Part shown: positions 1 to 24,000 of the stretch, piece by piece
How the letters are laid out: each line of letters begins with the position of its first letter
Numbering within the stretch: position 1 is the stretch's first letter
Origin: an uncultured Chloroflexota bacterium
Lineage (GTDB): Bacteria; Chloroflexota; UBA6077; CF-72
Reading direction: 5' to 3'
Length of the DNA stretch: 24,000 nt
Assembly: GCA_964435115.1 (NCBI GenBank)
Contig: CAYSYM010000005.1
Coordinates: 68,224 to 92,223 of the forward strand
Translations under genes and position numbers: made by a program
Notes under the pieces: generated by a model
What the model was told of the DNA's origin: nothing
Seen by the model: only the letters and a program-made list of their open reading frames with translations
Database searches by the model: none

Positions 1-1130
1 CCAGCGGCATGCAGGTCGCCTTTGGCTTCTTCGCCGCGTTCGTCCGCCGCTCCAGGCTGCTCGGCACCGGTACGCTGGTCGCGGCCTTCGGAACGTTCCT
101 GACGGGCCTGGCAGGCTCGTACGCGGGCCTGCTCGGCGCCCGCGGCGTCTTCTCGCTCGGTTCGAGCGCCCAGCACCCTGTTGGTGCCAGCCTGCTCGCC
201 GGCTACTTCCCGAGCCGCCCAGGCACGGTGCTGGCGCTCAATTCCAGCGTCGCCAACGTCGGCGCGCTGCTGGCGCCGCTGTCGGTCGGAGCCTTCCTGG
301 CGCTGATGGGCTGGCGACAGGCGTTCCTCGTTCTGTCGCTGGTGAGCCTGGCCATGGGCGCCGCGTTCTTCCTGTTGCTGCGGGAGCGTCCACGCACCAC
401 GGCCAGCGCGACCTCGGGGTGCACGCGCCTGGCCGAGGGCGCGTCGAGCTACCTGCGGGTGCTGCGCAACCGGAACATGCTGGTAGTAGCCCTGGCGATG
501 ATGGTCGGGGCGGCCGGTCGCGGCGAGGGCGTCAACGTGACCTTCATCGCCCCACACCTGGTCAACGACCTCGGTCTCACAGTGGGGATGGCGGGCCTGG
601 CGCTCGCGCTCCAGCAGGCTGGCGGCATCGTGGGGCCGCTGGGGTTTGGCTGGCTATCAGACCGCTCCTCGCGGAAGCGGGTCGTGCAGGCGTCCCTGGC
701 GGTCTCGGCCATCGCCACCTGGTGGCTGGTCACGCTTGGAGGCGACCTGGTGATCCTCCTTCCGGGTCTGCTGGTCTACGGCGCGCTTACCTACTCGCGC
801 TTGACCCTCACCCAGGCCCTGGTGGCGGACGCGGTCGAGGATACGGATCGCGATGCCGCCTTCAGCCTGTTCTACTTTCTCGCGTTCGTCTCCGGGCCGC
901 TCTGGACGCTGGTGACCGGGTTCTTGATGGAGGCGGTCGGGTTCGGGGTCGCCTTCTCGGTGCTGGGCTTCTCCTACCTGGTCGGCGTCGGCCTGCTGGG
1001 CCTCGTCCGCGAAGCCCCGCGCCCCGCCCAGGCAGCCTCTTCCTCGGCAGTTGGCAGCTCCTCGGCCAGCGGATCGACCCAATCCTCTTCACCACGCCCA
1101 GCGCGGTTGTCGCCGCCGGGGCCACGATGA
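1..1130 (+). CDS. MFS transporter (5'-truncated by window edge)
   Basis: Frame-3 ORF is open to the left edge (no stop before the ATG at 9); stop TGA 1128-1130. The product is a succession of hydrophobic helices separated by short basic loops (LRERPR, SDRSSRKR), typical of major-facilitator permeases. From ~1030 this frame loses the strong third-position G/C bias (Ser/Pro-rich tail), so the true C-terminus is uncertain. Confidence 0.75.
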   Translation, partial: SGMQVAFGFFAAFVRRSRLLGTGTLVAAFGTFLTGLAGSYAGLLGARGVFSLGSSAQHPVGASLLAGYFPSRPGTVLALNSSVANVGALLAPLSVGAFLALMGWRQAFLVLSLVSLAMGAAFFLLLRERPRTTASATSGCTRLAEGASSYLRVLRNRNMLVVALAMMVGAAGRGEGVNVTFIAPHLVNDLGLTVGMAGLALALQQAGGIVGPLGFGWLSDRSSRKRVVQASLAVSAIATWWLVTLGGDLVILLPGLLVYGALTYSRLTLTQALVADAVEDTDRDAAFSLFYFLAFVSGPLWTLVTGFLMEAVGFGVAFSVLGFSYLVGVGLLGLVREAPRPAQAASSSAVGSSSASGSTQSSSPRPARLSPPGPR

Positions 1131-1312
1131 TCGGCAGCGGCGCGCTGGGGACCCACCTGTGGCCTAACCTGGTGGTGCTCGTCGTCGAGCCCAACCCGAT
1201 CACCGCCGATAGGACGCTCGGGATGTTTTTCGGCCACACCTTCATCGCCACCCTGGATGGCAAGGAGTGCGTCGACGACTTCCCATGCCAGCTCACGGAG
1301 GTCCGCGTATGA
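1127..1312 (+). CDS. small hypothetical protein (61 aa), translationally coupled
   Basis: ATG 1127 overlaps the MFS stop (ATGA). Its TGA 1310-1312 overlaps the hydrolase ATG 1309 (ATGA again). Hand count gives ~90% G/C at codon position 3. Composition is balanced (MIGSGALGTHLWPNLVVLVVEPNPITADRTLGMFFGHTFIATLDGKECVDDFPCQLTEVRV), unlike the Arg/Pro-rich spurious ORFs here. No family recognised. Confidence 0.4.
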   Translation: MIGSGALGTHLWPNLVVLVVEPNPITADRTLGMFFGHTFIATLDGKECVDDFPCQLTEVRV

Positions 1313-2454
1313 GTGCAGCGCCAGCCGACCCGCGGGTGGCGGCCGCGCTCGCCCACTGGGGGCCGCGCTTCATCGCCAACGGGATCGACTACAACGACTT
1401 CCTGGCCACGACGGCGCGGGTCGCGCGGTGGAGCCAGTGGTGCGCCGAGTGGCAGAAGACGGCGGCGATCCACGAGCAGCTCGCGCGCGACGCCGAGGCC
1501 CGGCGCAGCCCGCGGTCTGCGGCGGACGCGTACGTCCGCGCGGCGCTGTGCCACCATTTCGGCAAGTTCCTCTTCTTCGACGACCTGGCCCAGCTCCAGG
1601 CGGCCTCCGCGGCGACGGTGGCCACCTACCGCAAGGCCGCCCCCCTGCTCGATCCTCCCGCCGAGCCGGTGGCGATCCCCTACGCCGGCACACCCCTGCC
1701 CGGCTACCTGCGGCAACCCCGCGGGAGCCAGCGCCCGCCCGTGGTCGTGCTGCTGGCCGGGTTGGACTCGGTCAAGGAGGAGTTCCACGCCTTCGAGCCG
1801 CTGTTCCTCGCCCGGGGGATGGCCACCCTCAGCTTCGACGGCCCCGGCCAGGGGGAGCGGGAGTTCGACCTCCCCATCGAGCCGGCCTACGAGCGCGTCG
1901 TCGCCGCCGTGGTGGACTGGCTGCTTGGACGACCAGACGTGGACGGCTCGCGGGTGGCCGTCGCCGGCGTGAGCCTGGGCGGGTACTACGCCGGCCGGGC
2001 GGCCGCGTTCGAGCCGCGGCTCGCCGGCGCCGTTGCGATCGGCGGGCCGTACGACTTCGGGGCGACCTTCGACCAGCTCCCGCCCCTGACCAAGCAGGCC
2101 TTCCAGGTCCGCAGCCATGCGCCCGACTTCCCCGCCGCCCGCGAGCGGGCGCGGACGCTGACGCTCCGCGACGCGGCGCCGCGTATCCACATGCCGTTCC
2201 TGATCGTCTTCGGCCGGCAGGACCGCTTGATCCCCTACCAGCAGGCCGAGCAGCTGTTCGCCGAGATCCCCGCCCAGGAGAAGCAGCTCGCGCTGTTCCC
2301 CGAGGGCAACCACGTCTGCAACAACATGCCCTACGCCTACCGCCCGCTCGTGGCCGACTGGGTGGCCGAGCGGCTGGGCGCCGGGTCACGGCCTACCCGC
2401 AGCGGCGGAAGCCGCGGGGGTAGGCGTGGAGGGCCTCCACCCCGTTCGGCGTGA
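1309..2454 (+). CDS. alpha/beta hydrolase (FrsA/DUF1100-like, lid-containing)
   Basis: ATG 1309 is preceded by GGAGG at 1296-1300; the track start 1267 has no SD. Nucleophile elbow GVSLGG, later acid (GRQDRLIP) and His (EGNHVC) are in canonical order. The helical N-terminal region (HWGPRFIANGIDYNDF...) recalls C-C hydrolases such as 2,6-dihydropseudooxynicotine hydrolase (recollection only, not searched). Confidence 0.8.
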   Translation: MSAAPADPRVAAALAHWGPRFIANGIDYNDFLATTARVARWSQWCAEWQKTAAIHEQLARDAEARRSPRSAADAYVRAALCHHFGKFLFFDDLAQLQAASAATVATYRKAAPLLDPPAEPVAIPYAGTPLPGYLRQPRGSQRPPVVVLLAGLDSVKEEFHAFEPLFLARGMATLSFDGPGQGEREFDLPIEPAYERVVAAVVDWLLGRPDVDGSRVAVAGVSLGGYYAGRAAAFEPRLAGAVAIGGPYDFGATFDQLPPLTKQAFQVRSHAPDFPAARERARTLTLRDAAPRIHMPFLIVFGRQDRLIPYQQAEQLFAEIPAQEKQLALFPEGNHVCNNMPYAYRPLVADWVAERLGAGSRPTRSGGSRGGRRGGPPPRSA

Positions 2455-3661
2455 TGCGCACGAGTTCGCCGACCTGAACGCCGGCACGGCGGTCGGGTGT
2501 GACCACGTTCGGCTGGACGACCACCACCATGCCCGCGCGGAAGGTGAACTCGGGCACCGGCCCGTGCTGCGCGCTGCGCGACCGCAGCACGGGCGGTAGG
2601 TAGCCCCCGCCGAAGCCGTGCAGCAGGTCGTCGTAGATGGTGAACCCGGCGTCCTCGATCACCCCGGCCGCCTCGACCACCTCCACCGCCGTCGCCCCGT
2701 CGCGCAAGGCACCGCACACCCGATCGAACGCCTCTTCGGCGACCGCGTGCAGGCGCTGGTAGAGCGACGGGGGATCGGCAGCGATGGCGAAAGTGCGCAG
2801 TACCTGGCCGGCGTACCCCCACACCTGGGCGCTCACCTCGACGAAGAGCACGTCGCCAATCTCCAGTGGCCGCGGCCGCGGCCGCGGCGCCGGCACGCAC
2901 ACGCCCGGGTGGGCCATGGGCGTGACGCCGAAGTAGTGGATGTAGTTCTGGCCGCCGCACCGCAGGTACGCCTCCTCCACGACCGCCGCCAGCTCGCTCT
3001 CCGGCAGGCCGGGCCGCGCCTCGCGCTCCAGCGCCACCAGCGCCGCGTCGCTCAGCGCCGCGCCGCGTCGCAGCCAGGCCAGCTCTTCGGCGCTCTTGGC
3101 CAGCCGCAGCCCGGCGAACGCCGACGTCGCGTCGACCAGCGTCACGTCCGGCAGCGTGCTCGCCAGCAGGGCGTGGTGCTGGAACGAGATCGGGCCAACC
3201 AGGCCGATCCGGCCGCGTCCCAGGTGGCCGGCCCGCAGGCGGTCGGCCACCGTGCGGGCCGAGCTCGGGCCGGCCCACTCCACGTCGTCCAGCACGGCGG
3301 TGCGCTGGGCGCTCGGGACGTGGTTGTAGAATTGCACCCGCAGCATCGGCTCGCAGCCCGGCTGGTAGACCAGCCAGGCCTCGCGGGTCGGCGGCCACCC
3401 GCTCAGGTACTGCACGCCCAGGTCGCCGCCGGCGCTTCCGAAGAGGACCAGCCCGTCCAGGCGCTCGCGTTCGAGCAGCCCGTCGACCGCCGCGCGGCGC
3501 CGCGCGTACTCGCCCGCGCTGAAGGCGGGCAGGCCGCCGGGGCTGCCATCCGCTCGGGCGGGCAGGCCGGCCGGGCGCGGCGCCGCCGGCGCCTCCGGGT
3601 GCCCGCTGGCGAGGTGCGCGCCCGGCCGCGCACCCCGCGTCCCACCCCCGACGCTACGCAT
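2393..3661 (-). CDS. M24 family protein (creatinase / Xaa-Pro peptidase-like), atypical metal site
   Basis: Pita-bread fold motifs are present: IGDVLFVEVSAQVWGYAGQVLRTF, LHGFGGG, MVVVVQPNV, VQVGELVRIT, plus a creatinase/prolidase-type N-domain. The ATG at 3661 (MRSVGG...) overlaps the nitrilase stop by 8 nt and has a weak GGGGA upstream. ATG 3679 is the alternative start. Confidence 0.8.
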   Translation of the reverse strand: MRSVGGGTRGARPGAHLASGHPEAPAAPRPAGLPARADGSPGGLPAFSAGEYARRRAAVDGLLERERLDGLVLFGSAGGDLGVQYLSGWPPTREAWLVYQPGCEPMLRVQFYNHVPSAQRTAVLDDVEWAGPSSARTVADRLRAGHLGRGRIGLVGPISFQHHALLASTLPDVTLVDATSAFAGLRLAKSAEELAWLRRGAALSDAALVALEREARPGLPESELAAVVEEAYLRCGGQNYIHYFGVTPMAHPGVCVPAPRPRPRPLEIGDVLFVEVSAQVWGYAGQVLRTFAIAADPPSLYQRLHAVAEEAFDRVCGALRDGATAVEVVEAAGVIEDAGFTIYDDLLHGFGGGYLPPVLRSRSAQHGPVPEFTFRAGMVVVVQPNVVTPDRRAGVQVGELVRITPNGVEALHAYPRGFRRCG

Positions 3662-4769
3662 CCGTCCCCACGCCGCCATCGCCGGGGGCGTCCGCCACGA
3701 GCGCGGGGCGCTCGGCGGGCGCCGGCCCGGCAGAGAGCCGGCCGACGCGCCCGGTGGACTGGAACTGGGGTGGGCCGGCGTCGAGGGAGGCGCTCTCGGC
3801 GCCGCCCAGCTCGGCGTACAGCCGCGGCGCCTGGCGGTTGACGCGGAGCTGGAAGATGTCCGGTCGGTTGTAGTGGCCGGCGAAATCGTGGCGCAGCTTC
3901 ATCCTGATACCCACCTCCAGGTCCAGGTCGGCGTAGAGGATGCCCTCCTCGGCGCCCAGCGGCCCGGCGATCACCCGGCTGTCCGGGGCGACGATCGTCG
4001 ACCCCCCGCACAGGGCCGGGTTGCGCAGGAACGCCTCGTCCTGCGGCGACACCTGCAGCAACTGGATCAGGCGCTCGTCCACCGTCCCACAGGCACTTAC
4101 CACGTACGCCTTGGTCATCTGCGCGAAGGCCTGCGAGTCGATCAGCACCCGGTGGCGCATCGGATCGCTGATGGTGGGGAAGTGGTTCGGCCAGCTCATG
4201 ACGTGGACGCGCGTCCCCTCGGCGGCCAGGGCCATGATCGCCAGCGGGTTCGAGTTCTCGCCGCAGATGAGCGCGCTAGCCGGGCCGAACGTTGTCTGGA
4301 ACGCCCCGAAGGTGTCGCCGTAGCCGCCCGTGTGCACCAGCCGCTCGCCCACCGTCGGCATGATCTTCTGGTGCTTGCCGAGGAGGGCGCCCTCCGGCCC
4401 GAGGTAGAGCTGGGTGTTGAACATCGTGCCGAGCGTGTTCGGCAGCTTCTCGCACACGCCGACGACCACGTACGCCCCGACCGCCCGGGCGGCCTCGCCG
4501 AGCGCGGCGATCCCCGGCCCGGGGACCTCGACCGCGTGCTTGAACAGCTCGACGCTCAGCCGGGTCGAGATGGCGCCGGTGGCCGCGTGGAAGTGGAACC
4601 AGACCGGGTGGGCGGGGATGAACCCTTCGGGGAAGGCGATGAGCTGCGCCCCCTGGCGGCCGGCCTCCCGGATTAGCGCGCACGCCTTCGCTGTGGACGC
4701 CTCGCGGTCCAGGAAGACCGACGCCGCCTGGACGGCCGCCACTCTCACCACCGGGTAGGTATCGCCCAT
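3654..4769 (-). CDS. nitrilase / carbon-nitrogen hydrolase family protein
   Basis: The family-like part begins at MGMGDTYPVVRVAAVQ. Catalytic Glu-Lys-Cys motifs are FPEGF, HQKIMPT and LICGENSNP. SD AAGGA (complement of 4779-4783) lies 9 nt from ATG 4769 but only 3 nt from ATG 4775, so 4769 is preferred. The 596-aa track ORF reaching 5444 is an upstream extension antisense to the LacI gene. Confidence 0.85.
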   Translation of the reverse strand: MGDTYPVVRVAAVQAASVFLDREASTAKACALIREAGRQGAQLIAFPEGFIPAHPVWFHFHAATGAISTRLSVELFKHAVEVPGPGIAALGEAARAVGAYVVVGVCEKLPNTLGTMFNTQLYLGPEGALLGKHQKIMPTVGERLVHTGGYGDTFGAFQTTFGPASALICGENSNPLAIMALAAEGTRVHVMSWPNHFPTISDPMRHRVLIDSQAFAQMTKAYVVSACGTVDERLIQLLQVSPQDEAFLRNPALCGGSTIVAPDSRVIAGPLGAEEGILYADLDLEVGIRMKLRHDFAGHYNRPDIFQLRVNRQAPRLYAELGGAESASLDAGPPQFQSTGRVGRLSAGPAPAERPALVADAPGDGGVGTDA

Positions 4770-4791
4770 GCCCATCCATCCTTTCGCCCGC

Positions 4792-4821
4792 TTGACGCGT
4801 TCCAGCCCTCTAGGGTATTGT
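4792..4821 (+). promoter_or_regulatory. candidate sigma70-type promoter for the LacI-family gene
   Basis: TTGACG (4792-4797), 18-nt spacer, TATTGT (4816-4821), in the divergent nitrilase/LacI intergenic region. Pattern match only. Confidence 0.3.
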
Positions 4822-4847
4822 GCGCAAACGATTGGCGCAATCGGTTG
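4822..4847. promoter_or_regulatory. candidate tandem LacI-family operator
   Basis: Two adjacent 13-nt units, GCGCAAACGATTG (4822-4834) and GCGCAATCGGTTG (4835-4847), share 11/13 identity. Each contains the imperfect palindrome CAAnCGnTTG, matching the AAnCGnTT core of LacI/GalR operators. They lie directly downstream of the putative -10 and ~50 nt upstream of the nitrilase start. Confidence 0.45.
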
Positions 4848-4871
4848 TCCAGCGACGATGGAAGCACCGGG

Positions 4872-6005
4872 GTGGACCAGGTAGCCAGGGTGGGGCCGGT
4901 CAGGCTGCGTGACCTCGCGCGCCGCGTCGGCGTGCATCCGTCCACCGTGTCGCGGGTGCTCAGCGGCGACCCCACCGCGCGGCTCTCGGAGGCGACCCGG
5001 CGGCGCATCCTCGACCTCGCCTACGCCACCGGCTACCGCCCCAACCGGCTGGCGCGGTCGCTCAAGATGCAGCGTACGCACATCCTGGGCATGCTGATCC
5101 CGGATATCACCAACCCCTTCTTCTCGGTGCTCTTCCGGGCGGTCGAGGATGCCGCGGGCGGCGCCGGCTACAACGTCATCCTCTGCAACACGGATGATAC
5201 GTCGGCGCGGCTGGAGCAGCACCTGCGGGTCCTGGGCGAGGGGCACGTCGACGGGCTGCTCATCGCCACGGCGCACCGCGGCGACCCGGCGATCGGCGGC
5301 CTGCGCGCACGCGGCATGCCCTACGTGCTGGTGAACCGCCGGCGCGACGACGCGGATGACTCGTGGATCGTGTCCGACGACCGGGGCGGCGCCCGCCAGG
5401 CGGTGGAGCACCTGGCCTGTCTCGGCCACCGCCGGATCGGGCACATTGCCGGGTCCGCCGAGATCAGCACCACCGCCGAGCGCCTGGCAGGCTACCGGGA
5501 GGCGATGGCTGAACGCGGGCTCCCCGTAGACGAACGCTGGATCGTCGAGGGCGGCCTCGTCGAGTCGGAGGGCGAGCAGGGGATGGAGCAGGTGCTCAGG
5601 CTGCCCGGGGCCGAGCGGCCAACGGCCGTCTTCGTCGCGAACGACTTCGCCGCCCTCGGCGCCATGGCGGCGCTGCGACGCGCGGGCGTGCGCGTCCCGG
5701 ACGAGATGTCGATCGTCGGCTACAACGACAGCCAGCTGGCGGGCCGTTCACAGCCGCCGCTCACCACGCTGCGCGTCCCGCTCCAGGAGATGGGGCGGGT
5801 CGCGGCCGACACGTTGATCAAGCGACTCACGGGAGAGGCGGGAGTCGCACACAGCCCGGTCCAGGTGGTTCTGCCGGTGGAGCTCGTGGTGCGCGGCTCC
5901 ACCGCCCCACCGCCGGATGGCGCCTGGGCGAGCAGGCCCGTGGCCCAGGTGCTCAGCCACACTACCACCGCGCGCCGATCTCGCGTCCACGTGGGGAAGG
6001 AGTAA
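4872..6005 (+). CDS. LacI family transcriptional regulator
   Basis: N-terminal HTH VRLRDLARRVGVHPSTVSRVLSG...ATRRRILDLAYATGYRPNRLARSL is followed by a periplasmic-binding-protein-like sugar-binding fold (ILGMLIPDITNPFF...). GTG 4872 has GGAAG 9 nt upstream; GTG 4890 is equally plausible. The track start TTG 4818 lies within the putative -10 hexamer, directly upstream of the operator repeats, and is unlikely. Confidence 0.85.
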   Translation: MDQVARVGPVRLRDLARRVGVHPSTVSRVLSGDPTARLSEATRRRILDLAYATGYRPNRLARSLKMQRTHILGMLIPDITNPFFSVLFRAVEDAAGGAGYNVILCNTDDTSARLEQHLRVLGEGHVDGLLIATAHRGDPAIGGLRARGMPYVLVNRRRDDADDSWIVSDDRGGARQAVEHLACLGHRRIGHIAGSAEISTTAERLAGYREAMAERGLPVDERWIVEGGLVESEGEQGMEQVLRLPGAERPTAVFVANDFAALGAMAALRRAGVRVPDEMSIVGYNDSQLAGRSQPPLTTLRVPLQEMGRVAADTLIKRLTGEAGVAHSPVQVVLPVELVVRGSTAPPPDGAWASRPVAQVLSHTTTARRSRVHVGKE

Positions 6006-6010
6006 CGTCC

Positions 6011-7219
6011 ATGCAGCTCCCAACGCCGTTCACCCTCGCGCGCCGCGTCGCCGTCGTCATCGCCGTGGCCGCGTTCGCCGCCGCGTGCGCGCCGGCCGCG
6101 CAGCCGACGCCGACCACGGCGCCGGCCAAGCCGACCGAGGCGCCCAAGCCCACCGTGGCGGCCTCGCCCGCCGCGGCGCCGAGCCCCAGCCCGGCCGCCA
6201 AGCCGGCCGCGGCCGCCAGCCCGGCCGCGGGGGCCCCGGGCCCCGTGGCGACCAAGCCCGCGCAGAACCCCACCGACAAGCTCAGCCTGGTCTACGGCAG
6301 CCCGGTGACCCCGCCCAGCCTGGTCCACATGCCGCCGTACATCGCCCAGGCGATGGGCTTCTTCGACGAAGTCGGCTTGAACGTGGAGATCAAGTCCTTT
6401 GAAGGCGGCGTCGGGGCGCTGCGCGGTGGCATCTCGGGCGGCCTGGACATCGTCGGCACCAGCTCCGACCCGCTCTTCGCCGCCATCCAGCAGGGCGCGC
6501 CGGTCAAGGCCATCGGCACCTACGCGCCCAAGCTGAGCGTCGTCATGATGGCCAGGCCGGACATCAAGACGCCCCAGGACCTGAAGGGTCGCAAGCTGGG
6601 CATCCAGGAAGTCGGGGGCTTCAACGACGTCATGTCGCGCCTGGTGCTGCAGAGCGCCGGGATCTCGCCCAACGACGTGCAGTTCGTCACCGTGGCGACC
6701 GCCAACCGGGTGTCCTCGATGGTCCAGGGCCAGACCGAGGCGACCGTGCTGCACGCCGACCAGTACTACGCCGCGCTGGCCGCCGACCCCAACTTCAACG
6801 TCATGGCCCGCCTGTGGGAGGTCGTGCCGGACTGGTGGTACTCGGCGTTCGTCGCGTCGGACGACGTCATCAAGAACAAGCGCGAAGCGTTGGTCCGCTT
6901 CATGACGGCGGTCGTCAAGGCGCAGCGCTTCATGTACACGAACCCCGAGGAGACGAAGCGCATCGCGGTCGAGGAGACGAAGCGCAAGCCGGACGAGATC
7001 GAGAAGGCCTACGCCGACCTGGTCCGGGGCGGCATCTGGAGCGTCAACGACGGCATGCCGCGCAACATGGTCGAGTACACCGTCCGCAAGGAGATCGAGG
7101 TCGGCATCGTCCGGCCGGACAACCCGCCGACCTACGAGCAGATCGTGGACAAGTCGATCATCGACGAGGCCGTCAGGCGCAACGGTGGCGCCTGGACGGG
7201 CGACCCGCGCTGGTACTAG
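6011..7219 (+). CDS. ABC transporter substrate-binding lipoprotein, NMT1/THI5-like (NitT/TauT family)
   Basis: AAGGAG lies 8 nt upstream of ATG 6011. Signal peptide with lipobox (FAAAC) is followed by a ~65-aa Pro/Ala/Thr tether. The NMT1-like domain follows (LSLVYGSPVTPPSLVHMPPYIAQAMGFFDEVGLNVEIKSFEGG...). Confidence 0.85.
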   Translation: MQLPTPFTLARRVAVVIAVAAFAAACAPAAQPTPTTAPAKPTEAPKPTVAASPAAAPSPSPAAKPAAAASPAAGAPGPVATKPAQNPTDKLSLVYGSPVTPPSLVHMPPYIAQAMGFFDEVGLNVEIKSFEGGVGALRGGISGGLDIVGTSSDPLFAAIQQGAPVKAIGTYAPKLSVVMMARPDIKTPQDLKGRKLGIQEVGGFNDVMSRLVLQSAGISPNDVQFVTVATANRVSSMVQGQTEATVLHADQYYAALAADPNFNVMARLWEVVPDWWYSAFVASDDVIKNKREALVRFMTAVVKAQRFMYTNPEETKRIAVEETKRKPDEIEKAYADLVRGGIWSVNDGMPRNMVEYTVRKEIEVGIVRPDNPPTYEQIVDKSIIDEAVRRNGGAWTGDPRWY

Positions 7220-7224
7220 CGCGG

Positions 7225-7266
7225 GTGTCAGGCGTCAGGTATCGGGTATCGGGTGTTGGGTGGTGG
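7225..7266 (+). repeat. tandem heptamer array A (6 degenerate GTGTCGG units, 42 bp)
   Basis: Read directly: GTGTCAG GCGTCAG GTATCGG GTATCGG GTGTTGG GTGGTGG. It starts 6 nt after the SBP stop and runs into GGAGGGG (7267-7273), which serves as SD for GTG 7283. Confidence 0.9.
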
Positions 7267-7282
7267 GGAGGGGGTGCCGGCC

Positions 7283-8161
7283 GTGGCGGGTGTGATCAAC
7301 GGTGACCGGCGGGTGTCGGCGGGCACGTCGCCCTCCGACACCCGGCCCCCGGCCCCTGGCGCCCAGCCCGGGCCGCCGCGGTTGGAGGCCGAGCCGAAGA
7401 TTCGCGTCGAGCGGGCGACACGGACCTTCGTAGACGGCGGGGTCGTCGCCTTCGAGGAGCTCGACCTCGACGTACGCCCCAATGAGACGCTGTGCATCGT
7501 CGGCCCGTCGGGCTGCGGGAAGACCACCCTGCTGCGCAGCCTGGCCGGACTCCTCCCGCTGACGGACGGGCGCGTGCTGCTGGATGGCAAGCCGGTCGCC
7601 AGCCCCACACCCAGCGTGGTGATGGTCTTCCAGCACTTCGGCCTGTTCCCCTGGAAGACGGTGTGGGAGAACGTGACCTACGGCCTGAAGCTGCGGGGCG
7701 TGCCACGCAGCGAGTGGCAGCCGCGAGTGGCCCCGTACCTGGAGCTGGTCGGCCTGGCCGGCTTCGAGGCCATGTACCCCTACCAGCTCTCGGGCGGCAT
7801 GCAGCAGCGCTGCGGCCTGGTGCGCGCCCTGGCGGTCAACCCGGACGTGCTCCTCATGGACGAGCCGTTTGCCGCGCTGGACGCGCAGACGCGCGAGCTG
7901 CTGCAGGAGGAGCTACTGCGCATCCTCGAGCGCGAGCGGAAGACGATGGTGTTCATCACCCACAGCATCGACGAGGCGATCATGCTGGGCGACCGGATCG
8001 TGGTGATGTCCGCGCGGCCGGGCCGAGTGCGCGAGCTGATCGAGGTCGGCCTGCCGCGGCCGCGGAACCTGGAAGCGGTCCGGGCGACCGGCCGCTACGC
8101 CGAGCTGCGGGTCCACATCTGGGAGGAGCTGCGGCCGCAAGCCGCGGCGGCGGTGAGGTGA
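7283..8161 (+). CDS. ABC transporter ATP-binding protein (NitT/TauT family)
   Basis: Walker A GPSGCGKTT, signature LSGGMQQR, Walker B LLMDEPF, H-loop ITHSIDE. GTG 7283 sits 9-11 nt after GGAGGGG. Alternatives are GTG 7253 (inside the repeat), GTG 7292 and TTG 7382. The first ~35 residues are Pro-rich and non-conserved. Confidence 0.85.
   Translation: MAGVINGDRRVSAGTSPSDTRPPAPGAQPGPPRLEAEPKIRVERATRTFVDGGVVAFEELDLDVRPNETLCIVGPSGCGKTTLLRSLAGLLPLTDGRVLLDGKPVASPTPSVVMVFQHFGLFPWKTVWENVTYGLKLRGVPRSEWQPRVAPYLELVGLAGFEAMYPYQLSGGMQQRCGLVRALAVNPDVLLMDEPFAALDAQTRELLQEELLRILERERKTMVFITHSIDEAIMLGDRIVVMSARPGRVRELIEVGLPRPRNLEAVRATGRYAELRVHIWEELRPQAAAAVR
7311..7343. repeat. 9-bp perfect inverted repeat built from the heptamer motif
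   Basis: GGGTGTCGG (7311-7319) and CCGACACCC (7335-7343) are separated by 15 nt, 45 nt downstream of array A, within the 5' end of the ATPase ORF as called. Confidence 0.8.
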
Positions 8162-8176
8162 TCTGAGGTCCCTGCC

Positions 8177-9055
8177 ATGACGTCCACGACGATCCGTGAC
8201 TCAGCCCCGCGTCCGACGGCCGCACCAGACCGCGCCGGCCACGTCGCCGAGCTGGCCGCGCGCGGCCGGGCGCGCGCCGCGGCCCGGCGCCGCCGCGAGC
8301 GCACGTTCGAGCTCGCGGTGCGTCTCGCCTCACTCGCGGCCCTGCTCCTGCTGTGGGAGATCTACGGTCGCAGCGTCAACAAGGCGCTCTTCGCGCCGCC
8401 CAGCGCCGTGCTCCTGGCCGGCACCACGATGGTGCAGAGTGGCGAGCTGTGGCGCTACCTGCAGGGTAGCCTGCAGGTGCTAGCCATCGGGTTCCTGATT
8501 GCCCTCGCCATCGGACTACCGCTGGGTGTGGCGATGGCGCGCAGCAAGATCGTCCGCTACGCCCTGGACTGGTACGTCGACGCCTTCAACTCCACGCCCA
8601 ATGTCGCCCTGGTGCCGCTGATCACCCTCATCTTCGGCTTCGACGTGACGGCCAAGGTGATCGTCGTCGTGATCTCGTCCGTGTTCGTCGTCATCGTCAA
8701 CACGCAGCAAGGGGTGCGGCACGTCGACCGCCGGCTGCTGGAGGTGGCGCACTCCTTCCGGTCGACCGAGCGCCAGCTCTGGGGCGATGTGATCATCCCC
8801 TCCGCGCTGCCCTACATCGCCGCCGGGGTACGGCTGGCGCTCGGGCGTGCTCTGGTGGGGATGGTGGTGGCGGAGTTCTTCACCTCGATCACTGGCGTCG
8901 GCTACCTGATCGTGCGCTACAGCAACTCGTTCCAGCCGGACTACCTGCTGGTTCCCGTCGTCGTCGTCATGGCCCTCGGTATCTTCCTGACGACGATCTC
9001 GCGCCAGGTCGAGAAGCGCATCGCGCCGTGGAACAAGGCCACGTCTGAGGACTGA
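8177..9055 (+). CDS. ABC transporter permease (NitT/TauT family, BPD_transp_1)
   Basis: ATG 8177 with GAGG 8 nt upstream. Multi-helix membrane protein with the binding-protein-dependent permease EAA-like loop region (...LEVAHSFRSTERQLWGDVIIPSALPYIAAGVRLALGRALVGMVVAEF). Confidence 0.85.
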   Translation: MTSTTIRDSAPRPTAAPDRAGHVAELAARGRARAAARRRRERTFELAVRLASLAALLLLWEIYGRSVNKALFAPPSAVLLAGTTMVQSGELWRYLQGSLQVLAIGFLIALAIGLPLGVAMARSKIVRYALDWYVDAFNSTPNVALVPLITLIFGFDVTAKVIVVVISSVFVVIVNTQQGVRHVDRRLLEVAHSFRSTERQLWGDVIIPSALPYIAAGVRLALGRALVGMVVAEFFTSITGVGYLIVRYSNSFQPDYLLVPVVVVMALGIFLTTISRQVEKRIAPWNKATSED

Positions 9056-9062
9056 GCGATGC

Positions 9063-9088
9063 GGACTGAGGGGGCTGCCTCTCAGTCC
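9063..9088 (+). other. intercistronic GC-rich hairpin
   Basis: GGACTGAG (9063-9070) pairs with CTCAGTCC (9081-9088), a perfect 8-bp stem. It is extendable by G-C/G-U pairs to ~11 bp with a 4-nt loop. No U-tract follows. Confidence 0.5.
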
Positions 9089-9100
9089 CCAGTCCTCGGT

Positions 9101-9122
9101 CCGGAGCTGTACCGGAGCTGTA
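9101..9122 (+). repeat. perfect tandem duplication of an 11-mer
   Basis: CCGGAGCTGTA occurs twice (9101-9111, 9112-9122), directly upstream of the GAGGAGAG SD of the cyclase gene. Confidence 0.85.
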
Positions 9123-9139
9123 GAGGAGAGCAACCACCC

Positions 9140-10009
9140 GTGAGAATTGTCGACCTGACCCAGCCGTGGGGCGACCGCATGCCCACCTGGCCGCAGTTCG
9201 CCTCGATCGAGGTGACGGACATCACCACCCACCACCGGGATCGGAAGAGCACGGTGCTGGTCAAGACGAACATGCACACGGGCACCCATATCGACGCCCC
9301 CATCCACTACAGCGAGACCGGCCGGCACCTGGGCGAGATCCCGCTGGCAGACCTCGCCGGTACCGGGCTCGTCATCGACCTGCGCCCGGTCAGCCAGCCC
9401 TGGAGCTACTACTCGCTGGACGACGTGCTGGGCTGCCTGCCCCGCGGCGAGCAGATCCGCGAGGGAGACGTCGTCGTGTTCTACACCGGCTGGGACCGCT
9501 ACAACTGGACGCGGCCTACGCGTGATGACGTGATGTACTTCGACCGCCACCCCGGCCCGCGGCCGGAGGTGATCGACTACCTGATCGACAGGAAGATCAA
9601 GTGGCTGGGCGCCGACCTGGCGTCGATGGACCACTCGCTGCACGTGCGGGTGCGCTGGATGCGGCCGGACCTGGTGCGGGAGTACGAGCAGGTGACCGGC
9701 CGGCCCATCGAGGAGACGCTGCCGGCGAAGGACTTCGAGTACGTCCACTACCGCACGGCGCGCAACAACATCTGCCTGCTCGAGAACCTGGGTGGCGAGA
9801 TCGCCGAGGTGGCCGGCCAGCGCATGGTGCTGGGCGCGTTCCCGTGGCGCTGGATCAACGGCGAGGGGTGCATCTGCCGCGTGGCCGCGTTCCTGGGCGT
9901 GGACGACGTCGAGGGCGACACGCCGCCCGGCGGGCTGCCGCGGGCGGCCGACGCGGGGACGACCCCGGCCCGGATCCTGGCGGACGGCGCGCGCCCGGTG
10001 AGCTACTGA
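9140..10009 (+). CDS. cyclase family protein (kynurenine formamidase / isatin hydrolase-like, PF04199-type)
   Basis: Diagnostic motif HTGTHIDAPIHY (HxGTHxDxPxH). The N-terminus VRIVDLTQPW is typical of the family. GTG 9140 follows GAGGAGAG. Third-position G/C is low between ATG 9059 and 9140 and high after 9140, so the track start 9059 is rejected. Confidence 0.8.
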   Translation: MRIVDLTQPWGDRMPTWPQFASIEVTDITTHHRDRKSTVLVKTNMHTGTHIDAPIHYSETGRHLGEIPLADLAGTGLVIDLRPVSQPWSYYSLDDVLGCLPRGEQIREGDVVVFYTGWDRYNWTRPTRDDVMYFDRHPGPRPEVIDYLIDRKIKWLGADLASMDHSLHVRVRWMRPDLVREYEQVTGRPIEETLPAKDFEYVHYRTARNNICLLENLGGEIAEVAGQRMVLGAFPWRWINGEGCICRVAAFLGVDDVEGDTPPGGLPRAADAGTTPARILADGARPVSY

Positions 10010-10103
10010 TGCGCCGCGCGGAACCTGGAGCTCGGCGCGCGCCGGCCGCACCAGAAGGAGTAAGCGCGAAGGGCTCCGACGCCACGCGAGAGGGAGAGCG
10101 ACC

Positions 10104-11210
10104 GTGACGATAGCTGCCGCAACCGACGTGACTGCCCGCGCTGGCATCCCGGACACCATGCGCGCGCTCGTGTTCACAGCGCCCAACGCGCACGCAGTGC
10201 GCGCGGTGCCGACGCCCCGCCCCGGGCCGATGGAAGTGCTGTGCCGGGTCGACTCGGTGGCCATCTGCGGTACCGACCTGCATATCTACGAGGGCAAGTT
10301 CGCCGGCCGCTGGCCGCGCAGCTACCCGTTCATCCCGGGCCACGAGTGGTCCGGCACGGTGGTCGAGCTGGGCCCGGGGGCCGGTGAGCTGGGCTGGCAG
10401 GTGGGCGATCGGGTCGCCGGTACCTCGCACGCCGGCTGCGGCTACTGCCGCATGTGTGCCACCGGCCGTTACACCCTGTGCGACAACTACGGCAAGGAGC
10501 CCATCCACCATCAGTACGGCCACTACAGCCAGGGCGCCGACGCCCAGTACGTGGTGCACTCCGTCAAGTCGGTCTTCAAGCTGCCGGACGGGCTAGACCT
10601 GCCCTACGGGGCCATGGTGGACACGGCCAGCATCGCGCTGCACTCGGTGAAGCGGCCGGGCATTCGCCCCGGCGAGACCGTCGTAGTGGTGGGCTCCGGC
10701 CCGATGGGCCTGCTCACCGCCGACTGCGCCTACGCGCTCGGCGCCGCCCGCGTGATCGTGACCGGCTCGGGCCAGCGGCTGGAGAAGGCGCGCGAGCTCG
10801 GCTTCCACACGGTGAACTACCGCCAGGAGGACCCCGTGGCGGCGGTCCGCCACCTGACGGACGGCCAGGGCGCGCACGTGGCGGTGGACACCGGCGGCAC
10901 CGTGGACAGCATCCGCCAGGCGGTCGACGTGGTCCGCAAGGGCGGCCGGGTCGCCTTCACCGGCGTGCCGACCGAGGGCACGGTGACCTTCCCCATGCAG
11001 CGCCTCGTGCTGGAGGAGATCGACCTGTACGGTGTGCGAGCCAACCCCAACGCCATGGAGGAGGTGATCGCGCTAATCGCCACCGGGCGCGTCCGGGTGA
11101 AGCCCCTGGTGACCCACACCTTCAGCCTCGACCAGTACGGCGAGGCGCTGCACACCTTCGCCGAACGGGTGGATGGCGCGCTCAAGGTGCTGGTTCGACC
11201 GAATGGCTGA
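10104..11210 (+). CDS. zinc-dependent alcohol/polyol dehydrogenase (MDR superfamily)
   Basis: Catalytic Zn motifs CGTDLH and GHEWSGTVVELG, structural Zn loop GCGYCRMCATGRYTLC, Rossmann motif VVVGSGPMGLL. GTG 10104 follows GGGAGAG. ATG 10158 (MRALVF...) is an alternative start supported by codon bias. Confidence 0.85.
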   Translation: MTIAAATDVTARAGIPDTMRALVFTAPNAHAVRAVPTPRPGPMEVLCRVDSVAICGTDLHIYEGKFAGRWPRSYPFIPGHEWSGTVVELGPGAGELGWQVGDRVAGTSHAGCGYCRMCATGRYTLCDNYGKEPIHHQYGHYSQGADAQYVVHSVKSVFKLPDGLDLPYGAMVDTASIALHSVKRPGIRPGETVVVVGSGPMGLLTADCAYALGAARVIVTGSGQRLEKARELGFHTVNYRQEDPVAAVRHLTDGQGAHVAVDTGGTVDSIRQAVDVVRKGGRVAFTGVPTEGTVTFPMQRLVLEEIDLYGVRANPNAMEEVIALIATGRVRVKPLVTHTFSLDQYGEALHTFAERVDGALKVLVRPNG

Positions 11211-11288
11211 ACGGCGCGCGGGCTCCACGGAGCCCCCGACGCCCGCCCCTGGCCTCGCCGCAAGGTGCGGCGGCGGCCGCCGGCCGGG

Positions 11289-12425
11289 ATGGTGCGCATG
11301 ACCGTGCCCCTCACGGAGGCCCGCGGCGCGCCCGCCCTCCCCGCCAGCATGCGCGCGGTCGTCCTCCCCGAGCCGAACCGGTTCGAGCTGCGCGACGACG
11401 TGCCCGTGGTGCGGCCCGGGCCCGGCCAGGCGCTCCTCAAGGTCAGGAGCACGACGATCTGTGCCACCGACCAGAAGATCTTCGCGGGCCAATTCCCCGG
11501 CACGCGCTTCCCCCACACGCCGGGGCACGAGTTCGCCGGGGAGGTCGTGGCCGCGGGACCAGATGTGGACGAGGTGCAGCCGGGCGATCGCGTCGGCGTG
11601 GAGGTGCACGCCGGCTGCGGGCGGTGCCCGCGCTGCCTCGAAGGGCTCTATCAGCTCTGCGAGAACTACGGCCGTCCCGAGAAGGGGCACGCGCACATTG
11701 GGTTCACCGTCCCTGGCGGTCTGGCGGAGTACGCGGTCGTGCCGCTGAAGGCGCTGCACAAGCTGCCTGCCCGGCTGAGCTGGGACGAAGGCGCCTTCAC
11801 CGACAACGTCGGCGTGGCCCTGTACGCCGTGGAGCGCGGCCGGCTCCAGCCTGGAGAGAGCGTGGCCGTCGTCGGGCCAGGCGCGTTCGGCGGCCTGGCG
11901 ATCCAGGTGGCCCGAGCCATGGGCGCCGGCCGTGTGGTGCTGGTGGGGACCCGCCCCGAGCGCATGGCGCGCATCCAGGGCATGGGGGCGGACGCGCTGG
12001 TGGCGGCGCGCGGCGACGAGGCGGTGGAGCGCGTCAGGCGGACCCTCGGCGGCCGGGGTGCCGACCTGGTCGTCGAGTTCGCCGGCACGCCGGAGGCCGC
12101 CCGCCAGGCGATCCAGATGGCGCGGCGCGGCGGCCGGGTGGTGCTCGCGGGGGCGACCGGCCCGGGCCGCGAGCTGAGCGGCGTCGACCTGAGCACGATC
12201 GTGCGTGGCCACCTGGACATCTACGGCTCGTTGGCGAACCCAAAGGGCGTCTCGCGCCGCGGCCTGGAGCTGATCGCCCGCGGCACGGTGGACGTGAAGC
12301 CGCTGATCACGCACCATTTCCCGCTCGCCCGGTTCGCCGAAGCATGGGCGACGTTCGTCGAGCGACGCGGCGGCGCGATCCGTGTGATGCTGCACCCGCA
12401 CGACGACGGGGTCGGCGAGCGGTGA
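11289..12425 (+). CDS. zinc-dependent alcohol/polyol dehydrogenase (MDR superfamily), second copy
   Basis: CATDQKIF, PGHEFAGEVVAAG, structural Zn loop GCGRCPRCLEGLYQLC, VVGPGAFGGLA. Start uncertain: ATG 11289, ATG 11298 or ATG 11349 (MRAVVLPEPN, family-typical); the track uses 11265. Confidence 0.8.
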   Translation: MVRMTVPLTEARGAPALPASMRAVVLPEPNRFELRDDVPVVRPGPGQALLKVRSTTICATDQKIFAGQFPGTRFPHTPGHEFAGEVVAAGPDVDEVQPGDRVGVEVHAGCGRCPRCLEGLYQLCENYGRPEKGHAHIGFTVPGGLAEYAVVPLKALHKLPARLSWDEGAFTDNVGVALYAVERGRLQPGESVAVVGPGAFGGLAIQVARAMGAGRVVLVGTRPERMARIQGMGADALVAARGDEAVERVRRTLGGRGADLVVEFAGTPEAARQAIQMARRGGRVVLAGATGPGRELSGVDLSTIVRGHLDIYGSLANPKGVSRRGLELIARGTVDVKPLITHHFPLARFAEAWATFVERRGGAIRVMLHPHDDGVGER

Positions 12426-12591
12426 GTCGGGCCGGGCTTCTCCCGCGCGCCTGGGTCCTGGGTGGGGGATCGCGCTACCCTATGCCTCGGTGGTTCACGC
12501 TCTCTCTCCCCGCGCGCGCGATCCGTGGCCCGGTGGCTGGCGCGGACCGGCGCGGGTGCGAAGCGTGGGCTGAGCCGCCGTCGGAGGTCCC

Positions 12592-13542
12592 ATGCCCCTA
12601 GATCCCCAGGCTGAGCGGTTCATCGCGGAGGCGGTCGCGGCCGGCGCGCGGCCCACCCACACGCTCTCCATCGCCGAGGCGCGCCAGGCGCTGCGCACGC
12701 GCCACGAGCAGGGTGGCGGCACGCCGCCGGCGATCGCCTCGGTCGTGGACCGCCAGGTCCCGGGGCCGGCCGGGTCGATCCGGGTACGGGTCTACACGCC
12801 GTTCGGTAGCGGCCCGTTTCCCGTGCTGGTCTACTTGCATGGTGGCGGCTGGCTGCGCGGCGACCTGGAGACGCACGACCGCCTGTGCCGCTACCTGGCC
12901 GACGGCGCCGCCTGCCTGGTGGTGTCGGTCGACTACCGCCTGGCGCCCGAGCACACGTTCCCGGCCCCGGTCGAGGACACTATGGCCGCCACCGAGTGGG
13001 TGGCCGCCCACGCCGCGGAGATCGGCGCTGATCCGACGCGGATCGCCGTCGGCGGCGACAGCGCGGGCGGCAACCTCGCCGCGGTCGTGGCGCTGCTGGC
13101 GCGCGAGCGAGGCCGGCCGCGGCTCGTCTTCCAGCTCCTCGTCTACCCCGTCACCAGCTACGCCTTCGACACCCCGTCCTACCACGAGAACGCCACCGGC
13201 TACGTGCTGACGAAGGCGGACATGGAGTGGTACTGGCACCACTACCTGCCCGACGCCGCCGCCGGGCGCGACGTGCGTGCCTCCCCGCTCCTGGCGGCGG
13301 ACCTCGGCCACCTCCCACCGGCGCTGGTGATCACCGCCGAGTACGACCCGCTGCGCGACGAGGGCGAGGCGTACGCCGCGCGACTCCGCGAGGCGGGTGT
13401 GCCGGCGACCACGCGTCGCTACCCTGGCATGATCCACGGCTTCTTCGCGCTCCCCGGTATCTTCGACCAGGGCCAGCGCGCGATTGACGAGGCGACCGCG
13501 GTCCTGCGCGCCAGCTTCACGCAGGTGGCCGCTCTTCCCTGA
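12592..13542 (+). CDS. alpha/beta hydrolase, hormone-sensitive-lipase-like (family IV) esterase
   Basis: GGAGG lies 5 nt upstream of ATG 12592. Oxyanion motif HGGGW, nucleophile elbow GDSAGG, acid DPLRDEG and His in MIHGF are in canonical order. Confidence 0.85.
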   Translation: MPLDPQAERFIAEAVAAGARPTHTLSIAEARQALRTRHEQGGGTPPAIASVVDRQVPGPAGSIRVRVYTPFGSGPFPVLVYLHGGGWLRGDLETHDRLCRYLADGAACLVVSVDYRLAPEHTFPAPVEDTMAATEWVAAHAAEIGADPTRIAVGGDSAGGNLAAVVALLARERGRPRLVFQLLVYPVTSYAFDTPSYHENATGYVLTKADMEWYWHHYLPDAAAGRDVRASPLLAADLGHLPPALVITAEYDPLRDEGEAYAARLREAGVPATTRRYPGMIHGFFALPGIFDQGQRAIDEATAVLRASFTQVAALP

Positions 13543-13562
13543 CCCACGGAGGTTCGCACCTG

Positions 13563-14555
13563 ATGGCTGTCACTACCCCCACCCCTGCGGCTGTCGTGCA
13601 GCCGACTCCCGACGAGCTGCAGGAGGCACTGCGGCTCATGCTCACCATCCGCCGGTTCGACGAGCAGGCGCTGGCGCTGTACCGGGCGGGCGAGATGCGC
13701 GGGACCACCCACCCGTACATCGGCATGGAAGCGGTGGGCGTGGGCGTGGTGGCGGCCCTCCGTCCAGACGACTACGTCACGAGCACCCATCGCGGTCACG
13801 GCCACACCATCGCCAAGGGCGGCGACATCAGGAAGATGATGGCCGAGCTGCTGGGCAAGGCGACCGGCTACTCGGGCGGGAAAGGCGGCAGCATGCACGT
13901 AGCCGACATGGACAAGCACATGCTGGGCGCCAACGGCATCGTCGGCGGCGGCATGGGGTTGGCCACAGGCGCCGCGCTGACCGCCAGGCTCCAGGGCGCC
14001 GACTCGGTCGCCGTGTGCTTCTTCGGCGACGGCGCGCTCAACCAGGGCATCCTGCACGAGACGAGCAACCTGGCGGCGATCTGGAAGCTGCCGGTCCTGT
14101 TCGTGTGTGAGAACAACCAATACGCCATGTCCACCCGGGCCGAGTGGAGCATAGCCGGCGGCGATCCGGCCGGGCGGGCCGCGGCCTACGGGCTGCCGGG
14201 CGTCACGGTCGACGGCATGGACTTCTTTGCGGTCCACGAGGCTGCCCACCGGCTCGTCGAACGGGCGCGGCGCGGCGAGGGGCCAGCGTACCTGGTCTGT
14301 AACACCTACCGCTACTATGGCCACCACGCCGGCGACCCGCTGAACTACCGGGGGAAGGATGAGGTGGACCGCTGGCGCGAGCAGGACCCGATTGCACGCC
14401 TGCAGCGGGCGCTCATCGAGCGCGGGGTGCTCAGCGCCGGCGAGGCGGCCGAGCTGGAGCAGCGCGTCGCAGCCGAGGTCGAAGCGGCGGTCGCGTTTGC
14501 CAAGGCCAGCCCGGAGCCGACGGTCGACCAACTGATGACCGACATCTACGCGTAG
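13563..14555 (+). CDS. 2-oxoacid (pyruvate/acetoin-type) dehydrogenase E1 component, alpha subunit (TPP-dependent)
   Basis: GGAGG lies 10 nt upstream of the start. Motifs: HRGHGHTIAKG, GGKGGSMH, and the TPP-binding GDGALNQG...VCENNQYAMST. Confidence 0.9.
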   Translation: MAVTTPTPAAVVQPTPDELQEALRLMLTIRRFDEQALALYRAGEMRGTTHPYIGMEAVGVGVVAALRPDDYVTSTHRGHGHTIAKGGDIRKMMAELLGKATGYSGGKGGSMHVADMDKHMLGANGIVGGGMGLATGAALTARLQGADSVAVCFFGDGALNQGILHETSNLAAIWKLPVLFVCENNQYAMSTRAEWSIAGGDPAGRAAAYGLPGVTVDGMDFFAVHEAAHRLVERARRGEGPAYLVCNTYRYYGHHAGDPLNYRGKDEVDRWREQDPIARLQRALIERGVLSAGEAAELEQRVAAEVEAAVAFAKASPEPTVDQLMTDIYA

Positions 14556-14579
14556 GTGTCGGGTGTCGGGTGTCGGGTG
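14556..14579 (+). repeat. tandem heptamer array B (3 perfect GTGTCGG + GTG)
   Basis: Begins at the base immediately after the E1alpha stop TAG (14553-14555). Runs into GAGGAG (14579-14584), the SD of the four-helix-bundle gene. Confidence 0.95.
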
Positions 14580-14593
14580 AGGAGATGCAGACG

Positions 14594-15001
14594 ATGACGG
14601 CGATGGCTGGCTACCGAGAGCTCCGGGTCTGGCAGGCAGCGATGGACCTGGTGGAGGGCGTCTACCGGCACACGCAGACCTTCCCGAAGCAGGAGGTCTA
14701 CGGACTGGCCGCGCAGCTTCAGCGGGCGGCGGTTTCTATCCCGGCCAACGTCGCGGAAGGACACGTCCGCGACCACCTCAAGGAGTACTTGCGGCACATC
14801 TCGGTGGCGCAGGGCTCGCTGGCCGAGCTCGAGACACAGCTCGAGATCGCCCGGCGACTGGGCTACGTCGAGCGAGCCGCCCATCGAGAGCTCCTCGAGC
14901 AGACGGCTTCCATCGGCAAGCAGCTCTATGCGCTGCGCAACTCTCTCGGCAAGAAGCTCAACACTGAATCGACGGCGCACGTGGAGCCCTCATGGCCGTA
15001 G
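14594..15001 (+). CDS. four helix bundle protein (23S rRNA intervening-sequence protein / S23p family, TIGR02436-like)
   Basis: Family-typical sequence [18 protein letters not shown]...[27 protein letters not shown]...[18 protein letters not shown]. In-frame starts are GTG 14570 and ATG 14585/14594/14603. ATG 14594 has the best spacing (9 nt) from GAGGAG. Stop TAG 14999-15001 overlaps the E1beta ATG 14992. Confidence 0.85.
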
Positions 15002-16026
15002 CAACTGCCCCCGACGCCCGACACCCGACACCCGACACCCGACACCTGACCTACGCTGAGGCGCTGAACGAGGCGCTGCGCGAGGAGATGCGCCGCGATC
15101 CCACCGTCTTCGTCCTGGGCGAGGACGTGGCCATCTGGGGCGGCGGCGGCATCTTCGGCGTCACCAAGGGGCTGGTGGACGAGTTCGGCCCCGAGCGGGT
15201 GCGGGACACGCCCATCTCTGAGGAGGCGATCGCCGCGGTCGCCATCGGCGCGGCGGCGACCGGCAGTCGGCCGGTGGCGGAGATCATGTACGTGGACTTC
15301 ATCGGCCTGGCGATGGAGCCGATCGTCAACCAGGCCGCCAAGCTGCGCTACATGTTCGGCGGCAAGGCGAAGGTACCGATGGTGCTCCGCGCCCAGGAGG
15401 GCGCCGGCCGCGGCAACGCCGCCCAGCACAGCCAGAGCCTGGAGGCGTGGTTCTGCCACATCCCCGGCCTCAAGGTGGTCACGCCCAGCACCCCCTACGA
15501 CGCCAAGGGGCTGCTCAAGACCGCCGTCCGCGACGACAACCCGGTCATCTTCCTCGAGCACAAGGCGCTCTACTTCACCAAGGGGTCGGTGCCCACGGAG
15601 GAGTACACGCTCCCGCTCGGGCTGGCCGACGTGAAGCGCGAGGGCCGGCACGTCACCGTCGTCGGCGTCCACACCATGGTGGGCAAGGCGCTCCAGGCGG
15701 CCGAGCGGCTCGCCGCGGAGGGCATCGAGCTGGAGGTGATCGACCCGCGCTCCCTGGTGCCGCTGGACGAGGAGACGATTGTCAGCTCGGTCAGGAAGAC
15801 GGGCCGGCTGATCGTGAGCCACGAGGCGTACACGCGGGGCGGCTACGGCGGCGAGGTCATCGCCCGCGTCGTCGAGTCCGCCTTCGACTACCTGGACGCG
15901 CCGCCCGTGCGCGTGTGCGCCCGGGACGTGCCCGTGCCCTACAGTGCCGTACTGGAGACGGCGGCCCTGCCGCAGGTCGACGACCTCGTCGCCGCGGCCC
16001 GGGCGCTGGTGGGGAAGGAGCTGTAG
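14992..16026 (+). CDS. 2-oxoacid dehydrogenase E1 component, beta subunit
   Basis: Conserved body [28 protein letters not shown]... with transketolase-like pyrimidine-binding and C-terminal domains. The only canonical start upstream of the conserved region is ATG 14992 (GGAG 5 nt upstream). The first ~18 codons ([18 protein letters not shown]) are encoded by the cassette end and heptamer array C. Confidence 0.85.
15011..15052 (-). repeat. tandem heptamer array C (CCGACAC orientation on + strand; 6 units, 42 bp, 4 perfect)
   Basis: Read directly: CCGACGC CCGACAC CCGACAC CCGACAC CCGACAC CTGACCT. It is the inverse orientation of arrays A and B and lies inside the E1beta ORF, translated as [14 protein letters not shown]. 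Confidence 0.95.
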
Positions 16027-16031
16027 CGTCC

Positions 16032-17603
16032 ATGGCGACGCCGGTGACGATGCCGATGCTCGGGCTGACGATGGAGGAGGGCACGGTTGCGCAGTGGCTG
16101 AAGGGCGAGGGCGAGGCGGTGCGGAAGGACGAGCCGCTCCTCACCGTCGAGATCGACAAGGGCACGGTCGAGGTGCCCGCGCCGGCGAGCGGCGTGCTGC
16201 GGCGGATCGTCGTCCAGCCCGGCCAGACGGTGCCGATCAAGACGCTCATCGCGGAGATCGCCGCGCCCGGCGAGGCGGGTGAAGGGGCGCCCGCGGGCCC
16301 GGCGTCTGTTCTGCAGCAGACGGCTCCGGCCGGGGTGGCCCCGGCGCCAGCGGTCCCGCCCGACACCGGCGCTCCGCCGAGCCCGGCGCAGGTGGCCGCC
16401 GCCACGGTCGCCTCCGCCCCGCCAGCCGCCACCGTGGCCCCGACACCCGATACCCGATACCCGGCACCCGAGACCCGGCTGTTCGCGTCGCCGCGGGCGC
16501 GCGGGCGCGCCGGCGCGCTGGGGATCGAGCTGGCGCTGGTCCAGGGGACCGGCCCGCGCGGACGCATCGTCGAGGAGGATGTGCTCGCCTTCGCCCAGGC
16601 GGCCCCGGCTCAGCCAGTGGGCCAGAGCCTGACGGCACGATTGGGCGCAGGTGGGGCCCACTTGCCGAGCGCCCTCGGGAGTCAGCGCGTAGCGCCTGGC
16701 GCCGAGCCGTCGCGGGTCCCGGCGACGCCGCTCGCCCGACGGATGGCGCTGGAGCACGGGGTGGCGTTGAGCGCGGTCCAGGGCACCGGTCCGGGTGGGC
16801 GCGTCACCCACGAGGACGTGCTGCGCGCGGCTGAGGCGCGCCTGGCGGGCACGGGCGCCGAGGCGGGGGCCACGGCCCCTGCGCCGGCACCCGAGACCCT
16901 GCACCCGGTCCCTGTCGAGCCGCTCAGCCGCCTGCGGCGGATCACCGCCGAGCGCATGGCCGCCTCGGCGCGCAGCGTGGCCCGGGTCACGCTGTTCCTC
17001 GAGGCGGACCTGACCGAGGCGGCCCGGTTCCGGCGCCAGCTCGCCCCCGAGCTCGCGCGGCTCGGCGTGGCGAAGCTGCCGTGGGACGCGCTCTTCGCCA
17101 AGGCGGCCGGCCTGGCGCTGGCCGAGCACCCGGGCGTGAACGCCCAGTGGGTCGACGGCCAGGGGCTGCGCCGGCTCGCCACGGTCAACGTGGGGGTGGC
17201 GGTGGCGCTGGAGCCCGAGGGGCTCGTGGTGCCGGTGCTGCGCCAGGCCGACACGCGGTCGCTGCGCGAGCTGGCGGCTGACGTCCTGGCGCTGGCGGAC
17301 CGGGCGCGGCACAATCGCCTGCGCCCGGGCGAGATGCAGGGGGCGACCTTCACCATCACCAACCTCGGCCAGTACCGCGTCGACGGCTTCACGCCGATCG
17401 TGAATCCGCCTGAGACGGCCATCCTGGGGGTCGGGCGCATCGCCGACAAGCCTGCCGTCGTCGACGGCCAGCTCCAGGTCCGCACCCAGTGCACGCTGTC
17501 GCTCAGCTTCGACCACCGGGTCGTGGACGGCGCGCCCGCCGCCGCCTTCCTCGCGCGCCTGGCCGAGCTGCTCGAGCGGCCGTACGCGCTCCTGGGGCTC
17601 TGA
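16032..17603 (+). CDS. 2-oxoacid dehydrogenase E2 (dihydrolipoamide acyltransferase)
   Basis: ATG 16032 follows AAGGAG. Lipoyl domain with TVEIDKGTVEVPAP (Lys codon 16158-16160). Two peripheral-subunit-binding-like segments. Catalytic domain ends with SLSFDHRVVDGA. The 718-aa track ORF from 15447 is an upstream out-of-gene extension. Confidence 0.9.
   Translation: MATPVTMPMLGLTMEEGTVAQWLKGEGEAVRKDEPLLTVEIDKGTVEVPAPASGVLRRIVVQPGQTVPIKTLIAEIAAPGEAGEGAPAGPASVLQQTAPAGVAPAPAVPPDTGAPPSPAQVAAATVASAPPAATVAPTPDTRYPAPETRLFASPRARGRAGALGIELALVQGTGPRGRIVEEDVLAFAQAAPAQPVGQSLTARLGAGGAHLPSALGSQRVAPGAEPSRVPATPLARRMALEHGVALSAVQGTGPGGRVTHEDVLRAAEARLAGTGAEAGATAPAPAPETLHPVPVEPLSRLRRITAERMAASARSVARVTLFLEADLTEAARFRRQLAPELARLGVAKLPWDALFAKAAGLALAEHPGVNAQWVDGQGLRRLATVNVGVAVALEPEGLVVPVLRQADTRSLRELAADVLALADRARHNRLRPGEMQGATFTITNLGQYRVDGFTPIVNPPETAILGVGRIADKPAVVDGQLQVRTQCTLSLSFDHRVVDGAPAAAFLARLAELLERPYALLGL
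16440..16481 (-). repeat. tandem heptamer array D (CCGACAC orientation; 6 degenerate units, 42 bp) inside the E2 linker
   Basis: Read directly: CCGACAC CCGATAC CCGATAC CCGGCAC CCGAGAC CCGGCTG. It is in frame and translated as PTPDTRYPAPETRL. Confidence 0.9.
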
Positions 17604-17823
17604 GCACTTCGCGTGTCCTGACGGGCGCCCGCCAGAGTCCTGGCAGCGCTCGTTCGGGGCCAGGCCGGCCTGCCTGGGCTTCCGGTGCTGGGCAGAAGCG
17701 GGTGGCTACGTGGGTCCCAGGCCCCGTCACAGCCCAGAGCGCCCACATTCTCCCACGAATCTGCCGCACACCCCGTCCTGACCCCCACCCGCCGGCGGGA
17801 CCGTTCCTCCTAACGGAACATCG

Positions 17824-17853
17824 TTCTCACGAGTGCCTGCGCGTCTGTATACT
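17824..17853 (+). promoter_or_regulatory. candidate sigma70-type promoter for the liv-type transporter operon
   Basis: TTCTCA (17824-17829), 18-nt spacer, TATACT (17848-17853), in the only clearly lower-GC stretch of the window and ~60 nt upstream of GTG 17915. Pattern match only. Confidence 0.3.
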
Positions 17854-17914
17854 GCGGGGGCGTGTCTGGACCGCGCTGTCCGGAGTCGCGTGCGAGAGAA
17901 GAAGGGGGTCCATC

Positions 17915-19285
17915 GTGGAACAGCACCCACCGCTCACGGGCGACGTCCTGAGCCGCCGCGCGCTGCTGCGGCTCCTCGCGCTCGGCGGCGCCGGCCTCGG
18001 GCTGGCTGCCTGCGCCGCTCCGGGCGCCCAGACCCAGCCGACCGCCGCGCCGGCCAAGCCCACCGCCCCGCCAGCGGCGGCCACCACAGCCCCGGCCGCT
18101 CAGCCGACGGTGGCCGCGGCCAAGCCCACCGCGGCGGCGGCCGCGAGCGAAGTCGTCATCGGCGCCCTCCACCCGCTCAGCGGCGCTCTGGCCCAGGACG
18201 GCACCTTCCTCAAGAACGGCATCGACCTGGCCGTCGAGGAGATCAACACCGCCGGGGGCCTCAAGGCGCTCGGCGGGGCCAGGTTCCGGGTCTCGCATGC
18301 CGATAGCCAGGGCAAGCCGGAGGTCGGGCAGAGCGAGACCGAGCGCTTGATCGGCGAGGGGGTGACGGCGCTGATCGGCACCTACCAGAGCGCCGTCACG
18401 CTCAACGCCACCCAGGTCGCTGAGCGCGAGAAGGTCCCGTTCGTGATCGACGTGACCGTCGCCAACAACATCCTGGAGCGCGGCTTCAAGTACACCTTCC
18501 GCGTCCAGCCCGACCAGACGCAGATGACGCTCGGCCTGCTGGAGGCGCTGCCGGAGCTGCGAGCCACCTCCGGCCAGCCTATCCGGCGGGTGGCGTTCCT
18601 TCACGAGAACTCGGTCTTCGGGACGGGCTTCGCCGACATCCTGAAACAGCTCGCCTCGCAGTATGACCTGGAGCTCGTGGGAACGGTCCCCTACGCGGTC
18701 CAGGGCCTCACCGACATCACGACGGAGCTGACGCGCGTCCAGGCGCTCAACCCGGATGTCGCCCTGGCCACGGGCTACCTGGCAGACGGCATCCTGATCG
18801 CCCGGACGGCCCGCGACCTCCAGCTCCGGCCGCCGCTGGTCGGCCTGGCCAACGGCGCGTTCAGCACGCAGCAGTTCGTCGACCAGGCGGGTCCGGCAGC
18901 TGAGTACGTGATGGACGCGAACTACCACTACGACGCGACCAAGGCCAGCGCCCGCCAGGTGCGCGATCGCTACCGGGCGAAGTTCGGCAGCGACATGCCA
19001 ACCCACGGCGTCATGGCCTACGAGGCCGTCTACATCCTGAAGGACGCGCTCGAGCGGGCCGGATCGACCGACCGCGCCAGGGTGCGGGATGCGCTCGCCG
19101 CGACCAGGTTCGCCGACCACATCCTGCCCTACCAGGGGCCGATCGAGTTCGACGAGAAGGGCCAGGCGAAGAACGCCCGGTCGATCCTGATGCAGGTCCA
19201 GCAGGGCAGGATTGTTCAGGTGGGCCCCGCGGCGTTCGCCGAGGCGAAGCCGATCTTCCCGCCCCCAGCGTGGGGCCAGCGCTGA
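17915..19285 (+). CDS. branched-chain-amino-acid-type ABC transporter substrate-binding lipoprotein (LivK/Peripla_BP_6 family)
   Basis: GTG 17915 lies 6 nt after AAGGGGG. Tat-like SRRALLRLL plus lipobox LAAC, then a Pro/Ala tether. The family-typical domain follows (VVIGALHPLSGALAQDGTFLKNGIDLAVEEINTAGG...). Confidence 0.85.
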   Translation: MEQHPPLTGDVLSRRALLRLLALGGAGLGLAACAAPGAQTQPTAAPAKPTAPPAAATTAPAAQPTVAAAKPTAAAAASEVVIGALHPLSGALAQDGTFLKNGIDLAVEEINTAGGLKALGGARFRVSHADSQGKPEVGQSETERLIGEGVTALIGTYQSAVTLNATQVAEREKVPFVIDVTVANNILERGFKYTFRVQPDQTQMTLGLLEALPELRATSGQPIRRVAFLHENSVFGTGFADILKQLASQYDLELVGTVPYAVQGLTDITTELTRVQALNPDVALATGYLADGILIARTARDLQLRPPLVGLANGAFSTQQFVDQAGPAAEYVMDANYHYDATKASARQVRDRYRAKFGSDMPTHGVMAYEAVYILKDALERAGSTDRARVRDALAATRFADHILPYQGPIEFDEKGQAKNARSILMQVQQGRIVQVGPAAFAEAKPIFPPPAWGQR

Positions 19286-19307
19286 GGCTTCGCCTCCCCT
19301 CCAGCAG

Positions 19308-20312
19308 GTGGCGGCGCGCGTAGGCCGGGGTGTGGCACGCATCAGCGGCCAGCGCCTGGGTGTCCTGGTCGGCCTGGCGGCGCTCGCGGCGGCGCTGGCG
19401 CTCCTGCAGGGCCCGGCCATCGCCGACTGGTACCGGCTGAACGCGCTCGTCGTGCGGCAGTCCCTCATTAGCGGGCTGCTGATCGGCGGTGTCTACAGCC
19501 TGGTGGCCATGGGCCTCACGCTGATCTTCGGCGTGCTGGGCATCATCAACTTCGCCCACGGCGCCTTGATGGCGCTGGGCATGTATATCACCTTCTTCGC
19601 CTTCGACCGGCTCGGCCTCGACCCGTTCCTCTCGCTCGGACTGTCCGTCCCGGCGCTCTTCCTGCTCGGGGCCGGCCTGCAGCGCGTCGTGATCCAGCGG
19701 ATGCAGGATGCCCCCGCGCACAACCAGCTCGTCCTGACCCTCGGCCTGGCGATCTTCCTGGAGAACTTCTACCTGGCCGCTTTCTCGGCGAACCCGCTCT
19801 CCGTGCGCACGGAGTACACCCAGGCGCGCCTGCTGCTCGGTGACGCCGTGGTCAGCCTGCCGCGGGTGTACGCCTTCCTGGCGGGCCTCCTCCTCGGTGG
19901 GCTGCTGTACGCGCTGCTCGCCTGGACCGACCTGGGCAAGGCGATCCGCGCGGCCGCGCAGGAGCGCGAGGGCGCCGCGCTGGTAGGCATCGACGTTCCG
20001 CGCATCCACCTGCTCACCTTTGGTCTGGGAGCGGCGGCGGCCGGAGCGGCGGGGTCGGTGATCATGCCGTTCTTCACCGTCGCCCCAACGACCGGCGAGA
20101 CGTTCAATATCACCGCGTTCGTCGTAGTCGTGCTGGGCGGGATGGGCAATGTCCTGGGCGCGCTGGTGGGTGGGCTAATCATCGGGCTCACCGAGGCGCT
20201 GGGGGCCGTGCTGCTGCCTGGCGCCTCCAAGCAGCTCGCCGTGTTCGTGGTCTTCGTGCTGGTGCTGCTGTTCCGACCCGAGGGCCTGTTCGGCGGGAAG
20301 CGCCGTGGCTGA
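19308..20312 (+). CDS. livH: branched-chain amino acid ABC transporter permease (LivH family)
   Basis: Family core SLISGLLIGGVYSLVAMGLTLIFGVLGIINFAHGALMALGMY. Start uncertain: GTG 19308, GTG 19332 or GTG 19452; none has a clear SD. Symbol is family-level only. Confidence 0.8.
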   Translation: MAARVGRGVARISGQRLGVLVGLAALAAALALLQGPAIADWYRLNALVVRQSLISGLLIGGVYSLVAMGLTLIFGVLGIINFAHGALMALGMYITFFAFDRLGLDPFLSLGLSVPALFLLGAGLQRVVIQRMQDAPAHNQLVLTLGLAIFLENFYLAAFSANPLSVRTEYTQARLLLGDAVVSLPRVYAFLAGLLLGGLLYALLAWTDLGKAIRAAAQEREGAALVGIDVPRIHLLTFGLGAAAAGAAGSVIMPFFTVAPTTGETFNITAFVVVVLGGMGNVLGALVGGLIIGLTEALGAVLLPGASKQLAVFVVFVLVLLFRPEGLFGGKRRG

Positions 20313-21396
20313 GCCGGCGGGTCGCTTGCGTCCGGAAGCGGCTCCAACCAGGGCCGGCGTGCGTGGCATCGGGCGCCGCCGGCCGCTCGCCAAGGCCGCG
20401 GTCGCGCCACTGGCGGTGGGGAGCAGCCTGGTGGCGCTCCTGGCCCTGCCCGGCGCGCTCAGCCAGTTCCAGCTCGGAGTGGTGATCCTGATCCTCTTCT
20501 GGTCGTACCTGGGGACCGCCTGGAACATCCTGGGCGGCTATGCCGGCCAGTTCTCGTTCGGCCACGCCGCCTTCTTCGGTATCGGTGCCTACACCTCCAC
20601 GTGGCTGCTGGTGGCGCGGGGCGTCAACCCGTGGATCGGGATGCTGGTGGGAGGTCTGCTGGCGATGGCTTTCGGGTTCTTCATCGCCTTCCTCACTGCG
20701 CGCTACGGCATCCGGGGGCCGTACTTCGCCCTGGCCACCTTCGCCTTCGCCGAGATGCTGCGGCTGGCCGCCAGCAACTGGGAGCTGATCAACGGGCCGC
20801 GCGGCCTGCAGATCTCCCTCATCGGCGGCGACTCGTGGCTCGCCTTCCAGTTCGAGACCGACAAGCGCCCCTACTACTACGTGATGCTGGGGCTGCTGCT
20901 GGGCGCGCTCGGCCTGACGACCGCTCTGGCGCGGAGCAAGGCGGGCTACTATTTCCAGGCGATCCGCGAGGACGAGGACGCCGCCGCGGCCCTGGGTGTG
21001 CCGACGCTGGGCTACAAGCTGCTCGCCACCGGCCTCAGCGCCTTCCTCACGGCGCTGGGCGGGACGTTCTACGCGCAGTACCTCTTCTTCATCGATCCGG
21101 GTCTCGTCTTCGGCGCGTCGGTGTCAGTGGAGATCCTGCTACGCCCCCTGCTCGGTGGGGCCGGCACGGTGCTCGGCCCGCTCGTCGGCGGGCTGATGCT
21201 GACGCCGCTCGCCGAGGTCACCCGCAGCGCGCTGCGCACCCCGCCGCCGTTCCTCGAGACCCTGCGGGGCCGCGCCGGCGTGGACGTGATGCTCTTCGGC
21301 GCCATCCTGATGCTCGTCGTCCTGTTCCTGCCCCAGGGGCTCGTCGGCTGGCTGCAGGTGCGTGGGCGGCGGCTGCTCCGCCGGGCGGCGGCTTGA
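20305..21396 (+). CDS. livM: branched-chain amino acid ABC transporter permease (LivM family)
   Basis: GTG 20305 overlaps the livH stop by 8 nt. Family core WNILGGYAGQFSFGHAAFFGIGAY. Symbol is family-level only. Confidence 0.8.
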   Translation: MAEPAGRLRPEAAPTRAGVRGIGRRRPLAKAAVAPLAVGSSLVALLALPGALSQFQLGVVILILFWSYLGTAWNILGGYAGQFSFGHAAFFGIGAYTSTWLLVARGVNPWIGMLVGGLLAMAFGFFIAFLTARYGIRGPYFALATFAFAEMLRLAASNWELINGPRGLQISLIGGDSWLAFQFETDKRPYYYVMLGLLLGALGLTTALARSKAGYYFQAIREDEDAAAALGVPTLGYKLLATGLSAFLTALGGTFYAQYLFFIDPGLVFGASVSVEILLRPLLGGAGTVLGPLVGGLMLTPLAEVTRSALRTPPPFLETLRGRAGVDVMLFGAILMLVVLFLPQGLVGWLQVRGRRLLRRAAA

Positions 21397-21410
21397 GGCG
21401 AGGGGCCGCG

Positions 21411-22128
21411 GTGGCGCTGCTCGAGCTGCACGGCGTCAGCCGCTGGTTCGGCGGCTTGCGGGCGGTCGACGACGTCAGCCTCGCGGTCGGCGAGGGCGAG
21501 ATCGTCGGCCTGATCGGGCCCAACGGCGCCGGCAAGACGACGCTCTTCAACGTCGTCAGCGGCTTCTACGCGCCCACCGCCGGGGAGGTCGTGTTCGGCG
21601 GACGGCGCATCGGCGGGCGGCGCCCGGACGTGGTGTGTGGGTTGGGCCTGGCCCGCACCTTCCAGCTCGTCAAGCCCTTCCCCCACCTGAGCGTGCTCGA
21701 GAACGTCATGGTGGGTGCCTTCAAACGCACCAGCCGCCGCGCCGAGGCCGAGGCCCGGGCCTGGGAGACCCTGGCGCTGGTCGGCCTGGAGGGGGTGGGC
21801 AGGCAGCCGGCGAGCCAGCTCACCCTGCCCAGCCGCAAGCGGCTGGAGGTCGCCCGAGCGCTGGCCACCCGGCCACGTCTGCTGCTGCTGGACGAGGTCA
21901 TGGCCGGCCTGACGCCGACGGAGACGGCGGCCCTGGTGGGTCTTACCAGGCAGCTCCGTGAGCACGGCATCACCATCCTGGTCATCGAGCACGTCATGCG
22001 AGCGATCATGGCGCTCTCGGACCGTGTCGCGGTGCTGCACCACGGCAAGCTGATCGCCGTGGGCGCGCCCGAGCAGGTGGCCAGGGACCCCGCCGTCGTC
22101 GAGGCGTACCTCGGGGAGGAGTTCCTCG

Positions 22129-22142
<14 letters not shown>
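21411..22142 (+). CDS. livG: ABC transporter ATP-binding protein (LivG family)
   Basis: Walker A GPNGAGKTT, LivG-type signature region PSRKRLEVARAL, Walker B LLLLDE. GTG 21411 is used; TTG 21393, overlapping the livM stop, is the alternative. Confidence 0.85.
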
Positions 22143-22836
<694 letters not shown>

Positions 22837-22895
22837 GACGATCCCGTCCGGGCGGGGCACGGCGAGGCGCGGGCTGCCGAGCCAGGAGCGCGCCT

Positions 22896-24000
22896 GTGCC
22901 GCCTGAGGTTGTGGGGGCCGTCCGCGAGCTGGGCCGCTTCGCCGCAAGCTACCCGGCGCCAAACCCCTCCTCCGAGCTCGGAGGGCTGCTCCACCGCACC
23001 CTGCTGGACACGCTCGGGGTGATCGTGGCCGGTGCGGCGACCTCGGAGCTGCAAGCCTTGCGCCAGGCCTGGATGCTCCCGCCCGGGCCGGCGCGTGTGC
23101 TGGGTCCCGGCCTGAGCACGTGCGTCGAAGCCGCCGCCTACCTGAACGGCGTGGCCGCCGTCTGCCTGGAGCTGGACGCGGGGAACAAGTACGCGCGCGG
23201 CCACCCCGCCGCTCACGTGCTGCCCGCCGCCCTCGCCATCGCCCAGGAGCAACGTGTGTCCGGCCCCGATCTGGCCGCGGCGCTCCTGGTGGGCCACGAG
23301 GTAGCGAGCCGCTTCGGGCGTGCAACACGCCTGCGCCCTGAAGTCCACCCCCACGGCAACTGGGGCATCGCCGGCGCGGCTGCTGCCTGCGCCAGGCTGC
23401 TACGGCTGGACGCCGAGCGGACGGCCGCGGCCATCGACGCGGCGACCGCCAGCGTCACCGCGTCGCCCTGGCGAGCGGCGACAGCCGGGGACCTGGTGCG
23501 GAACGCGTGGATGGGCGCGGCCGCGGTGGCAGGCATCGCTGCCGCGCGCCTGGCAGCCGCGGGCCTGGCACGCGTGACGGGCCTGGCCGCTACTACCCTC
23601 GGCGCCATCCTCGGCAGCTTCGAGCCCAGCGAGCTGACAGCGGAGCTGGGCAGCCGCTTCGACCTCGGGAACGCGTACTTCAAGCGCCACGCAGCCTGTG
23701 CTTACACGCACCCCTCGGCCGACGCCCTGCTCGACCTGCTGGCCGCCCACCCTGGGATACGTCCGGCGGACGTCGAGACGGTTCAGGTCGAGACCTACCC
23801 AATCGCGGCCACCCTGAACGGGACCAGCGCGGAGACCCGGCTGGCCGCGATGTTCTCGATCCCGTACGTGGTCGCGGCGGTTCTCGTGCTGGGCCACGCG
23901 CGACCCGACGCCTTCGACGACAGGCGCCGGGCGGACGCCGAGATCCGACGCCTGGCCCGGGCGACGCACGTCGTCGCGACCGAGGAGTTCGCGCGGCGGC
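22896..24000 (+). CDS. MmgE/PrpD family protein (2-methylcitrate dehydratase-like), 3'-truncated by window edge
   Basis: Not in the supplied ORF track because no stop is reached. My own translation from GTG 22896 (AGGAG 7 nt upstream) gives VPPEVVGAVRELGRFAASY...LLDTLGVIVAGAATSE...AAYLNGVAAVCLELDAGNKYARGHPAAHVLPAALAIAQE...HPHGNWGIAGAAAA...YFKRHAACAYTHP, open to position 24000. This is family-typical of MmgE/PrpD. Confidence 0.75.
   Translation, partial: MPPEVVGAVRELGRFAASYPAPNPSSELGGLLHRTLLDTLGVIVAGAATSELQALRQAWMLPPGPARVLGPGLSTCVEAAAYLNGVAAVCLELDAGNKYARGHPAAHVLPAALAIAQEQRVSGPDLAAALLVGHEVASRFGRATRLRPEVHPHGNWGIAGAAAACARLLRLDAERTAAAIDAATASVTASPWRAATAGDLVRNAWMGAAAVAGIAAARLAAAGLARVTGLAATTLGAILGSFEPSELTAELGSRFDLGNAYFKRHAACAYTHPSADALLDLLAAHPGIRPADVETVQVETYPIAATLNGTSAETRLAAMFSIPYVVAAVLVLGHARPDAFDDRRRADAEIRRLARATHVVATEEFARR

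Follow-up and report, generated by a model that had tools for sequence, protein, structure and literature searches.

GGGTRTY arrays of an uncultured Chloroflexota bacterium as a dispersed family of G-rich heptamer repeats

Described heptamer repeats and the GGGTRTY family

Reports of dispersed heptamer repeats go back to 1990 for cyanobacteria; others, on Xanthomonas and on Beggiatoaceae, came later. The closest described systems are the G-rich heptamers of Xanthomonas (GGGAATC) and of Nostoc PCC 7120 (GGGGA(C/T)T), whose dispersed arrays, dozens to hundreds in number, are about 90% intergenic and have a mode of four units (Rehm et al. 2015, PMC4692102). These arrays are closer to the 5' neighbouring ORF (28 nt) than to the 3' one (160 nt), they are located past stop codons on the sense strand or ahead of start codons on the antisense strand, they form convergent inverted pairs, they are rare between divergent genes, and they have no tie to surface or variable genes; G-quadruplex (G4) formation in vitro and transcription have been shown for repeats of this type (PMC4692102). 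In addition, TAACTGA direct repeats are known from Beggiatoaceae, Cyanobacteria, and Bacteroidetes, where they are intergenic and near start codons (MacGregor 2015, PMC4679880). Their patchy occurrence across distant phyla suggests horizontal spread; the unit carries forward stop codons and is inverted in just 1 of 170 sets (PMC4679880).

The window analysed here is a stretch of 24,000 nucleotides from the genome of an uncultured Chloroflexota bacterium (3.77 Mb, 71% GC, 86% coding, 90% complete). It harbors four tandem heptamer arrays, i.e., A (7225-7266), B (14556-14579), C (15011-15052), and D (16440-16481), all verified in the sequence where a preliminary description had placed them. A genome-wide census disclosed 63 arrays of at least three GGGTRTY units on 40+ contigs, A-D being four of them. 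A three-unit pattern with up to two mismatches matched the genome 48 times, compared with no match for the reversed pattern used as a control, and perfect arrays of at least three copies numbered 18 at period 7, against 0, 1, 0, 0, and 0 at periods 8, 9, 10, 11, and 12, respectively; these two results place the arrays far beyond chance. A motif-free search assigned about 28 of 33 period-7 arrays (about 85%) to the same family. Arrays A-D are members of a genome-wide dispersed repeat family and not local noise, as the preliminary description had proposed in calling for a census of further copies and of their positional bias; both the number of arrays and the strong bias in position and polarity reported below bear this out.

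As for the length of the arrays, 22 have three units, 27 have four (the mode), 8 have five, 2 have six, 2 have seven, and the two longest have eight and nine. The logo of the 257 units reveals GGG in at least 98% of them, the unit variants being transitions, and the main units are free of stop codons in all six frames. Genome-wide, GTATCGG ranks third among the units (33/257) and is frequently found in tandem; thus, the copying between A and D that had been suggested on the basis of shared GTATCGG units is not needed.

Outside this phylum, dispersed families built of the GGGTRTY unit occur in at least four others, and a Coleofasciculus cyanobacterium is rich in GGGTGTC (535 pattern matches). 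At five syntenic junctions, arrays of the relative G005 are absent from the host genome, and the sequence comparisons show a pattern of arrays gained lineage by lineage and not inherited; the orthologous spacers have diverged too far to display target-site duplications. Slippage from local seeds fails to account for the fact that one unit makes up about 85% of the period-7 arrays, and for its forming dispersed families in several phyla; such an account probably lacks an agent that copies or spreads the arrays in a sequence-specific way.

Position and polarity of the arrays

On the gene boundaries returned by a crude gene caller made for the analysis, 47 of the 63 arrays are intergenic, one lies on a boundary, and 15 are embedded in genes (binomial P 1e-28 against the coding fraction of the genome). 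The median distance to a stop or start codon is 16 nt from the 5' end of the G-rich strand and 80 nt from its 3' end; the 5' side is the nearer one in 41 arrays and the 3' side in 6 (Wilcoxon 6e-7), and single (unpaired) arrays have the same polarity (23 vs. 3). Most arrays are located 3' of stop codons. Divergent spacers contain 11% of the arrays vs. 31% of the intergenic bases. In about two thirds of the gene-proximal arrays, the strand present in the mRNA is the C-rich one.

When arrays form inverted pairs, the G-rich arm comes first in all cases, that is, in 12 pairs of the host genome and in 26 pairs found at 120 loci from other phyla, with no C-first pair in either set (38:0 across phyla). 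Complementary partners are present on the 3' side of 26 of 62 arrays (about 40%) and on the 5' side of none. The hairpins of the inverted pairs have predicted stabilities of -35 to -58 kcal/mol. Arm mismatches, sorted as G:U vs. A:C relative to the direction of transcription as a possible sign of selection on the RNA, follow no trend in what are very small numbers.

The arrays are confined almost wholly to freely varying sequence, i.e., spacers, where they are tight against a stop or start codon, protein linkers, loops, and N-terminal extensions. As an example, array A (plus strand, with the G-rich strand as the sense strand) nearly fills the 63-nt spacer between an NMT1-like binding-protein gene (stop TAG, 7217-7219) and an ABC ATPase gene (SD/GTG start, 7283). 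When up to one mismatch to the core units is allowed, it contains four units (7239-7266) with two degenerate ones ahead of them, Tandem Repeats Finder detecting its core 7238-7254 only. Array D (minus strand, with the C-rich strand as sense) contains, at the same threshold, five units (16440-16474) followed by a degenerate one with three mismatches (Tandem Repeats Finder: 16439-16477, period 7, 5.6 copies, 84%). Its translation (about residues 137-150) falls within the Ala/Pro linker that joins the lipoyl domain of E2 to the first subunit-binding domain; the length of this linker is hypervariable among orthologs, none of which has the array. The in-gene arrays (n=15) are three to five units long, and their sites include the linkers of CarA and MutS2, an insert of LeuRS, and the N-termini of an acyl-CoA synthetase and of a NuoG-like protein. 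The family does not conform to phase-variation (contingency) SSRs, since the hosts are housekeeping genes (pdh, carA, leuS, mutS2), the in-gene arrays are in linkers, and the majority of all arrays follow stop codons.

On the basis of a feature-by-feature match, the GGGTRTY family belongs to the G-rich heptamer class of Rehm et al. 2015 (PMC4692102), so that the earlier impression of a motif matching nothing recognised does not hold. As in Xanthomonas and Nostoc, the unit is a G3N4 heptamer, the arrays are dispersed, with a mode of four units and convergent inverted pairs, 75% of them are intergenic with the 5' ORF nearer (16 vs. 80 nt), and they follow sense stops or precede antisense starts and are scarce between divergent genes. 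The differences concern the unit itself, the phylum, the 71%-GC genome, the larger translated share in housekeeping genes (15/63), and the one pair hosting a PF05635 gene, a link absent from PMC4692102; moreover, G4 formation and transcription were shown there, whereas for GGGTRTY the G4 is a prediction only. Taken alone, the family adds one more ordinary case to an already described class of repeats, and the genome is a clean GC-rich example of dispersed heptamer repeats.

The comparison with cyanobacterial STRR sequences made in the preliminary description went in the right direction, in that GGGTRTY arrays share with STRR and TAACTGA repeats tandem 7-nt units, an intergenic position near start codons, and a patchy distribution across phyla; however, the STRR units of (heterocystous) cyanobacteria are different ones, and unlike these AT-richer units, the main GGGTRTY units lack stop codons in every frame and are often paired. 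With the REP, BIME, and REPIN elements of Proteobacteria, the arrays have in common that they are short, abundant, intergenic, and able to form hairpins at cistron ends. An Rfam search of the window returned no family match.

The B/C hairpin and the pdhA-pdhB junction

Array B (plus strand), which begins with the base immediately following the stop codon of pdhA (E1 alpha), is composed of three perfect GTGTCGG units plus GTG (Tandem Repeats Finder: 14555-14579, period 7, 3.6 copies, 100%). It represents the 5' G-arm of a hairpin whose 3' arm is the complementary array C (minus strand, with the C-rich strand as sense), made up of five units (15011-15045; Tandem Repeats Finder: 15010-15050, period 7, 5.9 copies, 94%) and translated within the variable N-terminal extension of PdhB (E1 beta). 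The predicted energy of the B:C duplex is -63 kcal/mol, and both arms are paired in the predicted MFE structure of a 520-nt transcript. What had been counted as a sixth "unit" of C (15046-15052, CTGACCT) belongs to the conserved Leu-Thr-Tyr with which the PdhB core begins and which PdhB orthologs without any array possess as well.

The loop between the two arrays is occupied by a four-helix-bundle gene of the 23S rRNA intervening-sequence protein family (PF05635; 14594-15001, plus strand, profile match E 1.5e-35), one of only two copies in the host genome. Its frame is open from 14570, and the gene probably starts at the ATG at 14594, which has an AGGAG 9 nt upstream. The native pdhB start, with its first codons (Met-Ala-Val-Ala..., 14992-15010, plus strand), overlaps the stop of this gene and is therefore inside the hairpin loop; orthologs without array or cassette begin likewise (ATGGCCGTAGC-type). 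In a database look-up, the exact PdhA protein was not on record, the exact junction pattern had no match in metagenome contigs, and the closest metagenome PdhB was only 88% identical.

B/C, where a long stem encloses a gene in its loop, has exactly the architecture of the ORF-bearing 23S rRNA intervening sequences (IVS; S23p/PF05635). The same build, i.e., a PF05635 gene in the loop of inverted heptamer arrays between a stop codon and the next start, recurs at loci L141-L152, L032, and L069, and relatives have it at many operon junctions. Unlike in IVS cassettes, the PF05635 gene is missing at A, D, and about 50 other loci. Furthermore, if RNase III excised the B/C stem, the cut would fall within pdhB codons, so that rRNA-type processing is not simply transferable to this junction.

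When mapped onto a PdhB tree of 36 orthologs, the arrays at the pdhA-pdhB junction need six changes, at least four of which are forced. The units at this junction differ from lineage to lineage, with arrays devoid of G3 (TTGTCAG, GGTAGTG) in some relatives, and a close sister of G005 is without the hairpin. As reconstructed from these sequences, the junction has acquired heptamer hairpins of different units repeatedly, at least four times.

Origin and possible role of the arrays

The explanation that we favour, and consider rather probable, is that A-D are GGGTRTY family arrays of the G-rich heptamer class, shaped by slippage and REP-like where active, and that their 42-bp size is incidental. 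Arrays would arise or land at gene boundaries, replication slippage would then lengthen, shorten, and homogenise them, and template switching might keep the inverted partner matched; in-gene copies may persist because the main units are stop-free in six frames. In transcripts, pairs are expected to form highly stable stems, and G-quadruplexes could arise from single G-arrays, which makes a role as REP-like structured elements at cistron boundaries the most likely one, where there is any. Candidate effects are on transcript-end stability or processing, or on access to the next start codon. A hairpin of this kind is also where the four-helix-bundle (IVS-type) gene is found, as at B/C.

According to a different reading, possible but unlikely in our opinion, the PF05635 cassette with its inverted heptamer arms would be a small autonomous mobile or RNA-processing element seeding and spreading the arrays, with gene-less hairpins and solo arrays as its non-autonomous copies, its footprints, or targets that the protein produces in trans. 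Besides the gene bracketed by B and C, this reading finds support in 11 related genomes, where nearly every PF05635 gene is bracketed by inverted heptamer arrays between a stop codon and the next start, and in the GGGTGTC arms surrounding the gene in two MAGs (one Chloroflexota, one Thermoleophilaceae) and in a low-GC Aquimarina, whose PF05635-bracketing arms are the sole GGGTGTC arrays of the genome. Moreover, in a phylum sample of about 300 genomes (0.9-8 Mb), PF05635 is present in 10 of the 14 genomes with any array match vs. 69 of the 286 without (Fisher P 4e-4, kinship not corrected). On the other hand, the gene occurs in just 1 of the 12 inverted pairs of the host genome, a search for its remnants within 500 nt of every array gave nothing below E 0.1, and the loops of different hairpins have no sequence in common. 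No PF05635 was detected in the array-rich genome G080 (95% complete). The unit types of the arms do not cleanly follow the branching of a tree of 16 four-helix-bundle proteins, in which the mis-extracted row L069 is to be disregarded. Since the loop at the pdh junction contains the native start of pdhB, the arms there are at two separate points and are not the ends of one insert. The PF05635 protein is a small bundle of helices and is not known to catalyse any reaction.

A related idea, speculative and of low probability, is that heptamer arrays and PF05635 genes are the two halves of one undescribed system, in which a horizontally transferred cassette would import the unit type, and the protein or a recruited partner would recognise the arrays and promote the insertion of copies, as G-first hairpins, at stop/start junctions. 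If true, this would account for the occurrence of the same GGGTGTC family in at least five phyla and for the repeated acquisition at one operon junction. The G-arm-first rule (38:0), the pdhA-pdhB hairpins gained at least four times, and the physical and statistical tie to PF05635 represent three handles that render the origin of heptamer repeats testable.

It appears decidedly improbable that the arrays are dedicated G-quadruplex regulatory elements, with four G3 tracts selected to fold as DNA or RNA G4 beside genes. The near-universal GGG of the unit agrees with this possibility, as does the modal array of four units and four consecutive G3 tracts, as in PMC4692102; for array A, G-quadruplex-aware folding predicts that the structure of lowest energy contains a G4 (-25.3 vs. 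-18.2 kcal/mol). Nevertheless, four G3 tracts are present in only 35 of the 63 arrays and lacking in 28, and relatives have units without G3 at the pdhA-pdhB junction, so that G-quadruplex folding is not the unifying property. In addition, the complementary arm of about 40% of the arrays would compete with G4 folding, and the mRNA carries the C-rich strand for about two thirds of the gene-proximal ones.

There is very little to recommend an origin as REP/REPIN-type elements moved by a RAYT (Y1) transposase, or synthesis of the repeats at DNA ends by a telomerase-like enzyme or a reverse transcriptase: the intergenic inverted pairs do look like REPINs, and the exclusive G-first order might be expected from 3'-end extension of both break ends, but Y1 transposase (PF01797), and with it a repeat-flanked gene of this kind, and reverse transcriptase (PF00078) were both looked for and not found in the 90%-complete genome, and in place of one conserved palindrome (RAYT-mobilised REPs are single imperfect palindromes), the arms consist of tandem heptamers whose composition varies.

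Hardly credible, finally, is a frame-preserving insertion module of 42 bp (6 units = 14 codons) copied between sites, because A, C, and D, described as exactly six units long, can be read so only if degenerate ends are included (otherwise four, five, and five units), six units occur in only 2 of the 63 arrays, the 15 in-gene arrays have three to five, and what would be the sixth unit of C belongs to the native coding sequence of pdhB. The preliminary description had itself tied the format to an enrichment in multiples of 21 bp, and the census, with 22 arrays of three units and 27 of four against 2 of six, reveals no such preference and refutes it. C and D are inside ORFs, as described, and are both translated; their near-identical peptides come about automatically, since 7 and 3 are coprime and each frame of one strand yields the same cyclic heptapeptide.

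Arrays of the window and their genome-wide family

All four period-7 arrays claimed for the window by the preliminary description were confirmed there. With a strict unit defined as having at most one mismatch to GTGTCGG, GTATCGG or GTGTTGG, array A (7225-7266) contains four units (7239-7266), preceded by two degenerate ones, and takes up almost all of the 63 nt that separate the gene of an NMT1-like binding protein from that of an ABC ATPase. Array B (14556-14579) consists of three strict units plus GTG and begins at the first base after the stop of pdhA (E1 alpha), and array C (15011-15052), with five strict units (15011-15045), occupies early codons of pdhB (E1 beta); a four-helix-bundle gene of the PF05635 family lies between them. 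Array D (16440-16481) has five strict units (16440-16474) and one poor unit and is embedded in the E2 acyltransferase, within its Ala/Pro linker and directly ahead of the first subunit-binding domain. Thus, the arrays are real, but the count of exactly six units for A, C, and D was generous (four, five, and five strict units, respectively); what was counted as a sixth unit in C corresponds to the conserved Leu-Thr-Tyr with which the PdhB core opens, in array-free orthologs too. Likewise, C and D do share a peptide, but this follows automatically from 7 and 3 being coprime. The E2 protein has two peripheral-subunit-binding domains (window 16479-16829), both conserved in the alignment of all close orthologs, so the duplication is an old one that has nothing to do with array D. 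At least eight E1-beta paralogs, in 2-oxoacid dehydrogenase clusters, are present in the genome, and likewise in relatives.

The whole genome (G000; 3.77 Mb, 105 contigs, 71% GC, 90% complete), in which the window occupies C5:68224-92223, was then considered. A three-unit pattern with up to two mismatches gave 48 matches versus none for the reversed control, and perfect arrays of at least three copies numbered 18 at period 7 versus 0-1 at periods 8-12; the arrays are not due to chance. A motif-free period-7 scan retrieved 33 arrays, about 28 of which are variants of one unit, and a unit-based scan retrieved 63 arrays of at least three units. The arrays thus form, as had been proposed, a dispersed repeat family rather than local noise, and have a strong positional bias; the census shows no preference for the proposed 42-bp format or for multiples of 21, four units being the mode (3 units, 22 arrays; 4, 27; 5, 8; 6, 2; 7, 2; 8, 1; 9, 1). 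The unit logo is GGGTRTY, with GGG invariant and nearly all the variation due to transitions at two positions. One array (G000:C17:15-49) lies just 15 nt away from the end of its contig, and further arrays may therefore be hidden at some of the assembly breaks.

Polarity, inverted pairs, and copies inside genes

Genes were called with our own GC3/codon-score caller (3340 genes, 86% coding). The 63 arrays comprise 47 intergenic, one straddling a boundary, and 15 within genes (binomial P 1e-28). On the G-rich strand, i.e., the one reading GGGTRTY, a gene boundary lies directly on the 5' side of nearly every intergenic array: a gene on the same strand has its stop there, or one on the opposite strand has its start and Shine-Dalgarno sequence. 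Median gaps to the gene are 16 nt for the 5' side and 80 nt for the 3' side (41 versus 6 arrays; Wilcoxon 6e-7), and unpaired single arrays keep this polarity (23 versus 3). Only 5 of the 47 arrays fall in divergent spacers, though these represent 31% of the intergenic bases.

Adjacent arrays on opposite strands always follow the order G-arm, loop, C-arm (G-first) in this genome (12 versus 0 in reverse order), as they do outside it (120 loci of many other phyla, 26:0). Of 62 arrays, 26 are followed within 150 nt, in the 3' direction, by a complementary stretch (at least 11/14), and none is preceded by one on the 5' side. The predicted folding energy of the short inverted pairs ranges from -35 to -58 kcal/mol; for B and C, a pairing of about 27 bp is predicted (-63 kcal/mol), and the minimum-energy fold of the 520-nt transcript also pairs the two arms. 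A G-quadruplex is predicted for array A and would be possible in 35/63 arrays; it is ruled out as their common denominator, since relatives harbor units without GGG tracts at the pdhA-pdhB junction.

Pfam mapping placed the copies inside genes in the inter-domain linker of CarA, in the MutS2 linker ahead of Smr, in histidine-kinase linkers, in a loop of a molybdenum hydroxylase, at the N-termini of an acyl-CoA synthetase and a NuoG-like protein, and, as an insert, at the margin of the editing domain of LeuRS. The latter (leuS, G000:C9:19563-19636, L161) is a complete G-first hairpin, with two four-unit arms and an 18-nt loop, translated in frame. Linkers tolerate the arrays, and the length of the E2 linker holding array D is freely variable across orthologs. 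The four main units, as read from the sequence, are stop-free in every frame of both strands, hence their tolerance in reading frames.

Lineage-specific gain and the pdhA-pdhB junction

The arrays were gained lineage by lineage and not inherited. Five syntenic junctions with arrays or hairpins in the related genome G005 have none in G000; at one of them, two genes 6 nt apart in G000 are separated by a hairpin of about 100 nt in G005. The exception is pdhA-pdhB, where the B/C site of G005 is occupied by a G-first hairpin of GTGTTGG units that encloses no gene and is missing in a close sister of G005. Other orthologs show hairpins of GGTAGTG-type, TTGTCAG-type or GGGTTYC units, some have a lone C-type array in the PdhB N-terminus instead, and most exhibit a plain stop/start overlap (ATGA/GTGA). 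In scattered lineages, four or more distinct units form hairpins there, or an array stands alone; mapped onto a PdhB phylogeny of 36 orthologs, the junction-array trait requires six changes, at least four of them forced by well-supported branches. This junction (window 14556-15052, compared with L127, L134, L138, L201, L208, and L213) is a hot spot.

In the ortholog alignment, the G-arm and 37 nt stand between stop and start, the native pdhB start and the codons directly after it are kept in the loop, and codons 6-14 contain the C-arm, whose last unit aligns with native pdhB sequence; hence, the arms are located at two distinct points. Since orthologs open with the same Met-Ala-Val-Ala codons, the start of pdhB at 14992 is native and was not donated by the cassette.

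Relation to known repeats and the four-helix-bundle cassette

Rehm et al. 2015 described GGGAATC repeats in Xanthomonas and GGGGA(C/T)T repeats in Nostoc, which are dispersed, about 90% intergenic, with a mode of four units and convergent inverted pairs, lie 28 nt from the 5' neighbour versus 160 nt from the 3' one, follow stops on the sense strand or precede starts on the antisense strand, are rare between divergent genes, and are not tied to surface genes, their function being unknown according to these authors (PMC4692102). The GGGTRTY family shares these properties and is therefore of an already described kind, of which its unit and genome are a new case. TAACTGA heptamers are also patchy across phyla (MacGregor 2015, PMC4679880).

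Among 30 relatives, the pattern was found only in G005 (14 matches), G019 (5), and G006 (1), and in a phylum sample of 301 genomes it occurs in 15, only four of which, besides G000, have at least eight matches. Four exact units were retrieved at more than 120 loci of Planctomycetota, Cyanobacteriota, Acidobacteriota, Actinomycetota, Chloroflexota, and others, with whole-genome counts of 535 in Coleofasciculus, 242 in an acidobacterium, 73 in a Phycisphaeraceae member, and 44 in a Chloroflexota MAG. This patchiness, together with high counts in far phyla, indicates that GGGTRTY-type units bloom sporadically in distant lineages.

Slippage would drive unit number, template switching would keep the arms matched, and transcribed pairs would serve at cistron boundaries as stems of the REP type. 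That the unit is so homogeneous in this genome and recurs across phyla points to an agent that spreads it sequence-specifically; neither a RAYT transposase nor a reverse transcriptase was found in the 90%-complete genome. The only candidate in view is the cassette formed by a PF05635 gene between inverted heptamer arrays, of which no published description was found in the literature. In relatives, almost every PF05635 gene is bracketed by such arrays, between a stop and the next start, with locus-specific arm units; GGGTGTC arms bracket it in a Chloroflexota MAG, a Thermoleophilaceae MAG, and a low-GC Aquimarina, whose genome has GGGTGTC/GACACCC arrays only at this gene. PF05635 is present in 10/14 array-positive versus 69/286 array-negative genomes of the phylum sample (Fisher P 4e-4, uncorrected for relatedness), and one array-rich genome is devoid of it. 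Arm units do not correspond to the PF05635 protein tree, and no remnants of the gene were detected beside other G000 arrays.

In the Aquimarina sp. locus (L065 2540-3090), an AT-rich four-helix-bundle gene is followed on its 3' side by a GC-rich GACACCC array of about seven units. G000 has only two PF05635 genes, the second of which (G000:C3:126560-127160, L147) is flanked by pyrimidine/purine-rich heptamers of GGAAATA type, with same-strand arrays on both sides and an inverted copy further downstream; this unit is not dispersed in G000. Lastly, a GGACTGA array of about four copies adjoins a GTGTTGG array at a gene 3' end (G000:C57:15440-15510), and GGACTGA is also the arm unit of a four-helix-bundle cassette in the relative G029 (L151).

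Follow-up and report, generated by a model that had tools for sequence, protein, structure and literature searches.

Inverted heptamer arrays around a four-helix-bundle protein gene at the E1alpha-E1beta junction of an uncultured Chloroflexota bacterium

The 23S rRNA intervening sequences (IVSs) with an S23p ORF (known from 1993 on), the STRR (short tandemly repeated repetitive) heptamers of heterocystous cyanobacteria (from 1990 on) and the G-rich repeats of Xanthomonas and Nostoc (2015) have, to our knowledge, been treated in separate literatures for 10–35 years, none of which offers a mechanism. Thousands of proteins belong to the TIGR02436 family, and "four helix bundle protein" is their only annotation. 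A 1997 study by Vioque reportedly dealt with STRR in RNase P RNA. The Coxiella 23S IVS carries tandem GACAGAT heptamers, whose number varies between strains, in the region of a stem that RNase III cuts in vitro, and the S23p protein of Xanthomonas is a homopentamer (PMC4990558). STRR elements form hairpins of 7-bp repeats between cistrons, e.g., hupS and hupL (PMC2670836). GGGAATC repeats in Xanthomonas and GGGGA(C/T)T repeats, including those of Nostoc, adjoin stop codons and often occur as convergent pairs (Rehm et al., 2015, PMC4692102). A preliminary description of the locus analysed here knew of no described element with heptamer termini and a gene of this family. We likewise found no paper linking heptamer repeats to PF05635 genes in general, but the Coxiella IVS heptamers and the STRR and Xanthomonas repeats had already been published.

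Anatomy of the E1alpha-E1beta junction

We analysed a 24,000-nt stretch of DNA (the window), which contains an operon for a 2-oxoacid dehydrogenase complex. IVP denotes the product of a PF05635/TIGR02436 gene ("23S rRNA IVS protein"). The features referred to below are as follows.

7229..7369, + strand: inverted pair from the heptamer family of the E1 junction, without a gene and with the topology of that junction
13563..14555, + strand: E1 alpha subunit gene of the 2-oxoacid dehydrogenase complex (PF00676 E1_dh, 6.4e-91); its stop TAG (14553-14555) adjoins the left array
14554..14579, + strand: left arm, G-rich heptamers GTGTCGG x3.6, 26 nt, 100% complementary, period 7 in Tandem Repeats Finder
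14594..15001, + strand: IVP (four-helix-bundle) gene, 135 aa from ATG 14594 (PF05635, TIGR02436)
14992..16026, + strand: E1 beta subunit gene (PF02779 and PF02780), native start ATG 14992 within the loop
15010..15050, + strand: right array, C-rich heptamers CCCGACA x5.9, with the perfectly complementary arm at 15022-15047
16032..17603, + strand: E2 acyltransferase gene of the same operon (Biotin_lipoyl, two E3_binding and 2-oxoacid_dh domains)
16439..16477, + strand: solo array of the same family, CCCGACA/CCCGATA, 5.6 copies, in frame in the E2 linker (…PTPDTRYPAPETR…)

Reading the sequence after the E1alpha stop gives three GTGTCGG units and GTG from position 14556. An inverted-repeat search delimited two arms (14554-14579 and 15022-15047) of 26 nt, 100% complementary and 442 nt apart, which contain the 24-nt arms noticed earlier and confirm that inverted heptamer arrays surround the PF05635 gene. 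In the register of the family the left arm reads TAGGTGT followed by CGGGTGT units, and the first unit is completed by the E1alpha stop TAG. Tandem Repeats Finder reported a period of 7, with 3.6 copies at 14555-14579 and 5.9 copies at 15010-15050. The window contains 14 occurrences of the 14-mer GTGTCGGGTGTCGG (≤2 mismatches) vs. 0.64 expected from shuffles. Under one scoring scheme the inverted-repeat score of the junction was 26, and all 135 control pseudo-genes scored ≤12. A Logan contig, an independent assembly of a run from the same sample, covered 13900-15700 with zero differences. Only DNA runs, all of one mine-drainage sample, contained the window sequence, and no RNA run did. No credible empty-site variant was found among the contigs of same-sample runs, where "skips" with 24-27-nt sides probably stem from paralogues.

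The IVP matched PF05635 over positions 1-105 of 106 (1.5e-35, 122 bits, cut-off 33.8) and TIGR02436 with 119 bits (cut-off 24), in agreement with the family assignment of the preliminary description. The window protein matches each of the 10 invariant columns in alignment A1 and has the core residues W, Y, Q..R, S.P.N.AEG and GS..E. Its nearest solved homologue is XCC0516 (PDB 2GSC, 1e-35), deposited with five chains. XCC0516 belongs to Xanthomonas campestris ATCC 33913, a genome with 186 GGGAATC sites; Nostoc punctiforme and Anabaena sp. 90 are other tractable carriers. The open frame begins at GTG 14570 and AGGAG is found at 14581-14585; we infer that translation starts at ATG 14594. The IVP gave no hit in a PADLOC run and had no homologue in the phage collection, and a catalytic role is unsupported because no enzyme-like domain was recognised in it.

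The E1beta start codon is conserved across the order and overlaps the IVP stop, TAG 14999-15001 falling on E1beta codons 2-3. Relatives L008-L019 and L022 share the conserved N-terminus MAVA.AP, and the window protein begins MAVATAP from ATG 14992. Codons 7-19 are encoded by the right array, which is read in frame as a variable N-terminal tail before the conserved E1beta sequence begins. The array is probably tolerated because it is stop-free, in frame and within a variable, dispensable tail. The element is thus not wedged exactly between the two genes, as had been proposed, since the E1beta ATG lies inside the loop and the right array within the E1beta coding tail. The interior does carry the IVS-protein ORF, but not only this ORF, since the E1beta ribosome-binding site, start codon and first 10 codons are also inside.

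We found no promoter-like or terminator-like sites within 13400-16200. As the cassette has no promoter-like site of its own, it is presumably transcribed with the operon, and the overlap of the IVP stop with the E1beta start indicates translational coupling. The arms pair as the terminal stem in the minimum-free-energy fold of 14530-15070 (-262 kcal/mol, z = -5.1), as expected from the initial reading of the arrays. An Rfam search of 14300-15300 returned no family match and no rRNA match, the sole hit being a sub-threshold chance match. The junction in genome G005 has the same inverted arrays without an IVP gene. Because the native E1beta start separates the IVP gene from the right arm, a simple one-piece insertion at this locus is ruled out. 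Of the other models considered (long staggered cuts, inversion, and recombination of two elements), none reproduces the observed topology.

Heptamer arrays at PF05635 loci and dispersed in genomes

Arrays were called at an inverted-repeat score ≥14. By this measure inverted arrays flank 55 of 74 PF05635 loci drawn from many phyla vs. 0 of 135 controls. In the relatives, flanking arrays were seen at about 20 of 27 IVP loci. The second IVP gene of the window's genome is also flanked by inverted heptamer arrays, made of a different heptamer. The question raised in the preliminary description, whether other PF05635 genes lie in inverted arrays, can therefore be answered in the affirmative, and the objection that no other four-helix-bundle gene of this genome has them falls away. 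The best period was 7 in 70 of 80 arrays (about 88%), and the units share the register B-A-G-K-N-R-Y (3.78 bits vs. 2.85 ± 0.12 for shuffled units). The polarity is fixed, with 39.5% G in the left arm and 40% C in the right arm. In 64 of 83 cassettes vs. 9 of 83 displaced controls, a long same-strand ORF ends next to the left arm (-30 to +8 nt). The architecture is repeated at >80 loci, counted as independent, between unrelated host genes. Relative to the arms, the IVP gene has a fixed orientation and the G-to-C polarity is constant, and heptamer and IVP lineage are inherited together, which argues that gene and arms form one unit. On Nostocales plasmids IVP genes are also flanked by heptamer arrays of STRR type. 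Arrays that are stop-free in all frames were ruled out as a general rule (in many units TAG is present, or the right arm reads TGA), as was a length fixed at ~5 units to match a pentamer (the range is 2 to about 35 units).

The window arms belong to a GGGTRTY heptamer family, of which about 60 further solo arrays and short hairpins lie at gene boundaries of this genome. The array at 16439-16477 is part of the coding sequence for the linker between the lipoyl and E3-binding domains of E2. At 7229-7369 a G-rich array directly follows the stop of an NMT1-like binding-protein gene, and the ABC ATPase gene downstream contains an imperfect C-rich partner array in the part for its N-terminal tail. 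Genome G000 has 30 arrays of period 7 vs. 0 of period 8 and 1 of period 9. Three tandem copies of GGTRTYG were matched 94 times in G000 (control pattern 0), 42 times in G005 and 0 times in eight congeners of G005. Among the IVPs compared, the closest to that of the window is in G005 (C374), and its arrays are of the same heptamer family. Solo copies of the AT-rich heptamer of the second cassette were not found in the window's genome.

Heptamer families are genome-specific bursts: GAGAGGC in G014, GAGTAGC in G037, G030 and G032, and TAGTGGN and TCAGCNN, which are confined or almost confined to G005. Each of these bursts has the heptamer of the arrays around an IVP gene of its genome. In the test of burst genomes, 7 of 8 contained an IVP gene with the same heptamer on its flanks. 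Array load was high in 15 of 17 relatives with an IVP vs. 5 of 24 without, and in a phylum-wide sample in 36 of 59 vs. 9 of 142 genomes; this is a correlation, and genomes that are related do not count as independent; load is a sum of pattern counts whose "control" pattern also matches heptamer arrays and is not a clean null. Exceptions are G017, G002 and G007 (arrays, no IVP found) and G006 and G020 (IVP, almost no arrays).

The gene is absent from all 20 orthologous E1alpha-E1beta junctions of relatives, several of which are compact GCATGA stop/start overlaps, so the IVP gene at the E1 junction is an insertion. The junction alignment suggested earlier thus yielded IVP-free sites in 20 of 20 relatives, and a gene standing at this place in all of them without arrays is contradicted by the same count. 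One cassette shows precise filled and empty sites among congeners, which together with the 20 junctions upholds the earlier idea of an IVS-like, possibly mobile cassette in a protein-coding operon. Five solo hairpins compared also have precise filled and empty sites, with a clear target duplication in only one (13 bp, the rpsK-rpsD solo hairpin of G005); the rplW-rplB and L157 sites and the window showed no evident duplication. Nested hairpins were found, and the loops of solo hairpins are not conserved, unlike those of classical MITEs. The cassette class is apparently very widespread and mobile.

Origin of the cassette

We consider it probable that the element is a selfish IVS-type cassette, its protein tied to the spread of heptamer arrays, that inserted into the operon behind the E1alpha stop. 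The unit would comprise the IVP gene between an upstream G-rich 7-nt array and a complementary downstream C-rich array, and would have inserted co-directionally, directly behind the stop codon. Transcribed with the operon, it would depend on host transcription and would presumably be neutral for the operon. Genome-specific heptamer families occur together with an IVP gene whose flanks carry that heptamer, and the IVP may act in trans to maintain or spread the arrays cognate to it, in functional analogy with RAYTs and REPINs although the protein is unrelated. In the transcript the arms could close a helix of 26-30 bp, a size suited to RNase III as in the Coxiella 23S IVS; at the E1 junction this RNA helix would be a consequence of the DNA-level architecture rather than a selected function.

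Selection might instead act on the RNA, the function being a long transcript stem whose cleavage by RNase III frees the IVP mRNA and uncouples or down-regulates E1beta. The fold described above and the perfect 26-bp helix of RNase III size fit this explanation, as do the cleavage of the homologous Coxiella stem in vitro (PMC4990558) and the finding that most Xanthomonas heptamer repeats are transcribed (PMC4692102). However, cleavage of the stem would sever the E1beta start codon at 14992 from the body of the ORF, and both arms are covered by ribosomes that end E1alpha and translate E1beta. Across 83 stems we counted 101 G.U-type and 109 A.C-type mismatches; the lack of a G.U excess over A.C argues against RNA-level selection for pairing, and the solo hairpins of G005 have a systematic T.T mismatch in every 7-bp unit. 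We regard selection for the transcript stem as rather unlikely. An intercistronic hairpin that benefits the host, through mRNA stabilisation, translational coupling or 7-nt phase variation in coding tails, with the IVP gene a passenger that landed in an existing loop, would account for the G005 junction, which has the arrays without the gene, and for the gene-less pair at 7229-7369; the nested hairpins indicate that loops accept insertions, roles in transcript stabilisation or translational coupling have been suggested for STRR hairpins (PMC2670836), and slippage of units in the E1beta tail or E2 linker arrays would shift the frame. Yet most congeners have the same operons without arrays, so the arrays are dispensable and recent, and the fixed orientation and polarity, with a heptamer co-inherited with the IVP lineage, also weigh against a passenger gene. 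A benefit to the host is improbable as the origin of this architecture.

Heptamer repeats are prone to slippage and the source is a metagenome-assembled genome, which could point to local microsatellite expansion with chance complementarity or to an assembly artefact. Such an origin is extremely improbable given the score of 26 at the window locus (none of the 135 controls reached 14), the same architecture at more than 80 independent loci and the identical contig from a separate run assembly. We attach just as little probability to a remnant of a diversity-generating retroelement (DGR) with the protein acting as Avd: the IVP has a weak similarity to bAvd (PF22296, 1.9e-07; NF033474, 32 bits), but both scores are below the curated cut-offs (80 bits for NF033474), no RVT_1 (PF00078) reverse transcriptase was found in the 90%-complete genome, template and variable repeats are absent, and the cassettes are flanked by unrelated host genes.

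Going beyond the selfish cassette favoured here, we raise tentatively the possibility that TIGR02436/PF05635 proteins are the missing partner of STRR, of the Xanthomonas/Nostoc G-rich repeats and of IVS stems. Each lineage would recognise or specify its own B-A-G-K-N-R-Y unit and drive the de novo formation or the spread of arrays at gene boundaries, by a chemistry unlike that of known transposases; on this wider proposal we remain doubtful. Conceivably, G-rich repeats are added to both 3' ends at a break in a templated reaction. This would explain why the polarity is universally convergent, from G-rich to C-rich, why loops are not conserved, why target duplications vary and why native sequence is trapped between the arms. 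In that case the rRNA IVSs would be simply those copies whose insertion site was rRNA.

The data indicate one system, in which a small gene lies in inverted heptamer arrays and the same genomes show bursts of this unit in arrays without the gene, and rRNA IVSs, STRR repeats and the TIGR02436 family seem to be linked. If true, this would provide a testable function for a very large family of uncharacterised proteins and a common cause of small "orphan" genes in conserved operons (ribosomal, cas, RNR, dehydrogenase). It would also be a source of in-frame low-complexity protein tails and linkers, possibly of phase variation, and a systematic cause of breaks in metagenome assemblies.

Comparison with known systems

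The Avd protein of DGRs has a four-helix-bundle fold distantly related to that of the IVP; the window differs from a DGR in having no reverse transcriptase and no template or variable repeats, and the IVP scores under the cut-off of the Avd model. REPIN/RAYT systems (PMC3116915) resemble the locus in that a repeat dispersed in the genome borders a single-copy gene on both sides in inverted orientation, with genome-specific families and short hairpin elements in intergenic spacers. RAYTs, however, are Y1 (IS200/IS605-like) transposases, whereas the flanked gene here matched PF05635 only, with no Y1 HUH transposase, and the IVP is a four-helix bundle without a known catalytic motif. REPs are unique palindromes and not tandem arrays, so the likeness is one of logic only.

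The 23S rRNA IVSs (Leptospira, Coxiella burnetii; S23p ORF) carry the same protein family inside and have terminal inverted repeats with a stem of about 26-28 bp in elements of about 430-500 nt (PMC4990558). The window element is likewise enclosed by a stem, with a perfect inverted repeat, pairing in the predicted fold and a PF05635 ORF. It is located in mRNA between the E1alpha and E1beta coding sequences, in contrast to helix 25 or 45 of 23S rRNA. RNase III cleavage has been shown for the Coxiella element only, and excision at the window locus could not be harmless because the E1beta start is within the loop.

STRR and the Xanthomonas and Nostoc repeats share with the window tandem 7-nt units dispersed genome-wide, preferentially between co-directional ORFs and at ≤50 bp from stop codons, and often convergent inverted pairs able to form hairpins. 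The dispersed arrays of the window's genome are tandem 7-nt units of this type, positioned at stop/start junctions of genes, and published units such as CGGGAAT match the B-R-G-K-N-N-Y register of the present arrays. The published accounts treat these sequences as simple repeats or G-quadruplex motifs with no function assigned and no mention of PF05635, whereas in the window a gene of this family occupies the loop and the repeat family tracks the gene.

An IVP cassette at the E1alpha-E1beta junction

The locus consists of a gene for a four-helix-bundle '23S rRNA IVS protein' (IVP, PF05635/TIGR02436) and two inverted heptamer arrays, together called a cassette here, within the following operon.

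13563-14555, E1alpha
14570/14594-15001, IVP ORF (PF05635 1.5e-35; TIGR02436 119 bits)
14992-16026, E1beta (start ATG 14992, MAVATAP)
16032-17603, E2

Sequence inspection placed the TAG stop of E1alpha at 14553-14555, with GTGTCGG x3 + GTG running from 14556. The repeat finder returned a 26-nt inverted repeat (14554-14579 and 15022-15047), 100% complementary with 442 nt separating the arms, and TRF gave period 7 for the left array (3.6 copies) and the right array (15010-15050, 5.9 copies). The window has 14 occurrences of the heptamer 14-mer, where 0.64 would be expected. Together with the profile matches, these results confirmed an IVP gene bracketed by inverted heptamer arrays, as the preliminary description had it. 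That the cassette is wedged exactly between E1alpha and E1beta had to be corrected. In 13 relatives the E1beta N-terminus reads M-A-V-A-x-A/P-P, followed by a variable tail of 3 to ~25 residues and then a conserved (I/L/M)TYAEALNEA, and the window E1beta has the relatives' conserved start exactly (MAVATAP at 14992). Because of this start, E1beta begins inside the loop, overlapping the IVP stop (ATGGCCGTAG), and translation of the variable tail takes in the right array.

The region 13900-15700 is covered without a difference by a contig of another run, assembled separately. Neither promoter-like nor terminator-like sites were found within 13400-16200. The nearest solved homologue of the IVP is XCC0516 (PDB 2GSC, five chains deposited), and XCC0516 was reported as a homopentamer (PMC4990558). 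Against the Avd model the window IVP scores under the cut-off. Eight or more genes in the genome of the window (G000) are E1beta-like (E <= 1e-60); identities of the six listed are 52-100%, at most 58% when the window copy is excluded. Since there are several such genes, any impairment of the E1 operon by the cassette may be buffered.

A PF05635 gene was present in 0/20 orthologous junctions of relatives (E1beta identity 74-89%), seven of which have a compact stop/start overlap. Aligning these junctions for empty sites, as had been proposed, thus found the IVP gene missing throughout, and on these alignments the window cassette is an insertion. The junction of G005, a relative of the same family, has inverted arrays without an IVP gene: TAG and ~4 GTGTTGG-type units, a loop of ~50 nt that includes the native E1beta ATG, then CCCAACA x4 within the E1beta tail, so that the right array lies 3' of the E1beta start as in the window. 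Spacer hairpins of other heptamers occur in three more relatives (L012, L013, L018); L013 comes from an unpublished genome (G038) and no conclusion rests on it.

Two further elements with the heptamer family of the window cassette lie in the window. A gene-less inverted pair at 7217-7369 straddles an ABC ATPase gene start, with the G-rich array directly after the stop of an NMT1-like gene and the C-rich partner in the ABC ATPase N-terminal tail, which is the topology of the E1 junction. A solo array (arrays without IVP gene) at 16439-16477 is translated in frame as part of the E2 linker (PTPDTRYPAPETR). One 7-nt unit more or less in the linker array or the E1beta tail array would shift the frame. 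Judged from sequence, both are potential phase-variation sites in core metabolic genes.

Inverted arrays across the IVP family

The second PF05635 gene of G000 (contig C3) also lies between inverted arrays, here of an AT-rich heptamer unrelated to that of the window cassette. Among 40 relatives, inverted heptamer arrays flank ~20/27 PF05635 loci, the unit differing locus by locus, and nine further loci all have inverted flanking repeats (eight strong, score 18-34; one weak, score 10). We fetched 80 loci from species-representative genomes of Chloroflexota, Acidobacteriota, Pseudomonadota, Planctomycetota, Bacteroidota, Bacillota, Cyanobacteria, Nitrospirota, CPR and two Archaea. An inverted-repeat score of at least 14 was reached by 55 of the 74 scorable loci and by 0 of 135 control pseudo-genes displaced inside the same loci (maximum 12). 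The best tandem period of the flanks was 7 in 70/80 arrays, and 8 in a few. The proposal that other TIGR02436/PF05635 genes be searched for inverted arrays was thus borne out, in G000 and across phyla. The insertion in the window belongs to a very widespread class of cassettes, in which an IVP gene, placed co-directionally at a cistron boundary, lies between convergent heptamer arrays, G-rich before and C-rich after the gene.

Plasmid-borne members, mostly from Nostocales, are bracketed by STRR-type arrays, such as the (CAGGAGT)n flanks in N. punctiforme pNPUN02. On Anabaena sp. 90 pANA02 (L192) an IVP copy surrounded by (CAGGTGA)n lies between cas6 and cas4, and probably accounts for the 23S_rRNA_IVP entry in catalogues of cas-associated genes. 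A cassette on Nostoc edaphicum pNe_5 (L193) sits on the opposite strand between two ribonucleotide reductase subunit genes.

The second G000 cassette (L001, G000:C3:126540-127060, minus strand) lies inside a DUF1156 DNA-methylase gene whose frame, 1177 aa in all, stays open across the entire cassette; over query residues 258-420 the homologues in G018, G014 and G021 run without a break. A read-through host frame was seen in 4/107 loci, each time using one identical alternative frame of the IVP, and all four hosts resemble DNA methyltransferases (NPPY and DPACGS motifs; PglX-like). At 45-51% GC, chance is unlikely to leave that frame free of stops. For most close homologues of the window IVP no more than one to three contigs are known, many of them shorter than 3 kb, as would fit short-read assemblies being broken at the flanking arrays; MAGs may thus contain too few members of the family and of its arrays.

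The common register of 83 units is B-A-G-K-N-R-Y (position 2: A 77%, G 22%; position 3: G 93%), with 3.78 bits of information in rotated units vs 2.85 +/- 0.12 in shuffled units. The arms have a fixed polarity, with G dominating upstream (39.5% G, 14% C) and the mirror composition downstream. A same-strand ORF of at least 80 codons ends -30 to +8 nt from the left arm in 64/83 cassettes vs 9/83 displaced controls, most commonly with TAG (30/64). In the family register the window array is made of CGGGTGT units and opens with TAGGTGT, which takes in the E1alpha stop codon; the upstream host TAG often supplies the first heptamer with its B-A-G. Arrays of TAG units would stop all three frames within 21 nt. 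A heptamer is common (<=1 mismatch) to 35% of IVP pairs >65% identical vs 1-3% of pairs <55%. In the orthologous cassettes of G005 and G006 the variable positions of the unit differ and each cassette is still self-complementary; therefore, the two arms evolve in concert.

Solo arrays and heptamer bursts

Heptamer arrays also occur without the IVP gene, and particular families burst, i.e., are abundant, in particular genomes. G000 has 30 arrays of at least three units with period 7 (nearly all GGGTRTY), none with period 8 and one with period 9. The pattern (GGTRTYG)x3 matched 94 times in G000, 42 times in G005 and not at all in eight congeners of G005. G005 carries an IVP gene bracketed by this unit, whose product is, by eye, about two-thirds identical to the window IVP and the closest among the proteins compared. 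Other bursts were GAGAGGC in G014 (84 matches), TAGTGGN (72) and TCAGCNN (377) in G005, and GAGTAGC in G037, G030 and G032. In 6/8 cassettes tested, the unit that bursts also brackets an IVP gene of the same genome, and the window cassette adds a seventh; the remaining one, the AT-rich cassette of G000, has a heptamer without solo copies. No GAGTAGC-flanked IVP gene was identified in G037, which has the largest GAGTAGC burst. With the generic pattern (BRGKNNY)x4 + BRG, an array load of at least 30 was found in 15/17 relatives with a strong IVP match vs 5/24 without; in a 201-genome phylum sample a load of at least 10 was found in 36/59 IVP-positive vs 9/142 IVP-negative genomes (odds ratio 23), p-values for these comparisons overstating the case because related genomes are not independent. 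Bursts thus co-occur with cognate IVP genes.

One IVP cassette occupies an identical site in G005 and G006 and is missing from four congeners, where 4-16 nt separate flanking matches that reach one stop codon and the next start codon. With the empty E1 junctions and the family-wide arrays, these sites support the earlier reading of an IVS-like, mobile cassette. Solo elements in G005 are hairpins of ~100-130 nt with a GC-rich leader-like segment (clearly similar in ~5/10 loci), (GGTGTTG)n, a non-conserved loop and (CACCCAT)n. Among L155-L164, the hairpins with two recognisable arms are heterotypic in 9/9, a GGTGTTG-type against a GGTGATG-type arm, so that a T.T (or A.A) mismatch recurs every 7 bp. 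Ribosomal-protein operons hold two of the elements (rplW-rplB, rpsK-rpsD), at sites that are empty in congeners. One G005 element has a 13-bp target duplication spanning an overlapping TAATG stop/start; no duplication was seen at the other solo elements compared. At one site the downstream gene starts at an ATG in the last left-array unit, and the loop and right array are read as a new N-terminal tail, which shows how arrays enter coding tails. Hairpins of two families are nested in G000, e.g., a GAGGACT-unit hairpin within a GGGTATC/CACCCGA-unit hairpin at G000:C7:64304-64518. The hairpin at G000:C3:20036-20235 has a loop of ~130 nt with a 47-aa ORF that reaches across the right array to overlap the start of the following gene.

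RNA processing and relation to known repeats

Processing of the window stem by RNase III, the other possibility raised in the preliminary description, is conceivable but has counter-indications. Folding of transcript 14530-15070 closed the terminal stem (-262 kcal/mol, z = -5.1), and the corresponding stem of the Coxiella IVS, which also contains heptamers, is cleaved by RNase III (PMC4990558). However, a cut in the window stem would separate the E1beta start from its ORF, and terminating or elongating ribosomes cover both arms. Mismatches in 83 stems (G.U type 101 vs A.C type 109) give no sign of RNA-level maintenance of pairing. We infer that the long RNA stem is a by-product at this locus.

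Tandem GACAGAT heptamers of variable number were described in the Coxiella IVS (PMC4990558), and STRR hairpins built from 7-bp repeats in the hupS-hupL spacer, with no function assigned (PMC2670836). X. campestris has 186 GGGAATC sites, including 70 convergent pairs, between aligned ORFs and at most 50 bp from stop codons, and GGGGA(C/T)T sites occur in Nostoc (PMC4692102); that paper makes no mention of S23p or four-helix-bundle genes. We found no paper in the open-access literature searched linking heptamer arrays to PF05635 genes in general, which is not proof of novelty.

Taken singly, the locus is an IVS-type element lying in an mRNA; more interesting is the general array-IVP link that it exposes. 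The cassette probably relies on host transcription and translational coupling. Speculatively, arrays would spread by a break-associated reaction that adds templated G-rich units to both 3' ends, a model that would fit the convergent polarity, variable loops and variable target duplications. The IVP is probably the trans-acting partner of the arrays, a pairing that would resemble RAYT/REPIN in its organisation.

What the first reader, a model, noticed from the sequence alone, without database searches (positions are those of the whole stretch)
14556..15052. Four-helix-bundle (23S rRNA IVS-protein family) gene bracketed by 24-bp perfect inverted heptamer arrays, wedged exactly between E1alpha and E1beta
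Seen directly: (GTGTCGG)x3+GTG starts at the base after the E1alpha stop. Its exact 24-nt reverse complement (15022-15045) ends where the conserved E1beta sequence begins. The ~440-nt interior carries only a TIGR02436-like four-helix-bundle ORF. Established: this protein family was first noticed as ORFs inside 23S rRNA intervening sequences. Those IVS are flanked by inverted repeats forming an RNase III-cleaved stem, and the family is structurally related to DGR Avd. Inference: this is an IVS-like, possibly mobile or RNA-processed cassette sitting in a protein-coding operon rather than in rRNA. In the polycistronic transcript the two arrays could form a 24-bp duplex, long enough for RNase III, looping out the whole ORF. 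I know of no described element with heptamer-array termini carrying this gene.
Basis: partly seen in the sequence, partly recalled or inferred. Interest (0 to 1): 0.8.

Follow-up and report, generated by a model that had tools for sequence, protein, structure and literature searches.

The report
Four-helix gene between inverted heptamer arrays
A small gene of unknown function sits between two mirror-image runs of a 7-base repeat inside a metabolic operon, and the same pairing of this gene family with its own genome-wide 7-base repeat recurs across bacterial phyla, a link I found described nowhere.

Summary
(GTGTCGG)x3.6 starts at the E1alpha stop codon. Its perfect 26-nt reverse complement lies 442 nt downstream. 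Between them is one PF05635/TIGR02436 four-helix-bundle ("IVP") ORF.

The gene was found in none of 29 E1alpha-E1beta junctions fetched from relatives. The arrays are not private termini. One relative (G005) has the same array pair at this junction with no gene. GTGTYGG arrays are also scattered over this genome.

The pattern is general. Of 100 PF05635 genes from many phyla, 71 are hugged by inverted period-7 arrays, against 0 of about 95 in shifted controls. The heptamer differs from locus to locus. In every genome tested, the heptamer beside an IVP gene is also that genome's dispersed family, and it is missing from relatives that lack that IVP. Xanthomonas XCC0516 (PDB 2GSC) and Nostoc/Calothrix plasmid copies fit as well.

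My best reading is a two-part protein-plus-cognate-repeat system. It has REP/RAYT-like genomic logic but unrelated parts, and the pentameric protein probably binds the arrays. The RNase III/IVS idea is untested, and here the E1beta start codon lies inside the loop. The mechanism is inferred, not shown.

The parts
13563..14555 (+). E1alpha subunit gene of a 2-oxoacid dehydrogenase. Its TAG stop (14553-14555) overlaps the base of the stem.
   Evidence: PF00676 at E 6e-91; ORF list.
14554..14579 (+). Left (G-rich) arm: (GTGTCGG)x3.6. This is the 26-nt perfect inverted-repeat arm.
14579..14584 (+). GAGGAG Shine-Dalgarno-like hexamer, 9 nt before ATG 14594. It abuts the inner end of the left arm.
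   Evidence: Read directly. That it functions as a ribosome-binding site is inference.
14594..15001 (+). PF05635/TIGR02436 four-helix-bundle ('23S rRNA IVS protein', Avd-like) ORF of 135 aa. The longest ORF starts at GTG 14570 inside the array. The stop TAG 14999-15001 lies inside E1beta codons 3-4.
   Evidence: PF05635 at E 1.5e-35, TIGR02436 at E 1e-34, PDB 2GSC at E 1.8e-28. The choice of start codon rests on SD spacing and is inference.
14983..14994 (+). Host-derived GGAG ribosome-binding site plus the ATG (14992) of E1beta. It sits inside the loop, within the 3' end of the IVP ORF.
   Evidence: The ATGGCCGTAGC start is shared with E1beta of relatives L010, L011 and L022 (near-identical in L013 and L019).
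15010..15050 (+). Right (C-rich) arm: (CCCGACA)x5.9, with the perfect arm at 15022-15047. It is translated as E1beta residues 7-18 ([12 protein letters not shown]).
14992..16026 (+). E1beta subunit gene.
   Evidence: PF02779 and PF02780; 74-88% identical orthologues in relatives.
16439..16477 (+). A further CCCGACA-type array of the same family inside the E2 (16032-17603) inter-domain linker. It is translated in frame.
7222..7369 (.). Another pair of degenerate arrays of the same family (7222-7260 G-rich, 7335-7369 C-rich). They bracket the intergenic stretch after the TAG at 7217-7219.

Best explanation
What it is (shown). A PF05635 four-helix-bundle gene was inserted, in this lineage only, between the E1alpha stop and the E1beta ribosome-binding site. 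It lies inside the loop of a convergent pair of GTGTCGG/CCGACAC heptamer arrays, with the G-rich arm first. This is one copy of a widespread two-part arrangement. PF05635 genes are typically hugged by inverted arrays of a lineage-specific heptamer, and the same heptamer family is scattered at tens to hundreds of gene boundaries in the same genome.

How it most likely works (inferred). The protein and the repeat are a cognate pair. The pentameric Avd-like protein recognises the heptamer arrays, about one unit per protomer. Arms are typically 4-5 units long. Its own gene sits between two arrays, so its expression is tied to them.

In this operon the cassette has no promoter or terminator of its own and is read on the E1 transcript. 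The two arms can close a 26-bp stem of about -59 kcal/mol. That stem loops out the IVP ORF together with the E1beta start. A ribosome finishing E1alpha at the TAG in the base of the stem must melt it. Protein bound to the G-rich arm, 14 nt before the IVP start, would compete with the stem and with initiation.

The dispersed arrays are either further binding sites or products of the same protein-dependent process. The genomic logic resembles REP sequences and their RAYT gene, but the parts are unrelated and no enzyme is known.
For: Insertion: the gene was found in none of 29 E1alpha-E1beta junctions from relatives.

Architecture:
- 71 of 100 PF05635 genes have flanking inverted period-7 arms, against 0 of about 95 at positions shifted by 700 or 900 nt.
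- It is seen in finished isolate genomes too: L084, L087, L096 and L113 and the Nostoc and Calothrix plasmids L176-L178.
- Over the 71 loci the median arm is 30 nt. The left arm ends about 20 nt before the start codon, the right arm begins about 6 nt after the stop, and the median loop is 408 nt.

Cognate dispersal. Hits are overlapping pattern matches.
- AGGCGAG: 70 hits at 11 or more loci in G014, and 0 in four other genomes.
- GTGTYGG: 41 hits in G005, and 0-1 in four family members without this IVP. G005 carries a 64%-identical IVP flanked by GTGTTGG-type arrays at another locus.
- AGTAGCG: 49 hits in G030 and 8 in G032, both with AGTAGCG-flanked IVPs, and 0 in three others.
- GGNTAGT: 51 hits in G005 against 0 elsewhere.
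- TCAGCNN: 389 hits in G005 against 0-2 elsewhere.
- TCAGANN: 65 hits in G006 against 0-1 elsewhere.
- TCAG-type arrays over 41 relatives: median 41 hits in IVP-positive genomes against 0.5 in IVP-negative ones, Mann-Whitney p = 7e-4.

Co-descent: protein identity correlates with unit similarity (Mantel p = 0.001).

Published organism: the supplementary table of Rehm et al. 2015 (PMC4692102) places a GGGAATC array on the start of XCC0516. XCC0516 is the closest solved homologue, PDB 2GSC, deposited with 5 chains.

Foreign origin: array-flanked IVP genes have lower G+C than their host flanks.

Fold: the array stem is in the MFE and the centroid structure, z = -5.2. The arm duplex is -58.8 kcal/mol.

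No promoter-like or terminator-like site was found in 13300-16200.

No RT and no Y1 transposase was found in this genome.
Against: - No binding or processing data exist. The protein-array recognition is inferred from co-occurrence only.
- Co-occurrence would also arise if the gene merely inserts into array hairpins that are already there.
- Unit similarity tracks protein similarity only weakly (Spearman 0.14). Two 74%-identical IVPs (L001, L048) have unrelated units.
- The unit of this genome's second IVP occurs nowhere else in the genome.
- Four IVP-negative genomes still have 11-34 TCAG-type hits, though three of the four are only 64-85% complete.
- Arm mismatches show no G.U excess, so RNA pairing is not positively supported.
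- 29 of 100 IVP genes lack detectable arrays, including a subgroup whose G+C matches the host (L049, L058, L059).
- Most genomes used are draft metagenome bins, and related genomes are not independent samples.
Confidence: 0.5

Rival explanations
1. IVS-like RNA cassette. In the polycistronic transcript the two arrays form a duplex that RNase III cleaves. This excises the IVP message, as happens with 23S rRNA intervening sequences, and splits the operon mRNA.
For: A perfect 26-bp stem is present in the MFE and the centroid fold, z = -5.2. The gene family was first found in rRNA intervening sequences and is still found in rRNA insertions. Complementarity between arms is kept although the unit differs at nearly every locus.
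Against: The E1beta ribosome-binding site and ATG lie inside the loop, and the right arm encodes E1beta residues 7-18. Cleavage would therefore leave E1beta without a start codon. A ribosome terminating on the TAG in the stem base would melt the stem. Arm mismatches show no wobble excess, 60 G.U against 78 A.C. The idea does not explain solo arrays, arrays inside coding linkers, or genome-wide cognate families. None of about 110 IVP loci examined lies in 23S rRNA.
Confidence: 0.15
2. Passive coincidence. The heptamer arrays are slippage-prone simple-sequence hairpins that this genome accumulates at gene boundaries for reasons unrelated to the protein. PF05635 genes are small selfish ORFs that land, or are only tolerated, in the loops of such hairpins. 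There is no functional interplay.
For: Arrays far outnumber IVP genes: 45 strict period-7 arrays against 2 genes here. An empty array pair occupies the same junction in G005. In the window the gene is separated from the right arm by host sequence. Heptanucleotide repeats are reported as over-represented in many bacteria without reference to this gene (PMC4692102, PMC4679880). IVP genes are known to wedge into other operons, for example between cmr3 and cmr2 (PMC3936711).
Against: It does not explain why array families appear and vanish together with a particular IVP among congeners. It does not explain why one genome with four IVPs has three matching dispersed families (the fourth was not tested). 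In the methylase locus the arrays are absent from uninterrupted orthologues and arrived with the gene. No other gene family was seen filling such loops, although this was not surveyed systematically.
Confidence: 0.2
3. DNA transposon or MITE-like element. The arrays are terminal inverted repeats of a mobile DNA cassette moved in trans by an unidentified transposase or recombinase. Gene-less pairs are non-autonomous derivatives.
For: The layout is terminal inverted repeats plus a single passenger gene. The distribution among relatives is patchy, 21 of 41 genomes with 0-5 copies each. G+C is lower than the host's. The whole array-gene-array block replaces a roughly 10-residue linker in a methylase gene. 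Direct array copies also flank 8 of 100 genes.
Against: Loops of gene-less pairs are unique local sequence, not a conserved core. At the E1 junction the pair encloses the host's own E1beta start in two genera. No target-site duplication was seen. No Y1 or RAYT transposase and no reverse transcriptase was found in this genome. Many arrays are solo. The termini are tandem arrays of variable length rather than defined ends.
Confidence: 0.1

Closest known systems
23S rRNA intervening sequences carrying an IVP ORF (Leptospira, Coxiella and others)
   Same: The same protein family (PF05635) is encoded in the loop of a long stem formed by inverted flanks. The insertion sits in an essential transcript without destroying it.
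   Different: This one is not in rRNA. It lies between two protein-coding cistrons. Its stem is made of tandem heptamers that also occur all over the genome. The loop holds the next gene's start codon, so excision would be harmful. RNase III processing is unknown here. I could not check whether rRNA intervening sequences have heptamer arms.
REP/REPIN sequences and their RAYT (REP-associated tyrosine transposase) gene
   Same: A single gene is flanked by inverted copies of the repeat family that is dispersed through intergenic regions of the same genome. Families are lineage-specific. Several gene-family pairs can coexist in one genome, as in G005.
   Different: The protein is a 135-aa four-helix bundle with no catalytic motif, not an HUH/Y1 transposase, and none was found in this genome. 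The repeats are tandem 7-mers of variable copy number, not single imperfect palindromes. They also occur inside coding linkers.
Over-represented heptanucleotide repeats: cyanobacterial STRR, Xanthomonas GGGAATC and Nostoc GGGGA(T/C)T arrays (Rehm et al. 2015, PMC4692102), Beggiatoaceae TAACTGA (PMC4679880)
   Same: These are tandem G-rich heptamers, typically about 4 units long, at gene boundaries and transcribed. In Xanthomonas 70-75 of them form convergent plus/minus pairs. Their function is unknown.
   Different: Those papers do not connect the arrays with PF05635 genes. Here the connection is the main result. It includes XCC0516 in their own table and Nostoc and Calothrix plasmid copies.
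Avd, the accessory protein of diversity-generating retroelements
   Same: It is a homologous fold: weak matches to PF22296 and NF033474, and related by structure according to PMC10053308. From prior knowledge, it is a pentameric, basic, nucleic-acid-binding barrel.
   Different: The scores are below the Avd cut-offs. No reverse transcriptase was found anywhere in this genome. No template or variable repeat was seen.
TRAP-type ring proteins that wrap RNA carrying regularly spaced short repeats
   Same: This is only a working analogy. A ring oligomer would match a tandem repeat whose period equals one protomer, and would sit next to start codons.
   Different: The fold is unrelated. Binding has not been shown for any PF05635 protein.

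Membership tests
PF05635 / TIGR02436 four-helix-bundle (23S rRNA IVS protein) family | Full-length match to the family profile above the curated cut-off. | tested here: met
   PF05635: 122 bits against a cut-off of 33.8. TIGR02436: 119 bits against a cut-off of 24.
PF05635 / TIGR02436 four-helix-bundle (23S rRNA IVS protein) family | Conserved core residues (G..R...S...N..E motif). | tested here: met
   Invariant columns R44, S48, N52, A54, E55, G56 in the 13-sequence alignment A1. The motif is reported in PMC3936711.
PF05635 / TIGR02436 four-helix-bundle (23S rRNA IVS protein) family | Pentamer of four-helix bundles. | not testable with these tools
   The homologues 2GSC and 2RLD are each deposited with 5 chains. 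No model of this protein was made.
rRNA intervening sequence (IVS) | Inserted in a helix of 23S or 16S rRNA. | tested here: not met
   It lies between the E1alpha and E1beta genes. No 23S-like sequence occurs in any IVP locus. The genome's own 23S gene has no IVP or array.
rRNA intervening sequence (IVS) | Flanking inverted repeats that form a long stem enclosing the ORF. | tested here: met
   A perfect 26-bp stem, present in the MFE and the centroid fold.
rRNA intervening sequence (IVS) | Excision by RNase III. | not testable with these tools
   This needs end mapping or an in vitro cleavage assay.
REP-RAYT (REPIN) system | The gene is flanked by inverted copies of the repeat. | tested here: met
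REP-RAYT (REPIN) system | The same repeat family is dispersed in the genome. | tested here: met
   and 54-58 and 64 for relatives.
REP-RAYT (REPIN) system | The gene encodes an HUH/Y1 transposase. | tested here: not met
   The ORF is PF05635. There is no PF01797 match in the genome, which is 90% complete.
Diversity-generating retroelement | A reverse transcriptase gene and a template/variable repeat pair next to the Avd gene. | tested here: not met
   There is no PF00078 match in the genome. The Avd profiles score below their cut-offs.
MITE / transposon with terminal inverted repeats | A conserved internal core among gene-less copies, and target-site duplication. | tested here: not met
   Loops of 12 gene-less pairs in G005 are unrelated unique sequences. 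No duplication is visible at the window or methylase junctions.
Dispersed heptanucleotide repeat arrays (STRR-type / Xanthomonas GGGAATC-type) | Tandem 7-mers over-represented relative to other periods, at many loci, often in convergent pairs. | tested here: met
   There are 45 strict period-7 arrays, against 3, 17, 4, 22, 1 and 6 for periods 5, 6, 8, 9, 10 and 11. All 12 paired arrays are G-rich arm first.

The most novel reading that the evidence does not exclude
PF05635 proteins are the missing trans-acting partners of bacterial heptanucleotide repeat arrays (STRR, GGGAATC and the like). Each protein lineage recognises its own 7-mer, about one unit per protomer of a pentamer. It is needed to generate, maintain or use the arrays at gene boundaries. 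This would be a new class of protein-plus-cognate-repeat system, analogous in logic to REP/RAYT or CRISPR repeats with Cas proteins but built from unrelated parts. rRNA intervening sequences would then be just one tolerated landing site.
Probability: 0.4. Interest if true: 0.9.

Novelty: categorically new. Interest (0 to 1): 0.85.

Why it matters
Two long-standing loose ends would be tied together.

The first is the unexplained excess of 7-base tandem repeats in many bacterial genomes. It has been noted since the cyanobacterial STRR repeats and in genome-wide repeat surveys, and it was studied in Xanthomonas and Nostoc without finding a function.

The second is a very widespread Avd-like protein family that is still described as functionally uncharacterised, known mainly for turning up inside rRNA genes and wedged into operons.

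The link makes both directly testable in model organisms that already have a crystal structure (XCC0516) and transcriptomes. If the protein reads a 7-base code one unit per protomer, it would also be a new programmable nucleic-acid recognition module.

There are practical consequences too. These cassettes split operons, add repeat-encoded peptides to proteins (the E1beta N-terminus, the E2 linker, a methylase linker) and break assemblies.

Tried and rejected
1. Wobble test for RNA-level selection. Arm mismatches are 60 G.U-type against 78 A.C-type, with no excess.
2. Duplex energies of whole flanks, sense against antisense, gave 69 against 33. I discarded this because flank composition confounds it and the energies were implausibly large.
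3. Stop-codon explanation of the G-rich-first polarity. Units contain a stop in 30 of 71 left arms and 33 of 71 right arms, so there is no asymmetry.
4. Rule 'G-rich after stops, C-rich before starts' for arrays in this genome: 21 against 13 with crude gene calls, not significant.
5. Conserved MITE core in gene-less pairs: none.
6. Reverse-transcriptase or telomerase-like synthesis: no RT found in the genome.
7. RAYT: none found.
8. IVS in this genome's own 23S rRNA. The gene is about 670 nt longer than the model but holds no array, inverted repeat or IVP.
9. Direct repeats as the main flank. They flank only 8 of 100 genes.
10. Low-threshold tandem-repeat scan of the genome. It was swamped by GC-rich noise, and I replaced it with a strict autocorrelation scan.
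11. Phage carriage: no hit.
12. Literature. Six full-text searches found no paper linking PF05635 to heptamer arrays. Subscription journals are not covered.
13. I could not establish the taxonomy of the source organism.
Full report
THE OBSERVATION. The sequence is as described. The E1alpha ORF (13563-14555, PF00676) ends in TAG. (GTGTCGG)x3 plus GTG begins at the next base, and the exact reverse complement lies at 15022-15045. The repeat finder extends the perfect inverted repeat to 26 nt (14554-14579 and 15022-15047) with 442 nt between the arms. The last two bases of the stop codon are therefore in the stem. A two-unit pattern with up to two mismatches occurs 14 times in the window against 0.64 expected. 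The only credible ORF inside is a PF05635/TIGR02436 four-helix-bundle protein (E 1.5e-35 and 1e-34). Its closest solved homologue is Xanthomonas XCC0516, PDB 2GSC (E 1.8e-28).

First, the right array is longer, 5.9 units at 15010-15050. Second, E1beta starts at ATG 14992, upstream of the array. The start overlaps the IVP stop codon, and the array is translated as E1beta residues 7-18.

IT IS AN INSERTION, BUT THE ARRAYS ARE NOT ITS PRIVATE ENDS. E1beta homologues were found in 39 of 41 related genomes. None of the 29 E1alpha-E1beta junctions I extracted contains a PF05635 gene. One relative in the same family (G005, locus L004) has the 'empty' form at the same junction. There the TAG is followed by four GTGTTGG-type units, then a 57-nt loop that holds the E1beta ribosome-binding site and start, then four CCCAACA-type units translated as the E1beta N-terminus. 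Three genomes of other families carry inverted arrays of quite different heptamers at the same junction: L012, L018, and L013. L013 comes from the unpublished genome G038, and only this one statement rests on it. The other junctions are compact.

The E1beta start motif ATGGCCGTAGC, with a GGAG a few bases upstream, is shared with several relatives. So in the window the host's own initiation region lies between the IVP gene and the right arm. G000 has this 'MAVA' type of start, whereas G005 has the 'ATGACGACG' type of its congeners. The two genomes therefore seem to have acquired arrays at this junction independently.

THE ARRAYS ARE A GENOME-WIDE FAMILY. A loose scan of the 3.77-Mb, 71% G+C assembly finds 171 stretches of two or more GTRTCGG-like units. 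A strict autocorrelation scan finds 45 period-7 arrays. The counts for periods 5, 6, 8, 9, 10 and 11 are 3, 17, 4, 22, 1 and 6. More than half of the period-7 arrays belong to the GTGTCGG/GTGTTGG/GTATCGG family. Twelve are in inverted pairs, always with the G-rich arm first. Their loops are 4-23 nt (most), 118, 155, 373 and 442 nt, and the rest are solo. The window itself holds another degenerate pair at 7222-7369. It also holds an array inside the E2 linker at 16439-16477 that is translated in frame.

The genome's second PF05635 gene (contig 3, locus L001) is also bracketed by inverted heptamer arrays, but of an AT-rich unit (AATAGGA type). Among 41 relatives the family is patchy, present in 21 genomes with 0-5 copies each. 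Most copies are hugged by inverted arrays of a different heptamer each, even within one genome.

A scan of one genome per species with an alignment of 13 of these proteins returned 80 loci. They come from Pseudomonadota, Acidobacteriota, Planctomycetota, Bacteroidota, Chloroflexota, Cyanobacteria, Bacillota, Cloacimonadota, Saccharibacteria and others. Of the 100 loci with enough flank, 71 have upstream and downstream inverted arms of score 12 or more whose best period is 7. The same test at positions shifted by 700 or 900 nt in the same loci gives 0 of 93-98.

The anatomy is tight. The median arm is 30 nt. The left arm ends about 20 nt before the start codon, the right arm begins about 6 nt after the stop, and the median loop is 408 nt. 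Forty of the 71 sit between co-directional ORFs on both sides. Finished isolate sequences show the same arrangement: L084, L087, L096 and L113, and Nostoc punctiforme, Calothrix brevissima and Nostoc edaphicum plasmids. Array-flanked genes have lower G+C than their flanks. The few array-less ones match the host.

GENE AND REPEAT FAMILY GO TOGETHER. In every case tested, the heptamer flanking an IVP gene is also dispersed in that genome and is missing from relatives without that IVP. Hits below are overlapping pattern matches.
- AGGCGAG: 70 hits at 11 or more loci in G014 and none in four other genomes, including its congener.
- GTGTYGG: 41 hits at about 25 loci in G005, against 0-1 in four family members. 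G005 turns out to carry an IVP 64% identical to the window's. It is flanked by GTGATGG/GTGTTGG and CCCAACA arrays at an unrelated locus.
- AGTAGCG: 49 hits in G030 and 8 in G032, both with AGTAGCG-flanked IVPs, and none in three others.
- GGNTAGT: 51 hits in G005 against 0 elsewhere.
- TCAGCNN: 389 hits in G005 against 0-2 elsewhere.
- TCAGANN: 65 hits in G006 against 0-1 elsewhere.

The last two belong to 50%-identical IVPs at the same gyrB-gyrA junction in two congeners. Their cores differ by one base.

Over all 41 relatives, a four-unit TCAG pattern has a median of 41 hits in IVP-positive genomes and 0.5 in IVP-negative ones (Mann-Whitney p = 7e-4). Related genomes are not independent, and draft bins lose repeat-flanked genes, so this p-value is indicative only.

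Protein identity and unit similarity are correlated, but weakly (Mantel p = 0.001). Pairs at 60% identity or more share about 5 of 7 unit positions, against 3.8 in the background. Outside the order, arrays of the IVP-flanking unit also recur at 7 to 10 or more loci of the same genome.

The published Xanthomonas campestris case fits as well. Rehm et al. 2015 catalogued 186 GGGAATC arrays, 70 of them in convergent pairs, with no known function. Their supplementary table puts array number 15 between bccP (XCC0517) and XCC0516, overlapping the XCC0516 start. XCC0516 is the crystallised member of this family.

DO ARRAYS TRAVEL WITH THE GENE? In the second cassette of this genome they do. The block array-IVP-arrays-60 nt-array (about 516 nt) replaces a roughly 10-residue linker of a DUF1156-type methylase. 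Uninterrupted orthologues have no array there. That heptamer occurs nowhere else in the genome.

Remarkably, the methylase frame stays open through the whole cassette, giving a 1177-codon ORF. The one left-arm unit whose TAG would fall in the host frame reads CAG.

In the window, by contrast, host sequence separates the gene from the right arm. A gene-less pair also exists in G005. There the gene looks as if it was placed into, or lost from, the loop of an array hairpin. Gene-less pairs in G005 enclose unique local sequences of 80-120 nt, not a common core.

MECHANISM. The following is shown:
- The cassette has no promoter-like or terminator-like site of its own.
- It has a GAGGAG 9 nt before ATG 14594.
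- Its arms pair in the minimum-energy and the centroid folds of 14540-15065 (z = -5.2).
- The arm duplex is -58.8 kcal/mol.

The following is inferred. The cassette is read on the E1 transcript. A ribosome terminating at the TAG in the stem base must open the stem. The stem would otherwise loop out the IVP ORF together with the E1beta start.

The strongest regularity is the cognate pairing of protein lineage and heptamer family. For that reason I favour a model in which the pentameric Avd-like protein binds the arrays. The solved homologues have 5 chains, and arms are typically 4-5 units, which suggests one unit per protomer. This is untested.

The RNase III/IVS model is weakened by the position of the E1beta start and by the lack of a wobble excess in arm mismatches, 60 G.U against 78 A.C. 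It is not excluded. A classical transposon is unlikely for several reasons. The loops are unique, the pair encloses host sequence, no target duplication is visible, and neither a Y1 transposase nor a reverse transcriptase was found in the 90%-complete genome.

The G-rich-first polarity remains unexplained. It holds in 56 loci against 12 and in all pairs of this genome. The choice of period 7 is also unexplained, and a few loci use period 8.

COMPARISON WITH WHAT IS KNOWN. The protein is a bona fide PF05635/TIGR02436 member. The element is not an rRNA intervening sequence, because its location test fails. It is not a REP-RAYT system, because it has no transposase and the repeats are not single palindromes. 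It is not a DGR, because there is no RT. It is not a MITE. It shares features with each of these.

Heptamer arrays as such are known (STRR; Xanthomonas and Nostoc, PMC4692102; TAACTGA, PMC4679880). IVP genes wedged into operons have been noticed, for example between cmr3 and cmr2 (PMC3936711). The family is still called functionally uncharacterised in 2023-2024 papers.

Six full-text searches found nothing that links the two. The library lacks most subscription journals, so prior description cannot be excluded.

VERDICT. The feature belongs to a widespread gene-plus-cognate-repeat arrangement that I could not find described. I rate it as categorically new as a system, with the mechanism open, and of high interest.

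Noticed in passing
window 7222-7260 and 7335-7369: A second, degenerate G-first pair of the same heptamer family. It brackets the intergenic stretch directly after the TAG at 7217-7219 and has no gene in its roughly 75-nt loop.
   Followed up: partly
window 16439-16477 (E2 gene 16032-17603): A CCCGACA-type array lies inside the E2 inter-domain linker and is translated in frame (PTPDTRYPAPETR). Relatives have unrelated linker sequence there. E2 shows two E3-binding domain matches.
   Followed up: partly
G000 contig 3, about 126545-127050 (loci L001, L142): The genome's second IVP cassette sits inside a DUF1156-type methylase gene. The host reading frame stays open through all roughly 516 inserted bases (1177-codon ORF). 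The one array unit whose TAG would be in the host frame reads CAG.
   Followed up: yes
G000 contig 55, 17271-20862 (L141): The 23S rRNA gene spans 3592 nt against a 2925-position model, so it has about 670 nt of extra sequence. At least two expansions appear early in the alignment. No IVP gene, heptamer array or long inverted repeat was found in it.
   Followed up: partly
L034/L039; L041/L155 and Xanthomonas XCC0516-0517; L043/L044/L046; L053/L055: The same operon junctions are occupied repeatedly in different lineages: gyrB-gyrA, accB-accC, ABC binding-protein/permease, and the position just upstream of uvrA. Different IVP lineages and different heptamers are involved.
   Followed up: partly
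L109, L130, L133: A few IVP genes (Cloacimonadota, Bacteroidales and an unclassified bin) are flanked by inverted arrays of period 8 instead of 7.
   Followed up: no
L086 (Planctomycetota bin): The arms are about 200 nt long, roughly 28 units of GTGGACG-type heptamers on each side of the gene.
   Followed up: no
71 array-flanked loci; all 12 paired arrays of G000: The G-rich arm is nearly always the 5' arm (56 against 12). This reads the same on both strands. Most units contain A-G-(G/T). Neither stop-codon content nor wobble pairing explains it.
   Followed up: partly
plasmid collection, hits H1-H25 (L174-L178): Plasmid-borne relatives of the window protein are almost all from Nostoc, Calothrix, Trichormus and Anabaena, the taxa in which STRR heptamers were first described. 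The two Nostoc PCC 7120 plasmid copies lie among transposases and keep only the downstream array. There were no phage hits.
   Followed up: partly
G000, whole genome: Eight E1beta paralogues match at E 1e-60 or better in a 3.8-Mb genome.
   Followed up: no
G005 contigs 32 and 54 (L171, L173): Very long or compound arrays of the TCAGCNN family occur here. More than 200 nt of TCAGCCG-type units run to a contig end. Clusters of alternating plus and minus arrays also occur. Such arrays probably break assemblies, which would make IVP genes under-counted in draft bins.
   Followed up: no

Follow-up and report, generated by a model that had tools for sequence, protein, structure and literature searches.

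Why should a gene of a protein family whose name goes back to genes in 23S rRNA introns lie, tightly enclosed by inverted heptamer arrays, between the genes for the E1 alpha and E1 beta subunits of a pyruvate dehydrogenase (PDH)? This question is raised by the window analysed here, a stretch of 24,000 nucleotides (G000:C5:68224-92223) from a metagenome-assembled genome (G000; 71% GC, approximately 3.77 Mb) originating from acid-mine-drainage metagenomes. The family concerned is S23p, also known as HB (four-helix-bundle). Intervening sequences (IVSs) with an S23p ORF are found in Coxiella burnetii (helix 45), Leptospira, Brucella, Xanthomonas and Haemophilus, at the helix 25 and helix 45 sites of 23S rRNA.

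The upstream host gene (13563-14555, plus strand; PF00676, 6.4e-91) encodes the E1α subunit and ends with a TAG codon at 14553-14555. Its product matches the PDH E1α models (TIGR03182), which identifies the operon as that of pyruvate dehydrogenase E1. The left arm, (GTGTCGG)3GTG (14556-14579, plus), begins at the very base after this stop codon, exactly as the first-pass annotation of the sequence had stated, and is followed directly on its 3' side by a Shine-Dalgarno-like sequence, AGGAG (14580-14584, plus). Next comes an ORF of 138 aa, the HB gene (14585-15001, plus; ATG at 14585, TAG at 14999-15001). The right arm (15011-15047, plus) consists of four perfect CCGACAC units (15018-15045 for the complete set) with an imperfect copy, CCGACGC (15011-15017), ahead of them, and over 15022-15047 it is perfectly complementary to the left arm. 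An inverted-repeat search paired 14554-14579 with 15022-15047, 442 nt apart, as a 26-nt repeat of 100% complementarity; this is the strongest inverted repeat of the region, with pairing far beyond what chance would produce in a 24-kb window. The inverted copy first placed at 15022-15045 is therefore perfect and even longer than described, while the placing of the cassette exactly between the two genes needs correction: the E1β gene (14992-16026, plus; PRK09212) starts at 14992, overlapping the end of the HB gene, stop codon included, by 10 nt. With its ATG at this position, the right arm lies inside E1β coding sequence and is not intergenic.

The HB gene is the sole ORF between the arms, and no other gene is encoded by the cassette. 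Profile searches confirmed the TIGR02436-like character ascribed to it earlier (TIGR02436 four-helix-bundle protein, 1.1e-34; PF05635 23S_rRNA_IVP, E=1.5e-35 over the whole model). The closest solved structure is the pentameric four-helix-bundle protein Xcc0516 of Xanthomonas (2gsc, E=1.4e-28), and the nearest homologs of the window protein carry the names Pyrinomonadaceae or Blastocatellia. PADLOC returned no defence-system match for either of the two HB proteins of G000.

Folding of the segment 14545-15055 with RNAfold paired the arms as a 27-bp terminal stem (MFE -256.5 kcal/mol; z=-5.19; 0/100 shuffles). The predicted stem-loop (14553-15047, plus) closes a loop of approximately 440 nt that holds both the HB ORF and the E1β start, and the suggestion that the arms could form a duplex looping out the ORF is thus upheld at the level of RNA folding. 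The stem has no U tract and is therefore not an intrinsic terminator; moreover, no promoter- or terminator-like sites were detected in window 13900-15700. As modelled, the 27-bp stem would be a candidate substrate for RNase III in host transcripts.

Comparison with related genomes bears directly on the origin of this arrangement. When the E1α, HB and E1β proteins were used as tblastn queries, more than 30 relatives of the same family and order were found to lack HB and to carry E1α followed directly by E1β, with a spacing of -8 to about 200 nt. On the strength of these sequence comparisons, the HB cassette at the E1α/E1β junction is an insertion, and the empty orthologous junctions for which the first-pass annotation had proposed to look do exist. 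A similar situation was observed at two other loci. The site occupied by an HB cassette in G006 is empty in six congeners (G001, G003, G004, G007, G008 and G010), in which neither HB nor arms are present and the upstream stop is separated from the downstream ATG by 3-6 nt. The left arm of the G014 cassette, as in the window, follows the upstream stop codon (TAG) without a gap, and the congener G032 lacks both this cassette and its arms, with an unrelated spacer of approximately 130 nt in their place. At all three loci the presence/absence distribution is sporadic. In the comparisons of filled and empty sites, the cassette replaced 3-130 nt of native sequence, and no target-site duplications were found. 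The HB gene of G005 lies at the same locus as that of G006, to which it is 51% identical, and the heptamers of the two copies differ; this hints that one hotspot was hit by separate insertions.

G000 contains only two PF05635 genes, the window copy and a second one on contig C3, and neither of them is located in 23S rRNA. The C3 gene (L001 1465-1824, minus strand) is bracketed by inverted arms of about 32 nt, built of AGGAAAT-type heptamer-like units, and lies in another frame inside the ORF of an 855-aa N6-adenine methyltransferase with a DPFCGGG motif (G000:C3 ~125204-127768, i.e. L001 2-2566, minus strand). Compared with methylase homologs in relatives, this ORF has an in-frame, Gly-rich insertion of approximately 165 aa, which corresponds exactly to the arms plus HB (L001 ~1337-1840) and takes the place of about 10 native codons. 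Judging by the frequency of off-frame stops, the methylase frame would stay open across the insert by chance in 4-11% of cases, so its openness is not taken here as evidence of selection for in-frame insertion. The methylase may be part of a restriction-modification system. Two of the points on which the earlier idea had been made to depend were consequently decided in its favour, as relatives lack the gene at the E1α/E1β junction and the other four-helix-bundle gene of the genome is also associated with inverted arrays.

The HB copies within a genome are only 34-42% identical; they are old, and recent multiplication of the cassette is ruled out. The analysis yielded no direct evidence of transposition. 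Contigs from the source population span the window cassette, with no excised form among them; such contigs cannot show rare variants, and the absence of a cassette-skipping joint is therefore no evidence against mobility. There is no reverse transcriptase (RT) in the G000 genome, which makes RT-driven mobility in trans unlikely in this genome. Viral contigs yielded one distant HB-like match (28% identity), situated inside a longer ORF and devoid of arms.

The association between PF05635 genes and inverted arrays, which the first-pass annotation had proposed to test in other genomes, was examined in genes gathered from 41 relatives. In total, 23 HB loci were scored, a bracketing inverted repeat being classed as strong at a score of 30 or more, with the same scoring applied to HB and control ORFs. 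Such a repeat enclosed the ORF in 12/23 loci, within approximately 0-25 nt of its start and stop, as opposed to 0/80 other ORFs of the same loci and 4/2783 ORFs of G000 (Fisher p=9e-10 and 5e-24, respectively, both values being optimistic owing to kinship). Clear arms are missing at about half of the PF05635 loci; in the flanks, period-7 arrays directly adjoin both the start and the stop of most relatives' genes. The arms of each copy are mutually reverse-complementary, and the heptamer differs in nearly every copy (those of relatives include AGGCGAG, GAGTAGC, TTAGTGG, AGTGATG, CAGCTAT, CCATGAC and TCAGAAG).

Plasmid-borne PF05635 genes presented the same picture. All seven of the copies analysed (7/7), from Nostoc edaphicum, Calothrix brevissima, Picosynechococcus, Anabaena sp. 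90, Gemmatirosa kalamazoonensis, Azospirillum lipoferum and Riemerella anatipestifer, are bracketed by inverted arrays of period 7 (in one case period 8), which are 20-40 nt long and approximately 360-550 nt apart. These hosts span Cyanobacteria, Gemmatimonadota, Alphaproteobacteria and Bacteroidota. In the Nostoc plasmid, HB runs antisense to the ribonucleotide-reductase operon that flanks it. Overall, the armed-cassette layout around PF05635 genes recurs in at least five bacterial phyla, a known 23S rRNA IVS being among the cases.

The reading that we favour, with a probability of roughly 0.6, is that an IVS-type selfish cassette of a widespread kind has entered the operon between E1α and E1β. 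This cassette, of which the window has one copy, is a PF05635 ORF within inverted arms composed of short tandem repeats, mostly heptamers. Such a cassette would spread between genomic sites and be carried passively in host transcripts. Its favoured targets would be compact gaps separating co-transcribed genes, directly behind a stop codon, with occasional in-frame entry into coding sequences. The HB protein is probably made weakly at most, and the element, not the host, may be what it serves. We infer that the cassette is mobile and that RNase III plays a role for it.

[quoted passage not shown] The earlier statement that no described element with heptamer-array ends carries this gene must be corrected in the light of these heptamers. 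The distribution of S23p IVSs is sporadic and thought to reflect horizontal transfer (PMC4990558; bioRxiv 2024.02.27.582315). Like a 23S rRNA IVS, the window cassette has a PF05635 ORF in the loop, a stem of 26-27 bp and an interior of approximately 440 nt, and, as in Coxiella, a heptamer array stands just upstream of the gene, 5 nt ahead of its ATG, with the Shine-Dalgarno-like sequence in between. In contrast to the rRNA elements, it resides in a protein-coding PDH E1α-E1β operon, and its C3 counterpart resides in a methylase coding sequence. Moreover, both of its arms are tandem arrays, whereas the Coxiella IVS has one repeat block and a complementary arm; its right arm is host coding sequence, and its stem is a candidate RNase III substrate. 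IVS-type S23p elements are thus already known in rRNA, but their wide occurrence outside rRNA appears to be undescribed, and the literature searched contained no account of S23p cassettes with heptamer arms beyond rRNA genes.

Other classes of elements share some of these features. The HB protein is weakly similar, below cutoffs, to bAvd and to the Avd protein of DGRs (PF22296, NF033474); unlike in a DGR, no RT, template repeat or variable repeat is present near the gene. The cassette resembles MITEs in being a short element with inverted termini that is present or absent at orthologous sites and may have arms-only derivatives. It differs from them in (i) the lack of target-site duplications, (ii) termini that are short-period arrays differing from copy to copy, and (iii) its cargo, an S23p gene, whereas MITEs carry either nothing or a transposase. 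The STRR heptamers of heterocystous cyanobacteria form hairpins between co-transcribed genes, e.g. hupS-hupL, for which roles in transcript stability or translational coupling have been proposed (PMC2670836). The window likewise has tandem heptamers forming a predicted hairpin between co-transcribed genes. However, no protein gene has been described for STRRs, and the window arrays tightly enclose an S23p ORF and are absent from empty sites.

Heptamer arrays also occur without HB genes. In the congener G005 (L012), the same place between E1α and E1β is occupied by inverted GTGTTGG/CCAACAC arms with a loop of approximately 40 nt and no HB gene, one arm being located directly after the E1α stop and the other within the E1β 5' coding region. 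The E1α-E1β spacers of some further relatives contain different small hairpins. G000 has approximately 312 period-7 arrays, of which 12.5% stand directly after stop codons, versus 3% at random positions (an approximately four-fold difference). Arrays of the GTGTCGG/CCGACAC family were found at C7:64308-64476, C15:14180-14260 and C22:51696-51732 as well as on C8, C31 and C35, and some of them are paired in inverted orientation across a short spacer that lacks an HB gene (e.g. on C7). In G014 (contigs C216, C252, C374, C581 and others), there are about 10 further AGGCGAG/CTCGCCT arrays, with up to 16 copies of the heptamer that forms the arms of the HB cassette of this genome, and some of them make tiny hairpins.

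The arms-only hairpins of G005, G014 and G000 (C7) indicate that some arms may go back to repeats which the host already had. Of the competing explanations, the one that survives best builds on this: the arms would be host heptamer hairpins of the STRR type, and HB genes would insert into them or be captured by them. Besides the G005 junction, the additional G014 arrays and the enrichment of G000 arrays after stop codons, the cyanobacterial hairpins between genes such as hupS and hupL (PMC2670836) are what such a scenario would lead one to expect. Nevertheless, the tested empty sites, at the G006-type and G014-type loci, are wholly without arms, and in many independent copies with different heptamers the arms lie 0-25 nt from the HB start and stop. 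In addition, both arms change together between orthologs: the repeat unit of G000 and that of G005 at the E1α/E1β junction differ by C/T (GTGTCGG versus GTGTTGG) in parallel in both arms, and TCAGAAG-type and ATCAGC-type arms have likewise changed together at the locus shared by G005 and G006. The Coxiella rRNA IVS, far removed from an STRR context, has the same layout. We therefore consider the capture of host hairpins unlikely.

A broader version of the selfish-cassette reading can also be envisaged, in which all armed S23p cassettes belong to one class of selfish elements whose arms derive from target sequence and are kept paired by concerted change, and in which arms-only hairpins, including STRR-like ones, are in part footprints left after loss of the ORF. 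We regard this extension as quite doubtful.

Still less probable, in our opinion, is a distinct mechanism by which the arms are built at insertion, a target motif being expanded to an array and copied in inverted form, with concerted evolution thereafter. In the window, the right array (CCGACGC, then CCGACAC) is placed where the E1β gene of G006 has CCCCGACGACGCC. Similarly, there is a likeness between the TCAG-containing arms of G006 and GAGACTGAG, which at the empty site is 5' coding sequence of the gene downstream. Such a mechanism would fit the arms of G000 and G005, which are similar, not identical, at one and the same junction, and the fact that the heptamer differs between nearly all copies. 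Against it, the resemblance is loose and confined to two to three sites, there is little similarity at the C3 methylase site, and no enzyme is available as a mechanistic component.

Finally, the view that HB descends vertically like any ordinary gene, with the arrays forming a coincidental 3' UTR stabilizing hairpin, can be dismissed as highly improbable: heptamer arrays are indeed common in G000 and enriched at gene ends, but here HB stands between two arrays that are perfect inverted complements of each other, the association is seen in five phyla (p~1e-9 to 1e-24 versus controls), and HB is missing from orthologous E1α/E1β junctions. An interpretation of the arrays as an E1α 3' UTR stability hairpin unrelated to HB was rejected, because the pairing is symmetric around the HB ORF and recurs across phyla.

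If the selfish-cassette reading is accepted, the insertion in the window is likely to have affected the host operon. Translation of E1β in relatives is coupled to that of E1α by stop/start overlap (in G006, the E1α TGA and the E1β ATG are fused as ATGA), and the E1β N-terminus, MAVATAP, is conserved. The cassette splits this pair; most likely, E1β translation in the window has been re-coupled to that of HB through the overlap of the HB stop with the E1β start. Since the E1β start codon lies in the loop, efficient cleavage by RNase III would part it from the E1β coding sequence. The model thus argues that efficient processing at the E1α/E1β site would harm the host. It may be that processing is inefficient at this site, or that E1β is translated, by coupling to HB, before cleavage takes place. 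The right array (15011-15047) provides E1β codons ~7-19, i.e. a Pro-rich linker of PTPDTRH repeats ahead of the conserved part of the protein, and represents a period-7 tandem DNA repeat within the 5' end of a coding sequence.

If our interpretation is correct, the S23p/HB family travels mostly as an IVS-type cassette in protein-coding operons, plasmids and CRISPR-cas loci of many phyla. These cassettes would constitute a common and overlooked class of selfish elements which place long, RNase III-type stems into mRNAs and can thereby reshape operon expression, as exemplified by the rearranged coupling of E1α, HB and E1β in the window. This would also bear on how rRNA IVSs spread and what S23p does, a question of long standing.

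Two of the armed plasmid genes are located between cas genes, in agreement with PMC3936711. One of them separates cas10/cmr2 from cmr3 in a plasmid of Picosynechococcus PCC 7003 (L094), and the other lies between cas6 and cas4 in pANA02 of Anabaena sp. 90 (L097). Finally, loose contig ends near window 15010-15049 were observed in the source metagenome, with variant arrays of the CCAACAC type, which suggests that G000 co-occurs with relatives whose E1β genes have heptamer arrays at the 5' end.

Follow-up and report, generated by a model that had tools for sequence, protein, structure and literature searches.

The window, meaning the whole stretch of 24,000 nucleotides analysed here, contains a 2-oxoacid dehydrogenase operon in which a small four-helix-bundle (4HB) gene, bracketed by inverted arrays of 7-nt units, lies between E1alpha and E1beta and overlaps the start of the latter. 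The features of this locus, together with two further arrays of the same family in the window, are:

13563..14555, + strand: E1alpha gene (2-oxoacid dehydrogenase subunit; PF00676, E 6.4e-91)
14554..14579, + strand: left 5' arm, AG(GTGTCGG)x3 GTG, G-rich (26-nt perfect inverted repeat; TRF)
14579..14584, + strand: GAGGAG, a putative Shine-Dalgarno-like site for the 4HB gene, read from the sequence 9 nt upstream of ATG 14594
14585..15001, + strand: 4HB gene, PF05635/TIGR02436, starting at ATG 14585 or 14594 (profile scores, AF2 model)
14992..16026, + strand: E1beta gene (PF02779 and PF02780)
15010..15050, + strand: right 3' array, CCCGACG followed by (CCCGACA)x4 (inverted-repeat search, TRF), whose stem arm is 15022-15047
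16439..16477, + strand: third array of the same family, C-rich, 5.6 degenerate units, in the E2 linker (PTPDTRYPAPETR; TRF, pattern match, E2 domains)
7220..7264, + strand: G-rich array of the same family, beginning GGGTGTC AGGCGTC AGGTATC GGGTATC GGGTGTT (TRF)

The E1alpha stop codon TAG occupies 14553-14555, its AG being the first pair of the stem, and the C-terminus of the protein (...LMTDIYA*) is kept among relatives. As the initial annotation had it, three GTGTCGG units and a GTG begin at the base after this stop (14556-14579) and recur as an exact reverse complement at 15022-15045; the perfect repeat in fact extends to 26 nt (14554-14579 and 15022-15047), encloses a loop of 442 nt and was also found by the inverted-repeat search in several slipped registers. 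TRF placed the left array at 14555-14579 (3.6 copies, 100% matches) and the right array at 15010-15050 (5.9 copies, 94% matches), so the latter is present as described but longer.

The interior had been thought to hold the 4HB gene alone. We find that the conserved E1beta start, ATGGCCGTAGC (MAVA...), also lies within the loop, at 14992, in a 10-nt overlap with the end of the 4HB gene, whose stop codon TAG (14999-15001) falls within E1beta codons 3-4; the same start motif is common to relatives L038, L041, L043, L049 and L052. Since the E1beta ATG is inside the loop, the right array is E1beta coding sequence, specifying residues ~7-18 of an N-terminal extension, and the element therefore does not sit exactly between the two genes, as had been supposed. 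The extension is 18 aa long here and 20-21 aa in relatives, which argues that the array replaced existing sequence and added no length. No direct repeat was seen beside the arms on reading the sequence, and the 4HB gene is oriented with the operon. Between 14300 and 15300 no promoter-like or terminator-like site and no rRNA or other Rfam family scored above threshold, and PADLOC defence-system models gave no match. The nearest Atlas clusters of E1beta are mostly from Acidobacteriota, a lead only. Elsewhere in the window, the array at 7220-7264 starts right after a stop codon (TAG, 7217-7219) and has a weak C-rich partner at ~7333-7345, while that at 16439-16477 lies between the lipoyl and E3-binding domains of E2.

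By score and by predicted fold, the 4HB protein is a member of PF05635/TIGR02436, as first assigned. Its ORF (frame 14570-15001) reaches 122.1 bits against PF05635 (cut-off 33.8) and 119 bits against TIGR02436 (cut-off 24), and the AF2 model (pLDDT 95.9) has four helices that superpose on PDB 2gsc and 2rld with TM scores of 0.91 and 0.86; a phmmer search also matched 2gsc (E 1.4e-28). Similarity to Avd-type folds is lower (TM ~0.8 to 4dwl and 8ub7), the Avd equivalog NF033474 is not reached (32 bits, cut-off 80), and PF22296 gives 32 bits against a cut-off of 40. The closest homologue, at 59% identity, lies at a different locus in relative G005. The family is found in 12,681 of 36,145 genera (about 35% of prokaryotic genera) and in 110 phyla, and two of its crystal structures have been solved. 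To our knowledge it is among the commonest small protein families without an explained function: we know of no member with a known biochemical activity, nor of a recognisable catalytic motif.

Comparison of orthologous junctions indicates that the PF05635 gene is an insertion which entered the E1alpha-E1beta spacer in this lineage only, in keeping with the original idea of an inserted element. None of the 28 relatives with a readable junction holds the gene there, tblastn with the 4HB protein gave no match at the E1beta loci of 29 relatives, and no further copy was found at this junction in the collection, where the order is represented by 39 genomes. The gene is absent from all 28 junctions, and 26 of them also lack heptamer arrays, but in G005 the junction carries G- and C-arrays whose loop contains the E1beta start and lacks the 4HB gene. 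The junction of G030 carries a hairpin made of 7-8-nt repeats.

Inverted heptamer arrays surround most PF05635 genes across bacterial phyla. The expectation that other members of the family would be so flanked was borne out by the second PF05635 gene of this genome, whose flanks are arrays of the AT-rich unit AGGAAAT, and by most of those in relatives and other phyla. Within the order, 15 of 27 PF05635 genes lie between the arms of an exact inverted repeat, each arm 12 nt or longer; in a cross-phylum set of 80 loci the same holds for 48 of 73 PF05635 genes, against 1 of 137 control windows shifted by 1500 nt, and repeats of at least 16 nt bracket 23 of the 73 genes and none of the 137 controls. 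The arms are tandem heptamers whose unit differs from locus to locus. Bracketed genes are also present in isolates: on Nostoc punctiforme plasmid pNPUN02, with (GTCAGGA)n, on a Calothrix brevissima plasmid, with (GGGTGTA)n, and in Pseudoxanthomonas wuyuanensis. The 4HB gene has the orientation of its upstream gene in 70 of 83 loci. Unit similarity tracks 4HB protein clades across phyla, and units are more alike among protein pairs of at least 55% identity (0 of 1000 permutations matched the observed value). The mean unit distance is nevertheless 2/7 at protein identities of at least 70%, and such fast change between similar proteins argues against tight sequence-specific recognition.

Contrary to what had been proposed, the arrays do not belong to one cassette alone. 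The GTGTCGG-type unit makes up about 35 array loci scattered over this genome, many of them bracketing ordinary intergenic regions, and in all five genomes tested the arm unit is that of the genome's own dispersed array family. The degenerate unit GGGTRTY has 67 matches here, 26 in G005 and 0-4 in 39 other relatives, and a 4HB gene with arms of this type was found in two genomes, this one (G000) and G005. Similarly, AGGCGAG has 77 matches in G014 and at most 8 in others, and CAGTCGA 393 in G013 and at most 1 in others; GGGAGTC has 156 in Phormidium and GGGGACC 123 in P. wuyuanensis. Period 7 is itself distinctive: at a TRF score of at least 50 this genome has 27 such arrays, against 0-4 for each of the periods 5, 8, 10, 11 and 13, the comparison being restricted to non-multiples of 3. 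Close array pairs almost always place the G-rich arm 5' (28 G>C against 1 C>G).

Arrays and gene also tend to occur together. At a TRF score of at least 36, the seven PF05635-free relatives sampled, of which four are congeners of G005, yielded not one period-7 array over 663 kb; the counts in three carriers were 14 (43 kb), 16 (77 kb) and 6 (79 kb), and in this genome 101 (3.77 Mb). Such arrays are thus frequent in three of the four carrier relatives sampled; G014 has four 4HB genes, yet no array in a 41-kb sample. G007 has a few (AGCTGAC)n matches and no PF05635 match. The compared relatives are kin, so these counts do not represent independent events. Overall, the co-occurrence of PF05635 genes and 7-base arrays points to an undescribed repeat-spreading system.

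The two arms were expected to pair in RNA, and in the predicted fold of 14530-15075 (MFE -265.8 kcal/mol, z -5.24) they do so, the MFE and centroid structures alike being closed by the array helix. The genome has an RNase III gene. Because the right arm lies downstream of the E1beta start codon, however, simple excision by RNase III would sever that start from its gene. Mismatches in 75 stems comprise 22 G:T and 15 A:C, a difference that is not significant; with no excess of G:U-compatible mismatches, these counts do not establish selection for a sense-strand RNA duplex. We also considered heptamers as three-frame stops for the upstream gene and rejected this role, since 43% of 5'-arm units contain a stop trinucleotide and base composition alone predicts 42%.

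Based on these observations, the element is probably the protein-coding representative of a family of inverted heptamer arrays peculiar to this genome, kin to ORF-bearing 23S rRNA intervening sequences (IVSs) and to STRR hairpins. On this reading the 4HB gene and the arrays would be the two parts of one system, much as RAYT and REPINs are. The protein, Avd-like and probably a pentameric binder of nucleic acid, may act in trans to keep or spread the arrays, while slippage and hairpin template-switching could hold the two arms homogeneous and complementary. In the transcript, the paired arms might form a long duplex that serves as an RNase III substrate, by analogy with rRNA IVSs, or might instead stabilise the upstream message. 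Translation of E1beta, which with its start in the loop needs uncut RNA, is probably coupled to 4HB termination through the ATGGCCGTAG overlap. Going further, we tentatively suggest, at a probability of about 0.4, that PF05635 proteins are the trans-acting part of a very widespread, so far unrecognised class of repeats. Their role would be to preserve inverted heptamer arrays around intergenic regions, or to spread them, and STRRs, ORF-bearing 23S rRNA IVSs and the present element would share one origin. Such a system would resemble RAYT-REPIN, with an Avd-like non-transposase in place of the RAYT and possibly a new manner of repeat writing.

The alternative that survives best, though we consider it unlikely, is that the arrays are REP- or STRR-type host repeats of separate origin with a role in mRNA stability or processing, and that the 4HB gene, small, mobile and unrelated to them, inserts by preference into the loops of existing hairpins. 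A gene landing in array hairpins already present would make the match between arm unit and genome unit trivial. The array-bearing, gene-free junction of G005 is consistent with this order of events, as is the location of rRNA IVSs, likewise at hairpin tips. Arrays also far exceed 4HB genes in number. Weighing against the main reading, for some array families of this genome (AGGACTG, CAGATGG) the 90% complete assembly contains no matching 4HB gene. Furthermore, the loops enclosed by most brackets, here and in P. wuyuanensis, are non-homologous and resemble native intergenic sequence, not gene remnants; no 4HB remnant was found in the empty-bracket loops C22 and C3 of this genome. Independent host repeats would not, however, be expected to be missing from the sampled sequence of all seven PF05635-free genomes, four congeners of an array-rich species among them. 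In addition, AGGAAAT arrays occur only at the second 4HB gene in this 71% GC genome and so do not belong to a pre-existing host family, and the tracking of 4HB protein clades by unit similarity across phyla is again better accommodated by a partnership between gene and arrays.

It is improbable that the stem is instead a device of this locus, processing or stabilising the operon mRNA and setting the E1alpha:E1beta:E2 ratio, with the 4HB gene a passenger unlinked to the arrays. The stem is strongly predicted, and STRR hairpins in operons have been proposed as transcript stabilisers or translation couplers (PMC2670836). Brackets in this genome also occur at junctions typical of differential expression, e.g., ilvB-ilvN and ABC binding protein-permease. 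Yet the 26 junctions that have neither gene nor arrays imply that such a device is dispensable for the complex, similarly arranged 4HB genes occur in unrelated contexts in many phyla, and the right arm is E1beta coding sequence. Nor is translation of such sequence confined to E1beta: arrays are translated inside E2 as well, and a whole element is read through, in frame, in a DUF1156 methyltransferase gene.

Slightly less probable still is a retroelement, in which an Avd-like protein would work with a reverse transcriptase and the arrays would arise through templated cDNA synthesis of a telomerase-like or DGR-like kind. The fold and the remote sequence similarity to DGR Avd would suit such a system, and the constant 5' position of the G-rich arm is what would be expected if one repeat strand were added to 3' ends on both sides; the replacement of E1beta sequence at constant length could be viewed in the same way. 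Against this, the Avd equivalog score is far below its cut-off, no template/variable repeat pair or reverse transcriptase gene lies nearby, and the 90%-complete genome gave no match to reverse transcriptase (PF00078, RVT_1). It gave none to RAYT (PF01797, Y1_Tnp) either, so neither is available as an alternative source of the arrays.

Chance is excluded as the origin of the inverted arrays by shuffles and random placements: allowing at most 1 mismatch, the array 14-mer has 7 matches in the window where 0.01 would be expected, and placing the same geometry at random in the genome 19,310 times gave a best exact inverted repeat of at least 16 nt in 0.026% of cases and none above 19 nt. In three runs of the probable source sample, hence not independent of the assembly, contigs cross array, gene and array with zero differences, which argues against misassembly; among these same non-independent contigs no deletion or copy-number variant was seen. 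Although the source is a metagenome-assembled genome and the contigs of one run break at the array, we therefore regard an artefact of chance or assembly as practically dismissed, all the more because closed isolate genomes show the same architecture.

The window links three things: PF05635 genes, STRR-type arrays and rRNA intervening sequences. STRR heptanucleotide arrays have been used for decades in cyanobacterial fingerprinting without explanation. If the link is causal, it would represent a new gene-repeat partnership comparable to RAYT-REPIN, with effects on mRNA structure, on the spacers of operons and even on coding sequence. The question can be tested in culturable carriers such as Nostoc punctiforme, P. 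wuyuanensis and Bacteroides thetaiotaomicron.

Among known systems, dispersed intergenic inverted repeats that are co-transcribed with operons include the Neisseria Correia elements and REP/BIME, whose hairpins in RNA either serve as RNase III substrates or shield the message upstream of them. The arrays differ from Correia elements and other MITEs in that a fixed element body, a target-site duplication and a conserved loop are all absent; loops at different brackets are non-homologous. The protein shares its 4HB fold with DGR Avd (TM ~0.8), with sub-threshold HMM matches, and its relatives in PDB entries 2gsc and 2rld have five chains each. It differs from Avd in scoring below the model cut-off and in the absence of a reverse transcriptase and of a template/variable repeat pair.

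ORF-bearing 23S rRNA IVSs of Leptospira and Coxiella burnetii resemble the element more closely, having PF05635 in common with it and a closing stem of similar length (~26-28 bp in both). In Coxiella, three tandem GACAGAT units precede the S23p ORF, their copy number varies by strain, and RNase III cuts inside a 28-bp terminal stem (PMC4990558). The IVS-like character noted in the initial annotation is therefore upheld by the protein family, the closing terminal inverted repeat and the tandem heptamers, which lie 5' of the ORF in both cases; its remark that no heptamer-flanked element with this gene had been described is not quite right, the Coxiella IVS having been described once. Unlike these IVSs, which lie in helix 9, 25 or 45 of 23S rRNA, the element is in a protein-coding operon, both of its arms consist of heptamer arrays throughout, one of them is translated with the downstream gene, and the arm unit occurs at about 35 other genomic loci. 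Putative RNase III cleavage would, moreover, harm E1beta here.

The arrays themselves are closest to the STRRs of filamentous cyanobacteria, dispersed intergenic tandem 7-bp units whose inverted pairs often form hairpins between operon genes, e.g., hupS-hupL (PMC2670836). Dispersed intergenic tandem 7-bp units, often as inverted hairpins, are likewise what we find, but in a probably non-cyanobacterial host of 71% GC from mine drainage. In a literature search in which subscription journals were thinly covered, we found no paper linking STRRs to PF05635 genes; the relevant matches were the paper on the Coxiella IVS and general ones on STRRs and REPINs.

The pairing of gene and repeat, finally, recalls the REPIN-RAYT system, where one or a few gene copies are flanked by an inverted short repeat that is genome-specific and dispersed intergenically (PMC3116915). 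The present gene likewise lies between inverted copies of a dispersed, genome-specific repeat, and among the genomes sampled such arrays turned up only in those with the gene. The protein, in contrast, is a 4HB protein of about 120-140 aa without the HUH/Y1 transposase motifs of RAYTs, and the repeats are tandem 7-nt arrays of varying length, not a fixed palindrome, which often bracket native intergenic sequence where REPINs form a compact doublet.

The four-helix-bundle (4HB) gene between E1alpha and E1beta is enclosed by inverted heptamer arrays, and this bracketed architecture is a property of the PF05635 protein family. Our preferred reading, to which we give a probability of roughly 60%, is that the element belongs, as its protein-coding member, to a heptamer-array family specific to the genome, of the type of 23S rRNA intervening sequences (IVS) or cyanobacterial short tandemly repeated repetitive (STRR) heptanucleotides, and that its relation to the dispersed arrays of its genome resembles that of REPIN repeats and their RAYT gene. 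Its parts in the window are as follows.

13563-14555: E1alpha gene (PF00676, E 6.4e-91), stop codon TAG at 14553-14555
14554-14579 and 15022-15047: arms of a perfect 26-nt inverted repeat (repeat search), 442 nt apart
14555-14579: left array, 3.6 units
14570-15001: frame of the 4HB open reading frame (PF05635, 122 bits; TIGR02436, 119 bits)
14594 (nine bases after GAGGAG) or 14585: ATG, likely start of the 4HB gene
14992: E1beta start
15010-15050: right array, 5.9 units

As the initial annotation had described, (GTGTCGG)x3+GTG starts directly 3' of the E1alpha stop and has its exact reverse complement at 15022-15045; the perfect inverted arrays are real, although the arms, put there at 24 bp, form part of a longer stem and a longer right array. 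The arrays are unequal in length, and several slipped registers of the arms also pair because both are tandem repeats. Counted with at most one mismatch, the window contains seven copies of the 14-mer where 0.01 would be expected. The element's geometry, placed at random 19,310 times in the same genome (G000), never gave an exact inverted repeat above 19 nt, and a chance origin of the repeat is excluded. Contigs of three runs from what is probably the source sample, a metagenome of mine drainage, span array, gene and array without difference; these runs are not independent of the assembly. Reading the sequence around the element shows no target-site duplication.

The window holds further arrays of the GTGTCGG/GGGTRTY family. 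A second, G-rich array of about seven units (7220-7264; GGGTGTC AGGCGTC AGGTATC GGGTATC GGGTGTT ...) lies directly 3' of a stop codon (TAG, 7217-7219) and, with a weak partner near 7333-7345, makes another bracket. The third, degenerate and C-rich (16439-16477; CCCGACA CCCGATA CCCGATA CCCGGCA CCCGAGA), is inside the E2 gene and is translated as a stretch of the linker that joins the lipoyl domain to the E3-binding domain (PTPDTRYPAPETR); pairing with the left arm is possible as well.

The interior frame clearly predicts a 4HB protein of PF05635/TIGR02436. Its AlphaFold model (pLDDT 95.9) has four helices and superposes on both solved family members (2gsc, TM 0.91; 2rld, TM 0.86). DGR Avd is a more distant structural likeness (TM about 0.8, 11% identity), and identity with Avd is ruled out by a score of 32 bits to the equivalog model, whose cut-off is 80. 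The interior had been thought to carry this frame only, and the cassette to be wedged exactly between E1alpha and E1beta; neither view held. The E1beta start motif ATGGCCGTAGC (MAVA...), common to the E1beta genes of relatives, lies inside the loop and overlaps the 4HB stop codon (ATGGCCGTAG), and the right array is therefore itself E1beta coding sequence, translated as N-terminal residues just ahead of the conserved segment. Because this N-terminal extension has 18 residues in the window and 20-21 in relatives, the right array has replaced variable E1beta sequence with no lengthening.

Inverted arrays were looked for at other PF05635 genes too, and they were found at the second such gene of the genome, in relatives within the order and in many phyla. 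Exact bracketing repeats, which at random in G000 reach at least 12 nt in 3.1% of cases and at least 16 nt in 0.026%, do so at 15/27 and 9/27 PF05635 genes of this genome and 40 relatives; by eye, heptamer arrays flank nearly all 27 on one or both sides, with units that differ from gene to gene (AGGCGAG, CGAGTAG, CAGTCGA, GTCAGCT, GTGATGR, GGTTAGT and others). A cross-phylum sample of 80 loci drawn with the family profile (Chloroflexota, Acidobacteriota, Pseudomonadota, Planctomycetota, Bacteroidota, Cyanobacteriota, Bacillota and Archaea) gave 73 evaluable genes, 48 of them bracketed by at least 12 nt, versus 1 of 137 control windows taken 1500 nt to the side at the same loci; for at least 16 nt the counts were 23 and 0, and arms reached 73 nt. 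The layout recurs in annotated isolate records: Nostoc punctiforme pNPUN02 carries (GTCAGGA)n/(TCCTGAC)n arrays and Calothrix brevissima carries (GGGTGTA)n/(TACACCC)n arrays. The 5' arm is rich in G (41%) and poor in C (14%), most units read [A/C/T]G[G/T]NNNN, in 70/83 loci the 4HB gene points the same way as its upstream neighbour, and the upstream stop codon precedes the 4HB domain by a median of 71 nt.

E1beta loci were fetched from 29 relatives (same family, order and class), and in 28 the E1alpha-E1beta junction was readable; one unpublished genome (G038) supplies only a single negative junction (L043). The junction alignment proposed in the initial annotation found the 4HB gene in none of the 28, whose spacers measure 8-207 nt, and tblastn of these loci with the 4HB protein matched only the window's own. 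The closest homologue (59% identity) is at another site in G005, a genome of another genus, and PF05635 genes are patchy in the order (0-5 per genome, present in 22/41). Judged from these comparisons, the element at this junction is an insertion. Spacers from other families of the order (L042, L043, L048 and L049, of G030, G038, G019 and G034) hold short-loop hairpins of differing sequence, with arms of 7-8-nt repeats in G030 (e.g. GTAGTGC.../...GCACTAC).

At the same junction G005 (L035, G005:C254) has TAG followed by GTGTTGG GTGATGG GTCATGG GTGTTGG, a 53-nt loop with a new E1beta start (MTTTADPTPNTQHP...) in it, three copies of CCCAACA and no 4HB gene; these arrays either were gained independently at this site or are a remnant. 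Such arrays without the gene favour the main rival to our reading, one that we think unlikely: that arrays are independent host repeats in whose loops 4HB genes merely land. Against it, the four G005 congeners sampled that are free of 4HB genes also lack arrays. The eight other genomes sampled from the genus of G005 gave no GGGTRTY-array match, and arrays are absent from the seven of their junctions that were readable. All five arm units tested are private dispersed families of the genomes that carry the arm.

Matches to arm units in the carrying genome and elsewhere
GGGTRTY: G000 and G005, 67 and 26; 0-4 per genome in 39 relatives, among them eight G005 congeners
AGGCGAG: G014, 77; at most 8 in other genomes searched
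CAGTCGA: G013, 393; at most 1 in other genomes searched
GGGAGTC: Phormidium sp. FACHB-1136, 156; at most 9 in other genomes searched
GGGGACC: Pseudoxanthomonas wuyuanensis, 123; 0 in other genomes searched

Period-7 arrays (TRF, score at least 36) in samples picked without regard to arrays; the genomes are related to one another and amount to fewer independent cases than the counts suggest
G016: 0 PF05635 genes; 186 kb; 0 arrays
G017: 0 PF05635 genes; 115 kb; 0 arrays
G039: 0 PF05635 genes; 60 kb; 0 arrays
G003, G004, G007 and G001 (G005 congeners): 0 PF05635 genes; 301 kb together; 0 arrays
G013: 3 PF05635 genes; 43 kb; 14 arrays
G030: 5 PF05635 genes; 77 kb; 16 arrays
G005: 4 PF05635 genes; 79 kb; 6 arrays
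G014: 4 PF05635 genes; 41 kb; 0 arrays
G000: 2 PF05635 genes; 3.77 Mb; 101 arrays

An (AGCTGAC)n family, the reversed control of the CAGTCGA search, has matches in G005, G030, G024, G021, G010 and G007; the last (92% complete) has no PF05635 match, so that it may be a case in which arrays occur without the gene. The rival also sits poorly with the correlation of arm unit and 4HB clade, which tracks the protein tree even across phyla: 4HB pairs of at least 55% identity have a mean unit distance of 2.83 (reached in 0/1000 permutations) versus about 3.26, and unit clades include AGGATTN (Planctomycetota, Betaproteobacteria, Chitinophaga), AGGGGCT and the window's own GGGTNNN. Despite this correlation, arm units evolve fast.

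A last point against independent host repeats is the second 4HB gene of G000, whose AT-rich AGGAAAT/AGAAAAT arrays occur nowhere else in this genome of 71% GC and so came with the gene. It lies with its arrays (about C3:126540-127060, in L031, G000:C3:125203-128517) inside the open reading frame of a DUF1156 DNA methyltransferase, whose frame stays open across all 483 inserted bases (0 stops versus 6 and 7 in the other frames); six of the six TAGs of the arrays fall outside it. Relatives have the gene uninterrupted, lacking residues 249-409, and either translation of the methyltransferase runs on through the element or the latter is somehow removed. The closest relative of this 4HB gene, in a different family of the order (L078, G024:C40:65677-68988), has a complete small hairpin on each side (GAGAAGT.../...TCCTCAC) and follows a DUF1156 methyltransferase gene at a distance of about 1.8 kb; this gene lineage and the DUF1156 locus seem to travel together.

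Heptamer arrays are not private to the window's 4HB cassette. An exact 17-mer pattern places GGGTRTY-type arrays at 35 distinct loci in G000, and looser criteria find many more; period 7 is dominant among tandem-repeat periods not divisible by 3 (27 at TRF score at least 50, versus 0-4 each for periods 5, 8, 10, 11 and 13). Pairs less than 150 nt apart run G-rich then C-rich in 28 cases versus 1 in reverse, forming hairpins or brackets directly 3' of a stop codon and directly 5' of the next gene's ribosome-binding site, as at ilvB-ilvN and at an ABC binding protein-permease junction with nested arrays of two unit types. At the latter (L261, G000:C7:64300-64520), outer GGGTATC.../...CCCGACA surrounds an inner AGGACTG.../...CAGTCCT hairpin; two relatives have a 4HB gene at a junction of this kind (L073, L074). 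Neither RAYT nor reverse transcriptase was found in G000.

Solo pairs in P. wuyuanensis have highly uniform arms, CGGGACC(GGGGACC)3 ... (GGTCCCC)3GGTCCCG, and mutually non-homologous loops of 50-110 nt that resemble native spacers, which argues that arrays act as brackets written around existing sequence, unlike a transposon, whose body would be fixed. The C-arm usually ends at the next gene's GGAG-ATG; at argG, the one exception noted, the loop takes in the start and first codons and the arm is coding sequence, as with E1beta in the window. Several (GGGGACC)n brackets (L180-L188) enclose a second inner repeat pair (GAAGAGCAAGAGC ... GCTTTTGCCTTTCC), which suggests that brackets of different families stack.

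Under our preferred reading, the element would be transcribed together with the E1alpha-E1beta operon; no promoter-like or terminator-like site was predicted around it. Its arms would pair in the RNA; folding, as the initial annotation had advised, does make them the closing helix of the predicted structure (MFE -265.8 kcal/mol, z -5.24). An RNase III gene is present in G000, and at typical brackets the predicted cut would part the cistrons immediately 5' of the following ribosome-binding site, or else the upstream message would be protected by the stem. Cleavage at the window locus would remove the E1beta start, so intact transcripts would have to supply E1beta, with termination-reinitiation at ATGGCCGTAG as a plausible route. 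The mismatch spectrum of the stems gave no sign of selection for a sense-strand RNA duplex. Brackets may originate by tandem slippage with intramolecular template switching at quasi-palindromes, or by a templated process that adds one repeat strand from both sides; both fit, because the G-arm is always first, the arms are near-perfectly complementary and E1beta sequence was replaced at equal length.

Elements of this kind, as an ORF-bearing IVS or an STRR hairpin, are already known. In the 23S rRNA IVS of Coxiella burnetii, three tandem GACAGAT heptamers and one degenerate copy precede an S23p ORF, heptamer number varies between strains, and the termini form a 28-bp stem in which RACE places RNase III cuts at the first repeat (PMC4990558). 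S23p belongs to the same family (PF05635), which upholds the IVS-like reading first made from the sequence: protein family, heptamers before the ORF and terminal stem are as in the window, whereas the context is mRNA here and 23S rRNA in Coxiella. The claim that no heptamer-array element with this gene had been described gives way to that IVS; it stands insofar as no paper was found, in incomplete literature coverage, that ties PF05635 genes to STRRs or to heptamer arrays at large. STRR 7-bp repeats have long been known in filamentous cyanobacteria as hairpins between operon genes (PMC2670836). Set beside these systems, what is new, as far as found, is the residence in a protein-coding operon with one arm inside coding sequence, the family-wide bracketing of PF05635 genes by inverted heptamer arrays and the genome-level coupling of gene and arrays, with broad implications because PF05635 is present in about 35% of genera.

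Follow-up and report, generated by a model that had tools for sequence, protein, structure and literature searches.

A four-helix-bundle gene between inverted heptamer arrays in a Chloroflexota operon, and a candidate link between PF05635 proteins and dispersed heptamer repeats

Introduction

What is a gene of the "23S rRNA IVS protein" family doing in the middle of a protein-coding operon? In the window analyzed here, a 24,000-nt stretch of DNA from an uncultured Chloroflexota bacterium, a gene for a four-helix-bundle (4HB) protein of this family has been inserted in sense orientation into a transcribed housekeeping operon, between arms of the heptamer GGTGTCG / CGACACC. The original prediction had interpreted this arrangement as an array-gene-array cassette reminiscent of the intervening sequences (IVSs) of 23S rRNA, whose arms might pair in the polycistronic transcript and be cleaved by RNase III.

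A precedent comes from Coxiella burnetii, whose 23S IVS measures ∼430 nt and ends in a stem of ∼28 bp. RNase III cleaves this stem at the first heptamer, and the 5′ arm carries two to three tandem GACAGAT heptamers, variable in number, next to the start of the ORF (PMC4990558). The parallel with ORF-bearing 23S rRNA IVSs was therefore well drawn, as the Coxiella IVS has the stem, the S23p ORF and the heptamers (PMC4990558). The accompanying statement that no element with heptamer termini and a 4HB gene had been described was nearly right: the Coxiella paper notes the heptamers for that single IVS and states no general rule (PMC4990558). Our literature searches on PF05635, TIGR02436 or S23p together with heptamers or R-M returned no paper stating a general link between gene and arrays.

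Results

Layout of the E1alpha/4HB/E1beta locus

The relevant features of the locus are as follows.

13563 to 14555, + strand: E1 alpha subunit of a pyruvate-type 2-oxoacid dehydrogenase (PF00676, 6.4e-91)
14554 to 14579, + strand: left arm, G-rich, AG + (GTGTCGG)x3 + GTG, perfectly complementary to 15022 to 15047
14579 to 14584, + strand: GAGGAG, likely Shine-Dalgarno sequence of the 4HB gene as read from the sequence, directly 3′ of the left arm
14594 to 15001, + strand: 4HB gene, PF05635 / TIGR02436 ("23S rRNA IVS protein"), by profile matches
14992 to 16026, + strand: E1 beta subunit (PF02779, PF02780; PRK09212 at 391.6 bits, over the cut-off)
15010 to 15047, + strand: right array, C-rich, CCCGACG + (CCCGACA)x4 + CC, from the repeat search

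E1alpha, which in the profile search also matched TIGR03182 slightly below the cut-off (379.6 bits), ends with a TAG codon (14553 to 14555) whose last 2 nt already belong to the left arm. The array (GTGTCGG)x3+GTG begins directly 3′ of this stop codon (14556 to 14579), as originally predicted. The perfect inverted repeat, proposed to be 24 nt long, proved to be real yet extends over 26 nt (14554 to 14579 and 15022 to 15047; 100% complementary, 442-nt loop). The two arrays are unequal, the right one comprising ∼5.3 units and the left one 3.4; the final 26 nt of the former (15022 to 15047) constitute the complement of the left arm. The inverted repeat around the 4HB gene is more than chance; the bracketing inverted-repeat score was 26 at this locus, whereas random 315-bp pseudo-genes from the same genome reached at least 14 in 2 of 400 cases, with a maximum of 17.

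The 4HB reading frame is open from 14570 to 15001, and the gene likely starts at ATG 14594 or 14603. Judging from its spacing of 9 nt 5′ of ATG 14594, the GAGGAG motif at 14579 to 14584 is the likely Shine-Dalgarno sequence. At the other end, the TAG stop codon (14999 to 15001) overlaps codons 3 and 4 of E1beta, whose own ATG at 14992 (MAVATAP...) lies inside the loop in frame +2 with respect to the 4HB gene. Both the Shine-Dalgarno sequence and the start codon of E1beta are located within the hairpin loop, and MAV(A) starts are conserved among E1beta orthologues, including those of other genera and families. Since the E1beta coding sequence begins at ATG 14992, the right arm is translated E1beta sequence: the array encodes residues about 7 to 19, and the arm proper corresponds to codons 11 to 19. 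The expectation that the array would end where conserved E1beta sequence starts was thus borne out for the conserved core LTYAEAL, which begins where the right arm ends, and not for the coding sequence, which starts upstream in the loop.

Logan contigs from three runs, all of one sample, span positions 14300 to 15300 without differences; the hairpin locus is therefore not an artefact of one assembly. DNA runs containing this interval came from one mine-drainage sample, with tiny shares elsewhere, and no RNA run among the sequencing runs searched contained it. Reads from four DNA runs of this sample confirmed the assembly and revealed neither copy-number nor presence/absence differences in the arrays or the cassette. 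In Rfam, the region from 13500 to 16100 matched neither rRNA nor any other family.

The same junction in related genomes

Comparison of the window's genome (G000) with its relatives (other G numbers) revealed the empty sites that the original prediction had asked for: six relatives (G003, G004, G006, G014, G016 and G032) possess an empty E1alpha/E1beta junction of the form ATGA or GTGA. In G005, both arms occupy the same place without a 4HB gene, three relatives show hairpins built of different units at this junction, and a fourth has a plain hairpin. At another spacer, in G005 and G006, the arms enclose the ancestral core.

The arms do not represent the two ends of a single insert, because conserved host sequence lies between them at two loci. 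The proposal of a clean array-gene-array insert had to be abandoned for the E1alpha/E1beta locus, given that the conserved E1beta start sits in the loop, that the right arm sits in the E1beta coding sequence and that G005 has the arms alone. No target-site duplication was seen. We also rejected an assignment of the window cassette to an IS element or MITE, given the host sequence between the arms at two loci and no visible duplication.

A small basic protein related to the IVS-encoded family

The assignment of the encoded protein as a TIGR02436-like four-helix bundle was upheld by profile searches, with scores above the curated cut-offs for both PF05635 (1.5e-35; 122.1 bits, cut-off 33.8) and TIGR02436 (1.2e-34; 118.9 bits, cut-off 24); NF008911 was matched at 136 bits. 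Based on sequence similarity alone, residues 5 to 120 match PDB entry 2GSC (XCC0516 of Xanthomonas campestris, five chains; E 1.8e-28), and this solved homologue is a basic pentameric four-helix-bundle ring. A ring of the same kind is formed by the Avd protein of diversity-generating retroelements (DGRs), to which the 4HB protein shows remote similarity. However, the respective scores remain below the family cut-offs (PF22296 [bAvd], 1.9e-07 and 32 bits, cut-off 40; NF033474, 31.9 bits, cut-off 80), and the window contains no template or variable repeats. PF05635 and bAvd were the only Pfam matches; no HUH/Y1 (IS200-like) transposase was found. In PADLOC, 4HB proteins matched no defence model, and we know of no nuclease or recombinase activity of four-helix bundles.

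Reverse transcriptase (PF00078) had no match in G000 or G030, metagenome-assembled genomes (MAGs) that are 90% and 80% complete, respectively. With many arrays in both genomes, a telomerase-like or reverse transcriptase-based "writing" of repeats was discarded on this basis.

Inverted heptamer arrays surround most family genes sampled

G000 contains a second 4HB gene, which is also located between inverted heptamer-like arrays, though of another, AT-rich unit (AGGAAAT). To look at the family as a whole, related loci were searched with an 8-sequence alignment; the sample examined comprised 107 non-redundant genes, both of this order and of more than 10 phyla. In 95 of them, an inverted repeat with a score of 14 or more brackets the gene, and 93 of these had a period of 7; among controls shifted by 900 nt, 2 of 193 fell between inverted arrays. 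The suggested check of other 4HB genes for nearby arrays thus gave a positive answer both within this genome and beyond it. Arms had a median length of 31 nt (IQR 29.5 to 35), and the median pI of the family was 8.8.

The heptamer varies from gene to gene and follows protein similarity. The same unit was used in 2% of gene pairs below 50% protein identity, in 20% of pairs at 60 to 70% and in 33% at 70 to 80%; none of 500 permutations in a Mantel test attained the observed correlation, which composition and shared ancestry could inflate. The window's 4HB protein, for instance, is 65% identical to a G005 homologue whose arms consist of GGGTGTT. Several gene/unit pairs can coexist within one genome. 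Many units, among them AGGATTC, CGTGAAA and GAGTAGC, cannot form G-quadruplexes (G4). In Xanthomonas, the arms of the 4HB gene consist of GGGAAYC, the unit typical of the genus, and units of both the Xanthomonas type and the TAACTGA type serve as 4HB gene arms (loci L082 and L076).

As for their genomic context, 4HB genes share the orientation of their upstream (53 versus 1) and downstream (45 versus 6) neighbors and reside in conserved operons, for example between carA and carB, gyrB and gyrA, or ftsW and murG. At 10 loci, the host ORF is open through the entire cassette, which argues that the cassette remains in the translated mRNA. Inverted arms at both ORF borders recur in independent lineages.

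Gene-less arrays of the cognate heptamer are scattered through the genome

We searched for dispersed arrays as three units with up to one mismatch. Twelve cases were tested; in 11, a genome with a 4HB gene of a given unit also contained arrays of that unit, with tens to hundreds of arrays genome-wide in ten of these and arrays near the gene only in the remaining one. In congeners and unrelated genomes, the cognate arrays were absent or nearly so. The window's own arms belong to the (GGGTRTY)n family, with 90 pattern matches at about 46 places in G000, 36 in G005 and 0 to 4 in 39 other relatives. Likewise, CGAGAGG gave 66 matches in G014 (others 0 to 1), GAGTAGC 50 in G030 and 5 in G032 (others 0), CAGAAST 27 in G006 (congeners 0 to 1), TGGGANY 141 in G009 (others 0 to 1), GGGAAYC 37 in a Xanthomonas MAG and GGGAGTC 108 in Phormidium (others 0). 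GAGTCCT occurred 323 times in G013 and nowhere in the others, a count for which the reversed-pattern control is invalid, since this unit read backwards is a rotation of itself. TCAGTTN, finally, had 118 matches in Muribaculaceae and 9 in a Phycisphaerae MAG, all of the latter close to its gene (others 0).

Besides the 4HB cassette, the window itself has three more (GGGTRTY)n places, including the following.

7223 to 7264, + strand: G-rich (GGGTRTY)n-family array of six GGGTRTC-like units, 3 nt after the TAG of ORF 6011 to 7219
16439 to 16469, + strand: (GGGTRTY)n-family array, CCCGACA CCCGATA CCCGATA ..., inside the E2 gene

The former has a degenerate C-rich partner ∼70 nt downstream, and the latter falls in the E2 linker ahead of the E3-binding domain (…PTPDTRYPAPETR…). 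In G000 as a whole, gene-less arrays and short hairpins typically lie directly next to stop codons, where the mRNA carries the G-rich strand, or next to start codons, where it carries the C-rich one; many arrays are solo.

There are exceptions. The AGGAAAT unit of the second G000 cassette has no dispersed copies in G000. No 4HB gene was found in G007, G017, G025 or G028 despite their (TCAGCNN)n arrays; these are mostly MAGs, which break at repeats, although G017 is rated 100% complete. G024 has 367 (TCAGCNN)n matches, yet no gene with such arms. A strict cognate rule of gene and array is ruled out by these (TCAGCNN)n cases. Two general accounts of the arrays themselves were also dismissed: G-quadruplexes, as many units have no G-runs, and a three-frame stop-codon terminator, as the window units have no stop in any frame.

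The arms are predicted to pair as RNA

RNA folding, as the original prediction had suggested, places the terminal 26-bp stem in both the MFE fold and the centroid (z = −5.06), and G000 has an RNase III gene. Across 96 arm pairs, mismatches were G·U in 108 and A·C in 129 instances (p = 0.19); with no wobble bias and thus no G·U excess, nothing points to selection at the RNA level only. Cleavage of the stem by RNase III would separate the start codon of E1beta from the rest of its message, which makes constitutive excision of the IVS type unlikely here. As it would inactivate the E1beta mRNA, such a cut would be no more than a side effect or a means of down-regulation.

Discussion

The segment from 14554 to 15047 belongs to a widespread system of two parts, namely a gene in a hairpin loop, of which it is one copy, and gene-less arrays scattered elsewhere in its genome. 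A comparable organization is known from RAYTs, single-copy genes with inverted short repeats on both sides; tens to hundreds of copies of that repeat, extragenic and able to form hairpins, are dispersed over the genome. REP families are genome-specific and match the copies flanking their own RAYT, and several gene/repeat pairs can coexist per genome. The defining arrangement, a gene between inverted copies of a genome-dispersed repeat, is found in the window cassette and in ten further gene/unit pairs. Unlike a RAYT, the 4HB protein has no HUH/Y1 motifs, and its repeats form tandem heptamer arrays that vary in length, not a fixed palindrome. By this analogy, the PF05635 4HB protein and its cognate heptamer arrays may form a RAYT/REPIN-like partnership, a reading built on their association and to which we assign about an even chance.

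In such a partnership, the 4HB protein would recognize arrays of its own heptamer and, following the logic of RAYT/REPIN, might be needed for the spread or upkeep of these arrays. Five subunits of 7 nt each would cover 35 nt, near the median arm of 31 nt, which may be numerology. Each arm would arise on its own, with complementarity maintained in the DNA, plausibly through intrastrand template switching, and the 4HB gene would enter or leave the loop of a hairpin that already exists. The 26-bp RNA stem could form while the region is untranslated and would in that state be a substrate of RNase III, like the stems of 23S IVSs. The recurrence of inverted arms at both ORF borders in independent lineages counts against the partnership model, which does not account for it. 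So do the exceptions to the cognate rule and the fact that four-helix bundles are not known to act as nucleases or recombinases.

How much of the locus could be explained by RNA processing instead? The IVS-like reading of the cassette is supported in so far as an IVS of the same build exists in Coxiella. In both Coxiella burnetii and Leptospira, as in the window, a PF05635-family ORF lies in the loop of an inverted-repeat stem; the window cassette repeats the Coxiella-type combination, in which tandem heptamers occupy the 5′ arm and an S23p ORF the loop, and both elements are embedded in sense in a transcribed host, which in Coxiella is highly transcribed. In contrast to 23S IVSs, the window's host is a protein-coding operon and not 23S rRNA (helix 25 or 45), one arm is translated host coding sequence, where RNase III excision would harm, and dispersed cognate arrays are undescribed for IVSs. 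An RNA element proper would have its arrays for the sake of the stem, with RNase III excising the 4HB segment from the polycistronic transcript and thereby uncoupling or tuning E1alpha and E1beta. The folded stem, the RNase III gene, the cleavage of the identically built Coxiella IVS (PMC4990558) and the near-constant co-orientation of cassettes with host genes all fit this idea. So does arm length, since RNase III requires a duplex of roughly 20 bp and the median arm exceeds it. However, with the E1beta start in the loop and codons 11 to 19 in the right arm, cleavage would destroy the E1beta message; translating ribosomes would hold a stem of 442-nt range open; arm pairs show no wobble bias; host ORFs read through 10 cassettes; and neither the solo dispersed arrays nor the period of 7 would be explained. 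We consider this reading unlikely.

A small transposon or MITE, with the arrays as terminal inverted repeats of one contiguous insert and gene-less hairpins as internally deleted copies, would agree with the inverted termini, the empty sites in relatives, the co-inheritance of arms and gene across phyla, the AT-rich, foreign-looking cassette in a genome of 71% GC and the burst-like restriction of array families to single genomes of a genus. We nevertheless regard it as highly improbable: host sequence intervenes between the arms (the E1beta MAVA start here, the ancestral core at the other spacer), no target-site duplication was seen, the element encodes a four-helix bundle and no transposase, its arms are unequal (3.4 versus 5.3 units), and many arrays are solo. 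The arrays might also be autonomous, arising by polymerase slippage, acting as G-quadruplexes or i-motifs, or serving as sites of another factor, with the 4HB gene a passenger, functionally unconnected to the repeats, that persists most readily within hairpin loops. Heptamer arrays of Xanthomonas, Nostoc and Beggiatoaceae have been described without such a gene, GGGNNNN units can form G4 in vitro, no 4HB gene was found in some array-bearing genomes, and G005 has a hairpin without one. This view seems rather improbable to us, with 93 of 107 family genes in such hairpins versus 2 of 193 controls, units that track protein similarity, orthogonal gene/unit pairs that coexist in one genome with dispersed arrays of their own, many units unable to form G4, and a Xanthomonas 4HB gene whose arms are the genus-typical GGGAAYC.

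The proposed partnership touches a second body of work. Arrays of simple sequence repeats (SSRs) of heptamers have been reported for Xanthomonas (GGGAATC), Nostoc/Anabaena (GGGGAYT and TTTTGAA) and Beggiatoaceae (TAACTGA); they are transcribed, lie mostly between co-oriented ORFs, often as convergent inverted pairs, with the G-rich strand <50 bp after stop codons and the complementary strand <50 bp before start codons, and differ in length between close relatives (PMC4692102, PMC4679880, bioRxiv 10.1101/2022.06.06.494920). The window arrays conform to the Xanthomonas/Nostoc type in their period of 7, their position at the ends of co-oriented ORFs and their convergent inverted pairs. The published arrays come with no named protein, whereas those examined here are tied to PF05635 genes. 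For the Nostoc repeats, recent work calls the partner "yet to be identified", and no function has been ascribed to the arrays of Xanthomonas or Nostoc.

Going one step further, we tentatively propose, with somewhat less than even confidence, that PF05635 proteins are sequence-specific rings that bind heptamer arrays and together with them make up a new class of self-propagating repeats. Present in over 10 phyla, these would write, spread or protect their own arrays at ORF borders, in tolerant rRNA helices as IVSs, and in frame in DNA methyltransferase genes.

On the practical side, heptamer arrays break MAG assemblies and are translated as linker peptides in real enzymes (E1beta, E2), and cassettes within methyltransferase genes will be mis-annotated as split genes. 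The link described here joins two old puzzles, the 4HB ORF of the 23S rRNA IVS and the abundant intergenic heptamer arrays of Xanthomonas, cyanobacteria, Beggiatoaceae and others. The rule that a 4HB gene lies almost always between inverted arrays of one heptamer, with arrays of that heptamer scattered in its genome, provides the arrays with a candidate protein and the PF05635 protein with a candidate function. If true, array-binding rings would explain the IVS ORF, the excess of heptamer SSRs in bacteria and the unidentified partner of the cyanobacterial repeats.

A 4HB gene between inverted heptamer arrays

The original prediction of a gene for a four-helix-bundle (4HB) protein, of the PF05635/TIGR02436 family, bracketed by inverted heptamer arrays between E1alpha and E1beta was confirmed, with perfect arms of 26 nt. 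The features of the locus are as follows (window positions):

13563-14555, E1alpha gene (PF00676, 6.4e-91), stop codon TAG
14554-14579 and 15022-15047, inverted repeat of 26 nt, 100% complementary, 442 nt between the arms (repeat search)
14570 onward, 4HB ORF open, likely start ATG 14594 behind GAGGAG (PF05635, 1.5e-35; TIGR02436, 1.2e-34)
14992, E1beta start ATG, overlapping the 4HB stop (ATGGCCGTAG) and matching the MAV(A/P) start of orthologues
15010-15047, right array of ~5.3 units, longer than the left array

The left array, (GTGTCGG)x3+GTG, lies directly 3' of the E1alpha stop. Orthologues of E1beta from other genera and families begin with MAV(A/P), followed by 13 to 21 variable residues and the conserved (I/L)TYAEAL. 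Given the orthologue-type start at ATG 14992, E1beta has its ribosome-binding site and start codon within the loop, and residues ~7 to 19 of the subunit are translated from the right arm. The original prediction needs correcting on this one point: the E1beta coding sequence begins upstream of the right arm, whose end coincides with the start of the conserved E1beta core.

The inverted repeat scores 26, whereas only 2 of 400 random 315-bp pseudo-genes of the same genome reached a score of at least 14 (maximum 17). As anticipated, the arms pair into a terminal stem in the minimum-free-energy fold of 14530-15070 and again in the centroid fold (-262 kcal/mol, z = -5.06); no Rfam family matched at or around the cassette (arms plus gene; 13500-16100 searched). 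Logan contigs of three runs, all from a single mine-drainage sample, cover the region with zero differences. The closest solved relative of the protein is Xanthomonas XCC0516 (2GSC, 5 chains; 1.8e-28). In profile searches, the window protein has no more than sub-threshold similarity to the DGR accessory protein Avd.

Heptamer arrays are translated at two places in this operon: array 15010-15047 as an N-terminal extension of E1beta, a real enzyme, and array 16439-16469 in the linker of E2 that precedes the E3-binding domain (…PTPDTRYPAPETR…). The unit has no stop codon in any frame. A G-rich array of the same family (7223-7264, six GGGTRTC-like units) begins 3 nt past the TAG stop of ORF 6011-7219, with a degenerate C-rich partner ~70 nt downstream. 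Eight E1beta-like genes were found in this 3.8-Mb genome, making the window operon one of several 2-oxoacid dehydrogenase paralogues, on which constraint may be relaxed.

The same build recurs across the family

The genome carrying the window (G000; 3.77 Mb, 105 contigs, 71% GC) has only one other PF05635 gene and, as the prediction would have it, this gene too is flanked by inverted heptamer-like arrays, though of another unit, which is AT-rich (AGGAAAT type). We sampled 28 family genes from 40 relatives and 80 from >10 phyla (107 non-redundant). A bracketing inverted repeat was present in 95 of the 107, with period 7 in 93 of these, as compared to 2/193 pseudo-genes shifted by 900 nt in the same loci. 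Median lengths are 31 nt for the arms (IQR 29.5-35) and 413 nt for the loops; 5' arms are G-rich in 81/95 cases, and the right arm begins a median of 4 nt past the 4HB stop. On separate inspection of nine further family genes from relatives, seven had inverted arms of period 7, the unit being a different one for each gene, and two had weak, non-periodic repeats only. In a Planctomycetota MAG (L112:1200-2060), each arm of a 4HB gene has ~25 GGACGGT-type units (aligned arms ~180 nt, score 124), far more than the usual 4 to 5.

The 23S rRNA intervening sequence (IVS) of Coxiella follows the same scheme, its RNase III-cut 28-bp stem containing 2-3 GACAGAT heptamers within the 5' arm (PMC4990558). 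The proposed likeness to an IVS is therefore well founded in architecture.

Cassettes lie in sense orientation: neighbors are co-oriented in 53 cases versus 1 upstream and 45 versus 6 downstream, within conserved operons such as carA/carB (three times), gyrB/gyrA, ftsW/murG, and yicC/gmk. This placement matches the E1alpha/E1beta site and fits a dependence on host transcription.

Heptamer arrays with the same placement rules have been described, with unassigned role, in Xanthomonas and Nostoc (PMC4692102) and in Beggiatoaceae (PMC4679880). For the Nostoc promoter arrays, the literature invokes an "as yet unidentified interacting partner." None of these array papers mentions the PF05635 family; in our sample, the Xanthomonas-type unit forms the arms of one 4HB gene (L082), and the TAACTGA type those of another (L076). 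The Xanthomonas/Nostoc placement rule also holds for a divergent intergenic region of G000 (contig C22, 51694-52149), where (CCCGAYA)n arrays lie in each gene's sense strand, just upstream of the ribosome-binding site or start.

Arm units follow the protein and have cognate dispersed arrays

The arm heptamer varies between 4HB genes, even within single genomes, and it co-varies with the protein: arms share 7-mers in 2% of pairs below 50% protein identity, 20% at 60-70%, and 33% at 70-80%, and 0/500 permutations of a Mantel test reached the observed correlation. Searches for three-unit patterns with at most 1 mismatch found arrays of a given unit in abundance in the genome carrying 4HB arms of that unit, and not in others.

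Dispersed arrays by unit: genome with cognate 4HB arms; hits there; hits elsewhere
GGGTRTY; G000; 90, about 46 places; 0-4 in 39 relatives
GGGTRTY; G005; 36; 0 in eight other genomes of its genus
CGAGAGG; G014; 66; 0-1
GAGTAGC; G030; 50; 0
GAGTAGC; G032 (similar arms); 5; 0
GAGTCCT; G013; 323; 0
CAGAAST; G006; 27; 0-1
TGGGANY; G009; 141; 0-1
GGGAAYC; Xanthomonas MAG; 37; counted in this MAG alone
GGGAGTC; Phormidium isolate; 108; 0
TCAGTTN; Muribaculaceae; 118; 0

The 4HB protein of relative G005, with GGGTGTT arms, is 65% identical to the window protein, the closest among the relatives compared. In a Phycisphaerae MAG whose gene likewise has TCAGTTN-type arms, all 9 hits lie near that gene. 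The rule, though strong, has exceptions. A search of G000 for dispersed copies of AGGAAAT, the unit of its second cassette, found none. Arrays of (TCAGCNN)n occur in four genomes with no detected 4HB gene, and G024 has 367 such hits while none of its 4HB genes found has such arms. Most exceptions are MAGs, which fragment at exactly such repeats; one (G017) is rated 100% complete. On the opposite strand, the TCAGTTN arms of the Phycisphaerae (L076) and Muribaculaceae (L123) genes read NAACTGA, which includes the TAACTGA repeat, described as abundant in Beggiatoaceae, cyanobacteria, and Bacteroidetes.

Arms are laid down around existing sequence

Empty sites, as predicted, were found in six relatives (G003, G004, G006, G014, G016, and G032), where E1alpha and E1beta meet in a tight ATGA or GTGA overlap. 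In G005, the TAG stop is followed by GTGTTGG-type units, a loop of ~55 nt with the E1beta start, and CCCAACA units within the E1beta N-terminus. The geometry is that of the window minus the 4HB gene, and left and right arm alike have a changed unit. Short hairpins made of heptamer arrays, again of other units, occupy the junction in G030, G019, and G038 (an unpublished genome, used for this junction only), and a plain hairpin with no clear period that of G034. The junction is a recurrent hairpin site in this order, with heptamer arrays in G000, G005, G030, G038, and G019; all hairpin-bearing junctions have a TAG E1alpha stop, and the empty ones the ATGA or GTGA overlap (L032-L052).

A second spacer in the genus of G005 measures 26 nt in G003 and holds a CAGAAST hairpin in G006 and a GAGTGRG hairpin in G005, where GAGTGRG is also the unit of another 4HB gene. 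In both hairpins the G-arm directly follows the stop, the loop retains the ancestral spacer core, and 0-3 nt separate the end of the C-arm from the start. The gene-less G005 hairpin and this retained core show that the arms do not bound a single contiguous insert. They are of separate origin, added to the left and right of sequence already in place, with the 4HB gene an optional occupant of the loop. Intrastrand template switching would explain the perfect complementarity and the concerted change of both arms, as well as an apparent overwriting of the variable N-terminus of E1beta at unchanged length.

At two spacers of G007 (L158, L163), where its congeners have heptamer hairpins or nothing, we observed a long palindromic element with CGCATCGCTGCGCTCGCTCC and its complement, an unrelated REP-like repeat family in the same kind of niche.

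Host ORFs read through some cassettes

In 10/95 loci, a host ORF of 530-1000 aa is open across the whole cassette. Relative to the 4HB gene, the frame is +2 in every case, and just 1 antisense frame is open. These loci are L001:1334-1858 (G000 contig C3, about 126.5-127.1 kb), L028, L064, L076, L077, L083, L100, L115, L133, and L137. DNA methyltransferase or R-M genes (DUF1156/HmaB-like, N6_N4_Mtase, Eco57I/MmeI/Type ISP) account for eight of the ten hosts, including some in genomes of 40-43% GC. When all loci are taken together, stops in frame +2 are depleted (2.96 observed versus 4.42 expected), and this frame is stop-free in 20% of loci versus 3.7% expected. Since 7 is no multiple of 3, arm slippage would switch such host genes.

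A candidate protein-repeat partnership

We propose that the 4HB protein would recognize its own heptamer in arrayed form, five subunits at 7 nt each coming close to the arm length, and would be tied to the spread or upkeep of its cognate arrays, by analogy with the logic linking RAYT genes to REPINs. IVS-type processing by RNase III, raised in the original prediction, could draw on an RNA stem that can form and on an RNase III encoded in G000. However, a cut at the window locus would leave the E1beta coding sequence without its start, mismatches in the arms lack wobble bias (108 G.U versus 129 A.C), and about a tenth of loci keep a host ORF open across the whole cassette. We therefore consider constitutive excision unlikely here and rank it below a protein-array partnership.

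A clean mobile cassette, which the original prediction held possible, is likewise unlikely here, and a plain transposon is contradicted for the arms at the E1alpha/E1beta junction and the second spacer. A pure passenger, that is, a 4HB gene with no functional tie to the arrays, is difficult to reconcile with the statistics. A model in which a reverse transcriptase writes the arrays is unsupported, as searches of G000 and G030 found no such enzyme.

The window element exemplifies a broad regularity, of which we found no description in the literature. What is new here is an IVS-type element in mRNA with genome-wide cognate arrays, and the protein-repeat system underlying it has a substantial chance of being of a new kind.
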